A DNA stretch of 64,000 nt from NCBI GenBank assembly GCA_046759445.1, contig JBHICG010000005.1, positions 1 through 64,000 of the forward strand, in the 5' to 3' direction. Shown here one piece after another: positions 1 to 64,000 of the stretch. The stretch is from Candidatus Scalinduaceae bacterium. GTDB taxonomy: Bacteria > Planctomycetota > Brocadiia > Brocadiales > Scalinduaceae. Below the pieces are notes generated by a model. The model was not told the DNA's origin. It saw only the letters and a program-made list of their open reading frames with translations, and did no database searches. Position 1 is the stretch's first letter. Every line of letters starts with the position of its first letter. The position numbers and the translations under genes were made by a program.

Positions 1-2848
<2,848 letters not shown>

Positions 2849-2880
2849 CCTTATTTAATATTCAATTATTGATAAAATTT

Positions 2881-2992
2881 CTCCGGTGGCCACAGTAGAA
2901 ATAAAAAACCCGTACCCATTCCGAACACGGTAGTTAATGCCTCTACGCCTATGGTACTATCCAAAAGATGGGAGAGTAGGTACTGCCGGGGA
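2881..2992 (+). rRNA. rrf: 5S rRNA
   Basis: CCCATTCCGAACAC and GGGAGAGTAGG motifs; terminal helix CTCCGGTGG / CTGCCGGGG; lies just downstream of 23S. Confidence 0.95.
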
Positions 2993-2999
2993 TATAAAT

Positions 3000-3033
3000 A
3001 AACCCGTCCCAAATTTTTTGGGGTGGGTTTTTT
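3000..3033 (+). terminator. Rho-independent terminator of the rRNA operon
   Basis: AAACCCGTCCCAA-TTTT-TTGGGGTGGGTTTTTT hairpin plus U-tract. Confidence 0.85.
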
Positions 3034-3562
3034 AATTGACAAAAAAATTAAATGACTATTGAGATAGCTAAGATAATAAGTTAATTGTATATAAATAAAG
3101 AATGTTGATACGGTATGTGTAAGATTTGGTTGTAGATCTATTATCACGATTTTTGCATTTTATAAGTGAGTTAACTAATATAACAATAGAAGGTTGTATT
3201 CTTAATTAAATCTTTAAAATAATATGAAGAAAAAATGTCGGATTCATTTTTGTAAGATAGTTACCATAGAAGCAATGGACTCTTTAATGTGTTAGAGTAT
3301 GGTAAATATGTAACAAGCCGTAAATATTTAAGTGGTTTGTTAACCGAAAATATATTATAAACAACATTTAATCCTTTTTCTGTATTTTAGTATTATAAAG
3401 GGTTAAATTTGCTGCAATTGGGGTGAGAGGTGGTTAAATCTACTGAATGGGTTGTAAAAAAACTACAAGTTACTTCTTTCTTTTTGCAAAAAAGCTAGAA
3501 TGCCTATGCTATGGGTATGGGTTTTTATTTAAATAATATCATTCATTTAACAGTTTTTTTAA

Positions 3563-4003
3563 GTGAACGAAAACGAGAAAAATTTTAGGGACTATATTCA
3601 AGCAAAAGGGTTGAAGTTCACTAATGAAAGGAAAGCTATCCTGAATCACATTTTTAAAAATAAGGGGCATTTTGAAGCAGAAGAATTGTTGATTGATATG
3701 CGAAAAAACAAAAAGAGGGTTTCAAAGGCGACAATATATAGAACCCTTGCGTTGTTAGTAAAGTGTGGTTTGCTCAGAGAAGTAATTTTTGGGGAAAAGC
3801 ATGCGCATTATGAACATGTTTATGGTCATGAGCACCATGAACATTTAGTTTGTGTTAAATGTGGTAAAATTATAGAGTTTTGTGATAAAAGAATTGAAAA
3901 ATTCCAAGATGAAGTGTGCAAGAAAAATAAGTTTAGGGCGGAATCACATAGATTCCAAATCACTGGTTATTGTGAGAATTGTGTGGAGGAACGATGTATT
4001 TAA
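3563..4003 (+). CDS. fur: Fur family transcriptional regulator
   Basis: VSKATIYRTL helix, HHEHLVCxxCG motif and C-terminal CxxC. Confidence 0.9.
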   Translation: MNENEKNFRDYIQAKGLKFTNERKAILNHIFKNKGHFEAEELLIDMRKNKKRVSKATIYRTLALLVKCGLLREVIFGEKHAHYEHVYGHEHHEHLVCVKCGKIIEFCDKRIEKFQDEVCKKNKFRAESHRFQITGYCENCVEERCI

Positions 4004-4018
4004 GGGAAGGAGATTGTA

Positions 4019-4249
4019 ATGTCGCGTCGTTGTGAGATTTGTGGCAAAGGAACTACTGTAGGTTATCAAATTAAGCGTAGGGGTTTAGCAAAGCGAAAGG
4101 GAGGGGTAGGCCGCAAGATAACTGGTCGAACAAAAAGGAAATTTAAAGCTAATATACAAACTTTAAGAGCAAATTTAGATGGTAGTATTAGGAAGATGAA
4201 GGTTTGTACAAGATGTATGAATTCTGGTAAAGTCATTAAAGTTATATAA
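4019..4249 (+). CDS. rpmB: 50S ribosomal protein L28 (Zn-binding type)
   Basis: MSRRCEICGK...TKRKFKANIQ...KVCTRC. Confidence 0.95.
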   Translation: MSRRCEICGKGTTVGYQIKRRGLAKRKGGVGRKITGRTKRKFKANIQTLRANLDGSIRKMKVCTRCMNSGKVIKVI

Positions 4250-4293
4250 AATAGGTGAATTGAGAAATTGCAAAATGTTTTGCTGAATAAAAA

Positions 4294-4581
4294 ATGGATA
4301 TTGGTTTAAAAGAAATAGAGTCTATAGCCAATCTTTCTAGAATAGTGCTAACAGACGTAGAGAAAATGAAATTTAATAAACAGTTAACCAATATTTTAGA
4401 TTATATTGAAAAGCTGAATGAATTAGATACAGATGAAGTTCAGCCAATGGCATACGCAACATCCCTAAAAAACGTTTTTAGAGAAGATGAGTTAAAATCT
4501 TCTTTCTCACGCCAAGAAATGTTAGAACTTTCCCCTTCCAGCACCAATGGGTTTTTTAAGGTGCCGAAGGTCATAGAATAA
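4294..4581 (+). CDS. gatC: Asp/Glu-tRNA amidotransferase subunit C
   Basis: IANLSRI...ILDYIEKLNELDT...NVFRED...FKVPKVIE; precedes gatA. Confidence 0.95.
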   Translation: MDIGLKEIESIANLSRIVLTDVEKMKFNKQLTNILDYIEKLNELDTDEVQPMAYATSLKNVFREDELKSSFSRQEMLELSPSSTNGFFKVPKVIE

Positions 4582-4819
4582 AGTTTCTTATCTACAATTC
4601 GTTTTTTCCTGCAAAAAAATTCTTAACAAGTATTTCAATATTGGTCAATCTTAAAATTATGGATAGAGTGATGTTTTTAGAAACTTCTTTTAATTGATTG
4701 TTTTTGTTGGTTTAGTTATTGGATTTGAAATGAAATGTGAAAGTTTTTTTACAAAATGAACTCAAAAGAACATGTGATGATTTTGTTGTCAGATTGGGTA
4801 ACATTTTGGAGTACTTACT

Positions 4820-6286
4820 TTGTTATTGCATGAATTAAGTGCAAATAAAATTAAAGAAAAGGTAATTAAGCGGGAGATTACTGCGCAAGATGTAGTTGAA
4901 GAGCTTTTTGAATGGATAAACCTCAAAGAACCTTTAATTAAGGCTTATCTTTGTTTAGACAAAGATGGTGCTTTGTTAAAGGCAAAAGAGATTGATAAAA
5001 GGCTTGGTAATGGAGGGAAAGTTGGCTTGTTAGCAGGTATCCCTGTTGCTATAAAAGATAATATATGCGCAACAGGAATGAAAACAACTTGTGCATCGAA
5101 AATATTGAAAAACTTCATACCGCCTTATGACGCTTTTGTAGTTAAGAGGATTAAAGAGGAAGATGCCATAATAATTGGGAAGACTAATTTGGATGAATTT
5201 GCTATGGGTTCTTCAACAGAAAATTCGGCATTTTATATTACTCGGAATCCTTGGGACACCAATCGTATTCCTGGAGGATCAAGTGGCGGCTCGGCAGCGG
5301 TAGTGGCAGCAGATATGGCTTTTATGGCCTTAGGTTCAGATACTGGTGGTTCAGTACGACAACCAGCTTCTTTTTGTGGAAATGTTGGTTTTAGACCAAC
5401 ATACGGGAGGGTGTCTCGTTATGGATTAGTTGCTTTTGCTTCCTCTTTAGACCAGATTGGTCCTGTTACGAAAGACGTTCTTGATGCTGCATTATTGTTG
5501 CAAGTTATCTCTGGTCATGATAATTATGACTCGACGTGTGCCACATTAAAAGTTCCTGATTTTGTAACAGATATTAATCACTTGGATGAGGGGCTGAAAA
5601 TTGGAGTACCAAAGGAATTTTTCGGTAAAGGTTTAAACACAGAAATCAGGAATGCAATAGTGGATGCATTAAAAATATACGAAGGTAAGGGTGCAAAATT
5701 AGTTGATATATCTCTTCCGCATAGTGAATACGCAGTTGCTGCTTATTATATCATTGCAACTGCAGAAGCTAGCTCTAACTTGGCAAGATATGATGGCGTT
5801 CGGTATGGATATAGAAGTCAATTAAGTGACGATAATATAATTGACATGTATAGTAGAACACGTGCGGAAGGGTTTGGAAGTGAGGTAAAAAGACGTATTT
5901 TGTTAGGTAATTATGCACTAAGTACTGGTTATTATGAGGCGTATTATTTGAAAGCCTCAAAAGTCAGAAATCTAATTAGAGAAGATCTTGAAGATGCTTT
6001 TGAGAAAGTGGATTGCATAATTTGTCCTACAAGCCCAACACCGGCATTTAATATAGGTGAAAAGACAACAGATCCACTTCAAATGTATTTGACCGATATT
6101 TATACCACACCTTCTAGTCTTGCTGGAATTCCCGGTATCTCTATTCCTTGTGGTTTTACGAGTACTGGCTTACCCATTGGCATGCAAATTCTGGGTAATC
6201 ATTTTGACGAGGAGAAAATTTTAAAGGTGGCAAAATTATTCGAAAATGAAACAGATTTTCATTTAAAGAAACCTAAATTAAATTGA
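4820..6286 (+). CDS. gatA: Asp/Glu-tRNA amidotransferase subunit A
   Basis: Amidase signature GGSSGGSAA, GSDTGGSVRQPA, SSNLARYDGVRYG; TTG start. Confidence 0.97.
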   Translation: MLLHELSANKIKEKVIKREITAQDVVEELFEWINLKEPLIKAYLCLDKDGALLKAKEIDKRLGNGGKVGLLAGIPVAIKDNICATGMKTTCASKILKNFIPPYDAFVVKRIKEEDAIIIGKTNLDEFAMGSSTENSAFYITRNPWDTNRIPGGSSGGSAAVVAADMAFMALGSDTGGSVRQPASFCGNVGFRPTYGRVSRYGLVAFASSLDQIGPVTKDVLDAALLLQVISGHDNYDSTCATLKVPDFVTDINHLDEGLKIGVPKEFFGKGLNTEIRNAIVDALKIYEGKGAKLVDISLPHSEYAVAAYYIIATAEASSNLARYDGVRYGYRSQLSDDNIIDMYSRTRAEGFGSEVKRRILLGNYALSTGYYEAYYLKASKVRNLIREDLEDAFEKVDCIICPTSPTPAFNIGEKTTDPLQMYLTDIYTTPSSLAGIPGISIPCGFTSTGLPIGMQILGNHFDEEKILKVAKLFENETDFHLKKPKLN

Positions 6287-6298
6287 TAGGATTAGCTG

Positions 6299-7741
6299 GT
6301 GAAATATGAAGTTGTAATGGGATTGGAGACTCATGCAGAACTAGATACTGATTCTAAACTCTTTTGTGGGTGTAGTACTAAATTTGGTTCTGAACCTAAT
6401 ACTCAGACATGTCCTATATGTTTGGGTATGCCAGGAGTTTTACCAGTGATGAATAAAAAGGCGTTTGAATATTCATTAAAGGCTGCTCTTGCGTTGAATT
6501 GTGATATAAGTAAATTTACTAATTTTGATAGAAAGAGTTATTATTATCCTGATTTGCCTAAAAACTATCAAATTTCACAAAACTATTTTAATCTTGGTAA
6601 TAATGGTTATGTAGATATAATTGTTAAAGGAGAAAAAAAGAGACTCGGCATACATAACGTTCATTTAGAGGAGGAAGCTGGCAAGCTTATACATCCTGAA
6701 AAGTCTGATGCTGATTATAGCTTGGTTGACTTTAACAGGGCGGGTATACCTTTATTAGAAATAGTAACCGAACCTGACATGAGAAGTGTTGAAGAAGTAG
6801 AAAGTTATATGCAAACACTTAGAAACATATTACTTTATATAGGTGTGTCGGATTGTAAGATGCAGGAAGGTTCTTTAAGATTCGAAGCAAGCATATCTTT
6901 ACGTAGAAAAGGATATGATGTTTATGGTAATAGAGTAGAAATAAAGAATCTTAACTCTATGAAAGCTGTTTTGAAGGTACTTGCATATGAAATATCAAGG
7001 CAAAGTGACTTGCTTGATAAGGGCAAGGAAGTATTAATGGAGACGAGGTTGTGGGATGAGGTTGATGCTGTAAGTAGACGAATGCGTACAAAAGAAGAAG
7101 CCCATGACTATAGGTATTTTCCAGAACCTGATTTGGTTCCTGTATGGATTGATCAGAAATGGATTGACAAGGTTAAAGCAACTATTCCAGAACTTTCTGT
7201 CAACAAACGTCAAAGATTTGTAAATGAATATTCTATTTCTGATTATGATGCAGGTGTTCTAACGGAAGATAGATCTTTTGCAGATTATTTTGAGGAATGT
7301 GTAAAATTATCTCAGAATTCTCCAAAAGAGTTGAGTAACTGGATTATTAATGATGTACTTCGAGAACTAAATGAACGAAAAACAAATGTGCAGGATTTTG
7401 TTGTTTCACCAAAGATGCTGGTTGAATTAGTTAAGATCAAGCCAACTATTGGAAGTTCAATCGCTAAAGACGTCTTTGTTGAAATGATAAATACAGGAAA
7501 AACCGCTCCATCTATAGTTAAGGAGAAAAATTTAACACAGTTGGACGATGTAAGTGAACTTAATGATATTGTAACAAAAGTTATAGAAGAGAACCCTAAA
7601 GCGGCAGAAGATTACAGCCAGGGGAAAAAAGGTGCTTTGACCTTCTTGATTGGTCAAACTATGAAAATTACTAAAGGCAAAGCGAACCCCAAAATTTTAA
7701 CAGAGATTCTTAAGGAAAGATTATCTGCCGGCTCAAAGTAA
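6299..7741 (+). CDS. gatB: Asp/Glu-tRNA amidotransferase subunit B
   Basis: GLETHAEL, YPDLPKNYQISQ, DYRYFPEPDL. Confidence 0.97.
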   Translation: MKYEVVMGLETHAELDTDSKLFCGCSTKFGSEPNTQTCPICLGMPGVLPVMNKKAFEYSLKAALALNCDISKFTNFDRKSYYYPDLPKNYQISQNYFNLGNNGYVDIIVKGEKKRLGIHNVHLEEEAGKLIHPEKSDADYSLVDFNRAGIPLLEIVTEPDMRSVEEVESYMQTLRNILLYIGVSDCKMQEGSLRFEASISLRRKGYDVYGNRVEIKNLNSMKAVLKVLAYEISRQSDLLDKGKEVLMETRLWDEVDAVSRRMRTKEEAHDYRYFPEPDLVPVWIDQKWIDKVKATIPELSVNKRQRFVNEYSISDYDAGVLTEDRSFADYFEECVKLSQNSPKELSNWIINDVLRELNERKTNVQDFVVSPKMLVELVKIKPTIGSSIAKDVFVEMINTGKTAPSIVKEKNLTQLDDVSELNDIVTKVIEENPKAAEDYSQGKKGALTFLIGQTMKITKGKANPKILTEILKERLSAGSK

Positions 7742-7751
7742 ACCCTATATA

Positions 7752-7943
7752 CTATACGTCTTTTGCTTGAATGGTTTTTCTGTTATTGCCTTGTGCTCTA
7801 TTTATTGCTTTATCAATGGTATCATAAACTGAATTACTTAACTCACCAATGAATTCTCCTGATGTATTACAATTATTACTTTTTATATATTCTTTAATTT
7901 TGCTAGCAACAACAAGTATTTCTCTTTCCTTCTTTTTCGCCAT
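7752..7943 (-). CDS. Bacterial histone-fold protein (Bd0055/HBb-like), 63 aa
   Basis: ILVVASKIKEYIK...NTSGE...RAQGNNRKTIQAKDV; ATG at 7943 preceded by AAGGAG RBS (7951-7956). Confidence 0.85.
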   Translation of the reverse strand: MAKKKEREILVVASKIKEYIKSNNCNTSGEFIGELSNSVYDTIDKAINRAQGNNRKTIQAKDV

Positions 7944-8068
7944 TTCTTCCCTCCTTAGATATATGTTGATTTGCTGAATGTGTAAAATGTACAAGGTTTA
8001 TATCAAAAAAACTAAAGAAGTCAAGAGTTTTTCTTACAGAATATTGATAAAAAGATTGTTGTGATATT

Positions 8069-9199
8069 ATGGATATTCGGGACAAAATATTGTCTAAAGT
8101 TAACAAAATTGTGGTAAAGATTGGGACACGTGTGCTTACAAATGAAGATGGATTTTTAGATATAAATCAAATTATGGAGTTGTCAAGGCAGATTATTCGG
8201 CTTCGTTCTAAGGGTTATAGCGTAGTAGTTGTGAGTTCTGGTGCAGTTGGGGCTGGGATTAAGACTTTGGGTTGGGATAAAAGGCCTAATATTCTTCCAG
8301 TTCTGCAGGCAGCAGCAGCAGTTGGACAGGGGAAGTTAATAGAGATTTACAATGGATGTTTTAAAAAGCAGGGATACCATGCAGCACAATTACTGCTGAC
8401 AAGACAGGATTTTGAAGATCGGCAGAGATATTTAAATACATGTAACACATTACACTCACTGTTAAATCTTAAAACTGTTCCTATTATTAACGAGAATGAT
8501 ACTATATCGGTGGAGGAAATTGCATTTGGAGATAACGATATTTTATCTGCATTAGTTACAAACCTGTTACGAGCTGAATTATTGATACTTTTGTCTTCTA
8601 TAGATGGGTTATATAAAACACCTCCAACTTCTGGCAAACAGTCTAATATTTTGCCCACTGTGGATATAATTTCAGATGATATTAAAAAGCTTGCATTTAA
8701 AATAAAGACAAAGGAAGGTATTGGAGGTATGGAGAGTAAACTTGAAGCGGCTAGCATTGCTACTAGTTCGGGGGAAGCAGTAATAATTGCTAACGGAAGA
8801 CAATCGGATGTTTTATTAAAAATAATGGACTTTGATAATGTAGGTACATTGTTTATTCCTCACAAGAAGAAGGTTACCAGTCGTAAAAGATGGATAGGAT
8901 TTAGTGTGAGATCAAACGGAATAATTTACATAGATGATGGTGCATTGGTAGCTTTACAAAAGAAAGGTAAAAGTTTATTACCTTCTGGTGTTGTACGTGT
9001 TGATGGTAATTTTATCAAGGGAGACGTTGTTTCAGTAGTGAATGTTAATAGAAACAAAGAAATAGCAAAAGGGCTTGTAAATTATTCGGTAGAAGAAGTG
9101 CAAAAAATTAAAGGTCTTCGAACTTCGTTAATAAGAAAAACTCTGGGTTCTAAACCTTATGATGAGATAATACATCGAGATAATCTGTTTTTGTTGTAA
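8069..9199 (+). CDS. proB: Glutamate 5-kinase with PUA domain
   Basis: VVKIGT, VSSGAV, PIINENDT, FGDNDILSA, GKSLLPSG. Confidence 0.96.
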   Translation: MDIRDKILSKVNKIVVKIGTRVLTNEDGFLDINQIMELSRQIIRLRSKGYSVVVVSSGAVGAGIKTLGWDKRPNILPVLQAAAAVGQGKLIEIYNGCFKKQGYHAAQLLLTRQDFEDRQRYLNTCNTLHSLLNLKTVPIINENDTISVEEIAFGDNDILSALVTNLLRAELLILLSSIDGLYKTPPTSGKQSNILPTVDIISDDIKKLAFKIKTKEGIGGMESKLEAASIATSSGEAVIIANGRQSDVLLKIMDFDNVGTLFIPHKKKVTSRKRWIGFSVRSNGIIYIDDGALVALQKKGKSLLPSGVVRVDGNFIKGDVVSVVNVNRNKEIAKGLVNYSVEEVQKIKGLRTSLIRKTLGSKPYDEIIHRDNLFLL

Positions 9200-9200
9200 C

Positions 9201-10145
9201 TTATTTAGTTTCTTTAATATATGTTGTTGTATTCCTTAGTTCCTTGTTCATTTCAATAATTGCTTCTTCTACTGCGCATTCCCAACGTTTGATTCCAAAT
9301 TTTCTCTTCCATGGAGAACGGTTGTAGGCATATATTATTCCTCTGGAAGAATTTACTATTGCGCCATGGCCATCATGATTAAAACACCTTGCAATATCTT
9401 TTAAACGGCCCTCTTGTGCGCCATAACCTGGAACAAGGAAGTATGATTTTGGCATAATATTTCTGAGATTACTAACAATATTTGAATTTGTTGATGCTAC
9501 TACGGCACCAATAGAACTATAACCTTTTTCCCCAATTTGGTCTTTTCCCCATTGATTTATTTGATTTGCAACTATTTGGTATATTGTTTTGTTTTTACAT
9601 TTTAAATCCTGGATTTCTTTGGATGAAGGATTAGAAGTTTTTACCAAAATGAATACACCCTTACCATATTTTTTGGCTAATTTAATGAAAGGCAGTACAC
9701 TGTCAGACCCCATATAGGGATTAACAGTAACGGCATCTACTTCAAAGGAGCCTTCATCAGGTTTATTGGTTCCAAGATGCGCAATAGCATAAGCCATTGA
9801 CGTATGAGGAACATCTCCTCTTTTAACATCTCCAATAACTATCAACCCTTTTTTTTTAGCGTATTTTATTGTATCAGAATATGCCTTAATACCCCAAATT
9901 CCGAGTAATTCATAAAATGCAATTTGAATTTTAACAATTCCTATATGTGGTTGGATTATATTGATTATTTGCTTATTAAAATCAATTATTGCTTTGGCAG
10001 ATTTTTTTGCCTCACTTCCTTTTTTTTTAAAAGCCGCTTTTTTAATTTGATCAGGGACATATTCTAATTGTGGGTCGAGTCCAACAACCACACAACTGTC
10101 TTTTTTTTCAATCATCTTTGTTAGTAGATCTATAAATCTTTTCAT
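9201..10145 (-). CDS. pyrF: Orotidine-5'-phosphate decarboxylase (type 2)
   Basis: VGLDP, DVKRGD, VTVNPYMG, LVKTSNP, LVPGYGAQ, VNSSRGI. Confidence 0.94.
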   Translation of the reverse strand: MKRFIDLLTKMIEKKDSCVVVGLDPQLEYVPDQIKKAAFKKKGSEAKKSAKAIIDFNKQIINIIQPHIGIVKIQIAFYELLGIWGIKAYSDTIKYAKKKGLIVIGDVKRGDVPHTSMAYAIAHLGTNKPDEGSFEVDAVTVNPYMGSDSVLPFIKLAKKYGKGVFILVKTSNPSSKEIQDLKCKNKTIYQIVANQINQWGKDQIGEKGYSSIGAVVASTNSNIVSNLRNIMPKSYFLVPGYGAQEGRLKDIARCFNHDGHGAIVNSSRGIIYAYNRSPWKRKFGIKRWECAVEEAIIEMNKELRNTTTYIKETK

Positions 10146-10173
10146 AAAAGATTAATAATATAGATTCAACGCC

Positions 10174-10737
10174 TTAATAATTTAAAAAGTTCTTAATTAG
10201 CTTTGTTCCTTGCTCCGTTAAAAAAGATTCAGGGTGAAATTGTACACCCTCTAATGGTAATTTTTTGTGTCTTATGGCCATTATTTCATCTTTGTCAGCG
10301 AATGCTGAAATTTCAAAAATACTTAGTAGAGTTTCTTTATTTACAATAAGAGAGTGATAACGGGTGGCTTCAAATGGATTCGTTAAACCCTTGAAGACTG
10401 TTTTTTTGTCATGATATATCATAGATGTTTTGCCGTGCATTATTCTTCTAGCTCTTATAATTTCCGCACCGAAAGTATATGCGATGCATTGATGGCCCAA
10501 ACAAACACCAAGTATTGGAATTTTCCCTGCGAAAGTTTTGATTACAGAGTTAGATATACCACTTTCTTTTGGGGTACATGGTCCAGGTGAGATTATAATA
10601 TGACTTGGGTTTTTATTTTCGATCTCTGGGAGTGTTATCTTGTCATTTCTAGCTACTTCTATACTCGCACCAATAGCTCCGATTTGCTGTACAAGATTGT
10701 ATGTGAAAGAATCATAATTATCTATTATTAGTACCAT
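10174..10737 (-). CDS. trpG: Glutamine amidotransferase of anthranilate/aminodeoxychorismate synthase (TrpG/PabA)
   Basis: IDNYDSFTYN, ISPGP, GVCLGHQ, GVQFHPES. Confidence 0.9.
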   Translation of the reverse strand: MVLIIDNYDSFTYNLVQQIGAIGASIEVARNDKITLPEIENKNPSHIIISPGPCTPKESGISNSVIKTFAGKIPILGVCLGHQCIAYTFGAEIIRARRIMHGKTSMIYHDKKTVFKGLTNPFEATRYHSLIVNKETLLSIFEISAFADKDEIMAIRHKKLPLEGVQFHPESFLTEQGTKLIKNFLNY

Positions 10738-11015
10738 TTTAAAATTGTGTTTGTTTTATAATTATTTTACTCTTAATGAGAAATGTTTTCAGGTATTAAA
10801 ATTAAAGTAAACTTTGGCAGAATCAGTATATAAACATTAATTACTATTTAGTAAGTTCTCAGTCTTACTGATACAGGAACAATACATCATAACTTATAAA
10901 AAATTCCTTTTTTTACAAAAAAAGTCTATCAGAAAAAAACCTTTTGTCAAACGTTTATATTAATTAAAACCATTTATAGAAGCTACTTAGAGAAATAGGG
11001 ATGTCAAAAATGCGC

Positions 11016-11043
11016 TTGACAAAAAAAAATTTTCTGTTAGTAT
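11016..11043 (+). promoter_or_regulatory. Putative sigma70 promoter of the nusA-infB operon
   Basis: TTGACA, 16-nt spacer, extended -10 TGtTAGTAT. Confidence 0.55.
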
Positions 11044-11283
11044 CAAAAACGTTACTGTTAGGGAAAGTATAGGAATTTTATTCATTATTTGATCAGTTTT
11101 TTAGAAGTAAGATTGTGAACAATTTGAATAATATGCAAGGTTTTTTTGAGTTTGGCAAATATATTCCTCTCTTATTTGTATTTAATTATTTAAACATTGG
11201 GGTTAACTGCGAGTCAATGATAGAGTTTAATTAAAGCAAGTACGAAGTATATCAGGATTGTGTGTGCGTTGTCTGACTATGAT

Positions 11284-11318
11284 AAAAAAGAGTGGGATAT
11301 TACCCACTTTTTTTATTT
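11284..11318 (+). promoter_or_regulatory. Leader hairpin/attenuator upstream of nusA (rimP-leader-like)
   Basis: AAAAAAGAGTGGG-ATATTA-CCCACTTTTTTT immediately upstream of the nusA RBS. Confidence 0.65.
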
Positions 11319-11343
11319 AAGGATATGTTAGGAAGGTTTTTAA

Positions 11344-12417
11344 ATGGATAAAGAAAGCTTGCTACGTTTAGTTGAGATGCTACATAAAGATAAAGACATT
11401 GACAAGGATCTTGTGTTCCAAGGTATTGAATCGGCACTAGAATCTGCCACAAGAAAACATTTAAGAACTAGTGAACCAATTTCAATAAAAGTTGACAGAG
11501 TAAGCGGAGAGATTATAGCAATGCAGGGAGAACATGAAATCGATCTTTCTCATTTGGGAAGAATAACTGCTCAAGCAGCCAAACAGGTTATAATTCAGAA
11601 AATTAGGGAAGCGGAAATAAATGCTATTTTTGATGAATATGTAGGTAGAAAAGATACAATTGTTAGTGGAATCGTGCAACGTTTTGAAGGTTCGACCATG
11701 ATAGTGGATCTTCGAAAAGCTGAAGGTTATCTTCCAAAGTTAGAGCAAATCAGCAACGAATACTATCATCTTGGGGAAAGGATTAGATGCCTTGTAGCTG
11801 AGGTAAAAAAAATAGGCCATAAAGTAAAAATTATACTCACAAGATCTCATCCTTGTTTTGTAAGACAGTTGTTCGAGTTAGAAGTACCTGAGATACCAGA
11901 GAAAATTGTTGAAATTAAAGGGTTAGTAAGAGAAGCAGGTTATAGGACAAAGATTGCTGTATATTCAGAAGATTCTAATGTTGATTGTGTAGGTGCATGT
12001 GTAGGAGTGAGAGGAACAAGAATCAAAAATATTGTTGATGAGTTGAACGGCGAGAAAATAGATATTATTCGTTGGGATAATGAGCCAGAGGTTTTAATTC
12101 CTAATACCCTTAAACCTGCTGAGGTTACAGGAATTTTGCTGTCACCAGAAAACCAAGTTGCCACTGTGGTGGTTCCAAATGATCAGCTTTCATTGGCTAT
12201 AGGGAAAAGAGGTCAGAACGTAAGACTTGCATCTAAGTTGGCAGGTTGGGACATTGATATAATAACGGAAGGGGAGCTAGAGCAAGAACGGGAAAGAGAG
12301 GAAGCTGAAAAACTAGTGGGGGAAGAAACTGAAGAAGCTAAAGAAGCTGAAGAAACTGAAGAAGTAATGTTAAATAAAGATACTGACGATAAAAAAAATA
12401 ATGAAAATATGAATTAA
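11344..12417 (+). CDS. nusA: Transcription termination/antitermination factor NusA
   Basis: GRITAQAAKQVIIQ, REAGYRTKIAV, VGACVG, LSLAIGKRGQNVRLAS. Confidence 0.97.
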   Translation: MDKESLLRLVEMLHKDKDIDKDLVFQGIESALESATRKHLRTSEPISIKVDRVSGEIIAMQGEHEIDLSHLGRITAQAAKQVIIQKIREAEINAIFDEYVGRKDTIVSGIVQRFEGSTMIVDLRKAEGYLPKLEQISNEYYHLGERIRCLVAEVKKIGHKVKIILTRSHPCFVRQLFELEVPEIPEKIVEIKGLVREAGYRTKIAVYSEDSNVDCVGACVGVRGTRIKNIVDELNGEKIDIIRWDNEPEVLIPNTLKPAEVTGILLSPENQVATVVVPNDQLSLAIGKRGQNVRLASKLAGWDIDIITEGELEQEREREEAEKLVGEETEEAKEAEETEEVMLNKDTDDKKNNENMN

Positions 12418-12459
12418 ACACAAAATAAAAAGGTTCTGACAAAGGAGTTTTTAGTAGTT

Positions 12460-14661
12460 ATGGTTAGGGTAAATAAACTAGCTAGTGAATTAGGTATCAA
12501 AAGTGGTTTTTTGATAGAAAAATGTCAAGAATACGGGCTTGTAAATATCAAACACCATGCAAATAATTTAACGGACGAACAGATAGATTTATTACGCAGT
12601 AAGTTAGTGGGAGGGGTTGCAAAAGATGTTTCTGTTAAAGAAGAAATACCTGTTTCTAAAATTGACAAGGTCATTGCTGGAGAAGAAACTGAAGAAGTTG
12701 TTAAAGTCATATCGACTGAGACAGCTTTAAAAGAAAGAAGACATATTCCGCTTTGGAAGAAGAGAGCGAGAGAAGATTTAATAAAAGGTAGATGGAAAGA
12801 GATAAAGAAGGTTTCGTTACCTAAGAAGGTAAAAAAGTTTGAGAAGCGGACAAAAGAACTTCCTAAAGTTAAAAAACATATTCTAGAGAAGAAAAAAGAA
12901 AGTAATATTACAATAGAATTGCCAGCTTCAGTTAAAGACGTTTCAAAGATTTTAGGTATTAGGGCTGGTGACATAATATCAAAATTGCTAATGGAACACA
13001 ATATTTGTGTTACTATAAATCAGGCATTAGATAGAGGCGTTATAGAGATGATAGGGTTGGAGTATGATGTCGAAATAGAGGTAAAGGAAGCAAAAAGTAT
13101 AGAGGAGGAATTTAAGATTGAGGATGAAATTGAAAGTGCAGACGATTTGAAGCCGCGAGCACCGATAGTAACTTTTCTTGGTCATGTGGATCACGGAAAA
13201 ACTTCCTTACTCGATAGTATCAGAAAGACAAATATTGCATCTAGTGAAGCCGGTGGAATTACTCAACATATTGGAGCCTGCCGGATAGAAACTGATGGGA
13301 AGTCTGTTGTTTTCTTGGACACACCAGGACATGAGGCTTTTACCGCTATGAGAGCAAGAGGAGCAAATATTACAGATTTAGTTGTGCTAGTAGTTGCTGC
13401 TGATGATGGAGTAATGCCGCAGACAGAAGAAGCTATTAATCATGCGCGTGCAGCTAAAGTACCGATTGTAGTTGCAATAAACAAAATAGACAAGCCAGAG
13501 GCAAATGTGTTAAGAGTGAAACAACAGTTATCATCTTTAGGTTTGAATCCTGAAGATTGGGGTGGGAAAGTTCAGATGATTGAAACATCTGTTATGACTA
13601 AGAAAGGTCTTGATGCCCTTTTAGACGGGTTATTATTAGAAGCAGAGATGCTGGAATTAAAGGCTAATCCAAAGAAATTGGCTAGAGGCGTTGTATTAGA
13701 AGCGCAAATTCATGAGGGTAGAGGCGTTATTGCAAATCTTCTAGCATTGGATGGTGTTCTGCGTCGGGGCGATATTGTTCTTTGTGGTCAAGCGCAAGGT
13801 AGAGTTAGAGCTATATATAATGATCGTGGAAAAGAGATAAAAGAGGCGGGTCCTTCGACTCCTGTTGCAATATCGGGATTGTCCACTTGTCCAGAAGCTG
13901 GTGATAAGTTCTATGTTGTCAAAAATATTCAAAAGGCCAGAGAACTTGCAATGGAACGACAAAAGAAAATTCGAGAAGTATTTCTAACCGGACGTCAACA
14001 TGTTACATTGGACAATCTGTATAAAAGGATCGAAGAAGGATATGTTAAAGAAATTAGAATAATTGTAAAAGCAGATTATAAAGGTTCTGTAGAGGTGCTC
14101 AAAAAATCCCTTGAAGAACTATCAACTAAAGAAGTTAGGATTAGAATTTTACATAGTGGTGTTGGTGGAATTACGGAGACTGATGTTCTTCTTGCGGATG
14201 CTTCTGATGCAATAATAATTGGTTTTCATGTAGTTCCGGAAGAGAGAGCAAGTATTCTTGCAAAAGAAAGTGGAGTAGATATAAGGTTATATAAGGTTAT
14301 ATACGATGTTACAAACGACATAAAGGCTGCGATGGAGGGTATGTTAGAACCTGAAGAGGTTGAGCAAACAGTTGGAAAAGTAGAGATAAGGCGGGTTTTT
14401 AAGGTGTCTAAAATTGGTAATATTGCAGGTTGCTATGTAAAAACTGGCAAGATAATGCGTAATTCATTGATAAGGCTGATACGAGATAATGTGGTTTTAT
14501 GTGATGGAAAACTTGCAACATTAAGAATTCTTAAGGAAGACGTTAAAGAAGTAAAAGCAGGATATGAGTGTGGAATTAAGCTTGCAAAATTTGATGATAT
14601 CAAAGTTGATGATATAATAGAAGCCTATGAAGTTCAAAAGGTTGCACGTACTTTAAGTTGA
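12460..14661 (+). CDS. infB: Translation initiation factor IF-2
   Basis: [34 protein letters not shown]. Confidence 0.98.
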
Positions 14662-14709
14662 TGACTCGTTTATACAAGGTAATGGTTAAAAAGCTGATGA
14701 ACATATGTT

Positions 14710-14991
14710 ATGGTGATAGGAACTTTAAACATTAGGATGGTGATTAGAAGTTCTTGTTCTTTAAAAGATAAACGTCGCATAATTAAAAGTTTAAAGGATA
14801 GAATTAGAAATAAATTCAACGTCTCAATTTCTGAAACTGATGCACAAGATAATCATAAATATTCTATAATCAGTGTTGCAATGGTAGGGGCAGATAGACA
14901 ATACATAAATAGCACTTTATCATTACTTATAAATTATTTCAGGTATTTCCCGAAGATTGAATTAGTAGATTATGAACTGGAATTAATTTAA
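14710..14991 (+). CDS. DUF503 (YlxP-like) protein
   Basis: SLKDKRRIIKSLKDRIRNKFNVSISE motif; located between infB and rbfA. Confidence 0.85.
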   Translation: MVIGTLNIRMVIRSSCSLKDKRRIIKSLKDRIRNKFNVSISETDAQDNHKYSIISVAMVGADRQYINSTLSLLINYFRYFPKIELVDYELELI

Positions 14992-15005
14992 TAGAATATA
15001 ACATA

Positions 15006-15353
15006 ATGACAAGAAGAATAGAAAGGGTTGGAGAAATTATTAAACAGGAGGTCAGTAAAATTATTTTATATAAATTAAATGACCCCAGAATAAATTTAGT
15101 AACAGTGACTAAAGTGAAACCTTCTCCTGATCTTAGGACGGCAAAGATATATGTAACTATGAGTGGTAATGAATCGGAACAAAATAGGACTCTAGATATT
15201 CTTAAGCGTGCAAAGGGATATATTCAGTCGGAAATAACATTACGTTTAAAAATGAGATTTACACCATCATTGTCTTTTTATCTGGATGATACAGAGAGAA
15301 AGAGTAGCCATATTTTAAAATTGATAGAAAAAGCGGTAGATAAAGATAGGTAG
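15006..15353 (+). CDS. rbfA: Ribosome-binding factor A
   Basis: RIERV...DPRI..VTVT.V..SPDL..AKIYV; MRFTPSLSF. Confidence 0.93.
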   Translation: MTRRIERVGEIIKQEVSKIILYKLNDPRINLVTVTKVKPSPDLRTAKIYVTMSGNESEQNRTLDILKRAKGYIQSEITLRLKMRFTPSLSFYLDDTERKSSHILKLIEKAVDKDR

Positions 15354-15381
15354 TATTATAAAGTCCTGAGGTTTAAAAATT

Positions 15382-16254
15382 ATGAAAAAATTACGTTTAG
15401 GGATACCAAAAGGAAGCTTACAAGAAGCTACGATTGACATGATGAAAAATGCCGGTTATAGGGTGTATGTCAGCAGTAGGTCATATTATCCTACAATTGA
15501 CGATGACGAATTGTCGATAAGGTTGATCCGTCCGCAAGATATGTCACGTTATGTTGAAAAAGAAATCGTGGATGCTGGTATTACTGGTCAAGATTGGGTG
15601 GAAGAGGCAGGCTCTAATGTGAAATGTCTTGAGAAACTAATATATGCAAAACAAAAATTAACAAAGGTTAGGTGGGTTCTTGCTGTACCTGAAAATTGTT
15701 CCATCGAATCAGTAAAGGATCTTCAGGGCAAGAAAATAGCAACAGAATTAGTAAATGTGACTAAACGGTATCTTGAGAAAAACGATGTTCAAGCTGAAGT
15801 TGAGTTCTCACATGGTGCTACAGAAGCAAAGGCTCCAGACCTTGTTGAAGCAATTGTAGAATTGACGGAGACTGGTAGCAGTCTAAAAGCTAATAAACTT
15901 CGCATCATCGATACTGTGACGGAGTCTACTACTGTGTTTATTGCTAATTTCGCATCATGGGAAAAACCATGGAAAAGACAAAAAATAGAAAATTTGGCAG
16001 TATTATTCCAGGGAGCTGTAATTGCTCGTGACAAGGTTGGGTTGAAAATGAATATATCGAATAAGGGTTTAGATGTCTTACTAGAGAAACTACCAGCTCT
16101 GCGAAAACCTACAATTTCTCATCTTGCAGAAAGTGCTGGTTATGCTGTAGAGACGATTTTAGACGAATCTGTGGTTAGAGACATTATTCCAGAGCTAAAA
16201 CGGATTGGTGCTGAGGGAATAATTGAATATCCACTCAATAAAGTTGTGCTTTGA
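15382..16254 (+). CDS. hisG: ATP phosphoribosyltransferase (long form)
   Basis: GIPKGSL, DAGITGQDW, GATEAK, ELTETGSSL, C-terminal regulatory domain. Confidence 0.95.
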   Translation: MKKLRLGIPKGSLQEATIDMMKNAGYRVYVSSRSYYPTIDDDELSIRLIRPQDMSRYVEKEIVDAGITGQDWVEEAGSNVKCLEKLIYAKQKLTKVRWVLAVPENCSIESVKDLQGKKIATELVNVTKRYLEKNDVQAEVEFSHGATEAKAPDLVEAIVELTETGSSLKANKLRIIDTVTESTTVFIANFASWEKPWKRQKIENLAVLFQGAVIARDKVGLKMNISNKGLDVLLEKLPALRKPTISHLAESAGYAVETILDESVVRDIIPELKRIGAEGIIEYPLNKVVL

Positions 16255-16378
16255 CCAAAACCAGATCCTTTGTTTTATACCTTGACAGTTTAGATTGTGA
16301 AAAACAGATTGATTAATATTCCCAAATAGTACTTTGTGTTGAATTTTCCTATTCGTAAAAATATTGAGGTAAAGTACA

Positions 16379-17974
16379 TTGAAAACAAAAATTATAATTG
16401 TTTTGCTGTTTTTTGTGTTTGTTTTAGAGTTTAGTTGTGAAATAACTTTAGCAGAGTCAAAGGGAAACGATAAATTCAACTCTTTATATAATAATGATAG
16501 GATTTATGCGAATTTTTGTACTGGATTCTATTTAATGTTAGAACACCGTTGGAAAGAGGCGATAAAAGTTTTCAAAAATGCTTTAGAGATAAATCCACAA
16601 GCAGTAAAAATACATAATTATTTAGCAACATGTTACTTTCAAGTGGATGAAAAGGACAAGGCCTTATTCCATATTGAGAAGGTTGCACAACTTAAGCCTG
16701 GTGATTTTGGCATTCATTATACACTTGGCAGTATATACGAGAATGAGGGTGAAGAGAAAAAAGCTGTTTCAGAATATGAATGGGCTAGTGGTTGTGTGAC
16801 GGAAGAAATTGATGAAGTTTTTGTAACTGATATGTTACACCGTTTGGCAAATCTTTATTTGAAAAATAATGATTTGGAAAAGGCAGTGGACTCATATAAA
16901 AAAATACTTGACGCCAAATTAACAAACGAACCTGCTAGAATTCATTACAAATTGGGTCAAATTTACTTTGCGAAGAAAAGAATTGAAGATGCAATAGAAG
17001 AATTTGTTAAAACCAGAAATTATGATTTAAATTTTGAATCTATAAGTTTTTATATTGCTTCTTGTTATGAAGAGTTAAAGGATTATGATAAAGCGATTAA
17101 TGAGCTAACATCTTATATTGAAAGACATACTGATGCCTGGTTTATGCGGATTAGCTTGTCTAACGTATATGAAAAAATAAGAGAACATGAAATGGCAGAA
17201 TTAGAACGAGAAAAAGTTTTTGGAATATTGAGAAAAAGTATAAATAGTGGCAGTGGGAATTTAAGGGAATATATTGTGTTGAGTCAACTCTTTCAAAATA
17301 AAGGCAAAAATAAAAAAGCAATTGAAACTCTTAAAGAGGCTATTACAAATGTAAATGTTAGTGAAAAAAATAATGAAGCATTAAAAGAAATACATCTCTT
17401 AATGGCGAACGTATATTACGAGATGAATGAATACGAAAATGTAGTAAATGAATTAGAGAAAGTGTTGCAGATAGATCCTGATTGTCATCAGGCAAGTAAT
17501 TTTCTTGGTTATTTTTTTGTTGAAAGAGGAGAAAACTTGAATAAAGCTTTAAGTCTAATAGAAAAAGCTTTAAGTTTTGAACCTGAAAATGGGGCATATC
17601 TTGATAGCTTAGGTTGGGCATACTATAAGATGGCCGCTAAAGATGATCAAGGAAAATTGGTTTTAGCGTTGCAAAAACTCACCGAAGCTTTAAAATATGC
17701 TGAGGATCCAGAAATTGTTGGTCATATAGGAGATGTATATTACTGCCTTGGTTTTTGGAAAGAAGCACAGAAACAATGGGAAAATGCCTTAAGGTTGTGG
17801 GCAAAAGCAGCTGAAGGATTGCCTACGCATTTAATACACGAAAACTCCCATGAATTGAGGGCTAGAAAAATGATTTCAAAAAAACTTGAAAAACTTAATC
17901 ATTTAAGAATAGTAGAAAATTCAAAGAAAGGACTAAAATCAGGAGAAATAGTTGTTAGTAACCGTAGTCAATAA
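16379..17974 (+). CDS. Exported tetratricopeptide-repeat protein
   Basis: N-terminal hydrophobic signal; several TPR units; NFLGY...YLDSLGWAYY motif. Confidence 0.85.
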   Translation: MKTKIIIVLLFFVFVLEFSCEITLAESKGNDKFNSLYNNDRIYANFCTGFYLMLEHRWKEAIKVFKNALEINPQAVKIHNYLATCYFQVDEKDKALFHIEKVAQLKPGDFGIHYTLGSIYENEGEEKKAVSEYEWASGCVTEEIDEVFVTDMLHRLANLYLKNNDLEKAVDSYKKILDAKLTNEPARIHYKLGQIYFAKKRIEDAIEEFVKTRNYDLNFESISFYIASCYEELKDYDKAINELTSYIERHTDAWFMRISLSNVYEKIREHEMAELEREKVFGILRKSINSGSGNLREYIVLSQLFQNKGKNKKAIETLKEAITNVNVSEKNNEALKEIHLLMANVYYEMNEYENVVNELEKVLQIDPDCHQASNFLGYFFVERGENLNKALSLIEKALSFEPENGAYLDSLGWAYYKMAAKDDQGKLVLALQKLTEALKYAEDPEIVGHIGDVYYCLGFWKEAQKQWENALRLWAKAAEGLPTHLIHENSHELRARKMISKKLEKLNHLRIVENSKKGLKSGEIVVSNRSQ

Positions 17975-18013
17975 TAACAATATTTTTACTTTGATTATGG
18001 AGATAAAAGTGCT

Positions 18014-18772
18014 ATGGCGGGTCATTCACATTGGTCAAGTATAAAGCATAAAAAAGGTGTTGCGGATGCAAAGAAGGGGAAGGTGTTTTCTAAACTTGCA
18101 AAAGCCATAACTTCTGCAGCTAGGCAGGGTGGTGGCAATCCTGAAATGAATATAAAATTGCAATATGTTATAGATAAGGCTAAAGCTGAAAACATGCCCA
18201 AGGATAATATAGAGCGTGCAATACTTAAAGGTACTGGAGAATTAAGTGATGGTTCTGTGCTTTTTGAATGTCTTTATGAAGGTTATGGCCCTAATGGTGT
18301 TGCAATAATGATAGAGATTCTAACTGATAATAAGAATAGGACTGCATCAGAGATAAGAAAGGTATTTGATAGATTTGGGGGAAGCCTTGGTGAATCAGGC
18401 TGCGTTTCATGGATGTTTAAAAAGAGAGGTATGATAGCTATTAATATTGACGATATAGGAGAGGATAAACTGATGACACTTGTACTGGATGCTGGAGGTG
18501 AGGATTTGCAAATTGTAGATGAGAAATATCAGGTTGTTTGTGATACGAAGGATTTTAATAACGTTAAAAATGTATTACAAAGGGAAGGGATAAATATAGA
18601 CACCTCTGAAATTAGCTGGGTTACTAACAACTTAATTGAATTGAATGAAACAACAGCTAGAAACGTTATCTCTCTAATAGAATCATTAGAGAATCATGAT
18701 GATGTTCAAAGCGTTTATGCCAATTACAATCTTTCAAAAGATATATTGAAGGAATTACAAGTTTCTAAATAA
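18014..18772 (+). CDS. yebC: YebC/PmpR family protein
   Basis: MAGHSHWSSIKHKK, YEGYGPNGVA, TDNKNRT, DDVQSVYAN. Confidence 0.96.
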   Translation: MAGHSHWSSIKHKKGVADAKKGKVFSKLAKAITSAARQGGGNPEMNIKLQYVIDKAKAENMPKDNIERAILKGTGELSDGSVLFECLYEGYGPNGVAIMIEILTDNKNRTASEIRKVFDRFGGSLGESGCVSWMFKKRGMIAINIDDIGEDKLMTLVLDAGGEDLQIVDEKYQVVCDTKDFNNVKNVLQREGINIDTSEISWVTNNLIELNETTARNVISLIESLENHDDVQSVYANYNLSKDILKELQVSK

Positions 18773-18791
18773 CAAAAATTACATCGTACTA

Positions 18792-20687
18792 TTATACAGT
18801 GTTTTCTTTTTTAGCTGTTTCTTCTTTATCTGCTTTTTTTAGGTTCATCAATTCAAGAATTTGATCGCTTTCTATCACTTCATCTTCTTCAAGCTTCTTA
18901 GCCAAGAGTTCTAGTTTATCCCTGTTTTTTTCAACTAGTGATTTCGTTTTTAAGTAAGATTCTTTGATTATTCTTGAAACTTCAGCATCAATTTCTATTG
19001 CCGTTTTTTCGCTATACTCTTTTTCTTGGACAAGGTCATGACCGAGGAAGACATTTCCCTGTTGTCTTCCGAAAGTTTGTGGACCAAGTGTGCTACTCAT
19101 TCCAAATTTACATACATAGTTTCGAGTCAGTTTTGACACTCTTTCCAAATCGTTGTGTGAACCAGTGGATAATTCATTAAAGACTATTTCTTCTGCTGCA
19201 CGTCCAGCGAGAAGAACACATATAGTATCCATTATTTGAGATTCTTTAGTTAGGTATTTGTCCTCACTAGGAAGTTGTAATGTATAACCAAGCGCTGCTG
19301 TGCCCCTGGCTATAATTGATACCTTGTGTACAGGATCAGTATTAGGCAACAATGCTGCCACCATGGTATGACCAGACTCATGATATGCAACAATTCTCTT
19401 CTCTTCGTTACTTAACACTCTGCTTTTCCTTTCAGGGCCGGCTATAACTCTTTCTATTGCTTCCTCAAGTTCTCCCATTTCTACAAATTTCTTATCACGT
19501 CGCGCAGCAAGCAGTGCAGCTTCGTTTACAACATTAGCTAAATCAGCACCTGAGAAGCCCGGAGTGCGTTTCGCTATTATTTTAATATCACCATTAGGTG
19601 CCATCTTAACATCTTTTGCATGTACCTTTAAGATAGCTTCCCTTCCGATTAAATCTGGTCTATCAACGGTGATTTGCCTGTCAAATCTTCCTGGGCGGAG
19701 CAAAGCAAAATCTAATATGTCAGGTCTATTAGTTGCTGCAATTATAATTACCGTATTTTGTGAAGAGAAACCATCCATTTCAGACAAAAGTTGGTTAAGT
19801 GTTTGTTCCCGTTCGTCATGACCACCGCCCAGACCTGCACCACGTTGTCTTCCTACACTGTCAAGTTCGTCAATAAAGACTATACAAGGAGCCTTTTGCT
19901 TAGCTTGTTCAAACATATCACGAACTCTTGCAGCTCCCATACCGACAAACATTTCTACAAAATCTGAACCGCTTATAGAGAAGAAAGGGACACCTGATTC
20001 ACCAGCAACAGCTTTTGCTAGAAGCGTTTTTCCTGTCCCTGGTGGTCCTACAAGTAAAACGCCTTTTGGAATCTTACCGCCAAGTTTTTGGAATTTCTGT
20101 GGGAATTTTAAAAACTCTATTATTTCTTTTAATTCTTCCTTAGCTTCATCACAACCTGCAACATCGGCAAAGGTAGTTTTTCGTGCATCTTCCTGAGCGT
20201 ACAATTTAATCTTTGCCTTTCCTAATGACATAAAGGGGGCTCCGATTCCACCAATTCTTTTTGAGATAAAAAACCAGGCTACTGCGATTATGGCGAAGGG
20301 AAAAATCCACCATATTAACATATTCTTAAGGAGATTGTTCTCATACTCACCCTTAAAAATGATGTTGTGTCTTTCCAGCTCATTAACTAATTTAGGATCT
20401 TGTATAGGGATGGTTGTGAATGGAATGGATTTGTCTTTTCCGGACGATGTTTTTTTATAATGTCCCCGGATTATTTTTTCTCCTACAGAGCAATCAATTA
20501 TCTTTCCTTGACTTAAATGTTTTCTAAATTGACTATACGAAATCTCATCAGCTTTCGGTGACATAAACATTTGTATAACATATAATCCAACAAGAAAAAT
20601 AATAAGATAACCTATCGAAAAAGTTGTCTTCTTAGATTTTAGATTTTTAGGTGTTTTCTCTTGAGTTTTTTTATTTATTTTTTTCAT
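18792..20687 (-). CDS. ftsH: ATP-dependent zinc metalloprotease FtsH
   Basis: Two TM segments, [17 protein letters not shown]; start placed at the ATG of MKKINKK (the ORF track extends to 20756). Confidence 0.96.
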
Positions 20688-20854
20688 TGTATTGTAAAAC
20701 AAACTATATAAAGAGTTATAATAAACAATTATAAAATAATCCTTATGTGAAGTCAAAGTAAATAAATCTCATGATGTTACAATTTTAAAATGTTAACGGT
20801 TAGCACTTTTTTTGGAATATATATGATTTAGTTTGGGCGTGGACTCTTAAATTA

Positions 20855-20883
20855 TTGACAAAAATCATCAATTAAACTAGAAT
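20855..20883 (+). promoter_or_regulatory. Sigma70 promoter of tRNA-Pro
   Basis: TTGACA-17 nt-TAGAAT. Confidence 0.7.
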
Positions 20884-20940
20884 TTTACCAGGAATTATGA
20901 TTTTTTTGATTTTTTGATCTGGCAAATGATGTTTCTAAAT

Positions 20941-21016
20941 CGGGGCGTAGCGCAGCTTGGCTTAGCGCACTTGAATGGGGTTCAAGAGGTCGCTGGTTCG
21001 AATCCAGTCGCCCCGA
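20941..21016 (+). tRNA. tRNA-Pro (GGG), CCA not encoded
   Basis: CGGGGCG acceptor stem, anticodon arm CTTGA-ATGGGGT-TCAAG, GGTTCGAATCC T-arm. Confidence 0.96.
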
Positions 21017-21659
21017 TTATATAAAAAAAAGGGATTTCCATTATTAGCGTAGTAGTGGCGACTGGGAGTTGAATTTCCCTATTAATGCTGTATGATACCA
21101 ATGCTGGTATTATATTATAAAACTTTTATGTAAAAAATATTTAATATGTGACGATAATTATAAAGAAAAGATGAAGACTCAGCTTGTAATAAACTCAGCA
21201 GTGAATTTCCTATAAAAAAATATTGAATGTTTATTAGGAGATTTCAAGTGAAATTAATATACGACAAGTATTACTACGACTATCATTATGACGATTTTTA
21301 TCCATCTTTTTTAAACCAAAAACCCGCATTATTTAAAAGATATTTGTTGGGCTTGTCTTGTTGTTTTGCGTATTTATGGCATAAAATTATTTTAAATCAA
21401 AAAGGCTCTTTAATGCACGTGTTTAGTAGAATTTTTAAACCTACACAATTATAAAAAAATAAAGAATAGGTTAAAAAAACTACACGACATAACTAAAGAG
21501 CCTTTTTATTTTGACGAAAATGTTATCTGGTTATTTGGTGTTTGACGTGTGATAGTTAGAATGAGAGTTAGCTTACACAACAGGAATATATTGGTGGAAA
21601 ATCCTGTTAATGATGAACGAAGTTAAAGATATTGTTTTTGCAATGCCAATATCGAAAAA

Positions 21660-22118
21660 TTGAAGGAGGATAAATTTTTGGAAGAAGCAAAGATTATACT
21701 TTTAGAAAACGATCCTGACCACGCTGAGTTAATTATTGATATACTTAAGTTTGAAGACATTAAAAATGAAATTATTTTAGTGAAAGATGGACAGGAAGCG
21801 ATAGAATACTTTCAGAAAGAAAAAGTTAATGGTAGCAATGTAAAACAGTTTAAAATTGGCCTAGTTATTTTAGACCTTAATTTGCCAAAAGTAAATGGGA
21901 TTGATATTCTTAAATTTCTAAAAAGTAATCCGCAGTATATCTCAATTCCTGTGGTTGTTTTGTCTGCAAGTTCTGATGAAGAGACCATCAGCAAAGCGTA
22001 TAGTAGCGGCGCTAACGATTATATAACGAAGCCTATTTATTACGAAGAATTTGTTGAGAAGATAAGAGTATTGATGGAATGTCAGTTTAGTTCAAAAAAA
22101 TTGTCAATACTTAAATAA
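21660..22118 (+). CDS. Single-domain response regulator (Rcp1-like receiver)
   Basis: ILLEND, LVILDLNLPKVNG, IPVVVLS, GANDYITKP. Confidence 0.9.
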   Translation: MKEDKFLEEAKIILLENDPDHAELIIDILKFEDIKNEIILVKDGQEAIEYFQKEKVNGSNVKQFKIGLVILDLNLPKVNGIDILKFLKSNPQYISIPVVVLSASSDEETISKAYSSGANDYITKPIYYEEFVEKIRVLMECQFSSKKLSILK

Positions 22119-22217
22119 CAGAAACTGTGTAAAATTTGCATAATGGGAATCAGAACCACCAGAATAAAAAGCCACTAAATCAAGTAAGTTGCAGATAAAT
22201 GTAGAAGATTCCCCTTT

Positions 22218-22722
22218 TTTGAAGTTCTTTACGAAGGCTATGGACCTAATGCTGTTGCAATAATGGTAGACGCATTAACTGACAATAAAAATGGAACAGA
22301 ATCAGAGATAAGAAAGATATTTGAGAATTTAGGAGGATTTCTCGGTGAGTCAGATTGTGTGTCGTGGATGTTTAAAGATAAAGGATTTTAATGACGTTAA
22401 AAATGCATTACGGAGGGAAGGGATTATTTTAGATTCAGCAAAGATTAGTTGGATTCCTAATAGATTTGTTGAATTGGATGAAACAATAGCTAGAAAAACT
22501 ATTTCACTTGTTGAAGCATTAGAGAATCATGATGATGTACGTAGTGTTTATGCTAATTTTAATGTTACAAAAAACCTATTAAGTAATGTTAAGATTAGAG
22601 AAGAAAAAACGAGTATTAAAGAAACATTTACAAAAGAATCTACTGATTTTGACATACAGGGGGGATTTTTAGAAGATTTAGAAACTCCACCTTCTGAAAA
22701 TGATATAAAATCTGAATCATAA
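22218..22722 (+). pseudogene. Truncated, internally deleted and frameshifted second yebC copy
   Basis: Frame 1 [25 protein letters not shown]...[10 protein letters not shown] (stop 22389-22391); frame 2 [10 protein letters not shown]...LENHDDVRSVYAN; both match yebC 18014-18772. Confidence 0.8.
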
Positions 22723-22731
22723 TCATTAAAT

Positions 22732-23754
22732 TTAAGAGAGATTATCCATTTCTGATTTTGGTTCTCGAATCATTAGTTCATTTACAGCCTTCATTGGGTC
22801 TTTATCTTCAAAAAGCACATTATAAACTTCTATTGTTATAGGCATCTCAACATTATGTTTTTCTGCCAATTTGCATACTGACTTTGTTGTTAGTATTCCT
22901 TCAGCAACTTGGTCCATTTCTTCCAATATTTGGGATAATTTTTTACCTTTAGCAATTTGTTTTCCTACTAAACGGTTTCTACCATAAGGGCTAATACATG
23001 TAGTTATTAAATCTCCAAGCCCAGTAAGTCCTGAGAATGTATTTCTCTGGCCACCCATTGCTACACCTAGGCGAGTAATCTCAGCCAACCCCCTAGTTAA
23101 CAGGGCAGCTCTTGAGTTGTCCCCGAAACCAAGTCCATCACAGATTCCAGCCGCAATCGCTATAACGTTCTTGACAGATGCCCCAATTTCAACGCCTATT
23201 ATATCAGGGCTTGTATAAACACGAAAGCGGTTTGTCATAAAGATGTTCTGGATTTCTTCTGCTAGTTTCATATCTTTTGATGCGACAGCAACGGTAGTTG
23301 GCAGTTTTTTTGCCACTTCTTCTGCATGACTTGGACCCAGTAGTAATGCAATAGGCTGTTCACCTAAAACGTCTTTAAGTATTTCACTGCCTCTCATGAG
23401 TGTTTTGTTTTCTATGCCCTTTATTACGCTTACAATTGGTATTCCCTGGTTATAGTGTTTTTTCAAGTTTGTTATGACTTTTCTAACGTAAGGAGTTGGT
23501 ATTGCGACTACTGTAAGGTTGGTTTCGCTTTGTGCATCATCTATGTTTGATGTTATATTTAGGTTATGTGGAATGTTAATGCCTTGAAGGTACTTTGTGT
23601 TTTCCCTTTGTTTCTTTAAAAGCTCTACATAATCGGGAGTGGCGCCCCAAAGAGACACCCTGTATCCCTTGTTGTGAAGTAAAATCGAAAGTGCGGTACC
23701 CCATCCTCCAGCACCTAAGATTGATATTTTTTTTTGATTACCTTGTTTGTTCAT
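22732..23754 (-). CDS. gpsA: NAD(P)H-dependent glycerol-3-phosphate dehydrogenase
   Basis: GAGGWGTAL, GPSHAEEV, KNVIAIAAG, GLGDLITTC. Confidence 0.96.
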   Translation of the reverse strand: MNKQGNQKKISILGAGGWGTALSILLHNKGYRVSLWGATPDYVELLKKQRENTKYLQGINIPHNLNITSNIDDAQSETNLTVVAIPTPYVRKVITNLKKHYNQGIPIVSVIKGIENKTLMRGSEILKDVLGEQPIALLLGPSHAEEVAKKLPTTVAVASKDMKLAEEIQNIFMTNRFRVYTSPDIIGVEIGASVKNVIAIAAGICDGLGFGDNSRAALLTRGLAEITRLGVAMGGQRNTFSGLTGLGDLITTCISPYGRNRLVGKQIAKGKKLSQILEEMDQVAEGILTTKSVCKLAEKHNVEMPITIEVYNVLFEDKDPMKAVNELMIREPKSEMDNLS

Positions 23755-23832
23755 AGAAAATTTAGTTCAACATGTTTTTTAGGTGAGTATGACGCGTTGT
23801 TGTTTTTGGGTAGGAATAGTTTAAAGATAAAT

Positions 23833-25089
23833 TTAATTTACTAAAGCTGTATCAAAACTGTAGACAGGAAAATTCGCACATAGTTCCGCAACCTCACTTT
23901 TAATTGATCTTAAGCTTTTAATGTCTTCGTGATTGCCAAGTGCGGTATCGATCCAATTCGCAATTTGAGACATTTCAGGTTCTTTCATGCCACGTGTTGT
24001 AACTGCAGGAGTGCCTATTCTTATTCCACTTGGATCATTTGCTGTTCCTTTGTCAAAAGGTATCATGTTTCTATTAATGATAATACCCGCTTTTTCTAAA
24101 GTTTCTTGTGCTTTTCCACCAGAAATATTTTTATTTGTAAGATCTATAAGGAAAAGATGATTATCAGTACCTCCAGAGACTATCTTATAGTTCATATCCT
24201 TTAGCTCATTTGCTAGTATTTTTGCATTTTTGATAGTTTGTCTTTGACATTCTTTAAATTCCTCGGTTTTGGCTTCTTTGAATGAAACGGCCTTCGCTGC
24301 GATTACGTGCATTAATGGACCACCTTGAATACCAGGAAAAATGTTCTGATCTATCCTTGAAGCATACTTAGCTTTACAGAGTATCAATCCTCCTCTTGGA
24401 CCTCTAAGTGTTTTGTGAGTTGAAGTGGTTACAAAGTCTGCATATGGGATGGGGTCTTGATGCACCCCAGCTACAATCAATCCTGCTATATGTGCAACGT
24501 CTGCTAAAAATAGCGCACCTACTTCATCTGCGATTTCCTTAAACTTTGCAAAATCTATTTCTCTTGAATAAGCGCTTGCACCTGCTATTATAAGGTCAGG
24601 ACTATTTTTTTTTGCAATCGTCCTTAAATTCTCATAATTAATATATCCTGTCTCTTTATCTACTCCGTATGTTACTTTTTCGTATAACTGACCCGAAAAA
24701 TTTTTTTTAAAACCATGCGTAAGATGCCCACCATGTGAAAGATCCATGCTTAGTATCTTGTGTCCAGGTTCAAGTGACTTAAAATAAACTGCCATGTTTG
24801 CTTGTGAACCTGAATGTGGCTGGACATTGGCGTGTTCTGCCCCGAAAATCTCTTTTGCCCTTTCAATTGCAAGTTTTTCAACTATGTCTATTTTGTCACA
24901 TCCTGCATACCAACGTTTATCTGGATAACCCTCAGCATATTTGTTAGTCATTATTGAACCTTGCGCTTGTAATACTGCAGTGCTGCAATAATTTTCTGAA
25001 GCTATTAGTTCAAGATGATTTTGTTGCCTTTCTGTTTCTTCCTGGATTGCTTGAAATACTTCAGGGTCAAATTTTCTTAATTTATCCAT
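23833..25089 (-). CDS. glyA: Serine hydroxymethyltransferase
   Basis: LIASEN, NKYAEGYP, GGHLTHG, TSTHKTLRGPRGG. Confidence 0.98.
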   Translation of the reverse strand: MDKLRKFDPEVFQAIQEETERQQNHLELIASENYCSTAVLQAQGSIMTNKYAEGYPDKRWYAGCDKIDIVEKLAIERAKEIFGAEHANVQPHSGSQANMAVYFKSLEPGHKILSMDLSHGGHLTHGFKKNFSGQLYEKVTYGVDKETGYINYENLRTIAKKNSPDLIIAGASAYSREIDFAKFKEIADEVGALFLADVAHIAGLIVAGVHQDPIPYADFVTTSTHKTLRGPRGGLILCKAKYASRIDQNIFPGIQGGPLMHVIAAKAVSFKEAKTEEFKECQRQTIKNAKILANELKDMNYKIVSGGTDNHLFLIDLTNKNISGGKAQETLEKAGIIINRNMIPFDKGTANDPSGIRIGTPAVTTRGMKEPEMSQIANWIDTALGNHEDIKSLRSIKSEVAELCANFPVYSFDTALVN

Positions 25090-25198
25090 AAGGTAAAAAT
25101 TATATTAGTTATAAGAACCATATTAGAATTGAGGAGGAACATAATCTTCCTTGTTTTTAAAGGGTACTGGTTGAGAGCTTATAGTTGTTACTATTTTA

Positions 25199-26300
25199 TT
25201 ATTTGCTAATTTTCCATTTTAGATATGATGTTATAAAATCATCAATTTCACCATCGAGGAATGCTTGAGTTTTTGATGTTTCTTTTCCTGTTCGTAAGTC
25301 CTTGATCATAGAGTAAGGTTGGAGAACATAAGACCTAATTTGATGTCCCCATGCAATTTCTCCTTTTTCATCGTATGCATCAGCAAGCTCTTTTTCCCTA
25401 TCTTTTTCTTTTATTTGGTACAGTTTTGACTTTAACATTTTCAAGGCCATACTTTTGTTTTTGTGTTGAGACCTTTCTTTCTGGCATTGTACTACTATGC
25501 CTGTTGGTATGTGTGTAATCCTAACTGCTGATGAAGTTTTATTGACGTGTTGGCCACCTGCGCCAGAAGAACGGTAGGTATCTACTTTTAAATCTTTTTC
25601 ATTAACCTCCACTTCTATATCGGTATCTAGCTCAGGAGTTACATCTACTGCTGCAAAAGAAGTGTGCCGTCTGTTATTAGAATCGAACGGTGATATACGA
25701 ACTAAACGGTGAACGCCGACTTCTGATTTTAAATAACCATAGGCAAAATCGCCTTTAATAAATATTGTTACCCGTTTGATTCCTGCCTCTTCACCTAGTA
25801 AATGGTCTATTAATTCTATCGAATTATTATTCCGCTCTGCCCACCTATTATACATTCTTAATAGCATAGATGCCCAGTCGCATGATTCCGTTCCACCCGC
25901 ACCTGCATGTATGGTAAGGTATGCGTTTCTACAGTCATTCTTCCCACTTAACATTATTCGGAGTTCTAATTTTTCTAATCTTTGTGTAAATGACTGCAGG
26001 TCTTTTGTAATCTCTAATTCTATTTCTTTATCATGTTCATCCGCTATGAGTTCTGTCAGATCAACTATATCATCTAATGATTTCTGCAATTCCTGAAAAG
26101 GCAATGTCAATTCTTTTAATACCTTAAGACGACGTATTGTAGATTGTGCCTTTTCTTTATCATTCCAGAAACTACTATTTGATAATCGTTTTTCCAAACT
26201 CTCCAGTTCTCGTTCTTTAGAGTTCAGGTCAAAGAGAGTCCTTTAGATGAAGCAATCGATTCTTTAACGGTTTTAATTGTCTCTCCATTTCTTTAAGCAT
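25199..26300 (-). CDS. prfB: Peptide chain release factor 2 (programmed +1 frameshift)
   Basis: GGQ and SPF motifs; ATG at 26300, 23 codons, then CTT TGA C at 26234-26228 shifting into the long ORF. Confidence 0.95.
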
Positions 26301-26471
26301 TTTTAAGTCTCTTAAATAATAAAATAAAATATAGGTACGAAATTATAATTTATACAAATATTAATGTCAAATTGTTTTTAAAAACATCAGGTAGTATTAA
26401 AATATCTTGCACTCCCAAAACCCTTATGATAGATTTTTATTGATAGTAGTCTTTAAGTAGAGAGAATTGAT

Positions 26472-27092
26472 ATGCGTGTTATTTCAGGTGAAGCGAAAGG
26501 TGTAAGATTATCCGCACTTAGTAGTAAGAGGACCAGGCCAATATTAAATAGGATTAAGGAATCCTTATTTAATATATTAGGTGATTCTGTGGTGGACAGT
26601 AATGTCCTAGATCTGTTTGCAGGTACTGGGTCATTAGGAATAGAGGCACTTAGTCGTGGCGCAAAAATGTGTTTGTTTGTAGATAATGATTTCTCCTCTG
26701 TTCAGGTGATAAAGAAAAACCTTCGGGATACAAAGTTCTCAAAGAGGTCTGTAATTCTTAGGAAGGACGTTTTTGCTTTGTTTACATTCTTAACAAATAA
26801 ACATATGAATTTTGATATTATACTGGTCGCTCCTCCATATAAATTAATGGATTTAGACTGCAAGGATAGAGAAAGAATGTTTTCTCTTCTTGAAAAGTAT
26901 GCTCATAGAAAAATTGTAAACAAAAAAGGTATTATTGTTCTTCAGCACCATAAAAAACAAATGGTTAGTCAGGAAATATTCAAACAATTGAAAGTGACAG
27001 ACCAAAGATGTTATGGTAACACACAACTTACTTTTTTGAGAATAAATTTAGTTCAAAACAACAAAGAGAAAGAATCTTTTGAAAGTCGATAA
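26472..27092 (+). CDS. rsmD: 16S rRNA m2G966 methyltransferase
   Basis: MRVISGEAKG, KESLFNIL, LDLFAGTGSLGIEALSRGA, APPY. Confidence 0.93.
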   Translation: MRVISGEAKGVRLSALSSKRTRPILNRIKESLFNILGDSVVDSNVLDLFAGTGSLGIEALSRGAKMCLFVDNDFSSVQVIKKNLRDTKFSKRSVILRKDVFALFTFLTNKHMNFDIILVAPPYKLMDLDCKDRERMFSLLEKYAHRKIVNKKGIIVLQHHKKQMVSQEIFKQLKVTDQRCYGNTQLTFLRINLVQNNKEKESFESR

Positions 27093-27185
27093 GTATAATA
27101 GAGTATGCATTATGGAAATTGGTTGGAACGTTAATAGATTGTGAGATTGCCATAAAAATATTTTGATTACTGAATTTTATTTGCG

Positions 27186-28079
27186 ATGAAAGATAATCAG
27201 AGAAACAGTGTAATAAGCGTTAAGGCTCATGCCAAGATAAATCTATTTTTAGAGATTTTGGGCAAAAGAAATGACGGCTATCACGAAATTGAAACAGTAA
27301 TACAAGAAATTAATATTGCAGATTATCTTTGGTTTAAAGAAGTCGAAAAGGGCATAAAGCTCAAATGTGAAGATAAGAGTATTCCCTTAAATGAGGACAA
27401 TCTCGTATATAAAGCTGCAGACCTTATTTTAAGGGAGTGTGGTATTAAAAGAGGTGTGTTAATATGTTTAGAAAAAAAGATACCAGTATGTGCTGGTTTA
27501 GGTGGTGGAAGTAGTGATGCTGCAGCTACGCTTAAAGCATTGAACATGTTGTGGGAAATAGATCTTAATGATGTAGAGCTGATGGAGTTAGCTGCAGAAT
27601 TAGGTTCAGATGTCTCTTTCTTTATAAAAGGTAAAACTGCATTATGTGAGGGGAGGGGAGAGAAGGTATATCCTATCGAAATAAAGAGTAAATTGTACTA
27701 TCTTGTTATTTTTCCAAATATAAGAATTAGCACAACGAAGATTTATAAAAACCTGAAAATTGGCTTGACAAAAAATAGAAAAGATGTTAATTTTTTTCTA
27801 AATGCACTAGGAGATTGCGGCGCCGAAAAATTAGGTAGCATGTTATTTAATCGTTTGGAAAAAACTATATTTAGGTTATATCCTGATATGTTTAAATTTA
27901 AAAATTCTCTAAAATGTTTTAGTTTTTGTGGTTTGTTGATTTCTGGCAGTGGATCGTCTATTTTTGGTTTGTGTTACAATAGAAACCAAGCAGAAGTGAT
28001 TAAGAATAAAATTGAACAAAGTGGTATTGGTAAGGTATTTGTGACTACAAATGCGGAAGTACCACAGACAACAAGTTAG
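27186..28079 (+). CDS. ispE: 4-(cytidine 5'-diphospho)-2-C-methyl-D-erythritol kinase
   Basis: [29 protein letters not shown]. Confidence 0.95.
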
Positions 28080-28102
28080 GCAGAAAGGGAGGGTGTATTA
28101 CT

Positions 28103-28582
28103 GTGAACATTACTGAGGTTAGAGTAAAGCTAACAGAGGCAAAGAAGAACCGTTTACACGCATTTTGTAGTATTACTATAGATAATGATTTTGTTGTAAG
28201 AGATTTGAAGATTATTGAAGGGTATAAAGGGGCTTTTGTTGCTATGCCAAGCAGAAAACTTACCGATAAGTGCCCAAAATGTGGTTGTAAAAACCACCTC
28301 AATGCACAATTTTGTAATGATTGTGGTACTAAACTTGATGAAAAACGTGCAATGGTGGAATCCAAAGGGAAATTTAAATTATATGCTGATACGGCCCATC
28401 CCATAAACTCAAAATGCCGTGATGAGATAGAAAAAAGGGTGCTTACAGCATATGAAGAAGAAGTTGTTAAGTCCAAACAACCAGGATATAAACATCCTGA
28501 TTTGGATGAACACGACATTAATGATTACGAAGTAAAAGATGATGGAGTTGGAAAAAGCCAATTTGGAGAAGAACATTCCTAA
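28103..28582 (+). CDS. spoVG: SpoVG family protein with Zn-ribbon insertion
   Basis: [22 protein letters not shown]; inserted CPKC...CNDC. Confidence 0.9.
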
Positions 28583-28630
28583 AAAATATGTAGACATTCC
28601 CATAATCATTTCAAATGACCGATCTAGAAG

Positions 28631-28659
28631 TTGACATATCCTAAGTCACACGATATACT
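28631..28659 (+). promoter_or_regulatory. Sigma70 promoter upstream of ilvB
   Basis: TTGACA-17 nt-TATACT. Confidence 0.7.
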
Positions 28660-28973
28660 CATTGTTAAATAATTATTAAGAACATAAACTATCTGAGTAC
28701 CCAATATTTCGTTGGCTGGAACCGTGTATGTCTTTGGTTTATTGCTAGTTGTTTTAAGAAAGGTTTGACATTCACTCTCATTAGTATTCATAATTAAAGA
28801 TGAGAGATATGTTCGCTAGTTTGACACAGTTATTGAGTGGTTTAAGCTAACCTATTAGCAGGTAACTGTCAAGCCTCTAGATTGTGTTAATTTCAAGAAG
28901 ATTTGATAAAATAGTTGGACATTAAAATACATAACTTAATTTAGGTTTTAATAAACCATATCAATTTGAAAAG

Positions 28974-30647
28974 ATGTCTAGAACAGGTTCACAAATTTTA
29001 ATTGATGTATTAAAGAGAGAGAATGTGGAATATATTTTTGGTATTCCAGGTGGTGCCGTTATACCACTTTTTGATGCCCTGTTTGAATCTGACTTAAAAT
29101 TTATATTGACGCGTCATGAGCAAGCGGCAGGTCATGCGGCTGATGGTTATGCTCGAGCTACAGGGAAAGTGGGTGTCTGTATTGTTACATCAGGGCCTGG
29201 TGCAACTAATTTAACAACCGCTATTGCTACAGCGAATATGGACTCCATACCAATGGTCGCTATAACAGGTCAGGTTAAAAAGCAACTGATAGGCAATGAT
29301 GCGTTCCAGGAGGCTGATATAACTGGTATAACACGTCCCATAACAAAGCACAATTATCTGATAAAAGATATAAGAGACTTAGCTAAAGTGGTTAAAGAGG
29401 CGTTTTATATTGCTTCAACTGGTAGGCCGGGTCCTGTAGTTATTGATTTGCCCGTTGATGTAACAACAGATATATGGAATGGGGATATTCCTGATAAGGT
29501 AAATCTACCTGGGTACAAGCCGGTATACGAAGGCAATATGCGACAAATAAAAATAGCGGCAGAGGCAATAAACAGTTCAAAAAGACCAGTAGTTTATGCT
29601 GGTGGCGGAGTTATAACATCGAATGGTTCGAGAGAACTAATCGAATTTGCGGAAAAGGCAAATATACCCGTAAATACCACGCTTCTGGCACTGGGAGCTT
29701 TTCCTGAAGATAGGGAACTATCGTTAGGAATGTTAGGGATGCATGGGACGGCTTATGCTAATTTTGCAGTTCATGAATCAGATTTGTTAATTGCTATAGG
29801 AGCAAGATTTGATGATAGAATAACTGGCAAGATTGATGAGTTTGCTCCTCATGCAAGGATTATTCATATAGATATAGACCCGACTTCTATAAGTAAGAAT
29901 ATTAGGGTTGATATCCCGGTTGTTGGTGACGCTAAAAACATTTTAACCGAATTGATCAAACACGTTAATTATGTAGAGCGAAAAGAATGGTTTGAAAAGA
30001 TATCTGGATGGAAAAAAGAGTACCCTTTGTCTTTTAATAACGCATGTGATGAAATTAAGCCTCAATATGTAGTTGAACAAATTTGCCGGGCTACTAAAGA
30101 CAAGGCAATAATTACAACTGAAGTTGGCCAGAACCAGATGTGGGCAGCTCAATTTTACACTTATACAAAACCCAGAAGTTTTATATCGTCTGGTGGTTTG
30201 GGTACTATGGGGTATGGTTTCCCTGCGGCAATTGGCGCACAACTTGGATGCCCAGATAAAATAGTCATTGATATTGCAGGTGACGGCAGTTTTCAGATGA
30301 ATATTCAAGAGTTAAGTACTGCCGTTAATTATAATCTTCCTGTAAAAGTTGCTATTCTCAATAATGGTTTCCTTGGAATGGTCAGACAGTGGCAGGAGTT
30401 ATTTTATGATAAAAGGTATTCTCATACTCGCCTGGTTGGTAGCCCTGATTTTGTACAGGTAGCTAAAGGATATGGCGCAACTGGTTTTCTAGTTGAAAAA
30501 AAAGAAGATGTTAAACCTGTAATTGAACAATCAATTTCTGTCAAGGGTCCTGTTGTAATTGATTTTAGAGTATCGCCTGAAGAAAATGTATTTCCGATGA
30601 TTCCAGCAGGTCGCGCCGTTCATGAGATGATAGGTGGAATGGCATAA
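28974..30647 (+). CDS. ilvB: Acetolactate synthase large subunit
   Basis: [31 protein letters not shown]. Confidence 0.96.
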
Positions 30648-30768
30648 TTGCTTATAGGCCTTCTTATTTTAGAAAATCCACTATTCAAATAATCTGCACT
30701 CCAAATACGTCAAGCCTTAAACAAAAAATTATTTTTTTTTTTGATTCTCCACTATTAAGGATTACAAA

Positions 30769-31503
30769 GTGAGTGTGAATCGATTTTATGCTTCATTTCA
30801 CGATGGATCGAAAGACGTATGGATGGACAGCTCAGAGACACATCATATGGTAAATGTTAAGAGGTTGAAGGTTGGTGATAGAGTTATTTTGTTTAATGGC
30901 AGGGGGGATGAATGTGACGCCGAGATTGTTAAAACAATAAGAAACAAAGTTAAAGTAAAAATTAGTCAAATCAAAACAGTCAGTAGAGAAAGTAATGTCA
31001 GAATAGATATAGCATTTGCAATTCCTAAAGGGAAACGTTCTCATTTCCTGATTCAGAAATGTGCTGAATTGGGAGTTCACAAGTTAATTCCCTTACATTA
31101 TGAACGTAGTGTGGTAAAGCTCAAAACTGGGTGTTCTGAAAAGATTGAAAAGTGGAGGAGTATTGCTATCGAAGCATCAAAACAATGTGGTCGTAGCATA
31201 GTAACAGAGATCAGCGATGTTATGGATTTCCGAAATATCCTCAAGAGTGTGGAAAAATACGATCTTTCCCTTTTTGCTTGTAGACAATCCGTCTCTAATA
31301 ATTTAAAAAATGTATTGCAAGAACATCAAAAAGAAAATAATATAATCAGCTTTGTAGGGCCGGAAGGAGGATTTACTTCAAGGGAGATAGAAATGGCAAA
31401 GGAAGCCCGGTGTAAATTTGTTAGTTTAGGCAAACAGATCCTTCGAGTGGAAACGGCCGTAATAGCCATTTCTGCAATTCTTTCTTACCATTATTCAGAT
31501 TAG
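30769..31503 (+). CDS. rsmE: 16S rRNA m3U1498 methyltransferase
   Basis: HHMVNVKRL, QKCAELG, EASKQCGR, VGPEGGF, LRVETA. Confidence 0.94.
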   Translation: MSVNRFYASFHDGSKDVWMDSSETHHMVNVKRLKVGDRVILFNGRGDECDAEIVKTIRNKVKVKISQIKTVSRESNVRIDIAFAIPKGKRSHFLIQKCAELGVHKLIPLHYERSVVKLKTGCSEKIEKWRSIAIEASKQCGRSIVTEISDVMDFRNILKSVEKYDLSLFACRQSVSNNLKNVLQEHQKENNIISFVGPEGGFTSREIEMAKEARCKFVSLGKQILRVETAVIAISAILSYHYSD

Positions 31504-31530
31504 GTTTATTAATTGTATGGAAGGTTGTCT

Positions 31531-32607
31531 ATGTTATACGTTGTAATTATGGCTGGTGGTTCTGGCACAAGGTTTTGGCCATGGAGCCGTGAGAAAACAC
31601 CAAAACAACTTTTAAAGATTACGGGCAAGGATACTATGATTAAGCAGACGGTTGATCGTATTGTTACTGAAATTCCTCCTGATAATATTTATGTTGTAAC
31701 AACCTCTTTTCAGGCTGACAGTATTAAAAAAGAACTGTCACAGATACCAGCAAAGAACATTTTATCAGAGCCATTTGGCAGAAACACGGCTGCATGTATT
31801 GGCCTTGCCGCAACCATAATTTCCAAAAAAGACGCTGATGCCGTTATGGCTGTGATGACGGCCGACCACGTAATCGAACCTTCTGACATTTACTTAAACA
31901 CATTACGGTGTGCAGAAAGGCTTGCCTCTAACGCGAAGGTTTTGATTACTTTTGGAATCAAACCTAAGGAACCATCTGTAAATTATGGTTATATTCAGAG
32001 GAGTGAAGAGGGGATTGATTTTGATGGTTTCCTGGTTTACGATGCAAAATGTTTCTTGGAAAAACCAGATCGTACTACAGCAGGGCGCCTTGTAGAAAGT
32101 GGGAATTATTACTGGAATAGCGGTATTTTCGTTTGGTCTGTAAGTACGATACTGGAAAACATAAAGACTTTTATGCCCGAATTGGCGCTAGGTTTAGCCA
32201 GAATTAAGAAATCAATTGATACACCTTATGAGTCAAGGGTTATACATAATGAATACAAACAGTTTGAAAATGTATCAATAGATTATGGAGTGATGGAAAA
32301 GGCTTCAAATGTAAAGATAATTGAAGCAAATTTTATGTGGGATGATGTTGGTTCCTGGCTTGCTGTGGAAAGATTGAACAAATCAGATCAAAACAATAAT
32401 ACAATATTGGGTAAGCATTGCGGGATTAATACACACGGGAGCATTATAGTCGGAGACGACGAACGCTTGATAACGACTATAAATGTATCTGATATTATTG
32501 TCGTAAGTACAAAAGACGTAACCATGGTTTGTAACAAAAACAATGCTGAAGATATTAAAAAATTGATTAGTGTTTTAAAAGAAAAAGGGTATAACGGTTA
32601 TCTATAG
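31531..32607 (+). CDS. manC: Mannose-1-phosphate guanylyltransferase
   Basis: IMAGGSGTRFWPWSR, PKQ, EPFGRNTA, WNSGIF, SIDYGVME, WDDVGSW. Confidence 0.92.
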   Translation: MLYVVIMAGGSGTRFWPWSREKTPKQLLKITGKDTMIKQTVDRIVTEIPPDNIYVVTTSFQADSIKKELSQIPAKNILSEPFGRNTAACIGLAATIISKKDADAVMAVMTADHVIEPSDIYLNTLRCAERLASNAKVLITFGIKPKEPSVNYGYIQRSEEGIDFDGFLVYDAKCFLEKPDRTTAGRLVESGNYYWNSGIFVWSVSTILENIKTFMPELALGLARIKKSIDTPYESRVIHNEYKQFENVSIDYGVMEKASNVKIIEANFMWDDVGSWLAVERLNKSDQNNNTILGKHCGINTHGSIIVGDDERLITTINVSDIIVVSTKDVTMVCNKNNAEDIKKLISVLKEKGYNGYL

Positions 32608-32802
32608 TATTTAATCCGAAAATAGATTTCCGATCAGACTAGCCCTTTGGACTGGGGTTGTGGTGTGATTTTACTTACTTGTCCGAAGGAAAGGCATAAT
32701 AAACTAAGCAATTCCCTTGTTGTGGGATTGCCAATGACTAATTTGTTGTATTATCTGTCATACCCGTGGCATGTTCGCATGACAAGCAGACAGACAATTT
32801 AA

Positions 32803-32820
32803 CCCTGACTTTCGTCAGGG
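32803..32820. promoter_or_regulatory. CRP/FNR-family-like palindromic box
   Basis: CCCTGAC-TTTC-GTCAGGG perfect palindrome about 115 bp upstream of the NnrS-like gene. Confidence 0.55.
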
Positions 32821-32935
32821 CATATTTTCATACATTCGTGTTGCCACATAGTGACATGAAGGTTTGCTTTGTAAAACTTTTTTTTGTAAGTTTTTTATTC
32901 ATATCTAAGAGAGGAGGTTGAAATTACAAGGAGCT

Positions 32936-34669
32936 ATGGAAATTAACAGAAATACAATAATTAAAGATCTGGTAAAGGAACACCCGGAAACCCTTTCTGT
33001 CTTCAAAAAATACAATTTGGTTATTGCTGGAGGTGTAAGAGGTCCTAATGAACCACTGGCTTTTTTCTCAAAAGCTCATGAGGTAGACTACGACGAAATA
33101 GCTAAAGAATTGAAAGAGGTTGTTGAGAAGGGAGGAGATGGCAGCGCTGAGACGATAGTCTTAGAAGAAGATAAGGTTTATGAAAGATTTGTAAAAACAG
33201 CTATTTTAATGACATTAACAGTGGGTGTTACATTCGGAGCAGCAATATTGACATATATTAGTGCAAAAGAAGATTTTCGGTCTGTATTGCACTCAATCGT
33301 TCAGGCACATGGACACGCTCAATTGTTTGGCTGGGTAGGTCTTTGCATCATTGGTTTTGCATATTATATTGTGCCGAGGATTAAGAACGTAGAGCTTAGA
33401 TATCGTGATTTAACAGTTACGAGCTTCTGGTTGATGGTGGTGGGGAATATTTTAAGGATATTTGCTCAGCCGTTTTCCAACGAGATGACAAATGTTATCC
33501 TGCCCATTTCAGGGTTATTAGAATTTGCCGCTGTTGCTACATTTGCATACATTATATTTAGTACAGTCCTCGCAAGTGAGGAAAAGAAGAAAGTATACGA
33601 TAAGTTTATCAAAGCGGGAGTAATATGGTTTTTAATCTGTAGTATTATAAACTTATTTATGGATATGTATTTGTTTTTCACAAGTACGCATGAGATACCA
33701 AGAACATTTTACAGTCCTTTTGTGCATATGTTTTTCCTTGGTTTTGTTTTCATGTTTATATTTGGCGTAAATATTAGAACCGTATATGCCTTCCTTGATG
33801 TCAGGACAGTTAGGACTTCCGCTGTGAATACAACATTCTGGCTTTTAAATTTGACTATACCTGTGTATTTTATTGCGAATTCTTTAAATTACCAATCTCC
33901 TTTTTTGCTGGGAGTTTCGTATTTTACAATTTATTTGGTTGCATTCAGTCTTTTGCTATTCGTTTATGGTGTTAGAGTATTTGAAAGATCAACCAGGGAA
34001 CTCGAAGATGTTGTTATGGATAGAAGCTATGCAAAGACTATCAGGGCCGCTTATATATGGTTGATTGTTGGTGTCCTTATACTTGGGGCTAAAACTTTTT
34101 TAAAGGCATTTTCAAAAGAGCAATATTTGCTTCATGGAGCTGCTAATCACGCCCTTGCTGTTGGATTTGTCACAATGATGATTATAGGGTATGCCTCAAA
34201 AATGGTTCCAACATTTAAGGGGATTAATATGTATAGTATTAGACTCTCAGACATAACCTTTGTTCTCATAAATCTGGGTTGTTTTCTAAGAGTTTTTAGC
34301 CAAATAATGATTGGATTATCGGGAGATTTTTATTATTCCCTGATTGGATTTTCTGGTTGGATCGAACTTGCAGCAATCGGGTTATTTGGATACAACATAT
34401 GGAAGACAATGAATACAGTGGAAGAGGATATTGAAAAACCAAAGGAAAAATTAAGTGAAATAACAAAAGACACAAATGTATACGATGTAGTTAATCAATA
34501 TCCTGAAACATTAGATGTATTTTTGGAGTACGGGTTTAAGCAACTTAGCAATCCTGTTGCAAGGAAAACAGTTGCCAAGATGTTTACGATTCAACAAGCG
34601 ACGAAAATACACCCGGTGGAAATAGATAGTCTTCTTAAGGCCCTAAACGATAAGATTACAAAAGCTTGA
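32936..34669 (+). CDS. NnrS-like polytopic membrane protein with N- and C-terminal DUF1858/ScdA-N-like domains
   Basis: QAHGHAQLFGW and HALAVGF motifs, about 11-12 TM helices; terminal domains DLVKEHPETLSVFKKY and DVVNQYPETLDVFLEYGF. Confidence 0.7.
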   Translation: MEINRNTIIKDLVKEHPETLSVFKKYNLVIAGGVRGPNEPLAFFSKAHEVDYDEIAKELKEVVEKGGDGSAETIVLEEDKVYERFVKTAILMTLTVGVTFGAAILTYISAKEDFRSVLHSIVQAHGHAQLFGWVGLCIIGFAYYIVPRIKNVELRYRDLTVTSFWLMVVGNILRIFAQPFSNEMTNVILPISGLLEFAAVATFAYIIFSTVLASEEKKKVYDKFIKAGVIWFLICSIINLFMDMYLFFTSTHEIPRTFYSPFVHMFFLGFVFMFIFGVNIRTVYAFLDVRTVRTSAVNTTFWLLNLTIPVYFIANSLNYQSPFLLGVSYFTIYLVAFSLLLFVYGVRVFERSTRELEDVVMDRSYAKTIRAAYIWLIVGVLILGAKTFLKAFSKEQYLLHGAANHALAVGFVTMMIIGYASKMVPTFKGINMYSIRLSDITFVLINLGCFLRVFSQIMIGLSGDFYYSLIGFSGWIELAAIGLFGYNIWKTMNTVEEDIEKPKEKLSEITKDTNVYDVVNQYPETLDVFLEYGFKQLSNPVARKTVAKMFTIQQATKIHPVEIDSLLKALNDKITKA

Positions 34670-34687
34670 ATACTAATGGAGTAAACG

Positions 34688-34713
34688 GCTGTTCCACCTA
34701 ATAGTGGAACAGC
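34688..34713 (+). terminator. Hairpin terminator
   Basis: GCTGTTCCAC-CTAATA-GTGGAACAGC after the stop codon. Confidence 0.7.
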
Positions 34714-34944
34714 TAAGGTGTTTTTATTCCCCTGTTATGTTAAGCGTGGTTAAGATGTGCTGAAGTGTGTGCTTGTTTTTTTAAAAGGAATTTTCCAAAG
34801 TGCAATTTGTGACATCTGATAGTATAATTGAATATTGTTCATTTAACTCTGTTCATTAATTGCAGTATAATAGGGCTGTAAAATCCAATTGAAATCCACG
34901 TGATATTGAGTAATTACAGATTTTCGATTGACCAAATATACGTT

Positions 34945-36225
34945 ATGAAGGCACTAAGAATAGCCATATTTTTTATGATACCTAGCTTTTTGTTGTCTGA
35001 ATTATGCATTGCTCAAAAGGCGGAGGATTATTTTAGGAGGGGGACGGGTTATTTAGAAACAAGACTTATAGACAAAGCAATTGTTGAATATAAAAAGGCT
35101 TTACCTTTGCTAAAAGAAGATCAAAGTCAATTAAAGGCCGAGATATATTCGGCCCTTGCAAATGCATATAATTGGAAAGGAATATACAAAGCTGCAATTA
35201 CGGCGTGTAAAAAAGCCATAGAAATTAATCCTGATCTCGCTAATGCACACTATAATCTGGGGTTTGCATACAGAGAGGAGAAGAAGAAGAAACTGGCAGA
35301 AAAGGAATTTGCGCTCTATGAAAAATTACTAAAGCAACAAGGAGAATACATTAAAATTCCTGAAAAACCAACTTCAGAGGATATTAATAAGTATGTAAGA
35401 CTTGGAGATAATTATTTTAAGGAAGGTAAATTTGATGAAGCAATATCAGAATACAAAAAGGCATTAGAAATAAAATCCAATGAAGGCATACTCAATAAAC
35501 TTGGTAACGCTTACAAAAGAAAGAGGCTGAAAAATAAATCTACAGGTAAAACTGCAAGAGAGCCTTTGAAAGAACAACGAAAGTCAACAGAAACTGATTT
35601 GGTTGCAGATGAAAAGTATTTAAATAGCATGCCGGAATTGGGAGAAGCAACTGAAGTGGCCCCAGATACTTCAATGGCTGATTCCTTGGCTGAGGGCATT
35701 TTATATTATAATAAAGGGATGCTTGATAAGGCGATAGAAGAATTCAAAGAAGTGATTGAAATTGATCCAGAAGATGTAAACGCTTATTACAACCTTGGAA
35801 ATGCTTACGTTGATAAGGGAATGTTTAACGAAGCAATTTCTGCGTATAAAAGGGCGATAGAAATAAATCCCGAATTTATAGATGCTTATCTTAATCTCGG
35901 GATGATTTATTTGAATAAGGACTTAACTGATGAAGTGATTTCTTTATACAAACAAGCCCTAAAACATAGTCCAAATGATACATTCTTATATTATCATCTC
36001 GGAGAAGCATACGCCTATAAGGAACGATATCAGAAAGCTATAACAGAGTTTAAGAAAGCTATATCCATAAACCCTATGGATCCGGATTCACAGTACCGTT
36101 TAGCAGAAATGTATTACGAAACTAAACAGTTTGACCTTGCATTGAAGCACATAAGGCGTGCTGAAGAATTGGGATACTCTGTGGAACAGGATTTTATTAA
36201 TAATTTGAAAAAGGAAACTCAATAA
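34945..36225 (+). CDS. Exported TPR protein
   Basis: Signal peptide; many TPRs (AHYNLG, AYYNLGNAY, AYLNLG); start placed at the ATG of MKALR. Confidence 0.88.
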   Translation: MKALRIAIFFMIPSFLLSELCIAQKAEDYFRRGTGYLETRLIDKAIVEYKKALPLLKEDQSQLKAEIYSALANAYNWKGIYKAAITACKKAIEINPDLANAHYNLGFAYREEKKKKLAEKEFALYEKLLKQQGEYIKIPEKPTSEDINKYVRLGDNYFKEGKFDEAISEYKKALEIKSNEGILNKLGNAYKRKRLKNKSTGKTAREPLKEQRKSTETDLVADEKYLNSMPELGEATEVAPDTSMADSLAEGILYYNKGMLDKAIEEFKEVIEIDPEDVNAYYNLGNAYVDKGMFNEAISAYKRAIEINPEFIDAYLNLGMIYLNKDLTDEVISLYKQALKHSPNDTFLYYHLGEAYAYKERYQKAITEFKKAISINPMDPDSQYRLAEMYYETKQFDLALKHIRRAEELGYSVEQDFINNLKKETQ

Positions 36226-36956
36226 AATATATAGTACGCTTAGAAAACCAGTTGTATAAACTAAATTGAGTAATTTATGTGATCGCAACCTTTGGGTTGT
36301 GTAATTTCAAAGGATTTTTAATCTCCTGCCAAAACATATAGTTGGACTCCTACAGCTTTTAGATACAGAATCTCTGAATTCACAAATCCTTCGAATTGGC
36401 AAGTTCTTTCCCTTTCCCTGATGTGCAATCATTACAAAGTCTGTCATAGACTGTCTAACACTTTACGTGACACTTCTTTAGATTTTCCAAGACCATCAAA
36501 AATTGACTGATTTTCCAGTCAACTATTGCTGAATGATGTTATGAATAGTAAACGCACCTTATCTTATATATAATAAAGACTTAAATCGAAAATGGAGTGT
36601 TATGAGATACTAAGTTGATTATAATAAACATTGTTCTCCCTGAAAGGATTTCCTCTCTAACTCTCATCTTACAAAAAAACCAGAACTTAACTTATTTATA
36701 TACCATGGCTTACAAAAATATTTACTTTTGAACACATAATGGTAAGAAAATTGTTATATATAAGTTAGCTTTTATTATTATCGATAACTTTTCTTTTGTC
36801 TACTTTGTTTACATCAGGCACATACTCAACTATGAAAACATGGCATGGAGATAACCCTGATGCATAATCTAAAGTATATGGCGTATAGAGGGATAAGATT
36901 TTAGAAAGACAGAACAAGTAAAAGTGACAATACCGATATTTCGAGAACATATAACT

Positions 36957-37295
36957 ATGATATATCATATCAAACGAAATGAAAGGCGAGTTTGTGAAAG
37001 ATTAGAACGCACACTGCCAATAACATTACTTGATCATAAAGTAAAATCAAAAAATATAAGCTCTCGCGGTATTTATTTTGAAACGATAGCAAGTGATGTT
37101 GAAAAGTACTTACCAGGAAAAGCCATTATGGTTGAAGTAGAAGCAACAGCTTCCAGACCTGGACTACCTGAAAGAAAAATTAAACTTGCTGGGATTGGAG
37201 AAGTTATCAGGTTAGAAGAAATAGATAACAACGAATGTGGTAATAAATTAGGCGTGGCTTTAAAGTTCAGTGAGAAACTTAAAGTATATTTTTAA
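36957..37295 (+). CDS. PilZ domain protein (c-di-GMP receptor candidate)
   Basis: ERRVCER (RxxxR) and NISSRG ([D/N]xSxxG), GEVIR, GVALKF. Confidence 0.8.
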   Translation: MIYHIKRNERRVCERLERTLPITLLDHKVKSKNISSRGIYFETIASDVEKYLPGKAIMVEVEATASRPGLPERKIKLAGIGEVIRLEEIDNNECGNKLGVALKFSEKLKVYF

Positions 37296-37403
37296 TTTGA
37301 ATCTTTTTAGATTGTATAAGCAGTATCATAATATTCTCGGACATTAAGTGTCTAAATTAAATAGACATGGACAACAAACATTAAAAGGAGGGAGGGTTAA
37401 TTC

Positions 37404-37592
37404 ATGAATGCATTGTTAACAATCTCAGAAGTTGCTGAGAGAGTTGGTGTAAGTACAAGAACAATCCAGAGATGGGAAGCGACAGGAAGGGTTAAAAAGG
37501 CAAAAAGGGATCGAAGGGGCTGGAGAGTATTTGACCACGATGATGTTGAAGACCTAATAACATTTCATAATATGGTTGCATCATTTTCATGA
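37404..37592 (+). CDS. Small stand-alone MerR-like HTH protein (BldC/Xis-like)
   Basis: LTISEVAERVGVSTRTIQRWE...RDRRGWRVF; no effector domain; strong RBS AGGAGG. Confidence 0.85.
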   Translation: MNALLTISEVAERVGVSTRTIQRWEATGRVKKAKRDRRGWRVFDHDDVEDLITFHNMVASFS

Positions 37593-38455
37593 GATTTGAA
37601 GCGGAATAGACAATTTAGCTTATATAAAAACAAAATAGTGAATAATAAGGCTGAAGGCCAATATATATAAGTATAGGTCCTACCATGTCTGTCCAGGACT
37701 GTCATAGACACTCCATGACACCGTAGATTTTAACTTGACAATTAAAAATATTTCTATATTTTCATTAACAACTTCTGGCATATTGACGTAATTACCCACA
37801 TTAAATCTTAGGTGAAGTGAAGTGCAAAAGGCCACTGTTACTGTTCCGCATTTTTTCTCACACCTATATCTGCATTTTCCGCAGAGACATAATAATAAAT
37901 CATCGGTTCAATCACTTATACCATGTTTCAGGGTTTATGAAACACTTCAAATAAATCCTTCGAATTTCCTGGTTTTCAATCCTGCTTTTGTTCGAGGGAT
38001 TATCGTTCGTAAAACATATATTTAAGATTATCTCGAACAGGTGCGGTTGATTTTAAGGATATGCTTATTTCTACTTGAGAGCGTTGGTATAGGCACGACT
38101 AGTCCTCAGGAGCATATCCAAAGCCATGATGGACGCTAATGTAGTCAGGAGATCGTGTAAATGGGAGCGAATAGTAATGGCATTGTAAAAGACTAAAGAA
38201 GGCAGACATTTAACGAGGTAGATATCTTTCAAACGTACAGGGATGTGCGGAGGTGTTTTCCACTGAGATAATATACGGTGGTGTGTGGACAAATAAGGAT
38301 TACTTATCTTTTAAGAGGATAGAAGAATGATGAACTTACAGAACTATTATGTAAAAATGTATTTTAAAAAATTAAGACATTTTCTATAATCTTTTATTTT
38401 CCTTTTGTTTTCGGAATTTCAAGATAGGACTGGTCTCAGAAAGACAACTCCAATT

Positions 38456-39466
38456 ATGAATTTAAAAAAAACAATCCGTTGGCCACTTGTCATTATTGCA
38501 CTGCTGGCAGCAGCATTTTTTACGATACCCAACCCCGTTCACCGTATTCTCCTGAAAAAAAATCTGATGCCAGTCATAGAGAATAAAATTTATCGCAGTG
38601 CGCAGCCGGCTGCATCAGATATTGCCGCCTGGAGTAAGCAGTTGAAATTACGCAGTATTGTCAATTTGCGAAGTGGTGGTCACTGGCTGAAAGATGAAAT
38701 GGCTGCTGCAAAATCAGAGGGACTTAATTTTTATAGTGTCCATATAAGTTCCGGTCATTTACCTGAAATGCATGTTTTGCGTAAACTGATTCATATTTTA
38801 GACACAGCGCCACAACCTTTATTAGTGCACTGTTTAAGCGGAATAGATCGTTCCGGTTTTTTTTCAGCATTGGCAATTTTACTTAACGGAGGAAATCTTG
38901 AACAAGCTCGTAAACAATTCAGTCTATCAAAAGGTTTCACACCATTTCGTGACGCAGATGCCCTACTTTTGTTCTTATCAGAATATGAAAACTGGTTAGC
39001 TGGAAATAAGCTGCACCATACACCTGAACATTTGCGTCATTGGGCTCAGGATATTTACATTCCTTATTTCTACCATGCATCCATCACTCCCATCACATTC
39101 CCTGATCAAGTTCTTGTTGGTCAGTCAACTCCCTTAAAAGTTGCAGTCAAAAATACTAGCTATCAAACGATTCCCTTCCGCACCAGCGAAAGGGGTGTTC
39201 ACTTAGGAGCTTTTTTACATAAGGTGGATTCACAAGGAAAGTTACCCACGCAACTTAGAGGTCGTTTTATTGACCTTGATCTTGCACCTAACGAAACAAC
39301 AGTGCTTGACCTGCAATTACCTTCTATAACGGAACCGGGGAAATATCTTTTAGAAATCGACCTGGTTGATGAGCTGGTACGCTGGTTTCACGAAATGGGC
39401 ATCCCGATGTATCAATTTGAATTTGAAGTTGTTCCAACATCTCCCCCCCCTATCGACCCGACATAA
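38456..39466 (+). CDS. Membrane-anchored/exported protein tyrosine (dual-specificity) phosphatase with C-terminal Ig-like domain
   Basis: IYRSAQP, SIVNLR, P-loop HCLSGIDRSG; C-terminal beta-sandwich (DLAPNET, PGKYLLEIDLVDE). Confidence 0.8.
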   Translation: MNLKKTIRWPLVIIALLAAAFFTIPNPVHRILLKKNLMPVIENKIYRSAQPAASDIAAWSKQLKLRSIVNLRSGGHWLKDEMAAAKSEGLNFYSVHISSGHLPEMHVLRKLIHILDTAPQPLLVHCLSGIDRSGFFSALAILLNGGNLEQARKQFSLSKGFTPFRDADALLLFLSEYENWLAGNKLHHTPEHLRHWAQDIYIPYFYHASITPITFPDQVLVGQSTPLKVAVKNTSYQTIPFRTSERGVHLGAFLHKVDSQGKLPTQLRGRFIDLDLAPNETTVLDLQLPSITEPGKYLLEIDLVDELVRWFHEMGIPMYQFEFEVVPTSPPPIDPT

Positions 39467-39796
39467 TTGCCCTATATATTTTTCGGTCTTTCAGTGGGTG
39501 CAGGGTTTATTTTGTACCGACAGGCACACTTTTAAACTAAATCCCGCACATTTTCAAAGTTAAATCTGTACTAACAGCTCTCCACTATCGCAACAATATC
39601 AATATGGCAAAGACCATTGGTAATGAGGGACAACACTTCCCATATTTCATTTCAACAGTAATATAGATTGATTGTTTGTAGAGTTTCAAAGTTCGTAGTT
39701 CCTGGTTTCTTGTTTGTTGTGTGAAGAAAATATTCTCACTGTTCACGAAGGTAGAAAGAAACAGTAGCAGAGATATCGAAGACATTTGGAAGTTAT

Positions 39797-40954
39797 TCAT
39801 TCATCGCCTTCTAAACACTCAATCTCCGTTGCAAGTTCATGTTCAGTGATACTTCTTAAACCACCTAATCCTGGATTGTCTACGCCCTTATGTTGGATTA
39901 AGACCTTGAATATATCTCCCATCCCACCCGGTAGGATAAGGTTCTTCATTGTCAGGAATCTTCCAATATTCCCGTGTGATTCTTTCATCTTATCAAGGAT
40001 GTTAAGGGCTATTAGAAAGTGTGACTGTTTGGTATATCCCGTTGTCGTTAATCCGGATTCCTTTCCGGTTTGCATCAAGGCGCTAAAATTTACATGAGAC
40101 GTTATATCCTGATTGCCTAACCTTGAGAATGGATTTTCAGATGTGGTATGTTTGTAGTAACACATCAGAGTCCCCCTGGCTCTATTTTCAGAATAAAGGT
40201 CTTCGGCAAGATAGCCATAATCTATAGTAATAACGAATCCCCTCTTTAAGAAACTAGATACGTTCCTCATCCAGTCCAGAGCTTTCAGGTTTACTTCTGC
40301 CTTCTGTCCTTCATTAAGATTTACGTTTAATTCTTTGAAATAATCTTTCAATTTTGGGATAGATAGTTCGTCTATTATTTCAAAAAACTCACCATTATTT
40401 GTTTCTACATATATTTCCCTCAAACAACCATTTTCAACAATTACCTGATGTACGGGAAGAGAGTCAATAAATTCGTTTGACAAAAAGCATCCATTGACAG
40501 GTTCGAACGTAAATCCATCTGACGAAAAAGACTCCCACTTAATTTTGTCTTCAAATTCCTTTAAGATTCCAGATTGTTTTTTTACAAAATCCTTGCTTAT
40601 CTCTACAATTTTATAATCTAACTTCTCAAAAAAATCGGGAAATTTATCCTTAATAAAACTGATTATATCGTAACAAAGCCAGCCCTTACCTGCTCCCATC
40701 TCCACAACCGTAAAATTACCACTTTCTAAGAGCCTCCACATCTGTTCCAGTTGTCTGGCAATAAGTTCTCCGAATACAGGATGAACGTCTGAACTCGTAT
40801 AAAAGTCACCTCTTTTGCCTATCCTCTCATTTTTGTAGGTGTAGTATCCATGTTCCGGATGATAAAGCGCTAAGTCCATAAATTCTTCAAAAGTTATCTT
40901 TCCCTTCTTTTCTATTAAATCAATAATAACAGCCTTTAAGTCTGAGTAATTCAT
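39797..40954 (-). CDS. SAM-dependent methyltransferase, MidA/NDUFAF7 family
   Basis: FMDLALYHP..GYY, GDFYTS, EMGAGKG, NEFIDSLP, IDYG, QDITSHVNF. Confidence 0.92.
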   Translation of the reverse strand: MNYSDLKAVIIDLIEKKGKITFEEFMDLALYHPEHGYYTYKNERIGKRGDFYTSSDVHPVFGELIARQLEQMWRLLESGNFTVVEMGAGKGWLCYDIISFIKDKFPDFFEKLDYKIVEISKDFVKKQSGILKEFEDKIKWESFSSDGFTFEPVNGCFLSNEFIDSLPVHQVIVENGCLREIYVETNNGEFFEIIDELSIPKLKDYFKELNVNLNEGQKAEVNLKALDWMRNVSSFLKRGFVITIDYGYLAEDLYSENRARGTLMCYYKHTTSENPFSRLGNQDITSHVNFSALMQTGKESGLTTTGYTKQSHFLIALNILDKMKESHGNIGRFLTMKNLILPGGMGDIFKVLIQHKGVDNPGLGGLRSITEHELATEIECLEGDE

Positions 40955-41297
40955 AAAACGAATGTTATCAGAAACAGTATCCAGTTTCTAAGGTATAATC
41001 TAAAGATTTGGACTTTTTAATATGTGTTATATTGATGTTTAAGGTTCAATTTTTTAAGGCAATAGAAGGATTTGTAAGTCTTTCTTGCAATAGATGTTAT
41101 GCTTGCATAAATTCATATTAGAAATCTTTATTATTTAGACATAATTGGCACGACAATTGTTCTAATAAACTTTAGAAGAAGAAAATCATTGCTTAATATC
41201 AAATGTTGAAAATTTTATTTCTTCAAATAAAACAGAAAAAGGCAATAAAATATTTGATATTAGACAAATTATTAATAAATAATGCGAAAAGGAGGGT

Positions 41298-41726
41298 ATG
41301 AGAGTGTGTAGGATCACAAGATGCGCAATGCTAACCTTCTTTTTAGGGGCTTTTTTGTTTGGCTTCAATGCTTATGCTGGAAAATCAATTGATTGGCCTG
41401 GTTTCGCAGAAGGAGCTGCAAGTCTTGCTGTAATCGAGGGTAAGATAAAGAGTATCGATCTGGAAAAAATGAATTTAACATTGGAAGATTGTGAACTGTT
41501 AGGATCAGAGCCCTTAATGCTATATAAAGGCACCGTCTGCTATATAGGAGATGAAAAGACTGACATAGTATCTATTAGAGACGGAACAAAGTTCCAGAAG
41601 AAAGACGAAATAAGCTTCGATCATCTTAAGGCTGGTGATTACGTCAAATGCAATTATTCAATAAAGGAAGGTAAGTTTAAGGCAGTAAGAATTGTCTTGA
41701 CTACAACATATCTTAGAATGGAGTAA
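41298..41726 (+). CDS. Exported hypothetical protein (OB-fold/DUF5666-like)
   Basis: Signal peptide, RBS AAGGAGG, IEGKIKSID...FDHLKAGDYV pattern. Confidence 0.6.
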   Translation: MRVCRITRCAMLTFFLGAFLFGFNAYAGKSIDWPGFAEGAASLAVIEGKIKSIDLEKMNLTLEDCELLGSEPLMLYKGTVCYIGDEKTDIVSIRDGTKFQKKDEISFDHLKAGDYVKCNYSIKEGKFKAVRIVLTTTYLRME

Positions 41727-41875
41727 TTAGTAATAAAAGAATGGGGAGAGAATAGTTTCTGTTGCCGGAAAATAAATATGTGCCGATATAAATACTCAAG
41801 AAATTGTTTCTCGCAACAGGAAGTCCTTATCTTTTATCGTAAGCAGAAAATGCTTATTTTAAACAAAGCAATGAT

Positions 41876-41906
41876 AAAAAGGCCTGCATCTATGCGGGCT
41901 TTTTTT
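41876..41906. terminator. Bidirectional Rho-independent terminator
   Basis: AAAAAGGCCTGCA-TCTA-TGCGGGCTTTTTTT. Confidence 0.8.
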
Positions 41907-41943
41907 GTACACGCATTCAAAGTGTACGTATATAAAACTTAAA

Positions 41944-42092
41944 GGGGTATGCACTTGACTGACCTAAAATTTCCATAAGATATTGATCATGCATAACTTA
42001 ATGGTAATAATTTGACAATCGGCCTAAAACACCTTAACTAATTATTTTTTCAAGTGCTTACGATTTAATTGGGTCAGTCAAGTGCATACCCC
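41944..42092. mobile_element. MITE-like element with 21-bp perfect terminal inverted repeats
   Basis: GGGGTATGCACTTGACTGACC (41944-41964) and its reverse complement (42072-42092); AAACTTAAA on both flanks. Confidence 0.75.
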
Positions 42093-42264
42093 CGTAAACT
42101 TAAACTACATTTATATACTAAAGTAGTTCCACTAATCTTCTTAAGTTTTGGACCATTTATCCAGATAGTTATTCAAAACTGACTTGTAGGTCTCGATTTA
42201 TATATTTGTACATGTCCGAAAAAATATAGTAATATATCACTCACGAAAAGAGCATAAATTTATT

Positions 42265-43017
42265 ATGAAACTTACTATTCTGGGTTCCGGTACAGGTATT
42301 GTTACTGCAAGGAGGGGCTCTTCCGGCTACCTTGTATGCATAAATGATAAGAGTCTGTTGATAGATAGTGGCTCAGGGACATTAAAAAAGCTTACAGAGG
42401 CTTCTTCAAGTTATAAAGAGATTGATTATGCAATTTATACACATTTTCATCCTGACCACGTCGTAGACCTGATTTCACTCCTGTTTGCATTGAGAATACC
42501 TAACAACGACGTTAATAAAAAGCTGACCATAATAGGACCGACTGGTATGAATGATTTATATCAGAATCTATCCAGGGATTTCAATAATTTCATCGAGCCA
42601 AGGGGGTACGAACTGGATATTAAGGAATTATTGGAGGGTTATATCGATTTTGAAGATTTCAAGATTACTTCAAGCCTTGTTAAGCATCTTGATAACAGTG
42701 TTGCATATCGTGTCGAATCTGAGGATGGAAAAACATTGGTGTATTCAGGAGACACAGATTACTGTGAAAGCATGGTCAACCTGGCAACAGATGTAGATGT
42801 GCTTTTGCTCGAATGCTCATATCCAAAACATATGAGGGTAGAAGGTCATCTAAACTCAACACTTGCAGGGAGGATTGCGAGGGAATCAAATTGCAAAAAG
42901 CTTGTGCTAACACATTTTTATCCAATTTGTGATGAATACGATATTTTGGGTCAATGTAAAGAGGAATTTAAAGGAAAGATAATCCTGGCTGAGGATTTAA
43001 TGAGTATAGAGATATAG
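42265..43017 (+). CDS. MBL-fold metallo-hydrolase (RNase Z/BN-like)
   Basis: ILGSG, LLIDSG, THFHPDH, YSGDT, GHL, LTHFYP. Confidence 0.88.
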   Translation: MKLTILGSGTGIVTARRGSSGYLVCINDKSLLIDSGSGTLKKLTEASSSYKEIDYAIYTHFHPDHVVDLISLLFALRIPNNDVNKKLTIIGPTGMNDLYQNLSRDFNNFIEPRGYELDIKELLEGYIDFEDFKITSSLVKHLDNSVAYRVESEDGKTLVYSGDTDYCESMVNLATDVDVLLLECSYPKHMRVEGHLNSTLAGRIARESNCKKLVLTHFYPICDEYDILGQCKEEFKGKIILAEDLMSIEI

Positions 43018-43081
43018 GCATATACTGGATATCAAGCAAATTCATTTTCTTAAATAAGCATACCCACTTTAGGAGATAAAT

Positions 43082-43129
43082 AAAAAAAAGGCGCTCTTAT
43101 GTATTACTTGCACAAGAACGCCTGTTTTT
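43082..43129. terminator. Bidirectional terminator between convergent genes
   Basis: AAAAAAAAGGCGCTCTTATG...CACAAGAACGCCTGTTTTT. Confidence 0.6.
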
Positions 43130-43160
43130 ACACCTTTGTTTTGATAATGCATTAAATTAC

Positions 43161-43508
43161 TTAGTAATAACCTTCACCACGTTGCTTTCTTTTCTTTTTT
43201 TTGGGTTTCTCTCGATAACTTTGTTTGGGTTTTTCAGATTCAGAATATTTACCAGGTTCCTTTTTGTATGCATTTGCGCAACCCTCACAGCAAAAGGGGA
43301 TGCTCTTTCCCTCGTGTTCTACCTCTACGCGTTTACCCTTACTATCCACGCCCTTTCCACAAACTATACATCCATTCTCAGGTTTTTCACCAGCAGAGAC
43401 TTCTTTAATATCACAATAACTGTCTGCGAATACAATATTGTTTGAATAAGATGTCATTAACGCATACGCAATAACAACAATACCTATAATATAACTAGCA
43501 TGCTTCAT
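43161..43508 (-). CDS. Exported YHS/TRASH metal-binding domain protein
   Basis: Signal peptide; CIVCG...EHEGKSIPFCCEGCANAYKKEPGKY; AGGAG RBS. Confidence 0.8.
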   Translation of the reverse strand: MKHASYIIGIVVIAYALMTSYSNNIVFADSYCDIKEVSAGEKPENGCIVCGKGVDSKGKRVEVEHEGKSIPFCCEGCANAYKKEPGKYSESEKPKQSYREKPKKKKRKQRGEGYY

Positions 43509-44085
43509 ACGTTCTCTCCTTTAAAATAAAAATGGTGTTTAAATATTTTTATCCAACAAAAATCATTATAACGCATTTGGCGTAGCTTACGAAACAAAAA
43601 ATATTCCTGATTAGTTCCATAATTTTAATACCCAAAATAAATTTACTGACGTCACTTAACTCTGATCAGCTTATAAAATTCATTTATTGTCTTTTTGCCC
43701 TTACATCCGCTACACTATTAAAAGGGCTGTGCCTAACAATTTATCATAATTAAGGTACGTTAAAAAAAAGGATTTCTGTCACTTATCGTTTACTGAGATG
43801 AGATAAAAAATGCGTTTGATTTATGCCATTTGTGCAATTATATTAACACATGCTATTTCTGGTTTTGCTATTGGTTATCGAAAATTGGTCATCGCTTGAT
43901 AAAGTGGAGACAATCTGTGTTAGACGCATATTCCTATTAGTAGAATAATCACAAGTAGTTATCGATGTTACGTTACATCTATATCTTGCTATTATTACGT
44001 TTATGCAATACCAACGCAGTTTCGCACGTATTCAAATGCAAATCTACTAATTCCGACCTGATTTAGTAAAATGAGAAAATAGTTT

Positions 44086-45312
44086 ATGGTTCTAGAATCT
44101 ACAATTAATTATCAGAGACGCTCGGTCATGTGCTCATTCGTAGTGTGTATGGGATTGTTGTTAGTGATTGTGATGTCAATGCTTGGATGTGCCATGGTGA
44201 CTCCTGTGGCAGGTTCACGGCATGTAACACTCATAGCTACTGTAGAGAGTAGTTGGGAGAGACAGACCCAACAATTAGCTCAGGAGGGAATAATCACTGC
44301 AAGTGCCAGGCAAAGCCTGGCATTGGCCGAATTTACCCCCAGATCTGATTTATATTGGACACGCTTGGCCATGTGGTTAGAACACGGCAAATCTGAAGGT
44401 AAGGCTATCTGTGAGCTAGAGGAAACCTACCGAGTAAATGAAGATGGCGAGTATACAGTACGCCTGGATGGAGTGGCAGAAGCGGGACCCATACCAGTAG
44501 ACACGATCGAATATGAGCTTGAAATATCTATTGAAGTTCGTTCTGGCGTAGACAATCACGTAATTGGACAGATGTTCAGGACAATTCGCCCCAGGATTGC
44601 AACTTTAGAGAGTCAGAGCTGGTTATGGTTGAGTCCGTCGGAGAAACTGGATCCACTGACAGTTGAAATGAAAGCAGATGATGAGTATCTTGTACATACT
44701 CGACTCGCCCTTTCCGCACGGAGGGGGCTTAGAACTAGTGATAAAACAATGTCAGTGGATGGAGGGTTTCGGCTGGTGGTTGAACCTATGAGTCAGGTAC
44801 AGACTAGGGAAGAACTGGCCAGGTCTCTGGCTCAGGAATTGACTGCAATGTGGTCGAGAGAGGGTCTGGAAATAGCAGAAAATCCTCAACTACAGGATGC
44901 TGCACAATCCCTCTCCCGTTTGTTTCTTAATGAGGCTGTTTGGTACGTGGATATACATATTCCTCGCGACAACAGATTTGCTTGTTATGAACACGCAAGA
45001 ATTGTGCGCGAGTGGTACGAGTCTCGTATGCGGCTTGATTCCAACCTGGCTCGGTGGTTTCGCATGACCACGGTACGGAGGGATACCTTGTTAATCTGGC
45101 AGTCCTCTAACTTAATAACTCCAAATGTCAAAGAAGACCCAGAAGGGTGGCTGTATGACGGAACGGGTATAGTACTTGAACCCAAGATTGGGGCAGCCGG
45201 TGACTTTTATGGTCGTTACTTAACGGCAGAGGAGTTTCAAATGTGGGGGAAATTGCCTAAACTCCAGCGGACGGCCCAATCGTTCTCACGGAGTGATGAA
45301 TATATACCGTGA
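44086..45312 (+). CDS. Hypothetical putative lipoprotein
   Basis: 408-aa ORF with hydrophobic N-terminus and LGC lipobox; visibly GC-richer than its flanks; start uncertain. Confidence 0.65.
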   Translation: MVLESTINYQRRSVMCSFVVCMGLLLVIVMSMLGCAMVTPVAGSRHVTLIATVESSWERQTQQLAQEGIITASARQSLALAEFTPRSDLYWTRLAMWLEHGKSEGKAICELEETYRVNEDGEYTVRLDGVAEAGPIPVDTIEYELEISIEVRSGVDNHVIGQMFRTIRPRIATLESQSWLWLSPSEKLDPLTVEMKADDEYLVHTRLALSARRGLRTSDKTMSVDGGFRLVVEPMSQVQTREELARSLAQELTAMWSREGLEIAENPQLQDAAQSLSRLFLNEAVWYVDIHIPRDNRFACYEHARIVREWYESRMRLDSNLARWFRMTTVRRDTLLIWQSSNLITPNVKEDPEGWLYDGTGIVLEPKIGAAGDFYGRYLTAEEFQMWGKLPKLQRTAQSFSRSDEYIP

Positions 45313-45646
45313 ATGGGATACCACTAACCAAGAAATTCATGATACTAGAAACGTATTGTACTAAATCAAATTAATTTTAATTGCCATTCTTGTTTATTAT
45401 TGTTTCATAGCAAATAATTTATCTTACAAATATATTGAATGCTGGTAATGTTTTTTTGATCCGAAAATAAAATATGGAATCCTCCCAAAAGGTAGTCAAT
45501 AAACCCACTTTTGCGGGAAACTCAATTTTATATGGATTTGCTAAGTTAAGGTTTTGTTTGCATTATTTTTTCATTTTTGTAAAATTACACTTTTTTATTT
45601 CTATTATTAGAAGAGTATCGCTAAACAGAAAGGTAATTTTAATTAA

Positions 45647-48358
45647 ATGGGAGTGGTTAAATTAACCATAAATGGAAAAACTTATGAAGTGGAACAGGAA
45701 AAGACTATACTTGAAGCGGCAAGAGAAAATGACATATGGATTCCAACCCTTTGTTATGATAAACGCCTCGACCCATACGGCGGGTGCAGGATATGCCTGG
45801 TTGAAGTTGAAGGTGCAAGACAATTACTAACTTCATGTACGACCAGAGTAGGTGAAGGCATGGTCGTAAATACAGAATCTAAGAATGTTATCAGTACAAG
45901 GAAGGGTGTGCTTGAATATATCTTATCAGATCATCCTCTTGATTGTATGACTTGCGAGGCTACAGGTTGCTGTGAACTTCAAGACCTTGCTTATACGATA
46001 GGCGTCGATGGGCTTAATTATAGAGATGAGGACAAAAGAGGCGGAGTTATCCCTGATAGGAATGAGCTTATTTACAGAGAAACTCCTAAATGCATAAGAT
46101 GCGGCCGTTGTGTAAGGATATGTGGTGAAGTCCAGCAAGACCATGCGATAGAGTTTGGAGGCAGGGGTTTTAAAATGTGGGTTTCGACTCCTTTTGGTGA
46201 GTCTTTGCTGGATGGTACGTGTGTTCTTTGTGGGCAATGCGTATCTACATGTCCAACTGGCGCTTTATTTGAGAAAAAGGCGATGGGCAAAGGCCGTTCT
46301 TTCCAGATAAAAAAGGTGAGGACTACATGTGGCTATTGCAGTATCGGATGCCAGATTGATATTCACACCAATCATAAAGGCATAATCAAAATAACCTCTG
46401 AAGTAGGAGTCGTGCCAAACAATGGGAATCTTTGCACAAAGGGCAGATTTGCATATGATTTCGTTAACCATCCAGATAGGCTTACCACTCCCATGGTTAG
46501 AAAGAATAATAATCTTGAAAAGGCTAGCTGGGATGATGCCTATGATGTTATTACCAAAAAATTAAAAGATATAAAGTCAAAATATGGTAATGACTCTATA
46601 TCATTTATAAGTTCAGGACGTTGTACAAATGAAGAAAATTATCTATTGCAAAAGTTAGCAAGGGCAGTCATTGGTACTAATAATATTGATCAATCAGAAA
46701 CAGAATGTCATGCAGCAACTTTAGGTGGCCTTAAGACCTCTCTTGGCTACGGTGCCACTACAAACTCAATCGAAGAAATCACAAAATCAGACGCTATATT
46801 AGTCATTGGGGCCAACGTCACAGAAGCGCATCCCATAATAGGGCTTGAGGTAAAAAAAGCGGTACGAAACGGCACAAAACTAATTGTGGCCGATACACGC
46901 TTGATCTGGTTAACAGAGATTGCAAAGACTTACTTAAACCTTGTGCCCGGAACTGATACGTTCCTCATCAACACTATAATAAACGTAATTATCAATGAAG
47001 GTCTCTACGACGAGAAATTTATAGAGGAAAGAACTGAAGATTTTAAGACGCTTAAGAATGCAGTAACAAAAAATGAACCAGGAAAGGCTGAAAGTATAAC
47101 GGGTGTAGCAGAGGAAAAGATTAAAGAAGCCGCCCGAATCTATGCTAATGCGAAAAAGGCAACAATATTATACGGAAATGGCATAACCCAACACAGGTCA
47201 GGTATCGATAATGTAAAGAGCCTTGTGAATCTAGCCTTGCTGACGGGTAATATCGGTAAAGAAGGTACAGGTATAAATCCACTTATGGGTCAGAATAACG
47301 GCCAGGGAGCTTTCGATATGGGAGCTATTCCTGAATTCTATCCAGGCTATCAACCAGTTTCTGAGCGTACGACTCGTAAAAAATTCGAAGATATATATAA
47401 AGTATCTTTACCTAAAAATAAAGGCTTACATATCAGGGAGATGCTTGATAAGGCTTACAAAGGGAAGATCAAGGCAATGTATATTATGGGTGCAGATATC
47501 CTGATAAGTGAACCAGATACGACAAGAGTAAAGAAGGCACTTAATAATCTGGAATTGTTGATAGTACAGGATATATTTATGTCAAACACGGCTCAATATG
47601 CAGATGTACTGTTACCGGCAGCTTGTTTTGCGGAAAAGGATGGCACATTTACGAATATAGAAAGGCGTGTACAAAGGACAAGAAAGACTGTTTCACCACC
47701 AGGTGAGGCAAAAGCAGATTGGAAGATAATTTCTGAAATTTCAAACCGCATGGATTATCCCGTGAATTATAATTCACCCGAAGACGTCTGGGAAGAGATA
47801 CGAACGGTTTCTCTGAACTATGCCGGGATTAATTATAAAAGAATTGAAAATGGGGGAGTACAATGGCCTTGTCCTGATACTAATCATCCTGGTACAAAAT
47901 TTTTATATGAAGAAACGTTTGTCAATGGGAAAGCAAAGTTCTCCACAACAGAAAGCAAATCACCTCTTGAAAAGGCTGATAAAAACTATCCGTTTATCCT
48001 TAGTACTGGACGAACTCTTTACCACTTTAATAGCGGCACCATGACGCACAGGACAAAAGGGAGTACACAAAAACAACCTTACGCATTTGTAGAAATTTCA
48101 CATGAAGACGCCGAAGATGCTGGAATAAAAGATGGAGAAATAGTAAGGGTAACTACAAGACGCGGGCAGATAACCATATCTGCTAACATCACAAACAGAG
48201 TAGTGCCAAAGCAAATCTGGATTCCATTTCATTTTGTAAGCGCACAAGCAAATCTACTAACAATAGACCCTTGTAATGCTTCGCATGCGGACGGCAATTC
48301 AAGTTCTATGCCCGAGTACAAAATCTGTGCGGCAAAGATTGAAAAGGTACAACAATAG
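45647..48358 (+). CDS. Formate dehydrogenase alpha-like molybdopterin oxidoreductase with NuoG-like N-terminal Fe-S module
   Basis: IPTLC..CRIC..C, HPLDCMTC, two CxxCxxCxxxC, CGYCSIGC...LCTKG, EKDGTFTN.ERR, C-terminal PEYKICA. Confidence 0.88.
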   Translation: MGVVKLTINGKTYEVEQEKTILEAARENDIWIPTLCYDKRLDPYGGCRICLVEVEGARQLLTSCTTRVGEGMVVNTESKNVISTRKGVLEYILSDHPLDCMTCEATGCCELQDLAYTIGVDGLNYRDEDKRGGVIPDRNELIYRETPKCIRCGRCVRICGEVQQDHAIEFGGRGFKMWVSTPFGESLLDGTCVLCGQCVSTCPTGALFEKKAMGKGRSFQIKKVRTTCGYCSIGCQIDIHTNHKGIIKITSEVGVVPNNGNLCTKGRFAYDFVNHPDRLTTPMVRKNNNLEKASWDDAYDVITKKLKDIKSKYGNDSISFISSGRCTNEENYLLQKLARAVIGTNNIDQSETECHAATLGGLKTSLGYGATTNSIEEITKSDAILVIGANVTEAHPIIGLEVKKAVRNGTKLIVADTRLIWLTEIAKTYLNLVPGTDTFLINTIINVIINEGLYDEKFIEERTEDFKTLKNAVTKNEPGKAESITGVAEEKIKEAARIYANAKKATILYGNGITQHRSGIDNVKSLVNLALLTGNIGKEGTGINPLMGQNNGQGAFDMGAIPEFYPGYQPVSERTTRKKFEDIYKVSLPKNKGLHIREMLDKAYKGKIKAMYIMGADILISEPDTTRVKKALNNLELLIVQDIFMSNTAQYADVLLPAACFAEKDGTFTNIERRVQRTRKTVSPPGEAKADWKIISEISNRMDYPVNYNSPEDVWEEIRTVSLNYAGINYKRIENGGVQWPCPDTNHPGTKFLYEETFVNGKAKFSTTESKSPLEKADKNYPFILSTGRTLYHFNSGTMTHRTKGSTQKQPYAFVEISHEDAEDAGIKDGEIVRVTTRRGQITISANITNRVVPKQIWIPFHFVSAQANLLTIDPCNASHADGNSSSMPEYKICAAKIEKVQQ

Positions 48359-48462
48359 AAAGTAAACCTAAAAATAATAATTTTCTAAATTTAATATAAT
48401 AAGATACATATATATTATATTACCTGTCCTGTTATCCTGTCAAAAAAACATTATCTATTATA

Positions 48463-49860
48463 ATGAAAACATATGACTTGTTAATTATTGGTGGTGGCCC
48501 TGGAGGTTATGTTGCTGCTATTAAGGGTGCACAATTAGGTTTAAGTGTGGGGCTTGTAGAAAGGGACAAGGTTGGAGGAAATTGTCTTCACAAGGGTTGT
48601 ATACCTACAAAGGCCCTGATCCACTCAACACATTTATACGAAATGTGTAAAAGGGGCAAAGAGTACGGTATAATCATAGATGGCCTTAATGCGGACTTTA
48701 GTGAATTTCACAGACGGAAAGAAACTATCGTAAAAAGATTGTTTGGTGGTATAGAACATTTACTCAAGAAAAACAATGTTGACGTATTAAGGGGCACGGG
48801 ACAGATAGTTTCTCCAAAAAATGTTCTGATTAAGGAAGACGATAAGATTAAAGAAGAATTATCAGTTAAGAATATCATTATTGCAACTGGTTCTTCTCCT
48901 GTAGTTTTTGATGGTATACCGTTTGATAAAAAGAGCGTATTAACGAGTGATGAGATACTGGAATTAGAAGAAATACCCTCTTCGCTTTTGATTATTGGGG
49001 GCGGCGCAATAGGGGTTGAGTTTGCCTATGTCTATAATGCCCTCGGAACTAGTGTTACTGTGATTGAAATGATGGATGAAATTCTTCCGATGGACGATAA
49101 AGATATAGGAAGTACATTGAGAAAGAGTCTTTCAAAAAAAGGCATTAAGTTCCTTACCCAAACTGCCTTTGACAGTATTGAAATAAAGGAAAATACAACT
49201 GAGACAACAGTTAAGAAAAAGGATGGTACAACAGAATTGCTCCAAAGTGAAAAAATCCTGCTGGCATTAGGGAGAAAACCTGAAACTAAAGATTTGGGCT
49301 TGGAAGGACTTGACCTCGAGTTTAAGGGAAAATTCATAGGCGTAAATGAAAATATGGAGACAAACCAACCTGGTATATTTGCAATTGGAGACGTTAACGG
49401 TCCTCCTCTACTGGCCCACCTGGCATCTGCGCAGGGTTTGCTTGTTGTTAATAAAATTGCAGGAAGGGATTTTGCGCCATTAAACAAAAACGCAATTCCA
49501 AGGGTAACCTATTCCAATCCTCAGGTCGCGGGTGTTGGTATGAGCCAGGAAGAAGCCGTAAAAGAAGGTTACGAGGTAAAGATTGGAAAATTCCCATTTA
49601 TGGCTAACGGTAAGACTCAGATAATAGGAGAAGGGGAGGATGGGTTTATAAAGGTTATAACTGATGCAGCAAGTGGAGAAATATTGGGCGTGCACCTGAT
49701 TGGTCATGAAGTAGGGGAGTTGATAGGAGGAATGTCACTTGCTATGAATCTGGAAGCAACGAATCTGGAAGTTAGCGCCAACATATTCCCGCATCCAACA
49801 CTTTCCGAGGTTTTCAGTGAGGTCTTCCATGCAATCGAAGGCAAGGCAATACATATCTGA
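48463..49860 (+). CDS. lpdA: Dihydrolipoamide dehydrogenase
   Basis: GGGPGGY, GGNCLHKGCIPTK, GGGAIGVE, HPTLSE. Confidence 0.95.
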   Translation: MKTYDLLIIGGGPGGYVAAIKGAQLGLSVGLVERDKVGGNCLHKGCIPTKALIHSTHLYEMCKRGKEYGIIIDGLNADFSEFHRRKETIVKRLFGGIEHLLKKNNVDVLRGTGQIVSPKNVLIKEDDKIKEELSVKNIIIATGSSPVVFDGIPFDKKSVLTSDEILELEEIPSSLLIIGGGAIGVEFAYVYNALGTSVTVIEMMDEILPMDDKDIGSTLRKSLSKKGIKFLTQTAFDSIEIKENTTETTVKKKDGTTELLQSEKILLALGRKPETKDLGLEGLDLEFKGKFIGVNENMETNQPGIFAIGDVNGPPLLAHLASAQGLLVVNKIAGRDFAPLNKNAIPRVTYSNPQVAGVGMSQEEAVKEGYEVKIGKFPFMANGKTQIIGEGEDGFIKVITDAASGEILGVHLIGHEVGELIGGMSLAMNLEATNLEVSANIFPHPTLSEVFSEVFHAIEGKAIHI

Positions 49861-49913
49861 TAATAAATACCGGTTCGCCTCTTCCATCTCGTAGGTGGAA
49901 TGGCTGCATTTAT

Positions 49914-50432
49914 TTAAGTAACTTTTTTTCTGCCTTTCATATATTTTTGATAACGCTCTATACCGACGCACTGACTTCCTACGGGACACTTTTCAATACA
50001 GCTTTCGGGTAAATCACGCTGTATCATTTCCCCACAACTCTCACAGGTAAATTCATTCTCGAAGCCAGCTACTGATGCTGTACCATTCTTATGACAGTGT
50101 GGACATGTTACGTCTACAATTTCTATCCTTTTTATCTTTTCAGCACCAGGACATTGAAAGATACTGGGGTTTTTAAATTCCTCTGTAGAACGCTGAGAAA
50201 CCTTTTTTACTTTTGAAATGGTTTGGGTGGCTAAAATACGAAGAGACATTCGCTGTTCTTTCCTTAAGAATTCTTGAAGAGTCTTCATGGCTTCGCTATT
50301 ACCTTTTCCTATTCTACCAATTTCTTCAAGAGCCTGCTTCACCTTCTCGACATTCTCATTATACAAATTTTGCGAAAGCAATTTAATAACCGCAAAGTCC
50401 CCCTCTCCGTTCTCTGTGGTTAACTTTTTCAT
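49914..50432 (-). CDS. HEAT-repeat plus Cys-rich (8 Cys) metal-binding protein
   Basis: Helical HEAT-like N-terminus; CPG..CPHC..CESC..CIEKC..C C-terminus. Confidence 0.7.
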   Translation of the reverse strand: MKKLTTENGEGDFAVIKLLSQNLYNENVEKVKQALEEIGRIGKGNSEAMKTLQEFLRKEQRMSLRILATQTISKVKKVSQRSTEEFKNPSIFQCPGAEKIKRIEIVDVTCPHCHKNGTASVAGFENEFTCESCGEMIQRDLPESCIEKCPVGSQCVGIERYQKYMKGRKKVT

Positions 50433-50684
50433 TATGGAACCAACTTAACAAGCTCTATTAGAAATGTCAATAAAATCAATAACATATGAATTCTTGAGAT
50501 GGACAACGCAAATATATGCTCTTGACACTTGACAATTTTATATGCAATACATATTATTGTTCTTAAGAAGTAAGTTGTGAGTAGTAGCGGGCAATTTTAT
50601 TTTGTAAAATTGCTAAGATCAAGAATTTATAATTTGAAATATGGGATGTGTTCCTAATAGACCATTAGAAAAAAAGGAGAACAA

Positions 50685-51758
50685 ATGAATATAATTAAAT
50701 TTACTGCAATTAGCTGTTTATTGGCCCTTGTCGTTATCAATGCTGTGTTGCCTACATTTACTACTGCAGGGGGTTTGATTGATATGGGTTATGGCAGAGG
50801 TGGAAGGATGGCGGGTGGAGTTAAATCACCAAGTTCAGAAGAACCTATTAAACCAATTCCGATTAATTTTGATTACGACCGAGCAAAGGTGGAATTAGGA
50901 AAGAAATTGTTTTTTGAACCCAGATTGTCCAAATCCGGTTGGATTACTTGTAATTCCTGTCATAACCTCTCGACAGGTGGTGCAGACAATTTGCCAAGCT
51001 CTATCGGACATAAATGGCTATTTGGTCCGATAAACTCACCTACCGTCCTGAATGCAAGATTCAATCTGGCACAATTCTGGGATGGCCGTGCGAAGGACTT
51101 GAAAGAGCAGGCAGGAGGCCCCATAGCCAATCCTAGTGAAATGGCCTCATCCCATGAGATTGCAGTGAGTGTATTGCAATCAATACCGGAATATGTGCAA
51201 TGGTTTAGGGAAGTTTATGGAGATGGAAAAATTGACATTGATCAGGTCACTGATGCTATTGCAGCATTTGAAGAGACTTTAACCACACCAAACTCAAGAT
51301 TTGATATGTGGTTAAAAGGCTATGATAAATACATTTCCAAATCGGAGAAGGAAGGATATGATCTATTTAAGGATAAAGGTTGTATAACCTGCCATAATGG
51401 TGTTGGTGTTGGAGGAAACTCTTATCAGAAATTTGGAATGGCAAAACCATATGACAAAGACACACATACTCTTGGCAGATACAACGTAACAAAAGATGAG
51501 AAAGATAAATACGTATTCAAAGTTCCACTGCTAAGAAATATTGAACTAACAGCTCCCTATTTCCACGACGCAAGTACATGGAGTTTGAGTGAGGCAGTTA
51601 ATATCATGGCCGAATATCAGTTAGGATTAAGTCTTACTGATAATGAAACGAACAAAATTGTTGCATTTCTACGAACCTTGACTGGAGAGCAACCTGAAAT
51701 CATTTTTCCAACTCTGCCACCCTCAACTGCAAACACTCCAGAACCAAATCGCAATTGA
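50685..51758 (+). CDS. Di-heme cytochrome c peroxidase (CcpA/MauG family)
   Basis: CNSCH and CITCH heme motifs; LGKKLFFEPRLS, NSPTVLNA, QFWDGRA, FKVPLLRNIELTAPYFHD. Confidence 0.94.
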   Translation: MNIIKFTAISCLLALVVINAVLPTFTTAGGLIDMGYGRGGRMAGGVKSPSSEEPIKPIPINFDYDRAKVELGKKLFFEPRLSKSGWITCNSCHNLSTGGADNLPSSIGHKWLFGPINSPTVLNARFNLAQFWDGRAKDLKEQAGGPIANPSEMASSHEIAVSVLQSIPEYVQWFREVYGDGKIDIDQVTDAIAAFEETLTTPNSRFDMWLKGYDKYISKSEKEGYDLFKDKGCITCHNGVGVGGNSYQKFGMAKPYDKDTHTLGRYNVTKDEKDKYVFKVPLLRNIELTAPYFHDASTWSLSEAVNIMAEYQLGLSLTDNETNKIVAFLRTLTGEQPEIIFPTLPPSTANTPEPNRN

Positions 51759-52005
51759 TTTTATACTGTTGACATTCATTTTAGACAGGATTTGCAGTAT
51801 AATTATTTTTTTTCGTTATTGAGTTCTTTGATTTTCCGTGTATTTCCGTGGTTAACTTTTTCAATTACTTCCCTGGAGATATGCGTTAAAGAAAGAAATT
51901 AGAGGCAGACTAAAAGTAGTCAGTAAGCTATAGATGGAAGAGTTGAAAAAGGGTCCCTTATGGAATATTCATAGGAACTGTTTGTTAGTTTTTATATTGT
52001 TATTA

Positions 52006-52530
52006 CTAGAGGCATGTGCTCAATTCTAAATACATTTTTAGCCCCTTTTTCATAGACTCAAAGGCAAATTGATCATAATCAATTTTACCTCTATCGATCC
52101 ATTTTATCGCTGCAACTTCATTACCTATTGTTATTTCAGGAATTTCCTTAAGCTTAATGACAAAAAACAAATCTAGCGAGTGATATTCTACACATTTGTA
52201 CAGATACACATTTGGAAATGATCCTATATAAAACATTTTGGGTACCGGAATATTCAATTCTTCTAGAATCTCCCTTTTTAGGGCAGATTCGGCGGATTCG
52301 TTTATGTCAACAAAACCGCCAGGAAGACCTAACATTCCTTTACATGGATCGTATTTTCTGACGCAGGCAAGTATTTGATTGCGGCATTCAATTATGCCTG
52401 CAGCAGAAGCTGCTACATTTTGAAAATATGTGAATCCGCACGATTCGCAGAAAAATTGTTTCGAATTAATCTTCTTATACTGATCGGACCCACACTGCAG
52501 GCAATAATTAATTGTAACTTCTTCGGCCAT
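52006..52530 (-). CDS. NUDIX hydrolase with N-terminal zinc ribbon
   Basis: YCLQCG..CESCG; Nudix box PGGFVDINESAESALKREILEEL; start placed at MAEEV. Confidence 0.88.
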   Translation of the reverse strand: MAEEVTINYCLQCGSDQYKKINSKQFFCESCGFTYFQNVAASAAGIIECRNQILACVRKYDPCKGMLGLPGGFVDINESAESALKREILEELNIPVPKMFYIGSFPNVYLYKCVEYHSLDLFFVIKLKEIPEITIGNEVAAIKWIDRGKIDYDQFAFESMKKGLKMYLELSTCL

Positions 52531-52900
52531 TTTTAATGAATTATGAATCGGGATAGGATAGAGTATCGCGACTTTCATCCTTCCACATACAACGTTATCA
52601 GAAGTCTTTGCCGAAGCCTTCCATACAATCAAGGTAAAGCGATACACATTTGAAACAAAGACAAATAAATATGGCAAGTCAAATTTATAATAACGATCCT
52701 CACCACACGAGGATAATGCTGAATATTATTTACCACGCAAGAATGAATACAGCATTTTTTTATTGCTGTATATTCATATGAGTTACTCAAGATTTATCTT
52801 TTTTAATATTTAATCATAATATCAGATACTAATTGAAACAGTTAAACGATTTAATCAAATGATGTGAGCTGCGTGCTTTGTGTTGTGTGTCATTTTATGT

Positions 52901-53482
52901 TCATTTTAAAATAACTTTAGCTGCTCTAAACCAACTGATAATTAGACAAATTATAAATATGACTCCTATTATTAACAAAGAAATCTCAATAGGAATTGGC
53001 AACTTAGCTATATTTCCAAAACGCATAAAAATATAAGCAATAATACAGCTTATGGAAGGTAATATAAAATAGAGAAGGGGAAGTAACCATACTATAAATG
53101 ACGGCTTTTTATTCACACTTTTTAATTCTTGTCGTATATTTTGAATATAATGTGACCAACCTATTTTGTTTTGAGAGGTTGTTATTTGATTGATTTGACT
53201 TTCAATATTTTCCCTTATATATGTACCTAATAGAAATATGTGATGAGAATGATCTGTCCATATGAATCCAAATATAGTCAAAATCCAGGGGATTATTATT
53301 AGTAACGGAGAATATATTGAAGGGTCTTTAGATATGAATGCTAATGTTGAACCTAAGGAAATTATTGAACCAGTTATGCATATAAACTGCTCTTTTGATC
53401 TTCTTTCTATCTCTTTTCTTATTTCTTGATATTCCGTTATTAACCATTGAATCATGTAATTTTTTTGGTTATCACTAATCAT
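52901..53482 (-). CDS. Hypothetical 4-TM membrane protein (very AT-rich)
   Basis: EYQEIRKEI motif, four hydrophobic segments, YIRENIE. Confidence 0.7.
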   Translation of the reverse strand: MISDNQKNYMIQWLITEYQEIRKEIERRSKEQFICITGSIISLGSTLAFISKDPSIYSPLLIIIPWILTIFGFIWTDHSHHIFLLGTYIRENIESQINQITTSQNKIGWSHYIQNIRQELKSVNKKPSFIVWLLPLLYFILPSISCIIAYIFMRFGNIAKLPIPIEISLLIIGVIFIICLIISWFRAAKVILK

Positions 53483-54012
53483 ATTTCTATGCTCTACCTT
53501 TCAAAAATAGTAGATATTTTACAATGACTATTGGTAATTTACATACTCACCAATTTTGGTTTAAAAATCAATAATTCTATACCGTAAAAGTAGCTTATTT
53601 AATTTGCTTATTCAAATAAAAAAATAAAAGAAAACGCTTTGTATAATTTACACTATGTATATCATTTATAAACTGATTATTTCCTAGAACAACCTCTTCT
53701 ACTGGATCGTGAAAAGGTTTACTTCTGGTATTGCTGCGATTGAATATGTGATGTAAAGATGAGCGGGTGGATGTTGTGCCTTATCGAGATAAGGCATGCA
53801 ATATTTATAACATAATTTTTGAAGATGGTAATTATTTTTATTGATAGGGCTATCAAATAGTAATAAGATTATTTACATTATTATTTCACTACTTTTTATA
53901 TTGTAACTGTAAAATATCTTAAACAACGATAAATTTAAAAATAGTCAATGATATTATCAAGACCCGTGTAACCTATTAACAAACGCTTTATCTTAGAATT
54001 ACAATAATAAAG

Positions 54013-55329
54013 ATGAAAAGAAGGAAAGTCATAATAATGGGTGCTGCTGGAAGGGATTTCCATAATTTCAATGTCTTCTTTAAGGATAATGAGGATTACG
54101 AAGTCGTGGCATTCACGGCAACCCAAATCCCAAACATCTCAGATAGGAAATATCCATCCGAACTCGCAGGAAAGTTATACCCCAACGGTATTTCTATTTA
54201 CAACGAAAATGAATTCACAGAATTTATCAAAGATCACAGTGTTGATGAAGTAGTTTTTTCCTACAGTGATGTTTCTCATGAATACGTAATGCATAAGGCA
54301 AGCGAGGTGCAGGCTGCGGGTGCTAGTTTTGTTATTATGGGCGCTAAGCAAACAATGTTGAAGAGTAAAGTACCCGTTATTGCAGTCTGTGCCGTGAGAA
54401 CTGGATGTGGGAAAAGTGCAACAACAAAGAAGATATGTCAGATATTAAAAGAAGCAAGGAAGAAGATTGTGGTAGTCCGTCATCCTATGCCTTATGGAGA
54501 TTTGATAAATCAAAGGGTTCAACGCTTCGAAACCTACGAAGACCTGGTCACGCACAACTGTACTATTGAAGAGATGGAGGAATATGAACCTCACATAGAA
54601 CAGGGTACAGTCGTATACGCAGGCGTTGATTATGAGGCTATACTAAGAAAGGCAGAAGGTGAGGCCGAAATAGTCATTTGGGATGGAGGGAACAATGATT
54701 TGCCCTTTTTTGAACCAGACGTTCACATAACCCTTGTAGATCCCCATAGACCGGGACATGAAGTAACGTTTTATCCCGGGGAATCCAACCTCATACTCGC
54801 TAACATCGTAATCATAAGCAAGGAAAAGACTGCTGACGTTGAAAACATCAATATAGTTAAAGACAACATAAAAAAGGCAAATCCAAAGGCAACCGTAATT
54901 GACGCATCATTGAATATTATGGTTGAAGGTTCCGAAATCATAAAAGACCGCAAGGTTCTTGCCGTAGAAGACGGGCCGACAGTAACTCATGGTGGAATGG
55001 CTTATGGCGCTGCCGTAATAGCAGCACAGAAACATGGTTCTTCTACCCTTGTTGATCCAAGACCGTTTGCAGTCGGAAGTATAAGAGAAACATTCAAAAA
55101 GTATCCTGACATTGGTAATCTTTTACCGGCTATGGGTTATGATCAAAAACAAATCCTTGAACTTGAAGAAACTATTAATCAAACAGATTGTGATACCGTT
55201 ATCATAGGTACCCCAATCGATTTAAGTAGAAGAATTAAGATAAACAAACCCGTTGTGAGGGCAAAATACGAACTTCAGGAGATAAGCAAACCAGGGTTGA
55301 AGGAAATAATAATAGAGCTTATTAAATAA
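54013..55329 (+). CDS. arcE: P-loop NTPase of the ArcE (arginine synthetase) / 'cyclic 2,3-diphosphoglycerate synthase-like GTPase' family
   Basis: MGAAGRDFHNFN, RTGCGKS, RHPMPYG, WDGGNND, EDGPTVTHGGM; directly upstream of carbamate kinase. Confidence 0.75.
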   Translation: MKRRKVIIMGAAGRDFHNFNVFFKDNEDYEVVAFTATQIPNISDRKYPSELAGKLYPNGISIYNENEFTEFIKDHSVDEVVFSYSDVSHEYVMHKASEVQAAGASFVIMGAKQTMLKSKVPVIAVCAVRTGCGKSATTKKICQILKEARKKIVVVRHPMPYGDLINQRVQRFETYEDLVTHNCTIEEMEEYEPHIEQGTVVYAGVDYEAILRKAEGEAEIVIWDGGNNDLPFFEPDVHITLVDPHRPGHEVTFYPGESNLILANIVIISKEKTADVENINIVKDNIKKANPKATVIDASLNIMVEGSEIIKDRKVLAVEDGPTVTHGGMAYGAAVIAAQKHGSSTLVDPRPFAVGSIRETFKKYPDIGNLLPAMGYDQKQILELEETINQTDCDTVIIGTPIDLSRRIKINKPVVRAKYELQEISKPGLKEIIIELIK

Positions 55330-55371
55330 CATTTATGCATATTTAGTAAGTTATAGAGCCTCTGAGAAATT

Positions 55372-56325
55372 ATGTCAAAGAACAGAAAAAAGATTATCGT
55401 AGTAGCCTTAGGGGGTAATGCTCTTATTCAGGAGGGCGAGAGGGGGACTATAAAAGAACAGTTTGCGAATACACAGAAAAGTATTGAGGGCATAATCCAC
55501 TGCATACAAAAAGGATTCGATGTCGTAATCACACACGGCAATGGCCCCCAAGTAGGTAATATGTTGTTGATGGTCGAATTAAGTCATGACAAGGTTCCAC
55601 AACTTCCATTAGGTGTATGTGTTGCAGATACTGAAGGTTCAATCGGTTATATGATCCAGCAAACATTAGTCAATCGTTTGCAGAAAGAGCGTATAAAAAA
55701 AAGTGTCGTTACTATCTTGACTCAGGTAATAGTGGATAAAGATGATCATGCATTTGAAAATCCAACCAAACCAATAGGCCCTTTCTTTTCTGAAGAAGAA
55801 GCAAACATGTTCAGCAGGGAAAGAGGTTGGAAGATGGTTGAAGATAGCCATAGGGGGTATCGAAGGGTTGTGGCCTCCCCTGCACCTATCAAGATTGTAG
55901 AAGACGAGTCAGTCAAAAGACTCCTGGAGTCTGGAGAGATTGTAATTGCTGCGGGTGGTGGCGGGATACCCGTGATCTTAAAAGATGACGGGTCTTTAGA
56001 GGGTGCAGATGTAGTTATAGACAAGGATCTTGCTTCGTATGTGTTAGCGCTGGACATAAAGGCCGATTACTTGATAATGCTCACGGGTGTTGAAAATGTC
56101 TACCTGAATTATGGTGAGCCAGATCAAAGACCCCTTGATACAATTACGATTGAAGAGGCAGAAAGATATATGGCTGAAGGGCACTTCCCTCCGGGCAGTA
56201 TGGGGCCAAAGATTCTGGCGGCAATCAATTTCTTAAAAGGTGGAGGAGAATCCTCCTTTATCACTGCTATAGATAAAGTTAAGGAAACTATTGCAGGCGA
56301 AGCAGGCACAAGGATAGTTCCATAA
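55372..56325 (+). CDS. arcC: Carbamate kinase
   Basis: VALGGNAL, THGNGPQVG, PTKPIGPF, GGGGIPV, VIDKD, GSMGPK. Confidence 0.96.
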   Translation: MSKNRKKIIVVALGGNALIQEGERGTIKEQFANTQKSIEGIIHCIQKGFDVVITHGNGPQVGNMLLMVELSHDKVPQLPLGVCVADTEGSIGYMIQQTLVNRLQKERIKKSVVTILTQVIVDKDDHAFENPTKPIGPFFSEEEANMFSRERGWKMVEDSHRGYRRVVASPAPIKIVEDESVKRLLESGEIVIAAGGGGIPVILKDDGSLEGADVVIDKDLASYVLALDIKADYLIMLTGVENVYLNYGEPDQRPLDTITIEEAERYMAEGHFPPGSMGPKILAAINFLKGGGESSFITAIDKVKETIAGEAGTRIVP

Positions 56326-56452
56326 ATTAGGACACAGGTTTGCACTGATACGTACAGATAACTACTCGTTCTTTATTTTGATATCCTGACAATCTGCGTT
56401 CATCTGCGTCTAAAGGAGAGATTATATATAGTTAAGATATGTAGCCGATTAT

Positions 56453-57355
56453 ATGACAGAGGAAGTATCCAAAAAATATAAGTCTGGATTTGTAACGATG
56501 TGGGGAAGGCCTAACGTAGGTAAGTCGACGTTGCTCAATACGCTTGTTGGTGAAAAGGTGGCAATCGTTACGCCAAGGCCTCAAACGACACGCAATAGAA
56601 TCACAGGTATATGTGAGGTAGAAAATGGGCAGATTGTATTTCTGGACACACCGGGAATCTTAAAGCCAAAACAAAAGCTTGATGAACATCTGGTAAGGTT
56701 AGCGCGTAATGGTCTCAGGGATGCTGACGTAGTTTTATTTGTTGTGGATAGTACTACACCTCCACATGGTGATGATAAACGTGCTGCAAAACTTATACGT
56801 TCCATCACAAAAGATATTTTACTTGTAGTTAATAAGATAGATATTGCTGACATCTCTCACCTTGAAGACCGTATCGATGAATATAAAAAGCTCGGAGACT
56901 TTAAAGGTGGCGTTGCTGTTTCAGCCATAACCCATATAAACCTTCATATGCTCGTCAATAAGATACTAGAATTATTGCCGGAAAGCCCTCCCTACTACCC
57001 TGAAGGTACTCTAACAGACCAGCAAGAAAAATTAACAATTGCAGAACTCATTCGAGAACAGGTGCTGCTCTTTGCAAGGCAGGAGGTCCCTCATGGAGTG
57101 GCTGTAGTGATAAATGAGTTTGCTCCAAGAAGTGATGAACTCGTTTATATTGCTGCGACAATATATGTGGAAAAGCCAACACATAAGTTGATTATTGTCG
57201 GCGAGCGAGGACAAATGTTAAAGGAGATAGGAAGGAAATCACGAGAAGGCATTCAAGAGCTATTAGAAAAGAAGGTTTACCTGGACCTCTGGGTCAAGGT
57301 AAGTAAAAACTGGCGAAAGGATGAGGCAACGTTAAGGCGTTTTGGGTATAAGTAA
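56453..57355 (+). CDS. era: GTPase Era
   Basis: GRPNVGKSTL, PQTTRN, DTPG, NKID, KH domain (LWVKV). Confidence 0.96.
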   Translation: MTEEVSKKYKSGFVTMWGRPNVGKSTLLNTLVGEKVAIVTPRPQTTRNRITGICEVENGQIVFLDTPGILKPKQKLDEHLVRLARNGLRDADVVLFVVDSTTPPHGDDKRAAKLIRSITKDILLVVNKIDIADISHLEDRIDEYKKLGDFKGGVAVSAITHINLHMLVNKILELLPESPPYYPEGTLTDQQEKLTIAELIREQVLLFARQEVPHGVAVVINEFAPRSDELVYIAATIYVEKPTHKLIIVGERGQMLKEIGRKSREGIQELLEKKVYLDLWVKVSKNWRKDEATLRRFGYK

Positions 57356-57422
57356 ATTAATACTTTAATAATTATTAAGCTGCGAATTAATATTGATCCT
57401 ACTAGGTTGTAAATATCAAACA

Positions 57423-57692
57423 GGAGTTAAGGCTTTAGCCTTTTATGTGCATGTATAGGAATTTCAAAAGAGCCCACGAAACACACGAAAAGACACAAAA
57501 AAATACTTTCGTGATTTTCGTGGGGAATAGTAGTTGCCGAAGGCTTAATTTAATGCATAGGAATTTCAATGTTGTTTGTAACGTGTTAAAATAAAACCCT
57601 AAAGGGTAAAATCCGAAACGGAGTTAAGGCTTTAGCCTTTTATGTGCATTGGGGGTTTCTCCCAATGCCTTAAACCCTAAAGGGTGAAGTCC
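57423..57692. repeat. REP cluster upstream of RAYT (4 copies)
   Basis: GGAGTTAAGGCTTTAGCCTTTTAT at 57423 and 57620; inverted variants at 57591-57614 and 57670-57692. Confidence 0.85.
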
Positions 57693-57745
57693 GATAAACC
57701 ACCTGAAAGCATAATTTCAAAAAAACAAAAATAATATTTTGACTT

Positions 57746-58297
57746 ATGGCTAATACTCGAAAAGATGTACAAAAGAGACATCAGCCTTTTCATTTATATG
57801 TGGATAAACAAATATACTTTTTCTCTGTACATACCTATCAAAACGTTCCTATTTTAAAGAGTGTAAAACGTAAAAGTGCATTTGAGCAAAAGTTAAAAGA
57901 TAAAATGGTTGAAAAGCAGTGCAATATTATTGCCTGGGTGATTCTTGATAATCATTACCATTTCATGATGAAGACTGATAAAGGAAAAGACATCCGGGAT
58001 ATTTTCAAAGCTATTCATGGTACAACATCATTTCAATGGAATAAAGAGGATGGCAAGAAAGGCAGGAAGATATGGCAAAGTTATTGGGATTATTGTATCC
58101 GTAGTGAAAGCGATTATTGGACGCGTTTTAATTATATCCATCATAATCCTGTAAAGCATTGTTATGTTAAAAGGATGGAAGATTATGGATTTTCCAGCTT
58201 TAATTTCTATGTGAAGACAAAAGGATATGAATGGTTGATGTCTGTATTTGAAAAATATCCTGTTGTTGATTATATCATGGAAGGTGATGATAGATAG
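57746..58297 (+). CDS. REP-associated tyrosine transposase (RAYT, IS200/Y1 family)
   Basis: YFFSVHT, AWVILDNHYH (HUH), IWQ.SYWDYCIR, NYIHHNPVKH, FSSF. Confidence 0.9.
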   Translation: MANTRKDVQKRHQPFHLYVDKQIYFFSVHTYQNVPILKSVKRKSAFEQKLKDKMVEKQCNIIAWVILDNHYHFMMKTDKGKDIRDIFKAIHGTTSFQWNKEDGKKGRKIWQSYWDYCIRSESDYWTRFNYIHHNPVKHCYVKRMEDYGFSSFNFYVKTKGYEWLMSVFEKYPVVDYIMEGDDR

Positions 58298-58454
58298 GAA
58301 TTAAGGCTTCAGCCTTTTATCTATTTTGTGGATGAAATAAAAGTCTAAAGACTAAATTCCATTTAAAGAGTTTTAAAAGTCTGAAGACTTAACTCCTTGA
58401 GAATAGAAAAATCTTACGTTTATAAAAACAGGAGTTAAGACTTTAGTCTTTTAT
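58297..58454. repeat. REP cluster downstream of RAYT (4 copies)
   Basis: Forward copies at 58297-58320 and 58431-58454; inverted copies at 58337-58360 and 58373-58396. Confidence 0.85.
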
Positions 58455-58545
58455 CTTGTTTTAAACTGCTTTAAGAATTTAAGAGAGTAAATAATATAAA
58501 AAGCTATTTATAAAAGATAATTGAATGGAAGATAGCGTGAAAAGA

Positions 58546-60351
58546 TTACGTCGTTTCCTTTTTCAGATATACTTTATAAAGCTGGCTATATAATCCTTGT
58601 TTTCTCATCAATGCTTCATGATTTCCTTCCTCGACCTTTTCCCCCTTGTTTAATACCAGGATATGGTCGCAATTATTAATGGTAGATAACCTGTGAGATA
58701 TTATAATAGAAGTCCTGTCTTCGGTTATCTTTTTAATGGCATCTTGAATTAAGACCTCAGAAACAGGGTCAATGTTAGACGTTGCTTCATCCAGGATTAG
58801 GATTTCAGGATTGTAGGCAAGAATCCGCGCGAATGATATAAATTGACGTTCACCTGCAGAGAGGTTTGAGCCTCTTTCGGCCACTTCAGTATCCAATCCC
58901 TGTGGCATTCTACCAATGAAATGAGCAAGACCAAGCTCATCTATGATTCCTAAAATCCTTTTATCTGAAATAGAATTAAAAAGTGATATATTGTCCCTGA
59001 TAGTTCCGGAGAAAAGGAAAATATCCTGGCTTATCATACCAATAATCTTTCTCAATTCTGTTTTATCAATATCCTGAATATTTCTATTGTCTAACAATAT
59101 TTCGCCTTTATTGATTTCGTACAGTCTTGTTATTACGTTTGCAACTGATGTCTTTCCGCTACCAGTTACACCTACAAGGGCAAGTGATTGTCCTGGCTCG
59201 ATCTTAAATGATAGTTCTTTAAGGACGTAATCCTTATCAAGGACGTAATCCTTGCTATTGTACGTAAACCAGACATCTTTGAATTCTACCTTCCCATTTA
59301 ATTTATATAATACTGACCCTTCTCTGAGTGTTACTTTCTTATAATCATTCTCAGACGGTTCTTTCATCAAACCAAATACCCTCTCAGCCGAAGCTATTGC
59401 ACTCCGAAATGTATTGTACTTTTCAACAATATCTCTTATTGGTTCAAATATCCCCTGTATGTACGCAAGGAACGCCACAAGAATACCCAGCGTAAGGTCT
59501 AAATTGATGTATCTAAGTGCACCATACCAGAGAATCAGCGCAACTGAAAGGGCATGTATAATGTTGATCGCAGGTTGGAAAATAGCATAGTATCTAATGT
59601 AACTAACCTGTTCACCGAGATAATCTTTATTTACTGAATCAAAATCCTCGTAATTTCTCTTTTCTCTATTAAAAAGTTGAATAATCTTCATTCCTGTTAT
59701 GTTCTCATTTAAATGTGAATTTACACGAGCTAATTTTCTCCTTATTTCTCTAAAGGATGCTTTTATCCTCTTGCTGAAAAATATGGCGACCATCATCATC
59801 ACAGGGAAAACACTTAAAGCTATGATGGCAAGTTTAGGATTCAATAAAAACATTGTTACGATTACGCCTACGATGATAAAGACGTCTCCTATTACGACAA
59901 TAATTCCTGCAGAAAATAGTTCTCCCAGTGCGGCAATGTCATTGGTTAAGCGTGTCATTAACCTGCCTACAGGATTCTTATCAAAGAAGGATACCGGAAG
60001 TGTTTGTATATGAGAGAAGAGCTCCATCCTTAGATCCATCATAACCTTTTGACCGATGATCTGGATATTGTAGCTCTGTACTATTACGAGTAACACCCTG
60101 AATGTCTCAACTCCAAGTATGATTAATGCCATTGTAATAATTATTGATTTGTTTCCTTTGACAATTCCATGATCAATTGCGTATCCAAATAAATATGGAC
60201 CCAAAAGAAATAAAAGCGTTGCGGCAAAGACCATCATAATTGAGAGTAATGTAGATAACCTGTATCTCATTATGTATGACATGAGCCTTCTCACTATGGT
60301 TCTGTCATACAACTTTTCAATTGTTTTGTCTTCGTTTATATACTCTTTCAT
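58546..60351 (-). CDS. ABC exporter, TMD-NBD subunit (MdlB/YheH-like)
   Basis: GVTGSGKT, LSAGERQ, ILDEATS; N-terminal TMD. Confidence 0.93.
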   Translation of the reverse strand: MKEYINEDKTIEKLYDRTIVRRLMSYIMRYRLSTLLSIMMVFAATLLFLLGPYLFGYAIDHGIVKGNKSIIITMALIILGVETFRVLLVIVQSYNIQIIGQKVMMDLRMELFSHIQTLPVSFFDKNPVGRLMTRLTNDIAALGELFSAGIIVVIGDVFIIVGVIVTMFLLNPKLAIIALSVFPVMMMVAIFFSKRIKASFREIRRKLARVNSHLNENITGMKIIQLFNREKRNYEDFDSVNKDYLGEQVSYIRYYAIFQPAINIIHALSVALILWYGALRYINLDLTLGILVAFLAYIQGIFEPIRDIVEKYNTFRSAIASAERVFGLMKEPSENDYKKVTLREGSVLYKLNGKVEFKDVWFTYNSKDYVLDKDYVLKELSFKIEPGQSLALVGVTGSGKTSVANVITRLYEINKGEILLDNRNIQDIDKTELRKIIGMISQDIFLFSGTIRDNISLFNSISDKRILGIIDELGLAHFIGRMPQGLDTEVAERGSNLSAGERQFISFARILAYNPEILILDEATSNIDPVSEVLIQDAIKKITEDRTSIIISHRLSTINNCDHILVLNKGEKVEEGNHEALMRKQGLYSQLYKVYLKKETT

Positions 60352-60453
60352 AATAGTTCAATTATTAAAAAGAATTGGACAGGCTAAAGGCGTTCGGCAT
60401 AGGACGCTTAGATAATATATAAATCTTGTTTATCCTGTCAAAATTTTGTCTGA

Positions 60454-62241
60454 TTAACTTTTTTCCAGACTTTCTTCTATAACTTCTTTATCATATAATG
60501 ATTTATACAATCCTTCTCTCTTGGTTAATTGTTGATGTGTACCCTTTTCTACAATTACGCCTTCCTGCATTACGACTATGAAGTCAAATTCCTTAATAGC
60601 GGGTATTCTATGCGTTACCACTATAAGCGTATTTTCTTTTACCACCTCAGAGATGTTTTTTATTAGTGCTTCTTCCGTCCTTGCATCTACAGCAGAAAGG
60701 CAATCATCAAAGATTAAGATTTTGGGATTTATGGCAAGGGCTCTTGCAATAGAGAGCCTTTGCTTTTGACCACCGGAAAGGTTTATGCCCCTTTCACCCA
60801 GGTAACTATCGTATCCCTCTGGTAAATCATCTATTTCTTTTGATATCATTGATAAACGTGCTAGCTCTTGAACCTTACGTTCGTCAGATATTGCTGGATT
60901 GCCAAAGGCTATATTATTCCTAATCTTTTCAGAGAATAAAAAGGTATCCTGTGAGACAAAGCCAATGTGTTTCCTGAGTTCCTTAATGTCTATTTTATTA
61001 ATATCAACGTCATCAAGAAATATCTTATTGTCTTTAGCAGAAAAAATCCTTGGTATCAGGCTAACAAGAGTAGACTTGCCGCAACTGACGGGTCCGATTA
61101 TGGCAACTTTTTGACCTGAATCTATCTTTAGATTTACGTTTCGAAGAACATCATCCTCATTCCCGTTGTATCTAAAACTTAAATCCGTGAATTCTATTTT
61201 GCCCGTAGGTTGAAAATCTTTTATTGCAGATTTATTGGTTACAATCTCGGGATTTAAGTCCATAACCTCATCCACCCTTTTCATTGATGCCTTGCCGCGC
61301 TGAAATAGTGACAGACACCAACCTACAGCCGTCATGGGCCAGACCATCTTTGATATATACCTCTGGAAGGCTATTAGTGTGCCTAAAGTAACTGTACCTT
61401 CCAGTACCATATTTCCACCGACTAAGAGAAGGATTATAATCCCAAGATATGTGATATATTCGAAAGCCGGTCCTAGAAGAGATTGAGGAATAGCAAGCGA
61501 AAGATTTTTCTTCATAAAATCTCTGCATAATTTGCGGAACGTATTTTCTTCTTGTTTTGACATGTTAAATCCCTTTACCACACGGATTCCTGATATGTTT
61601 TCCTGAGCCTTTTCGCTTATATTGGAAAATTGCTCTTGGACTATCTTGAATCTTCTATCAATTGTATTTTTTATCTTATATGCAAAGTATGGCATCAGAG
61701 GCAAAGGTAAGAATGTATAAAGGGCAAGTTTTGGAGATAAATAAATAACTATTGGTGGTATAATGAAAAAATAAAATAAGGCATCAAGGCCTATGAGCAT
61801 GCCGGGCCCGACAGCCATCCTCACAGCGGTCAGGTCATTAGTTGCACGAGATAAAAGGTCTCCTGTTTTATATTTCTGGAAAAAGGACTGTGATAGCGTC
61901 TCAATGTGTTTAAAAAATGCCATTCTCAAATCATACTCACAACGAAAAGCGGTTCCGATAAAATTTATTCTCCAGTAATATCTTCCTATGCCCTGTACAA
62001 GGCTGACAAGGAGATAAATGCCGGAAATGTATGCAATTTTAGTGAGGCTTCCATCAGACGTGAGTATGTCTACGGCTTCTTTTATGAGGAGAGGTGGAAC
62101 AATATTGATTATGTCTACCATTATGAGAGAGATTGTTCCAAGTATGAAGTATTTCTTATATTTTTTTATAAAGACCTTATATGCTAGATTCTCTTTAAGA
62201 AATGATGAAAAAAACATAAGTTTATGATTTAATCTTAGCAT
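60454..62241 (-). CDS. ABC exporter, TMD-NBD subunit (MdlA/YheI-like, degenerate site)
   Basis: GPVSCGKS, LSGGQKQR, FDDCLSAVD; start uncertain. Confidence 0.92.
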   Translation of the reverse strand: MLRLNHKLMFFSSFLKENLAYKVFIKKYKKYFILGTISLIMVDIINIVPPLLIKEAVDILTSDGSLTKIAYISGIYLLVSLVQGIGRYYWRINFIGTAFRCEYDLRMAFFKHIETLSQSFFQKYKTGDLLSRATNDLTAVRMAVGPGMLIGLDALFYFFIIPPIVIYLSPKLALYTFLPLPLMPYFAYKIKNTIDRRFKIVQEQFSNISEKAQENISGIRVVKGFNMSKQEENTFRKLCRDFMKKNLSLAIPQSLLGPAFEYITYLGIIILLLVGGNMVLEGTVTLGTLIAFQRYISKMVWPMTAVGWCLSLFQRGKASMKRVDEVMDLNPEIVTNKSAIKDFQPTGKIEFTDLSFRYNGNEDDVLRNVNLKIDSGQKVAIIGPVSCGKSTLVSLIPRIFSAKDNKIFLDDVDINKIDIKELRKHIGFVSQDTFLFSEKIRNNIAFGNPAISDERKVQELARLSMISKEIDDLPEGYDSYLGERGINLSGGQKQRLSIARALAINPKILIFDDCLSAVDARTEEALIKNISEVVKENTLIVVTHRIPAIKEFDFIVVMQEGVIVEKGTHQQLTKREGLYKSLYDKEVIEESLEKS

Positions 62242-62430
62242 TAAAATGCCAAGATTGGTTTTTTCAAAAGTTACATTATATTAAAAAAATACACTACTAA
62301 ATCAGACCTTTCTCATTGCTCAGAGTGACATTATTACTATTATGTTGTCAATCCTTCATTTCATTCAGGACATGTTTTCACAATTTATAGTGACATAAAT
62401 GTTATGTAGGTTTAATATAATTGTATTTCC

Positions 62431-62589
62431 TAATTAGTATCTGTTGCGGAAAGCCCAAATATCCAAAGGTGTCATTCTGCCCCCATTCCTAGCTTACGCA
62501 AGGAAGCTATGGGGGTCAGAATCTATATGTATCAATCCTGAAACAAGTTCAGGATGACGAAACCGCGTTTCTGCAACAGATACTAATTA
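62431..62589. mobile_element. MITE-like element with 22-bp terminal inverted repeats
   Basis: TAATTAGTATCTGTTGCGGAAA (62431-62452) versus TTTCTGCAACAGATACTAATTA (62568-62589), 21/22 match; internal ATCCTGAA-TTCAGGAT palindrome. Confidence 0.7.
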
Positions 62590-62899
62590 ACTAAAACCTT
62601 AAATATAACATGATTTTTTAATTTACTCAATAAATAACTAAAACACTGAGTCAGCAATTTTATTAATCATAAAAAATGTCATTACACCCCTAATATTTCT
62701 ATGTTGCAAAACATACATACTCTTTTATAATGACTGTAAGTAAAACGTTACTACAAACCACTTTTACCACATATAACAGGCTGTCAAAGAATTGATCATT
62801 ACCGGGCATCGATCAGAAATCCGGTTATCCTGCTGTTAATCAAATGTTTTAAAACATCTCGTACATGAAGGGATTCTGTAATATTCTGCGCCGGATCAA

Positions 62900-64000
62900 A
62901 TGAAACCGTATAAGCGATATATCCTGATATCTTTGTTGGTTATGCTCATACTTGTGATTGTCCTTCCGTGCTCGTTGGTCGTTCTTGTTCTTGAACGCAA
63001 ACCAGTTGTCACAAGTGTTCAAACGATCAATACTGATGACGCAGTCAGAACCCGCGCATTAGTAAAGAAGCTTATTCGTGATTTACAAAACAGCAAAGAC
63101 CAACCTCTCACCATTTCAGCTACCGAAGATGATATTAACGGTGTATTCTCATTCACTCACCGATCAGTACCAGGAATAACCGGCAATGTCCTGATTACGC
63201 CTGAACTATTCGAAATGTTAGTAGCCATAAAAATCCCCCATAACCCGGTTGGTGACTACATGAATGTCAGTTTCAACATTGAGCCGTCTGCCTCAGGGCT
63301 TCGAATAGTTAGGGCATCGCTAGGCAGAATTTCTATTCCAGGTTCAATCGCACGATATCTTATTGCTTTTTTCCTTGATCTGACGTTTGGTTATAATCAA
63401 GGGGGATTCCTTCTGGCTTCTATAGATTCAGTCGTTCTCACAGATACCAGTATAAGCGTTCATATGAAGCCGATTCCAGATTTGAAACAGCATGAACAAG
63501 AGATGAGGAAGCGTTTCAAATATGTCAGGGATGAAGTAGCCATCATGGGAAAACCAGAGACCGTCCGAGTCTATTACGCTAAACTAAAAGAACTCTCGGA
63601 AAAAGTGCCCACTAACGAACCTGTCTCACTGACCTGTTTTATTGGCCCGCTGTTTAAGTTTGCGCGGGACAGAGGGGGCGACCCGGCTGATGAAAATCGC
63701 GCAGCCATACTGGCACTTGGCATATACTTCGGCCACTGGCGAGTTGAGCAGATGATTGGACACGTACGAATCGGTGAGATGAAAATGCACCGTCGTCAAA
63801 CAAATAATGTAGTTCTTGCCGGTCGTGTTGATCTCAGGCTACATTTCATCTTATCTGCCGTACTTGAGATTGCATCCAAAAGGGGTATCACCCATGCCAT
63901 TGGAGAATTTAAGGAACTTCTGGATGCTGGGCATGGGGGAAGTGGTTTCAGTTTCGTAGACCTTGCCGCAGACCGGGCTGGTGTTAGGTTTGCCGAAACG
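62900..64000 (+). CDS. Hypothetical membrane-anchored protein (partial, runs off the window end)
   Basis: Open frame from ATG 62900 to the window end; N-terminal TM; GRVDLRLHF..SA, GEFKELLD, GSGFSFVDLAADRAG motif. Confidence 0.8.
   Translation, partial: MKPYKRYILISLLVMLILVIVLPCSLVVLVLERKPVVTSVQTINTDDAVRTRALVKKLIRDLQNSKDQPLTISATEDDINGVFSFTHRSVPGITGNVLITPELFEMLVAIKIPHNPVGDYMNVSFNIEPSASGLRIVRASLGRISIPGSIARYLIAFFLDLTFGYNQGGFLLASIDSVVLTDTSISVHMKPIPDLKQHEQEMRKRFKYVRDEVAIMGKPETVRVYYAKLKELSEKVPTNEPVSLTCFIGPLFKFARDRGGDPADENRAAILALGIYFGHWRVEQMIGHVRIGEMKMHRRQTNNVVLAGRVDLRLHFILSAVLEIASKRGITHAIGEFKELLDAGHGGSGFSFVDLAADRAGVRFAET

Follow-up and report, generated by a model that had tools for sequence, protein, structure and literature searches.

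Bacterial histones form a young field, and in-depth studies exist, to our knowledge, for only two of them, HBb and HLp. The alpha3-truncated histones have been split into a face-to-face (FtF) group and several smaller groups, and the defining feature of the FtF histones is a torus-shaped tetramer that a conserved arginine and asparagine at the end of helix alpha2 (R48 and N52 in the HMM logo) hold together, whereas the 'bacterial dimers', typified by HBb, are the histones without this arginine and asparagine (Schwab et al. 2024, PMC11390915). Both FtF and bacterial dimer histones occur in Planctomycetota according to the same survey, and FtF histones are also placed in this phylum by Hu et al. 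2025 (PMC12701072). The latter study described HLp as a stable tetramer wrapping about 60 bp of DNA, and it reported R49, N53 and R55 as conserved residues of the tetrameric FtF histones of bacteria (Hu et al. 2025, PMC12701072). In HLp, the two dimers meet through R49, S52 and N53 on one side and F63, T61 and R55 on the other, R55 and D62 form the RD clamp, the residues touching DNA are A13, S14, K15, K17, K21, T27, G29, T56 and T57, and the crystals do not show the first 6-7 residues (Hu et al. 2025, PMC12701072). Because the protein described here aligns with HLp residue for residue, its numbering is the same as native HLp numbering.

The gene analyzed here lies in the window, that is, in the whole 64-kb stretch of DNA under study. 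A first-pass annotation had described a basic ORF of 63 aa with a strong AAGGAG ribosome-binding site, situated between gatB and proB, and exactly this sequence was recovered on the minus strand, with AAGGAGG placed 6 nt upstream of the start codon. The ORF begins with ATG at 7943 and ends with a stop codon at 7754..7752, and the computed protein is basic (pI 9.42, net charge +3.5, 7.07 kDa). The features of the locus are as follows.

7752..7943, minus strand: histone coding sequence including the stop codon, 63 aa, predicted to be alpha3-truncated (sequence, translation, phmmer against PDB sequences, dN/dS and fold).
7917..7943, minus strand: residues 1-9, short Lys-rich N-terminal tail, probably disordered (pLDDT and tails of relatives).
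7878..7907, minus strand: residues 13-22, predicted helix alpha1, in which A13, S14, K15, K17 and K21 match HLp DNA-contact residues (AF2 helix and alignment).
7788..7859, minus strand: residues 29-52, predicted helix alpha2, which would form the dimer handshake, with its C-terminal end (R49, G52) at the predicted dimer-dimer contact (AF2, contacts of 48-49 and 52-53 with a third copy in the four-copy model, and R49/S52/N53 of HLp).
7755..7787, minus strand: residues 53-63, with N53, loop 2 (R55-K56-T57), the RD clamp partner D62 and a predicted 3-residue alpha3 (60-62) (AF2 and conservation among relatives).
7950..7956, minus strand: Shine-Dalgarno sequence AAGGAGG, 6 nt 5' of the ATG (sequence, kept in related loci).
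7997..8024, minus strand: putative promoter, TTGACT (8024..8019), 16-nt spacer, TGn (8005..8003) and TATAAA (8002..7997) (read by eye).

The start codon needed attention, as the frame in the mechanical ORF list begins further upstream, with a TTG at 7994, and yields a form of 80 aa. The first-pass annotation had already regarded this form as overextended, and the related loci agree with the shorter one. An ATG is found at the equivalent position in all 10 related loci, where it is preceded by AAGGAG in nine and by GAGGAG in one, and in two of them (L003 and L004) an in-frame TAA stands immediately 5' of the ATG. Judged from these alignments, the gene truly starts with the ATG at 7943, and because of the conserved ATG and ribosome site together with the TAA in L003 and L004, the 80-aa form in the window and the forms of 86-91 residues given by gene callers for many relatives are taken as over-extensions. 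The upstream stretch that these over-long forms cross looks like a promoter, as suggested by its conservation: all 11 of the upstream regions aligned carry CTTGACTTCT unchanged, and the -10 element reads TGn-TATAAA in the window and TGG-TAYTAT in the relatives. A consensus scan of 7500..8300, which demands T at position 6 of the second hexamer, made no call at the candidate promoter, so that the assignment rests on reading by eye and on conservation; the one promoter-like site that it reported in this range is on the plus strand inside gatB, and shuffled sequences give 2.6 +/- 1.8 such sites. No terminator was found by the scan of the same range, and folding of the 126 nt after the stop codon gave no convincing terminator either (z = -1.34, matched by 18 of 200 shuffles).

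Both neighbors of the gene were recognized by Pfam, in agreement with the placement originally given. The left one at 6299..7741 on the plus strand is GatB (GatB_N 9.1e-114, GatB_Yqey 5.1e-44), and the right one at 8069..9199, also on the plus strand, carries AA_kinase and PUA domains, which is the architecture of the glutamate 5-kinase ProB; GatA lies further to the left and a gene of the OMP-decarboxylase family further to the right (Pfam). To examine the locus in other genomes, a single-sequence query was run against a species-representative genome collection, and it returned 11 loci from 212 candidate stretches, covering close relatives only. Ten of these 11 loci encode a protein that is 81-89% identical over the matched part, and they are labeled Ca. 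Scalindua sp. (seven), Ca. Brocadiaceae bacterium, Planctomycetota bacterium and Thermodesulfobacteriota (one each). The gatB-histone-proB order and orientation is kept in 10 of 10 related loci, and the wider neighborhood of fur, rpmB, gatC, gatA ... trpG and nusA is kept as well wherever their contigs reach. Since these 10 loci are close relatives with general synteny, the adjacency to gatB and proB carries no functional signal.

The identity of the host is consistent with this picture. The neighboring proteins are about 75-88% identical to those on contigs labeled Ca. Scalindua, a genus placed in Planctomycetota, Ca. Brocadiales, Ca. Scalinduaceae, and because of this resemblance, together with the seven Ca. 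Scalindua labels among the 10 close loci, the suggestion of a probable anammox planctomycete is reasonable. No anammox-specific enzyme was found by Pfam among the 35 large ORFs of the window, which carry housekeeping and redox genes. Anammox bacteria are ecologically important, grow very slowly and have an unusual compartmentalised cell plan, and condensed nucleoids are attributed to this group of planctomycetes.

With only 63 codons and no Pfam or NCBIfam model above its cut-off, the ORF could in principle be a spurious reading frame in the spacer between gatB and proB. Its conservation pattern excludes this. The 55-codon core of the gene has a median dN/dS of 0.078 (55 pairs), similar to the values of gatB (0.084) and proB (0.090), which come from 36 pairs each, and the histone gene is thus under purifying selection. 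At E<=1e-3, 90 relatives were found in a set of 5.8 billion proteins and 390 among cluster representatives, the start codon and ribosome site are conserved as described above, and the fold prediction is confident. For 10 of the more distant relatives, a cluster look-up gave no label more specific than 'Planctomycetota bacterium'. The first-pass annotation had let its proposal depend on the ORF being conserved, and dN/dS, the many relatives and the synteny in 10 of 10 loci agree on this point. The median dS of the gene is 0.53, about half of the value of about 1.0 for its neighbors, as measured over only 55 codons; codon constraint from high expression would fit such a low value, 55 codons being a small sample.

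The histone assignment stands on three lines of evidence, namely matches to PDB sequences, the AF2 fold and the Foldseek ranks. First, phmmer against PDB sequences gave as its best match 9qt0 (E 5.4e-11, 45.3 bits), gapless over residues 1-62, followed by 8cmp and 8fvx (E about 7e-7, 32.4 and 32.3 bits) and by 9f2c (E 3.9e-6, 30.1 bits). Among the entries named by the fold search, 9qt0 and 9qt1 are HLp of Leptospira perolatii, 8cmp, 8fvx, 9ezz and 9f0e are HBb (Bd0055) of Bdellovibrio bacteriovorus, and 9f2c is HTkC of Thermococcus kodakarensis. Second, an AF2 model built on our own alignment of 134 singlet relatives, which also served for the four-copy model below, has a mean pLDDT of 88.6 and predicted helices at residues 13-22, 29-52 and 60-62. 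Third, in the Foldseek search against the PDB, ranks 1-9 were all chains of HLp, HBb or HTkC (TM 0.81-0.88), the top match being HLp (TM 0.85/0.95, rmsd 0.7 A, 41% identity), and the eukaryotic H4-type folds and HMfB came next only at E>0.1 (1a7w, E 0.37, TM 0.59). The comparison with the structures of Bd0055 and HMfB that had been proposed in the first-pass annotation thus returned a histone fold that is close to HBb (TM 0.85) and only weakly similar to HMfB.

The predicted protein has the features by which alpha3-truncated prokaryotic histones are recognized. It is modeled as alpha1, loop 1, a long alpha2, loop 2 and alpha3, and where alpha3 of this family has 3-4 residues, it has a predicted helix of three (60-62) and ends at residue 63. 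The loop-2 RxTxxxxD motif with the RD clamp is represented by R55, T57 and D62, and in the 134 relatives D62 is invariant and R49, N53, R55 and T57 are each present in at least 90%. The RKT...D clamp read by the first-pass annotation (R55-K56-T57...D62) and its histone fold with a truncated alpha3 are therefore retained, and by its predicted fold the ORF encodes an alpha3-truncated histone. Searches with the profile of the same alignment gave 3185 matches at E<=1e-8, and the 120 matches listed are mostly doublets of 115-137 residues; no second histone gene was found within the 64-kb window when this HMM was run against all six-frame ORFs of at least 40 aa.

The curated profiles contributed little: apart from a chance WcaE match, Pfam reached no more than 15.8 bits (CENP-S, cut-off 28) and NCBIfam 15.4 bits (archaea_histone, cut-off 50), and these sub-threshold results neither confirm nor refute the histone family. 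Two other classes were considered and rejected. An archaeal nucleosomal histone of the HMfB type does not agree with the truncated alpha3, with the restriction of the archaea_histone match (15.4 against 50) to residues 44-63, or with the lack of any CBFD_NFYB_HMF match at E<=1. A DUF1931 pseudodimeric histone has two folds per chain (138 positions in PF09123) and no DNA-binding residues, whereas the protein here is a 63-residue singlet that has no PF09123 match at E<=1 and keeps the DNA-contact residues. The DUF1931 label itself is found on the Scalindua rubra ortholog in UniRef and on HLp in its PDB file, and it looks like a naming carry-over.

The first-pass annotation had called the protein Bd0055/HBb-like, and it is at this level that our assignment differs. 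The hallmark motifs on which the label was built are indeed shared with HBb, since LVVxSK, NTS and RKT...D are all present, but the assignment to the HBb type is not upheld, because R49 and N53 are present as well. All of R49, N53, R55 and D62, which make up the FtF signature and the RD clamp, are found in the window protein in alignment with HLp, and in the phmmer alignment HBb has S and D where the window protein has R49 and N53. R49 and N53 occur together in 127 of the 134 singlet relatives, which corresponds to the arginine and asparagine by which FtF histones are defined.

The main competing explanation is that the protein forms a dimer of the HBb/Bd0055 type, which bends DNA locally like HU or IHF and does not wrap it. 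The protein is significantly similar to HBb (E 7e-7, about 40% identity), the monomer TM by query length is 0.85 for HBb and HLp alike, the RKT motif has K56 like HBb while HLp has T56, and three of the six HLp tetramer-contact residues differ in the window protein (S52->G, T61->K, F63->V). On the other hand, the score to HBb is 32.4 bits compared with 45.3 bits to HLp, and the two residues that are absent by definition from bacterial dimers (Schwab et al. 2024, PMC11390915) are present. A quick maximum-likelihood tree (98 rows, 69 columns), which is poorly resolved with 59 of 95 inner branches open, places the window protein in a Scalindua-type clade of nine rows (SH-aLRT 99) that is separate from the HBb-like clade (SH-aLRT 98). 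The HBb-like clade is anchored by a protein with 56.3 bits to HBb (P0230), and all four of its rows are without R49, N53 or both. The tree goes no further than to put the clade of the window protein outside this HBb-like clade, and it does not group it with the HLp-like clade (anchor P0152, 84.5 bits to HLp).

The four-copy model bears directly on the same choice. It reached a score of 0.87 (0.86, 0.87 and 0.88 in single runs), with the best of three controls at 0.00, which is to be read against a tool mark reached by 20 of 30 proteins solved as one-chain pairs and by 1 of 23 single chains, a calibration made on two copies and not on four. Contacts agreed by at least 96% between the runs, with a partner pLDDT of at least 87. 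In the model, the scored copy meets one copy along the whole handshake-dimer surface and touches another through residues 48-49, 52-53, 55 and 61-62 with an expected error below 8 A, which is the HLp tetramer interface and closes the predicted ring. The protein is thus confidently predicted as the torus-like homotetramer that belongs to the FtF definition, with 48-49/52-53/55/61-62 as its second interface. Because the HLp and HTkC tetramers are already solved, this pass may reflect likeness to them and not independent evidence. Taken in this way, the model supports a tetramer for the window histone and, with the higher score to HLp, R49/N53 and the separate clade, argues against the Bd0055/HBb-like label; a bending dimer is unlikely.

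We therefore favor an FtF-type tetramer that would bind DNA without sequence preference, wrapping and compacting it, and we give this reading a probability of roughly 0.7. For the window protein itself, the results cover the gene and the selection on it, the matching residues, and a fold and a tetramer that are predicted, and DNA binding, wrapping and the nucleoid role are carried over from HLp. According to this proposal, two chains would form the usual histone handshake dimer, and two dimers would close into a ring tetramer through the C-terminal end of alpha2, loop 2 and the alpha3 stub (the region of R49, N53, R55 and D62). The outer rim of the ring would then consist of A13-S14-K15, K17, K21, T27, G29 and K56-T57, which may bind the DNA backbone without preference for sequence. 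Each tetramer could wrap about 60 bp, or two duplexes could be bridged, and the chromosome would be compacted in this way. The own near-consensus candidate promoter and the strong ribosome site of the gene would fit an abundant nucleoid protein.

The residues of the proposed rim also help to weigh another possibility, that the protein has a histone fold without organizing DNA globally and serves as a protein-protein adaptor or as a local regulator of the divergent proB. Not all prokaryotic histone-fold proteins need organize genomes (Schwab et al. 2024, PMC11390915), and each of the 10 loci has the gene paired divergently with proB. However, eight of the nine HLp DNA-contact residues are identical in the window protein (A13, S14, K15, K17, K21, T27, G29 and T57) and the ninth, T56 in HLp, is the basic K56 as in HBb, and the whole protein is basic at pI 9.42. 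The pairing with proB is uninformative, with fur-rpmB-gatCAB...nusA all syntenic in the close relatives, and in Leptospira, hlp is described beside smc, map and a DUF350 gene and not beside proB (Hu et al. 2025, PMC12701072). A role as adaptor or local regulator therefore seems to us highly improbable, and the DNA-wrapping tetramer remains the preferred reading.

The N-terminus was also considered. The first-pass annotation had proposed that its short Lys-rich extension could act as a small tail, and the predictions point in the same direction, with pLDDT below 50 at residues 1-3 and a mean of 63 over residues 1-10. Such tails are common in the family: at least three K/R precede the fold in 90 of the 134 relatives, and 65 of 134 start with MAKK. 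The tail in the window is 3-4 residues shorter than in the 10 closest relatives, nine of which have 66 residues and one (L009) 67. The Lys-rich N-terminus is thus probably a flexible tail, and it may plausibly make additional contact with DNA.

The window gene is not new as such, as its ortholog was catalogued in Hocher et al. 2023 and the family has been characterized structurally and biochemically. Files 5 and 7 of that supplement list two singlets for Ca. Scalindua japonica, GAX62348.1, the evident ortholog, and the HBb-like GAX59425.1, and further HBb-like entries are given for Ca. Scalindua brodae (KHE93402.1), Ca. Brocadia sinica (GAN32657.1) and Ca. Kuenenia stuttgartiensis, while the R...N type also appears in one 'Ca. 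Brocadiaceae bacterium' entry (Hocher et al. 2023 supplement). HBb-type histones thus do exist in anammox bacteria, which would speak for a bending dimer, but Ca. Scalindua japonica has a distinct HBb-like gene besides the ortholog of the window gene, and the two anammox histones are for this reason regarded as paralogous types. The HBb type is shared with Brocadia and Kuenenia, and the FtF type is found, among the anammox entries seen in the Hocher supplement, only in Scalindua japonica and one Brocadiaceae genome. No discussion of anammox histones was found among the papers listed by full-text literature searches, and the cluster map and lists of Hu et al. 2025 may already assign the Scalindua proteins to the FtF group. 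The main text of Schwab et al. 2024 (PMC11390915) contains neither 'anammox' nor 'Brocadi', and Scalindua, Brocadia, Kuenenia and Planctomycetota are absent from the text of one of its supplement files.

The gain from this work is accordingly modest, since the family, its structure and its occurrence in Planctomycetota are known from the literature and a supplementary table already includes the ortholog from Scalindua japonica. The assignment is useful in two respects. First, it matters for experiments, since those that make sense for a tetrameric wrapping type are different from those for a dimeric bending type. Second, it raises the possibility that one bacterium has two types of histone. 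As a doubtful extension, one may imagine a two-histone chromatin in the Scalindua lineage, in which an HBb-type dimer would bend and an FtF tetramer would wrap DNA, both acting jointly as the main nucleoid architects, and in which the Lys-rich tail would provide further contacts with DNA, or a regulatory site, that HLp does not have.

Compared with the known systems, the window protein can be placed as follows. HMfB-type histones share the histone fold and the loop-2 RxT...D clamp, but their alpha3 is full-length and their alpha2 longer, and their fold match to the window protein is weak. HTkC, the archaeal FtF histone (9F2C; Schwab et al. 2024), is closer (TM 0.83/0.90) and belongs to the torus-tetramer family with the same R/N positions, although it is archaeal, scores 30.1 bits and has no Lys-rich tail in the aligned part. 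HBb/Bd0055 (8CMP, 8FVX, 9EZZ) has the same alpha3-truncated fold (TM 0.85), with LVVxSK in alpha1, NTS in loop 1 and RKT...D in loop 2 in common, and differs as a dimer bending DNA, with S and D at the places of R49 and N53, 32.4 bits and a separate clade.

HLp of Leptospira perolatii (9QT0, 9QT1, 9QT2) is the best match in both sequence and fold, having 63 native residues against 63 in the window protein and a truncated alpha3. R49, N53, R55 and the R55-D62 clamp are shared, as are eight of nine DNA contacts, and the same interface is used in the predicted tetramer. The two proteins nevertheless differ in about 59% of their residues, including S52, T61, F63 and T56 of HLp, which are G, K, V and K in the window protein, and the window tail is Lys-rich (four K/R in residues 1-9) whereas that of HLp is not. 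They also differ in setting, HLp being from Spirochaetota with smc, map and DUF350 neighbors and the window gene from Planctomycetota with gatB and proB. The catalogued ortholog, GAX62348.1 of Ca. Scalindua japonica (66 aa, the length also found in nine of the 10 related loci), has a tail three residues longer than that of the window protein, and it shares with it 47 of 55 core residues as counted by eye, the RxxxNxRKT...D end and the MAKK start.

The histone gene and gatB are convergent, and their stop codons lie merely 10 nt apart:

window 7742-7751: gap between the stop codons of the histone gene and gatB, 10 nt

Neither a terminator scan of 7500-8300 nor folding of the 126 nt after the histone stop codon detected a terminator-like hairpin, and together with the short convergent gap, this points to a histone transcript that probably terminates within sequence antisense to the 3' end of gatB.

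When the loci from the scan of the species-representative genome collection were compared with the window, several differences in the surrounding genes were found. First, the proB-trpG spacer contains an additional gene in the window and in two other loci only, among the loci whose spacer was compared:

window 9201-10145, minus strand: OMP-decarboxylase-family gene, between proB and trpG
L005:1573-3585: OMP-decarboxylase-family gene, proB-trpG spacer
L009:2757-3706: OMP-decarboxylase-family gene, proB-trpG spacer

In six of the eight other loci, the spacer is without this gene; of the remaining two, L006 stops short of the spacer and L003 is outside the count. The two loci carrying the gene also have the gatB closest to that of the window (88% in L005 and 86% in L009). 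The L005 match is broken into three, suggestive of either a frameshift or a partial duplicate. Second, in the Scalindua locus L003 (L003:7861-9599), the genes adjoining gatB are only 51% and 37% identical to the gatA and gatC of the window, respectively, and lie approximately 1.2 kb more distant than in the other loci, which suggests that the amidase pair was replaced or is paralogous. Third, L001 (contig CAXMPV010000028.1) is labelled 'uncultured Thermodesulfobacteriota bacterium'. Its nusA, trpG, proB, histone gene and gatB are 77-86% identical to those of the window at the protein level, and its gene order matches that of the Scalindua contigs. Mis-binning of a Scalindua-type contig, not transfer, is the probable explanation.

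Two further genes in the window were assigned by profile matches:

window 28103-28582, plus strand: SpoVG-family protein, 159 residues, Pfam match
window 57746-58297, plus strand: IS200-like Y1 transposase, weak match (30.2 bits; cut-off 23)

The 82-position SpoVG profile is stretched over residues 1-119 of the 159, and the protein thus has an insertion and a C-terminal extension. Two ABC transporter genes adjoin the transposase match.

The sole distant locus among the 11 encodes two histone folds in a single reading frame, with two tblastn matches (4815-4973 and 5001-5162) and a CBFD_NFYB_HMF score of 25.1 bits, which exceeds the cut-off (21.4):

L011 4731-5162, plus strand: histone doublet, ~119 residues, MAG labelled Candidatus Peribacteria

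Doublets of 114-137 residues were also near the top of the matches listed in both large searches. Among the matches listed, they were the top-scoring relatives in the profile search, and in the single-sequence search they came first once the Scalindua clade is set aside; the high scores are due in part to two stretches being matched. Where a source is named, it is a candidate-phylum bacterium or a DPANN archaeon (e.g. of the Woesearchaeota or Nanoarchaeota).

Only one histone type is present in the 64-kb window. According to the entries in supplement files 5 and 7 of Hocher et al. 2023, Ca. Scalindua japonica has two differing singlet histones, one of which is the ortholog of the window histone gene, and the other is HBb-like, with counterparts in S. 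brodae, Brocadia sinica and Kuenenia.

Follow-up and report, generated by a model that had tools for sequence, protein, structure and literature searches.

Helically phased GACA-type arrays at two kinds of promoter in a marine anammox genome, and a small MerR-type protein as their candidate binder

Described systems with phased repeats or dispersed promoter modules

Xis proteins line up on phased direct repeats. This arrangement is echoed in the discussion of a paper on BldC of Streptomyces (PMC5859096, in its available part), where the 68-aa BldC is described as forming head-to-tail multimers on direct repeats, 2:1 and 4:1 (PDB 6ama, 6amk). According to the same part of that source, BldC is a small stand-alone MerR-type winged helix–turn–helix (HTH) protein without coiled coil or effector domain, like the 62-aa protein described below, and its target sites are direct repeats of variable number on one helix face. 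The present system differs from it in the repeat unit, which is of GACA type with a 10-nt period whereas that of BldC is given as AATTnnnnC, and in its genes, which depend on sigma-54 and stand first in a polysaccharide export operon of Omnitrophota and Planctomycetota; by Foldseek, BldC ranks only 33rd against the 62-aa protein (TMq 0.60), after RacA and MerR N-domains. The folds of RacA and Xis match as well (PDB 4j2n, 5i44), the RacA DNA-binding domain being the best structural match (TM 0.80). RacA, however, binds as a symmetric dimer, and the recombinase context of Xis was not found here, where the operon partner is a Wza-like export gene.

Two further systems resemble the promoter side of the locus. 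The PEP-CTERM cis-regulatory sequence with PrsK/PrsR is, in the available part of its description (Haft et al., 2006; PMC1569441), likewise a dispersed, lineage-specific, bipartite upstream module; it shares with the arrays reported here the order of motif, spacer and sigma-54 −24/−12 element, and also the long intergenic regions before mostly single-gene units tied to exopolysaccharide. Its motif, which contains TTTACA, lies ~63 nt before the promoter and is reported in that part of the source only in Proteobacteria, whereas the array here lies 141–324 nt from the promoter, has another sequence and has a likely, still candidate, binder that is not the activator. The locus of a paralogue of the 62-aa protein on contig C10 matches XrtA/PEP-CTERM export and chain-length models best, though below their cut-offs. 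Membership in the PrsR family (TIGR02915) was rejected, the best match in the genome reaching 424.7 bits against a cut-off of 502.6, which only the related genome G004 exceeded. The FleQ regulon of Pseudomonas, as far as the available part of PMC10723142 describes it, has one motif at both sigma-54 and sigma-70 promoters, as here, and mixes c-di-GMP-related, exopolysaccharide and adhesin genes; FleQ differs in being an AAA+ activator and a c-di-GMP sensor in its own right, with a 14-bp pseudopalindrome (GTCAAT-NN-ATTGAC) as its binding site. FleQ membership (PF06490) was rejected too, on a single sub-threshold match in a 255-aa frame (19 bits against a cut-off of 22). A search of open-access full text found nothing in print on the system described here.

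Arrays and promoter modules in the genome

The window, a 64-kb stretch of a Scalindua-family genome, holds two similar sites of ~35 bp, and the letters at 36439–36473 and 37687–37721 are exactly those quoted in the initial annotation. A repeat search pairs them as a 41-nt direct repeat (36433–36473 and 37681–37721), 71% identical and 1248 nt apart. The 10-bp phasing of CTGTC that had been claimed for them is non-random: CTGTC-N5-CTGTC occurs in the window only at 36441 and 37689 (two occurrences against 0.06 expected, with at least two in 0 of 100 shuffles), and GTCTGTCNNNGACTGTC with up to two mismatches returns the same two positions (0.09 expected). The GACAC words at 37707 and 37717 were also confirmed by direct reading of the window. 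The profile R1, for which the dispersed sites in this genome and in the related genome G005 were the sole input, delimits both sites on the forward strand as putative operator arrays. Site 1 spans 36415..36486 (59.5 bits, E 6.5e-16), with a conserved upstream flank (CAAnC..T.AC..A) and a core at 36439–36473 made of four 10-nt units, GTCTGTCATA / GACTGTCTAA / CACTTTACGT / GACAC. Site 2 spans 37663..37731 (43.2 bits, E 8.7e-11), and its core, GTCTGTCCAG / GACTGTCATA / GACACTCCAT / GACAC at 37687–37721, starts 95 nt after the stop codon of the HTH gene. The array was aligned in 19 copies (A1). Each array comprises three to four 10-nt units, marked by GAC(A/T) or GTC(T) and grouped about a TGTC-ATA-GAC core, so that successive units face the same side of the helix.

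The array is not confined to this locus. Its 17-nt core, with up to one mismatch, occurs nine times in the genome (reversed control, 0), and the R1 profile finds 15 strong sites and one weak one. The proposal that the two sites bracket a gene pair is not supported, nor is the suggested looping of the locus: sites 1 and 2 belong to different promoter regions within a family of ~15 copies, their flanks run on into different conserved modules, which we term class A and class B, and the remaining ~13 copies are single, oriented to the downstream gene and fused to promoter modules. The array would have been copied to ~15 promoter regions of these two kinds.

In class A, whose copies were found by BLAST within the genome, the array of site 1 is followed by a spacer (36487..36739, forward strand) that is ~70% conserved in an alignment of eight copies and holds a near-palindrome, GTTGATTATAATAAACATTG, at 36614–36633. 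The spacer leads to a predicted sigma-54-type promoter element, TGGTAAGAAAATTGT (−24 GG, −12 TTGT; 36740..36754, forward strand), which has canonical spacing; the genome carries rpoN and genes for 14 activators. The distance from site 1 to this −24/−12 element downstream of it, which precedes the PilZ gene, is 298 nt, and the sigma-54 pattern stands at +290 to +298 from the array in all eight full class-A copies, against a genome-wide background of 0.063 per kb per strand. Sigma-54, absent from the initial annotation, is central to the system. In class A the array stands ~300 nt upstream of predicted sigma-54 promoters, and site 1 would serve the PilZ gene and probably also the HTH gene that follows. 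Two other promoter candidates in class A were discarded, namely a sigma-70 promoter 43 nt after the array, for which simple scoring gave no consistent box, and an opposite-strand sigma-54 element beside the array, ATGGTAAGTGTTGCA, whose spacing is by eye 2 nt too short.

Class B has a different promoter. A sigma-70-like element, TTGACA-16-TATTTT (37735..37762, forward strand), begins 13 nt after site 2, and exact TTGACA stands 13, 14, 32 or 33 nt past the array in all four class-B copies of the genome, spacings that keep the helical face to TTGACA. The conserved leader that follows (37763..38025, forward strand; alignment of five copies) contains an RBS-like stretch, a hairpin (GTTTC-N9-GAAAC, 37925–37943) and a short ORF-like frame (37822–38025) that is not maintained among the copies. 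The first gene past site 2 and this leader encodes a membrane protein with a tyrosine-phosphatase-like domain (38405..39466, forward strand; Pfam Y_phosphatase2, Y_phosphatase3), and the genes after other copies of the leader encode giant RHS-repeat proteins and a Peptidase_S74 protein that is secreted. Site 2 therefore belongs to the next transcription unit, which an array placed 13–14 or 32–33 nt upstream of the TTGACA box would serve. Searches of Rfam gave no match at E ≤ 1 in 35500–39000 or in 12 motif loci, and at E ≤ 10 only noise, including a 12.2-bit c-di-GMP-I-GGC match near the C5:88482 copy. Contigs from two RNA libraries cover small parts of the locus only, one spanning 36589–36794 with three differences and another, 37408–37606, being identical to the window.

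The gene between the class-A promoter and the HTH gene encodes a putative, divergent stand-alone PilZ-domain protein of 123 aa (36924..37295, forward strand; GTG at 36924, in-frame ATG at 36957). With Pfam PilZ (PF07238; gathering threshold 22.5 bits) it scores 13.1 bits (E 0.13), and three paralogues reach 22.7, 16.8 and 24.0 bits. The c-di-GMP-binding motifs of PilZ domains are RxxxR and (D/N)xSxxG; both are present, R22, R26, N44, I45 and G49 being invariant and S46 nearly so among 11 aligned paralogues. A profile of these 11 paralogues matched no solved PilZ structure in the PDB. Prediction of a PilZ–HTH complex scored 0.00, which counts neither for nor against binding. The PilZ and HTH genes, described at first as a module, are not a conserved pair: a PilZ gene is found in 0/80 metagenomic and 0/80 genomic related loci, and the adjacency occurs only in this genome and once in one relative. 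What stands of the proposed c-di-GMP link is the content of the regulon, in which a PilZ-domain gene follows five of the ten class-A or class-A-like sites. The source is a marine anammox genome, with arrays at ~15 promoters, several of them driving genes for PilZ, a putative c-di-GMP receptor. The putative regulon comprises PilZ receptors, sugar transferases, giant RHS-repeat proteins and other secreted proteins, a composition that suggests a role in controlling the behaviour of surfaces and biofilms.

The small MerR-type protein and its relatives

The candidate binder of the arrays is the 62-aa protein encoded at 37404..37592 (forward strand). Its description as a stand-alone MerR-type winged HTH protein is borne out by Pfam (MerR_1, MerR, HTH_17), by a confident AlphaFold2 model (pLDDT 90.8; helices 7–14, 18–27 and 45–61 plus a wing) and by Foldseek, and like BldC it has neither a dimerization coiled coil nor an effector domain. 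The family profile does not place it in the BldC family: the HTH_BldC model (NF033787) gives 28 bits against a cut-off of 77, and PDB BldC chains are found at a sequence E of 0.45–0.52 and at Foldseek ranks 33 and 39. The NCBIfam excisionase-domain model (excise, TIGR01764) gives 29.1 bits against a cut-off of 28.8, a domain-level match and not a functional assignment. A search of a collection of genome contigs with the single protein returned generic MerR proteins only.

Directly before the RBS of the HTH gene (AAGGAGGGAGGG, 37385–37396; ATG at 37404) lies a third cluster of GACA/TGTC words (37340..37373, forward strand; GACA 37340, TGTC 37349, GACA 37364, GACA 37370), a probable autoregulatory operator. 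The cluster is present as first described and non-random, being one of only 34 clusters in the 3.62-Mb genome with at least four TGTC/GACA words within 40 nt; it is not a clean 10-nt array, the intervals between its GACA words being 24, 6 and 30 nt. Akin words are found at the corresponding position both in the paralogue and in orthologues, and the C10 paralogue and the orthologues of genus g3 carry TGTCATAGA..TGTCTAAC..CATGACA between a sigma-54 promoter and the RBS. Over 15 loci of the paralogue/orthologue type, the best R1 match is this C10/g3-type operator (9.8 bits, E 0.029).

The same association holds in other bacteria. We compared the non-identical regions upstream of genes homologous to that of the 62-aa protein, the majority of them from Omnitrophota and Planctomycetota, in a metagenomic set (74 regions) and a genomic set (79 regions from species-representative genomes, gathered with the narrower alignment A4). 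GACA has a density of 9.7 per kb in the 74 metagenomic upstream regions of 170 nt, and two control regions give 2.9 and 2.4 per kb. Pairs of GACA on the same strand number 39, 25 and 14 at distances of 10, 20 and 30 nt in the metagenomic set, against 14 at all other distances of 4–32 nt together and none at 10, 20 or 30 nt in its controls; the genomic set gives 41, 23 and 12 such pairs and 10 elsewhere, and the control regions overall hold a single 10/20/30-nt pair in four sets. GACA-N6-GACA or TGTC-N3-GACA occurs in 30/74 metagenomic regions (controls, 0/79) and arrays occur in 28/79 genomic regions (controls, 4/145), so that the two simple patterns show the array in only this part of the family loci. 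Of 14 three-unit arrays in 325,661 nt, 12 sit within 200 nt upstream of an HTH gene on the same strand. Searched over 80 metagenomic HTH loci, R1 gives 19 matches at E ≤ 1 in 16 loci, all of them within the zone from 35 to 328 nt before the start of the HTH gene, which makes up ~8% of the sequence searched. The core common to both is ..ATGACTGTCATAGACAGTCC.. in the metagenomic loci and ..ATGTCTGTCATAGACTGTCT.. in this genome; the unit sequences differ, the family consensus being yaGGACAwAC and the units of this genome AGACT, AGACA and TGACA. Because of the GACA phasing and of the R1 matches upstream of HTH genes, the BldC-like reading of phased direct repeats put forward in the initial annotation is supported at family level, with exact 10-nt phasing over ~150 loci that are not independent events, given the common ancestry of related loci and a possible overlap between the two collections.

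The conserved neighbour of the family is a Wza-like polysaccharide export gene, found in 57/80 metagenomic and 76/80 genomic loci and directly downstream of the HTH gene in 48/80 and 66/80. The family would normally be made from a sigma-54 promoter and encoded in front of this gene, and the position of the array beside the family's own promoter suggests autoregulation.

Candidate binders and biological meaning

On balance, the 62-aa protein whose gene lies between sites 1 and 2 probably uses both as operator arrays, as would its C10 paralogue. By analogy with BldC on direct repeats, we infer that the 62-aa protein acts on them as a cooperative multimer, and we likewise infer whatever sign the regulation has and whatever part c-di-GMP may play. 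The distribution of protein and sites does not fully coincide. At E ≤ 10, no homologue of the protein was found in four related genomes that carry sites, namely G005 (nine sites), G001 (two), G002 (one) and G091 (one), whose completeness is 88, 97, 93 and 78%, respectively. Two of the G005 sites lie ahead of genes for PEP-CTERM proteins. In G005, transposase-like ORFs occupy the position in front of the wza-like gene, and the assembly lacks the adjacent activator too, so that the absence of a homologue may be secondary or an assembly gap. Conversely, four g3 genomes have the protein, and the R1 search found no dispersed sites in them.

Sites in genomes that lack the protein would be explained if the arrays were upstream activating sequences for an NtrC-type sigma-54 activator and the small HTH gene a mere member of its regulon, an explanation that we hold to be unlikely. 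Sigma-54 elements follow the array not only in 8/8 class-A copies (+290 to +298) but also after six of nine G005 sites (+141 to +324) and after the G001 C11 and G002 C19 sites (+150 and +151), and the array lies 148–168 nt upstream of the promoter in 9 of the 44 family loci having both. The genome encodes 14 activators, all with a C-terminal HTH, one of them directly upstream of the C8 site, and FleQ provides an example of one activator at both sigma-54 and sigma-70 promoters (PMC10723142, available part). In the other 35 of the 44 family loci, however, the array starts 9–91 nt downstream of −12, which is not an enhancer position, and the four class-B copies of this genome show no sigma-54 element above the score threshold in the part of the leader where one would be expected, only scattered low-scoring matches. 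An activator gene lies near the HTH gene in only 1/80 and 3/80 loci, and genomes that carry few sites, or none, still keep the C10 activator. Dyad sites are usual for Fis-type HTH dimers, and the 10-nt units with 3-nt arms 6 nt apart are unlike these. The C8 activator was considered as cognate binder and rejected, as no relative of it exceeds 45% identity in any of 40 related genomes, among them G005.

A decidedly improbable alternative is that another reader of tandem repeats, such as an OmpR/PhoB-type response regulator, binds the arrays, their likeness to the HTH-family operators being partly coincidental. The E. coli Pho box consists of two CTGTCAT repeats with an 11-nt period, which CTGTCATAGACTGTCTAA resembles, but the period of the arrays is 10 nt and the regulon is without phosphate genes. 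Response regulators are well-known direct-repeat binders (PMC5859096, available part), and the class-B arrays lie just upstream of the −35 box, the usual place of such activators; a regulator of this kind would also explain the sites in G005, G001 and G002. No candidate regulator gene stands beside any examined site, however, and the landing of R1 only upstream of HTH-family genes, in 16/16 loci, would be left unexplained.

That the sites are recombination or mobile-element ends (arm-type or att-like) flanking a PilZ–HTH cassette, with the HTH protein as excisionase, is very improbable: the direct repeats 1248 nt apart, the excisionase-domain score 0.3 bits above its cut-off, the resemblance to phage Pukovnik Xis and the lack of synteny past the TPR gene in G001, G002 and G005 would fit, but there is no integrase or transposase ORF among the ORFs at 33–41 kb of the window, no empty site or circular 36439–37721 junction was found in DNA contigs (joints at 36458 lead to other motif copies), the ~13 other copies are single, directed to the downstream gene and fused to promoter modules, the cassette flanks continue into class A and class B modules, and family synteny is with the export gene, not with recombinases.

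Beyond the operator role of the two sites, we tentatively suggest a wider possibility for the 62-aa protein and its relatives. Omnitrophota and Planctomycetota may possess an undescribed family of BldC-like filament formers of 60–70 aa that read GACA units one helical turn apart, depend on sigma-54 promoters for their synthesis and act as gates of polysaccharide export operons; in this genome, the family member might have become a small architectural master switch of a c-di-GMP-linked surface regulon, acting from 300 nt at class A by bending the DNA between enhancer and sigma-54.

Anammox bacteria and Omnitrophota, whose control of aggregation and surface polymers the system would concern, are mostly uncultured; aggregation decides the working of anammox reactors and of marine particles. 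The present finding lists ~15 target promoters for a candidate regulator. The regulon would have grown by the copying of an operator and promoter module in front of paralogous genes for the putative c-di-GMP receptor PilZ and, if the reading is true, the BldC-style recognition of phased repeats by a chain of monomers would reach another superphylum and extend to sigma-54 promoters.

Phased arrays in the window and across the order

The two array cores, site 1 (36439-36473) and site 2 (37687-37721), read in the window as the initial annotation quoted them and form a 41-nt direct repeat (71% identity, 1248 nt apart) on either side of a PilZ gene (36924..37295) and an HTH gene (37404..37592) encoding a 62-aa protein. 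The 10-bp phasing of CTGTC-N5-CTGTC that it pointed out is found only at these two sites in 64 kb, against an expectation of 0.06 and two occurrences in 0/100 shuffles. The third TGTC/GACA cluster (37340-37373) does lie directly 5' of the 62-aa gene's RBS, and the whole 3.62-Mb genome contains just 34 clusters of this kind, this one included. Another of the 34, at 32754-32795, precedes an NnrS/DUF1858 membrane protein gene (start 32918) by ~125 nt and has no match to the array model.

The arrays belong to a dispersed family. With ≤1 mismatch allowed, the genome that the window comes from contains nine occurrences of the 17-nt core (reversed control, 0). Nineteen copies were aligned, 13 of them from that genome and six from G005, which belongs to a different genus of the family; their consensus is ..CAACnCTnACCAT GTCTGTCATA GACTGTCTAA nACnnTCCAT GACAnTTTT, in which TGTC and seven further columns are invariant. 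R1, a sequence-only model of the dispersed sites, was searched over 92 genomes of the order. In the window's genome it returned 15 strong sites and a weak one, together with two rows on the opposite strand; elsewhere it returned nine sites in G005, two and one in the same-genus genomes G001 and G002, one in G091 and none in the other 87. The array copy at the end of contig C81 adjoins a divergent 154-aa transposase-like ORF (~12.9-13.4 kb), which we take to be REP-associated tyrosine transposase-like.

Two promoter contexts downstream of the arrays

In class A, comprising eight full copies including site 1, the array is followed by ~300 nt of ~70% conservation and then by a sigma-54-type -24/-12 element. 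The pattern TGG(C/T)A..N..TTG(C/T) stands at +290 to +298 from the array in 8/8 copies; genome-wide it occurs at 0.063 per kb per strand. The element in the window, TGGTAAGAAAATTGT (36740-36754), lies 170 nt before the PilZ gene, and the genome encodes rpoN and 14 activator genes. A sigma-54 element also follows the array at +141 to +324 in 6/9 sites of G005, and at +150 and +151 in one orthologous site each of G001 and G002, within a flagellar gene cluster. At the orthologous place in the window's genome (contig C3, ~57.7 kb) the class-A blocks and promoter are kept and the array is lost; array and spacer can thus exist apart from each other as modules. The near-palindrome TGTTGATTTTAATAAACA (36614-36633 in the window), ~120 nt upstream of the -24 element, is present in 8/8 class-A copies, the G005 copies and the array-less C3 copy, and could be where the true sigma-54 activator binds.

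A PilZ-domain gene comes next after the array in five of ten class-A or class-A-like sites (four paralogues of 112-123 aa and one protein of 226 aa in which the PilZ domain is C-terminal) and lies just upstream at a sixth. About a dozen PilZ loci exist in the genome, nine detected by Pfam in six frames plus divergent copies; the window's copy scores weakly with Pfam (13.1 bits) and keeps the RxxxR and NxSxxG columns. Further genes behind arrays encode a GT4 glycosyltransferase, an apparently secreted DUF6250 protein, a Peptidase_S74 protein and two RHS-repeat proteins of >2100 aa, and a priming sugar transferase gene follows one array-linked PilZ gene. Another possible target is a Flp pilin operon at a distance of 1.7 kb, and two G005 sites precede PEP-CTERM proteins.

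Class B consists of site 2, three further copies in the window's genome and one in G001. Here an exact TTGACA follows the array by 13, 14, 32 or 33 nt, spacings that keep the helical face. The aligned copies (window 37763-38025; C64; C5, ~88.1-88.4 kb; C19; G001 C10) share a conserved leader of ~300 nt that contains a stretch resembling an RBS, a hairpin (GTTTC-N9-GAAAC) and a short "MQK.." frame, which shifts from copy to copy and is not kept. No sigma-54 element was found in these leaders, a looser score giving scattered low-scoring matches only. They precede giant RHS-repeat genes and other genes apparently encoding secreted proteins; after site 2 the leader is followed by a phosphatase-like membrane protein gene. 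On C5, the stretch between the array copy and a secreted-protein operon (~87.9-88.1 kb; L033 991-1122, minus strand) reached only 12.2 bits (E 9.4) with Rfam c-di-GMP-I-GGC. Before the phosphatase-like gene, a G+C-richer non-coding stretch (38044-38333) has further copies on C66 (87% over 175 nt) and C21 (85% over 93 nt), had no match in the Rfam search and is covered at 38086-38220 by several contigs from two RNA libraries; it may be the remnant of a gene or else an RNA that has so far gone unrecognised.

Because site 1 falls in class A and site 2 in class B, they belong to separate promoter regions, that of the PilZ gene and that of the following unit, and the proposal that they bracket the PilZ-HTH pair as one element was not upheld.

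The 62-aa protein and its relatives

The 62-aa protein is a MerR-type wHTH. The structures closest to its AF2 model (pLDDT 90.8) are the DNA-binding domain of RacA (TM 0.80) and MerR N-domains, with BldC ranked 33rd and Pukovnik Xis 43rd, and the protein passes the NCBIfam "excise" domain model by 0.3 bits. Contigs from two metatranscriptome libraries, which come without strand or ends and may reflect DNA carry-over, match exactly at 37408-37606 over the HTH ORF and with 3 differences at 36589-36794, the class-A spacer over the sigma-54 element. The genome's one paralogue (C10, 74% identity) has a histidine kinase-activator pair on one side and a Wza-like export gene on the other; it is preceded by a canonical sigma-54 promoter (TGGTACATTGATTGCG) and then TGTCATAGACATTACGTGTCT. 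Orthologues in genus g3 have identical layout and words, and -24/-12 elements occur at most HTH homologues in the order.

The family alignment yielded 343 metagenomic relatives and 101 in species-representative genomes, and the best 80 loci of each were kept; the best 80 genomic ones are almost all from Candidatus Omnitrophota and Planctomycetota, Scalindua included. The collections may overlap and their loci are related, and the following counts are not independent. GACA pairs at 10/20/30 nt number 39/25/14 in 74 metagenomic upstream regions (14 at all other distances of 4-32 nt; 0/0/0 in both control sets) and 41/23/12 in 79 genomic ones (10 at other distances in that range; controls 0/0/0 and 1/0/0). 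Upstream of the HTH gene, GACA is ~3.5-fold enriched over controls in the metagenomic set, and GACA-N6-GACA or TGTC-N3-GACA occurs in 30/74 metagenomic regions versus 0/79 controls and in 28/79 genomic regions versus 4/145. An array and a sigma-54-like element occur together in 44 of the pooled regions: in 35 of them the -12 element comes first and the start of the array follows it by 9-91 nt, and in the remaining nine the array starts 148-168 nt before the promoter. R1, built from dispersed sites only, gave 19 matches in 16 loci over 325,661 nt of metagenomic loci, all of them located 5' of the HTH start at a distance of 35-328 nt.

Among these best 80 loci of each set, a Wza-like gene lies near the HTH gene in 57 metagenomic and 76 genomic ones (in 48 and 66 as its immediate downstream neighbour in the same orientation), and an activator gene is near in one and three. 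The expected conservation of the gene pairing was not borne out: a PilZ profile (from an alignment of 11 paralogues) found 0/80 in either set, and the adjacency recurs once in the order, in G009. G001, G002 and G005 have the upstream NnrS-like and TPR genes in common with the window and do not share the PilZ-HTH stretch after the TPR gene. Just after that gene (36241-36323) lies a short dispersed repeat containing cgcaacctttgggttgtg, with at least 11 copies in the window's genome at 76-83% identity and a 30-40-nt core 85-97% identical in G001, G002 and G005; possible identities are a terminator-like and a REP-like element.

Candidate binders of the arrays

Among DNA-binding proteins, the small wHTH alone has its gene regularly beside such arrays, so autoregulation through binding to the phased units is the economical reading. 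The dispersed sites share a core with these family arrays, and BldC shows that MerR-like monomers are able to form head-to-tail chains on direct repeats and to bend DNA (PMC5859096). On these grounds, site 1, site 2 and the pre-RBS cluster are probably operators of the 62-aa protein. Two distributions speak against this: G005, G001, G002 and G091 have array sites and no HTH homologue found even at E≤10, and g3 genomes have the protein without dispersed sites. In G005, transposase-like ORFs (L136, on C163, 1-1300) occupy the place where relatives carry the activator and small HTH genes, directly upstream of a wza-like orthologue that seems truncated at the 5' end; this 88%-complete assembly likewise lacks the neighbouring activator. 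An NtrC-type activator binding the arrays instead is a less likely alternative, and some other repeat-reading regulator is less probable still. That the two sites, lying in separate promoter regions, are cassette or att sites is very improbable.

No anammox or Scalindua work on sigma-54, PilZ or such a regulator was found in the open-access literature. The PEP-CTERM box with PrsR (PMC1569441) likewise combines a dispersed motif with a sigma-54 module and is linked to exopolysaccharide, although motif, spacing, lineage and likely binder all differ here. FleQ (PMC10723142) likewise serves two sigma factors, and its regulon concerns c-di-GMP and biofilm; no activator of the FleQ type was found in the window's genome. 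In its proposed working mode the 62-aa protein would resemble BldC, although it fails the NCBIfam BldC model (28 bits against a cut-off of 77). As the operator-binding protein, it would act either from position -300 relative to a sigma-54 promoter or from a place immediately 5' of a -35 box.
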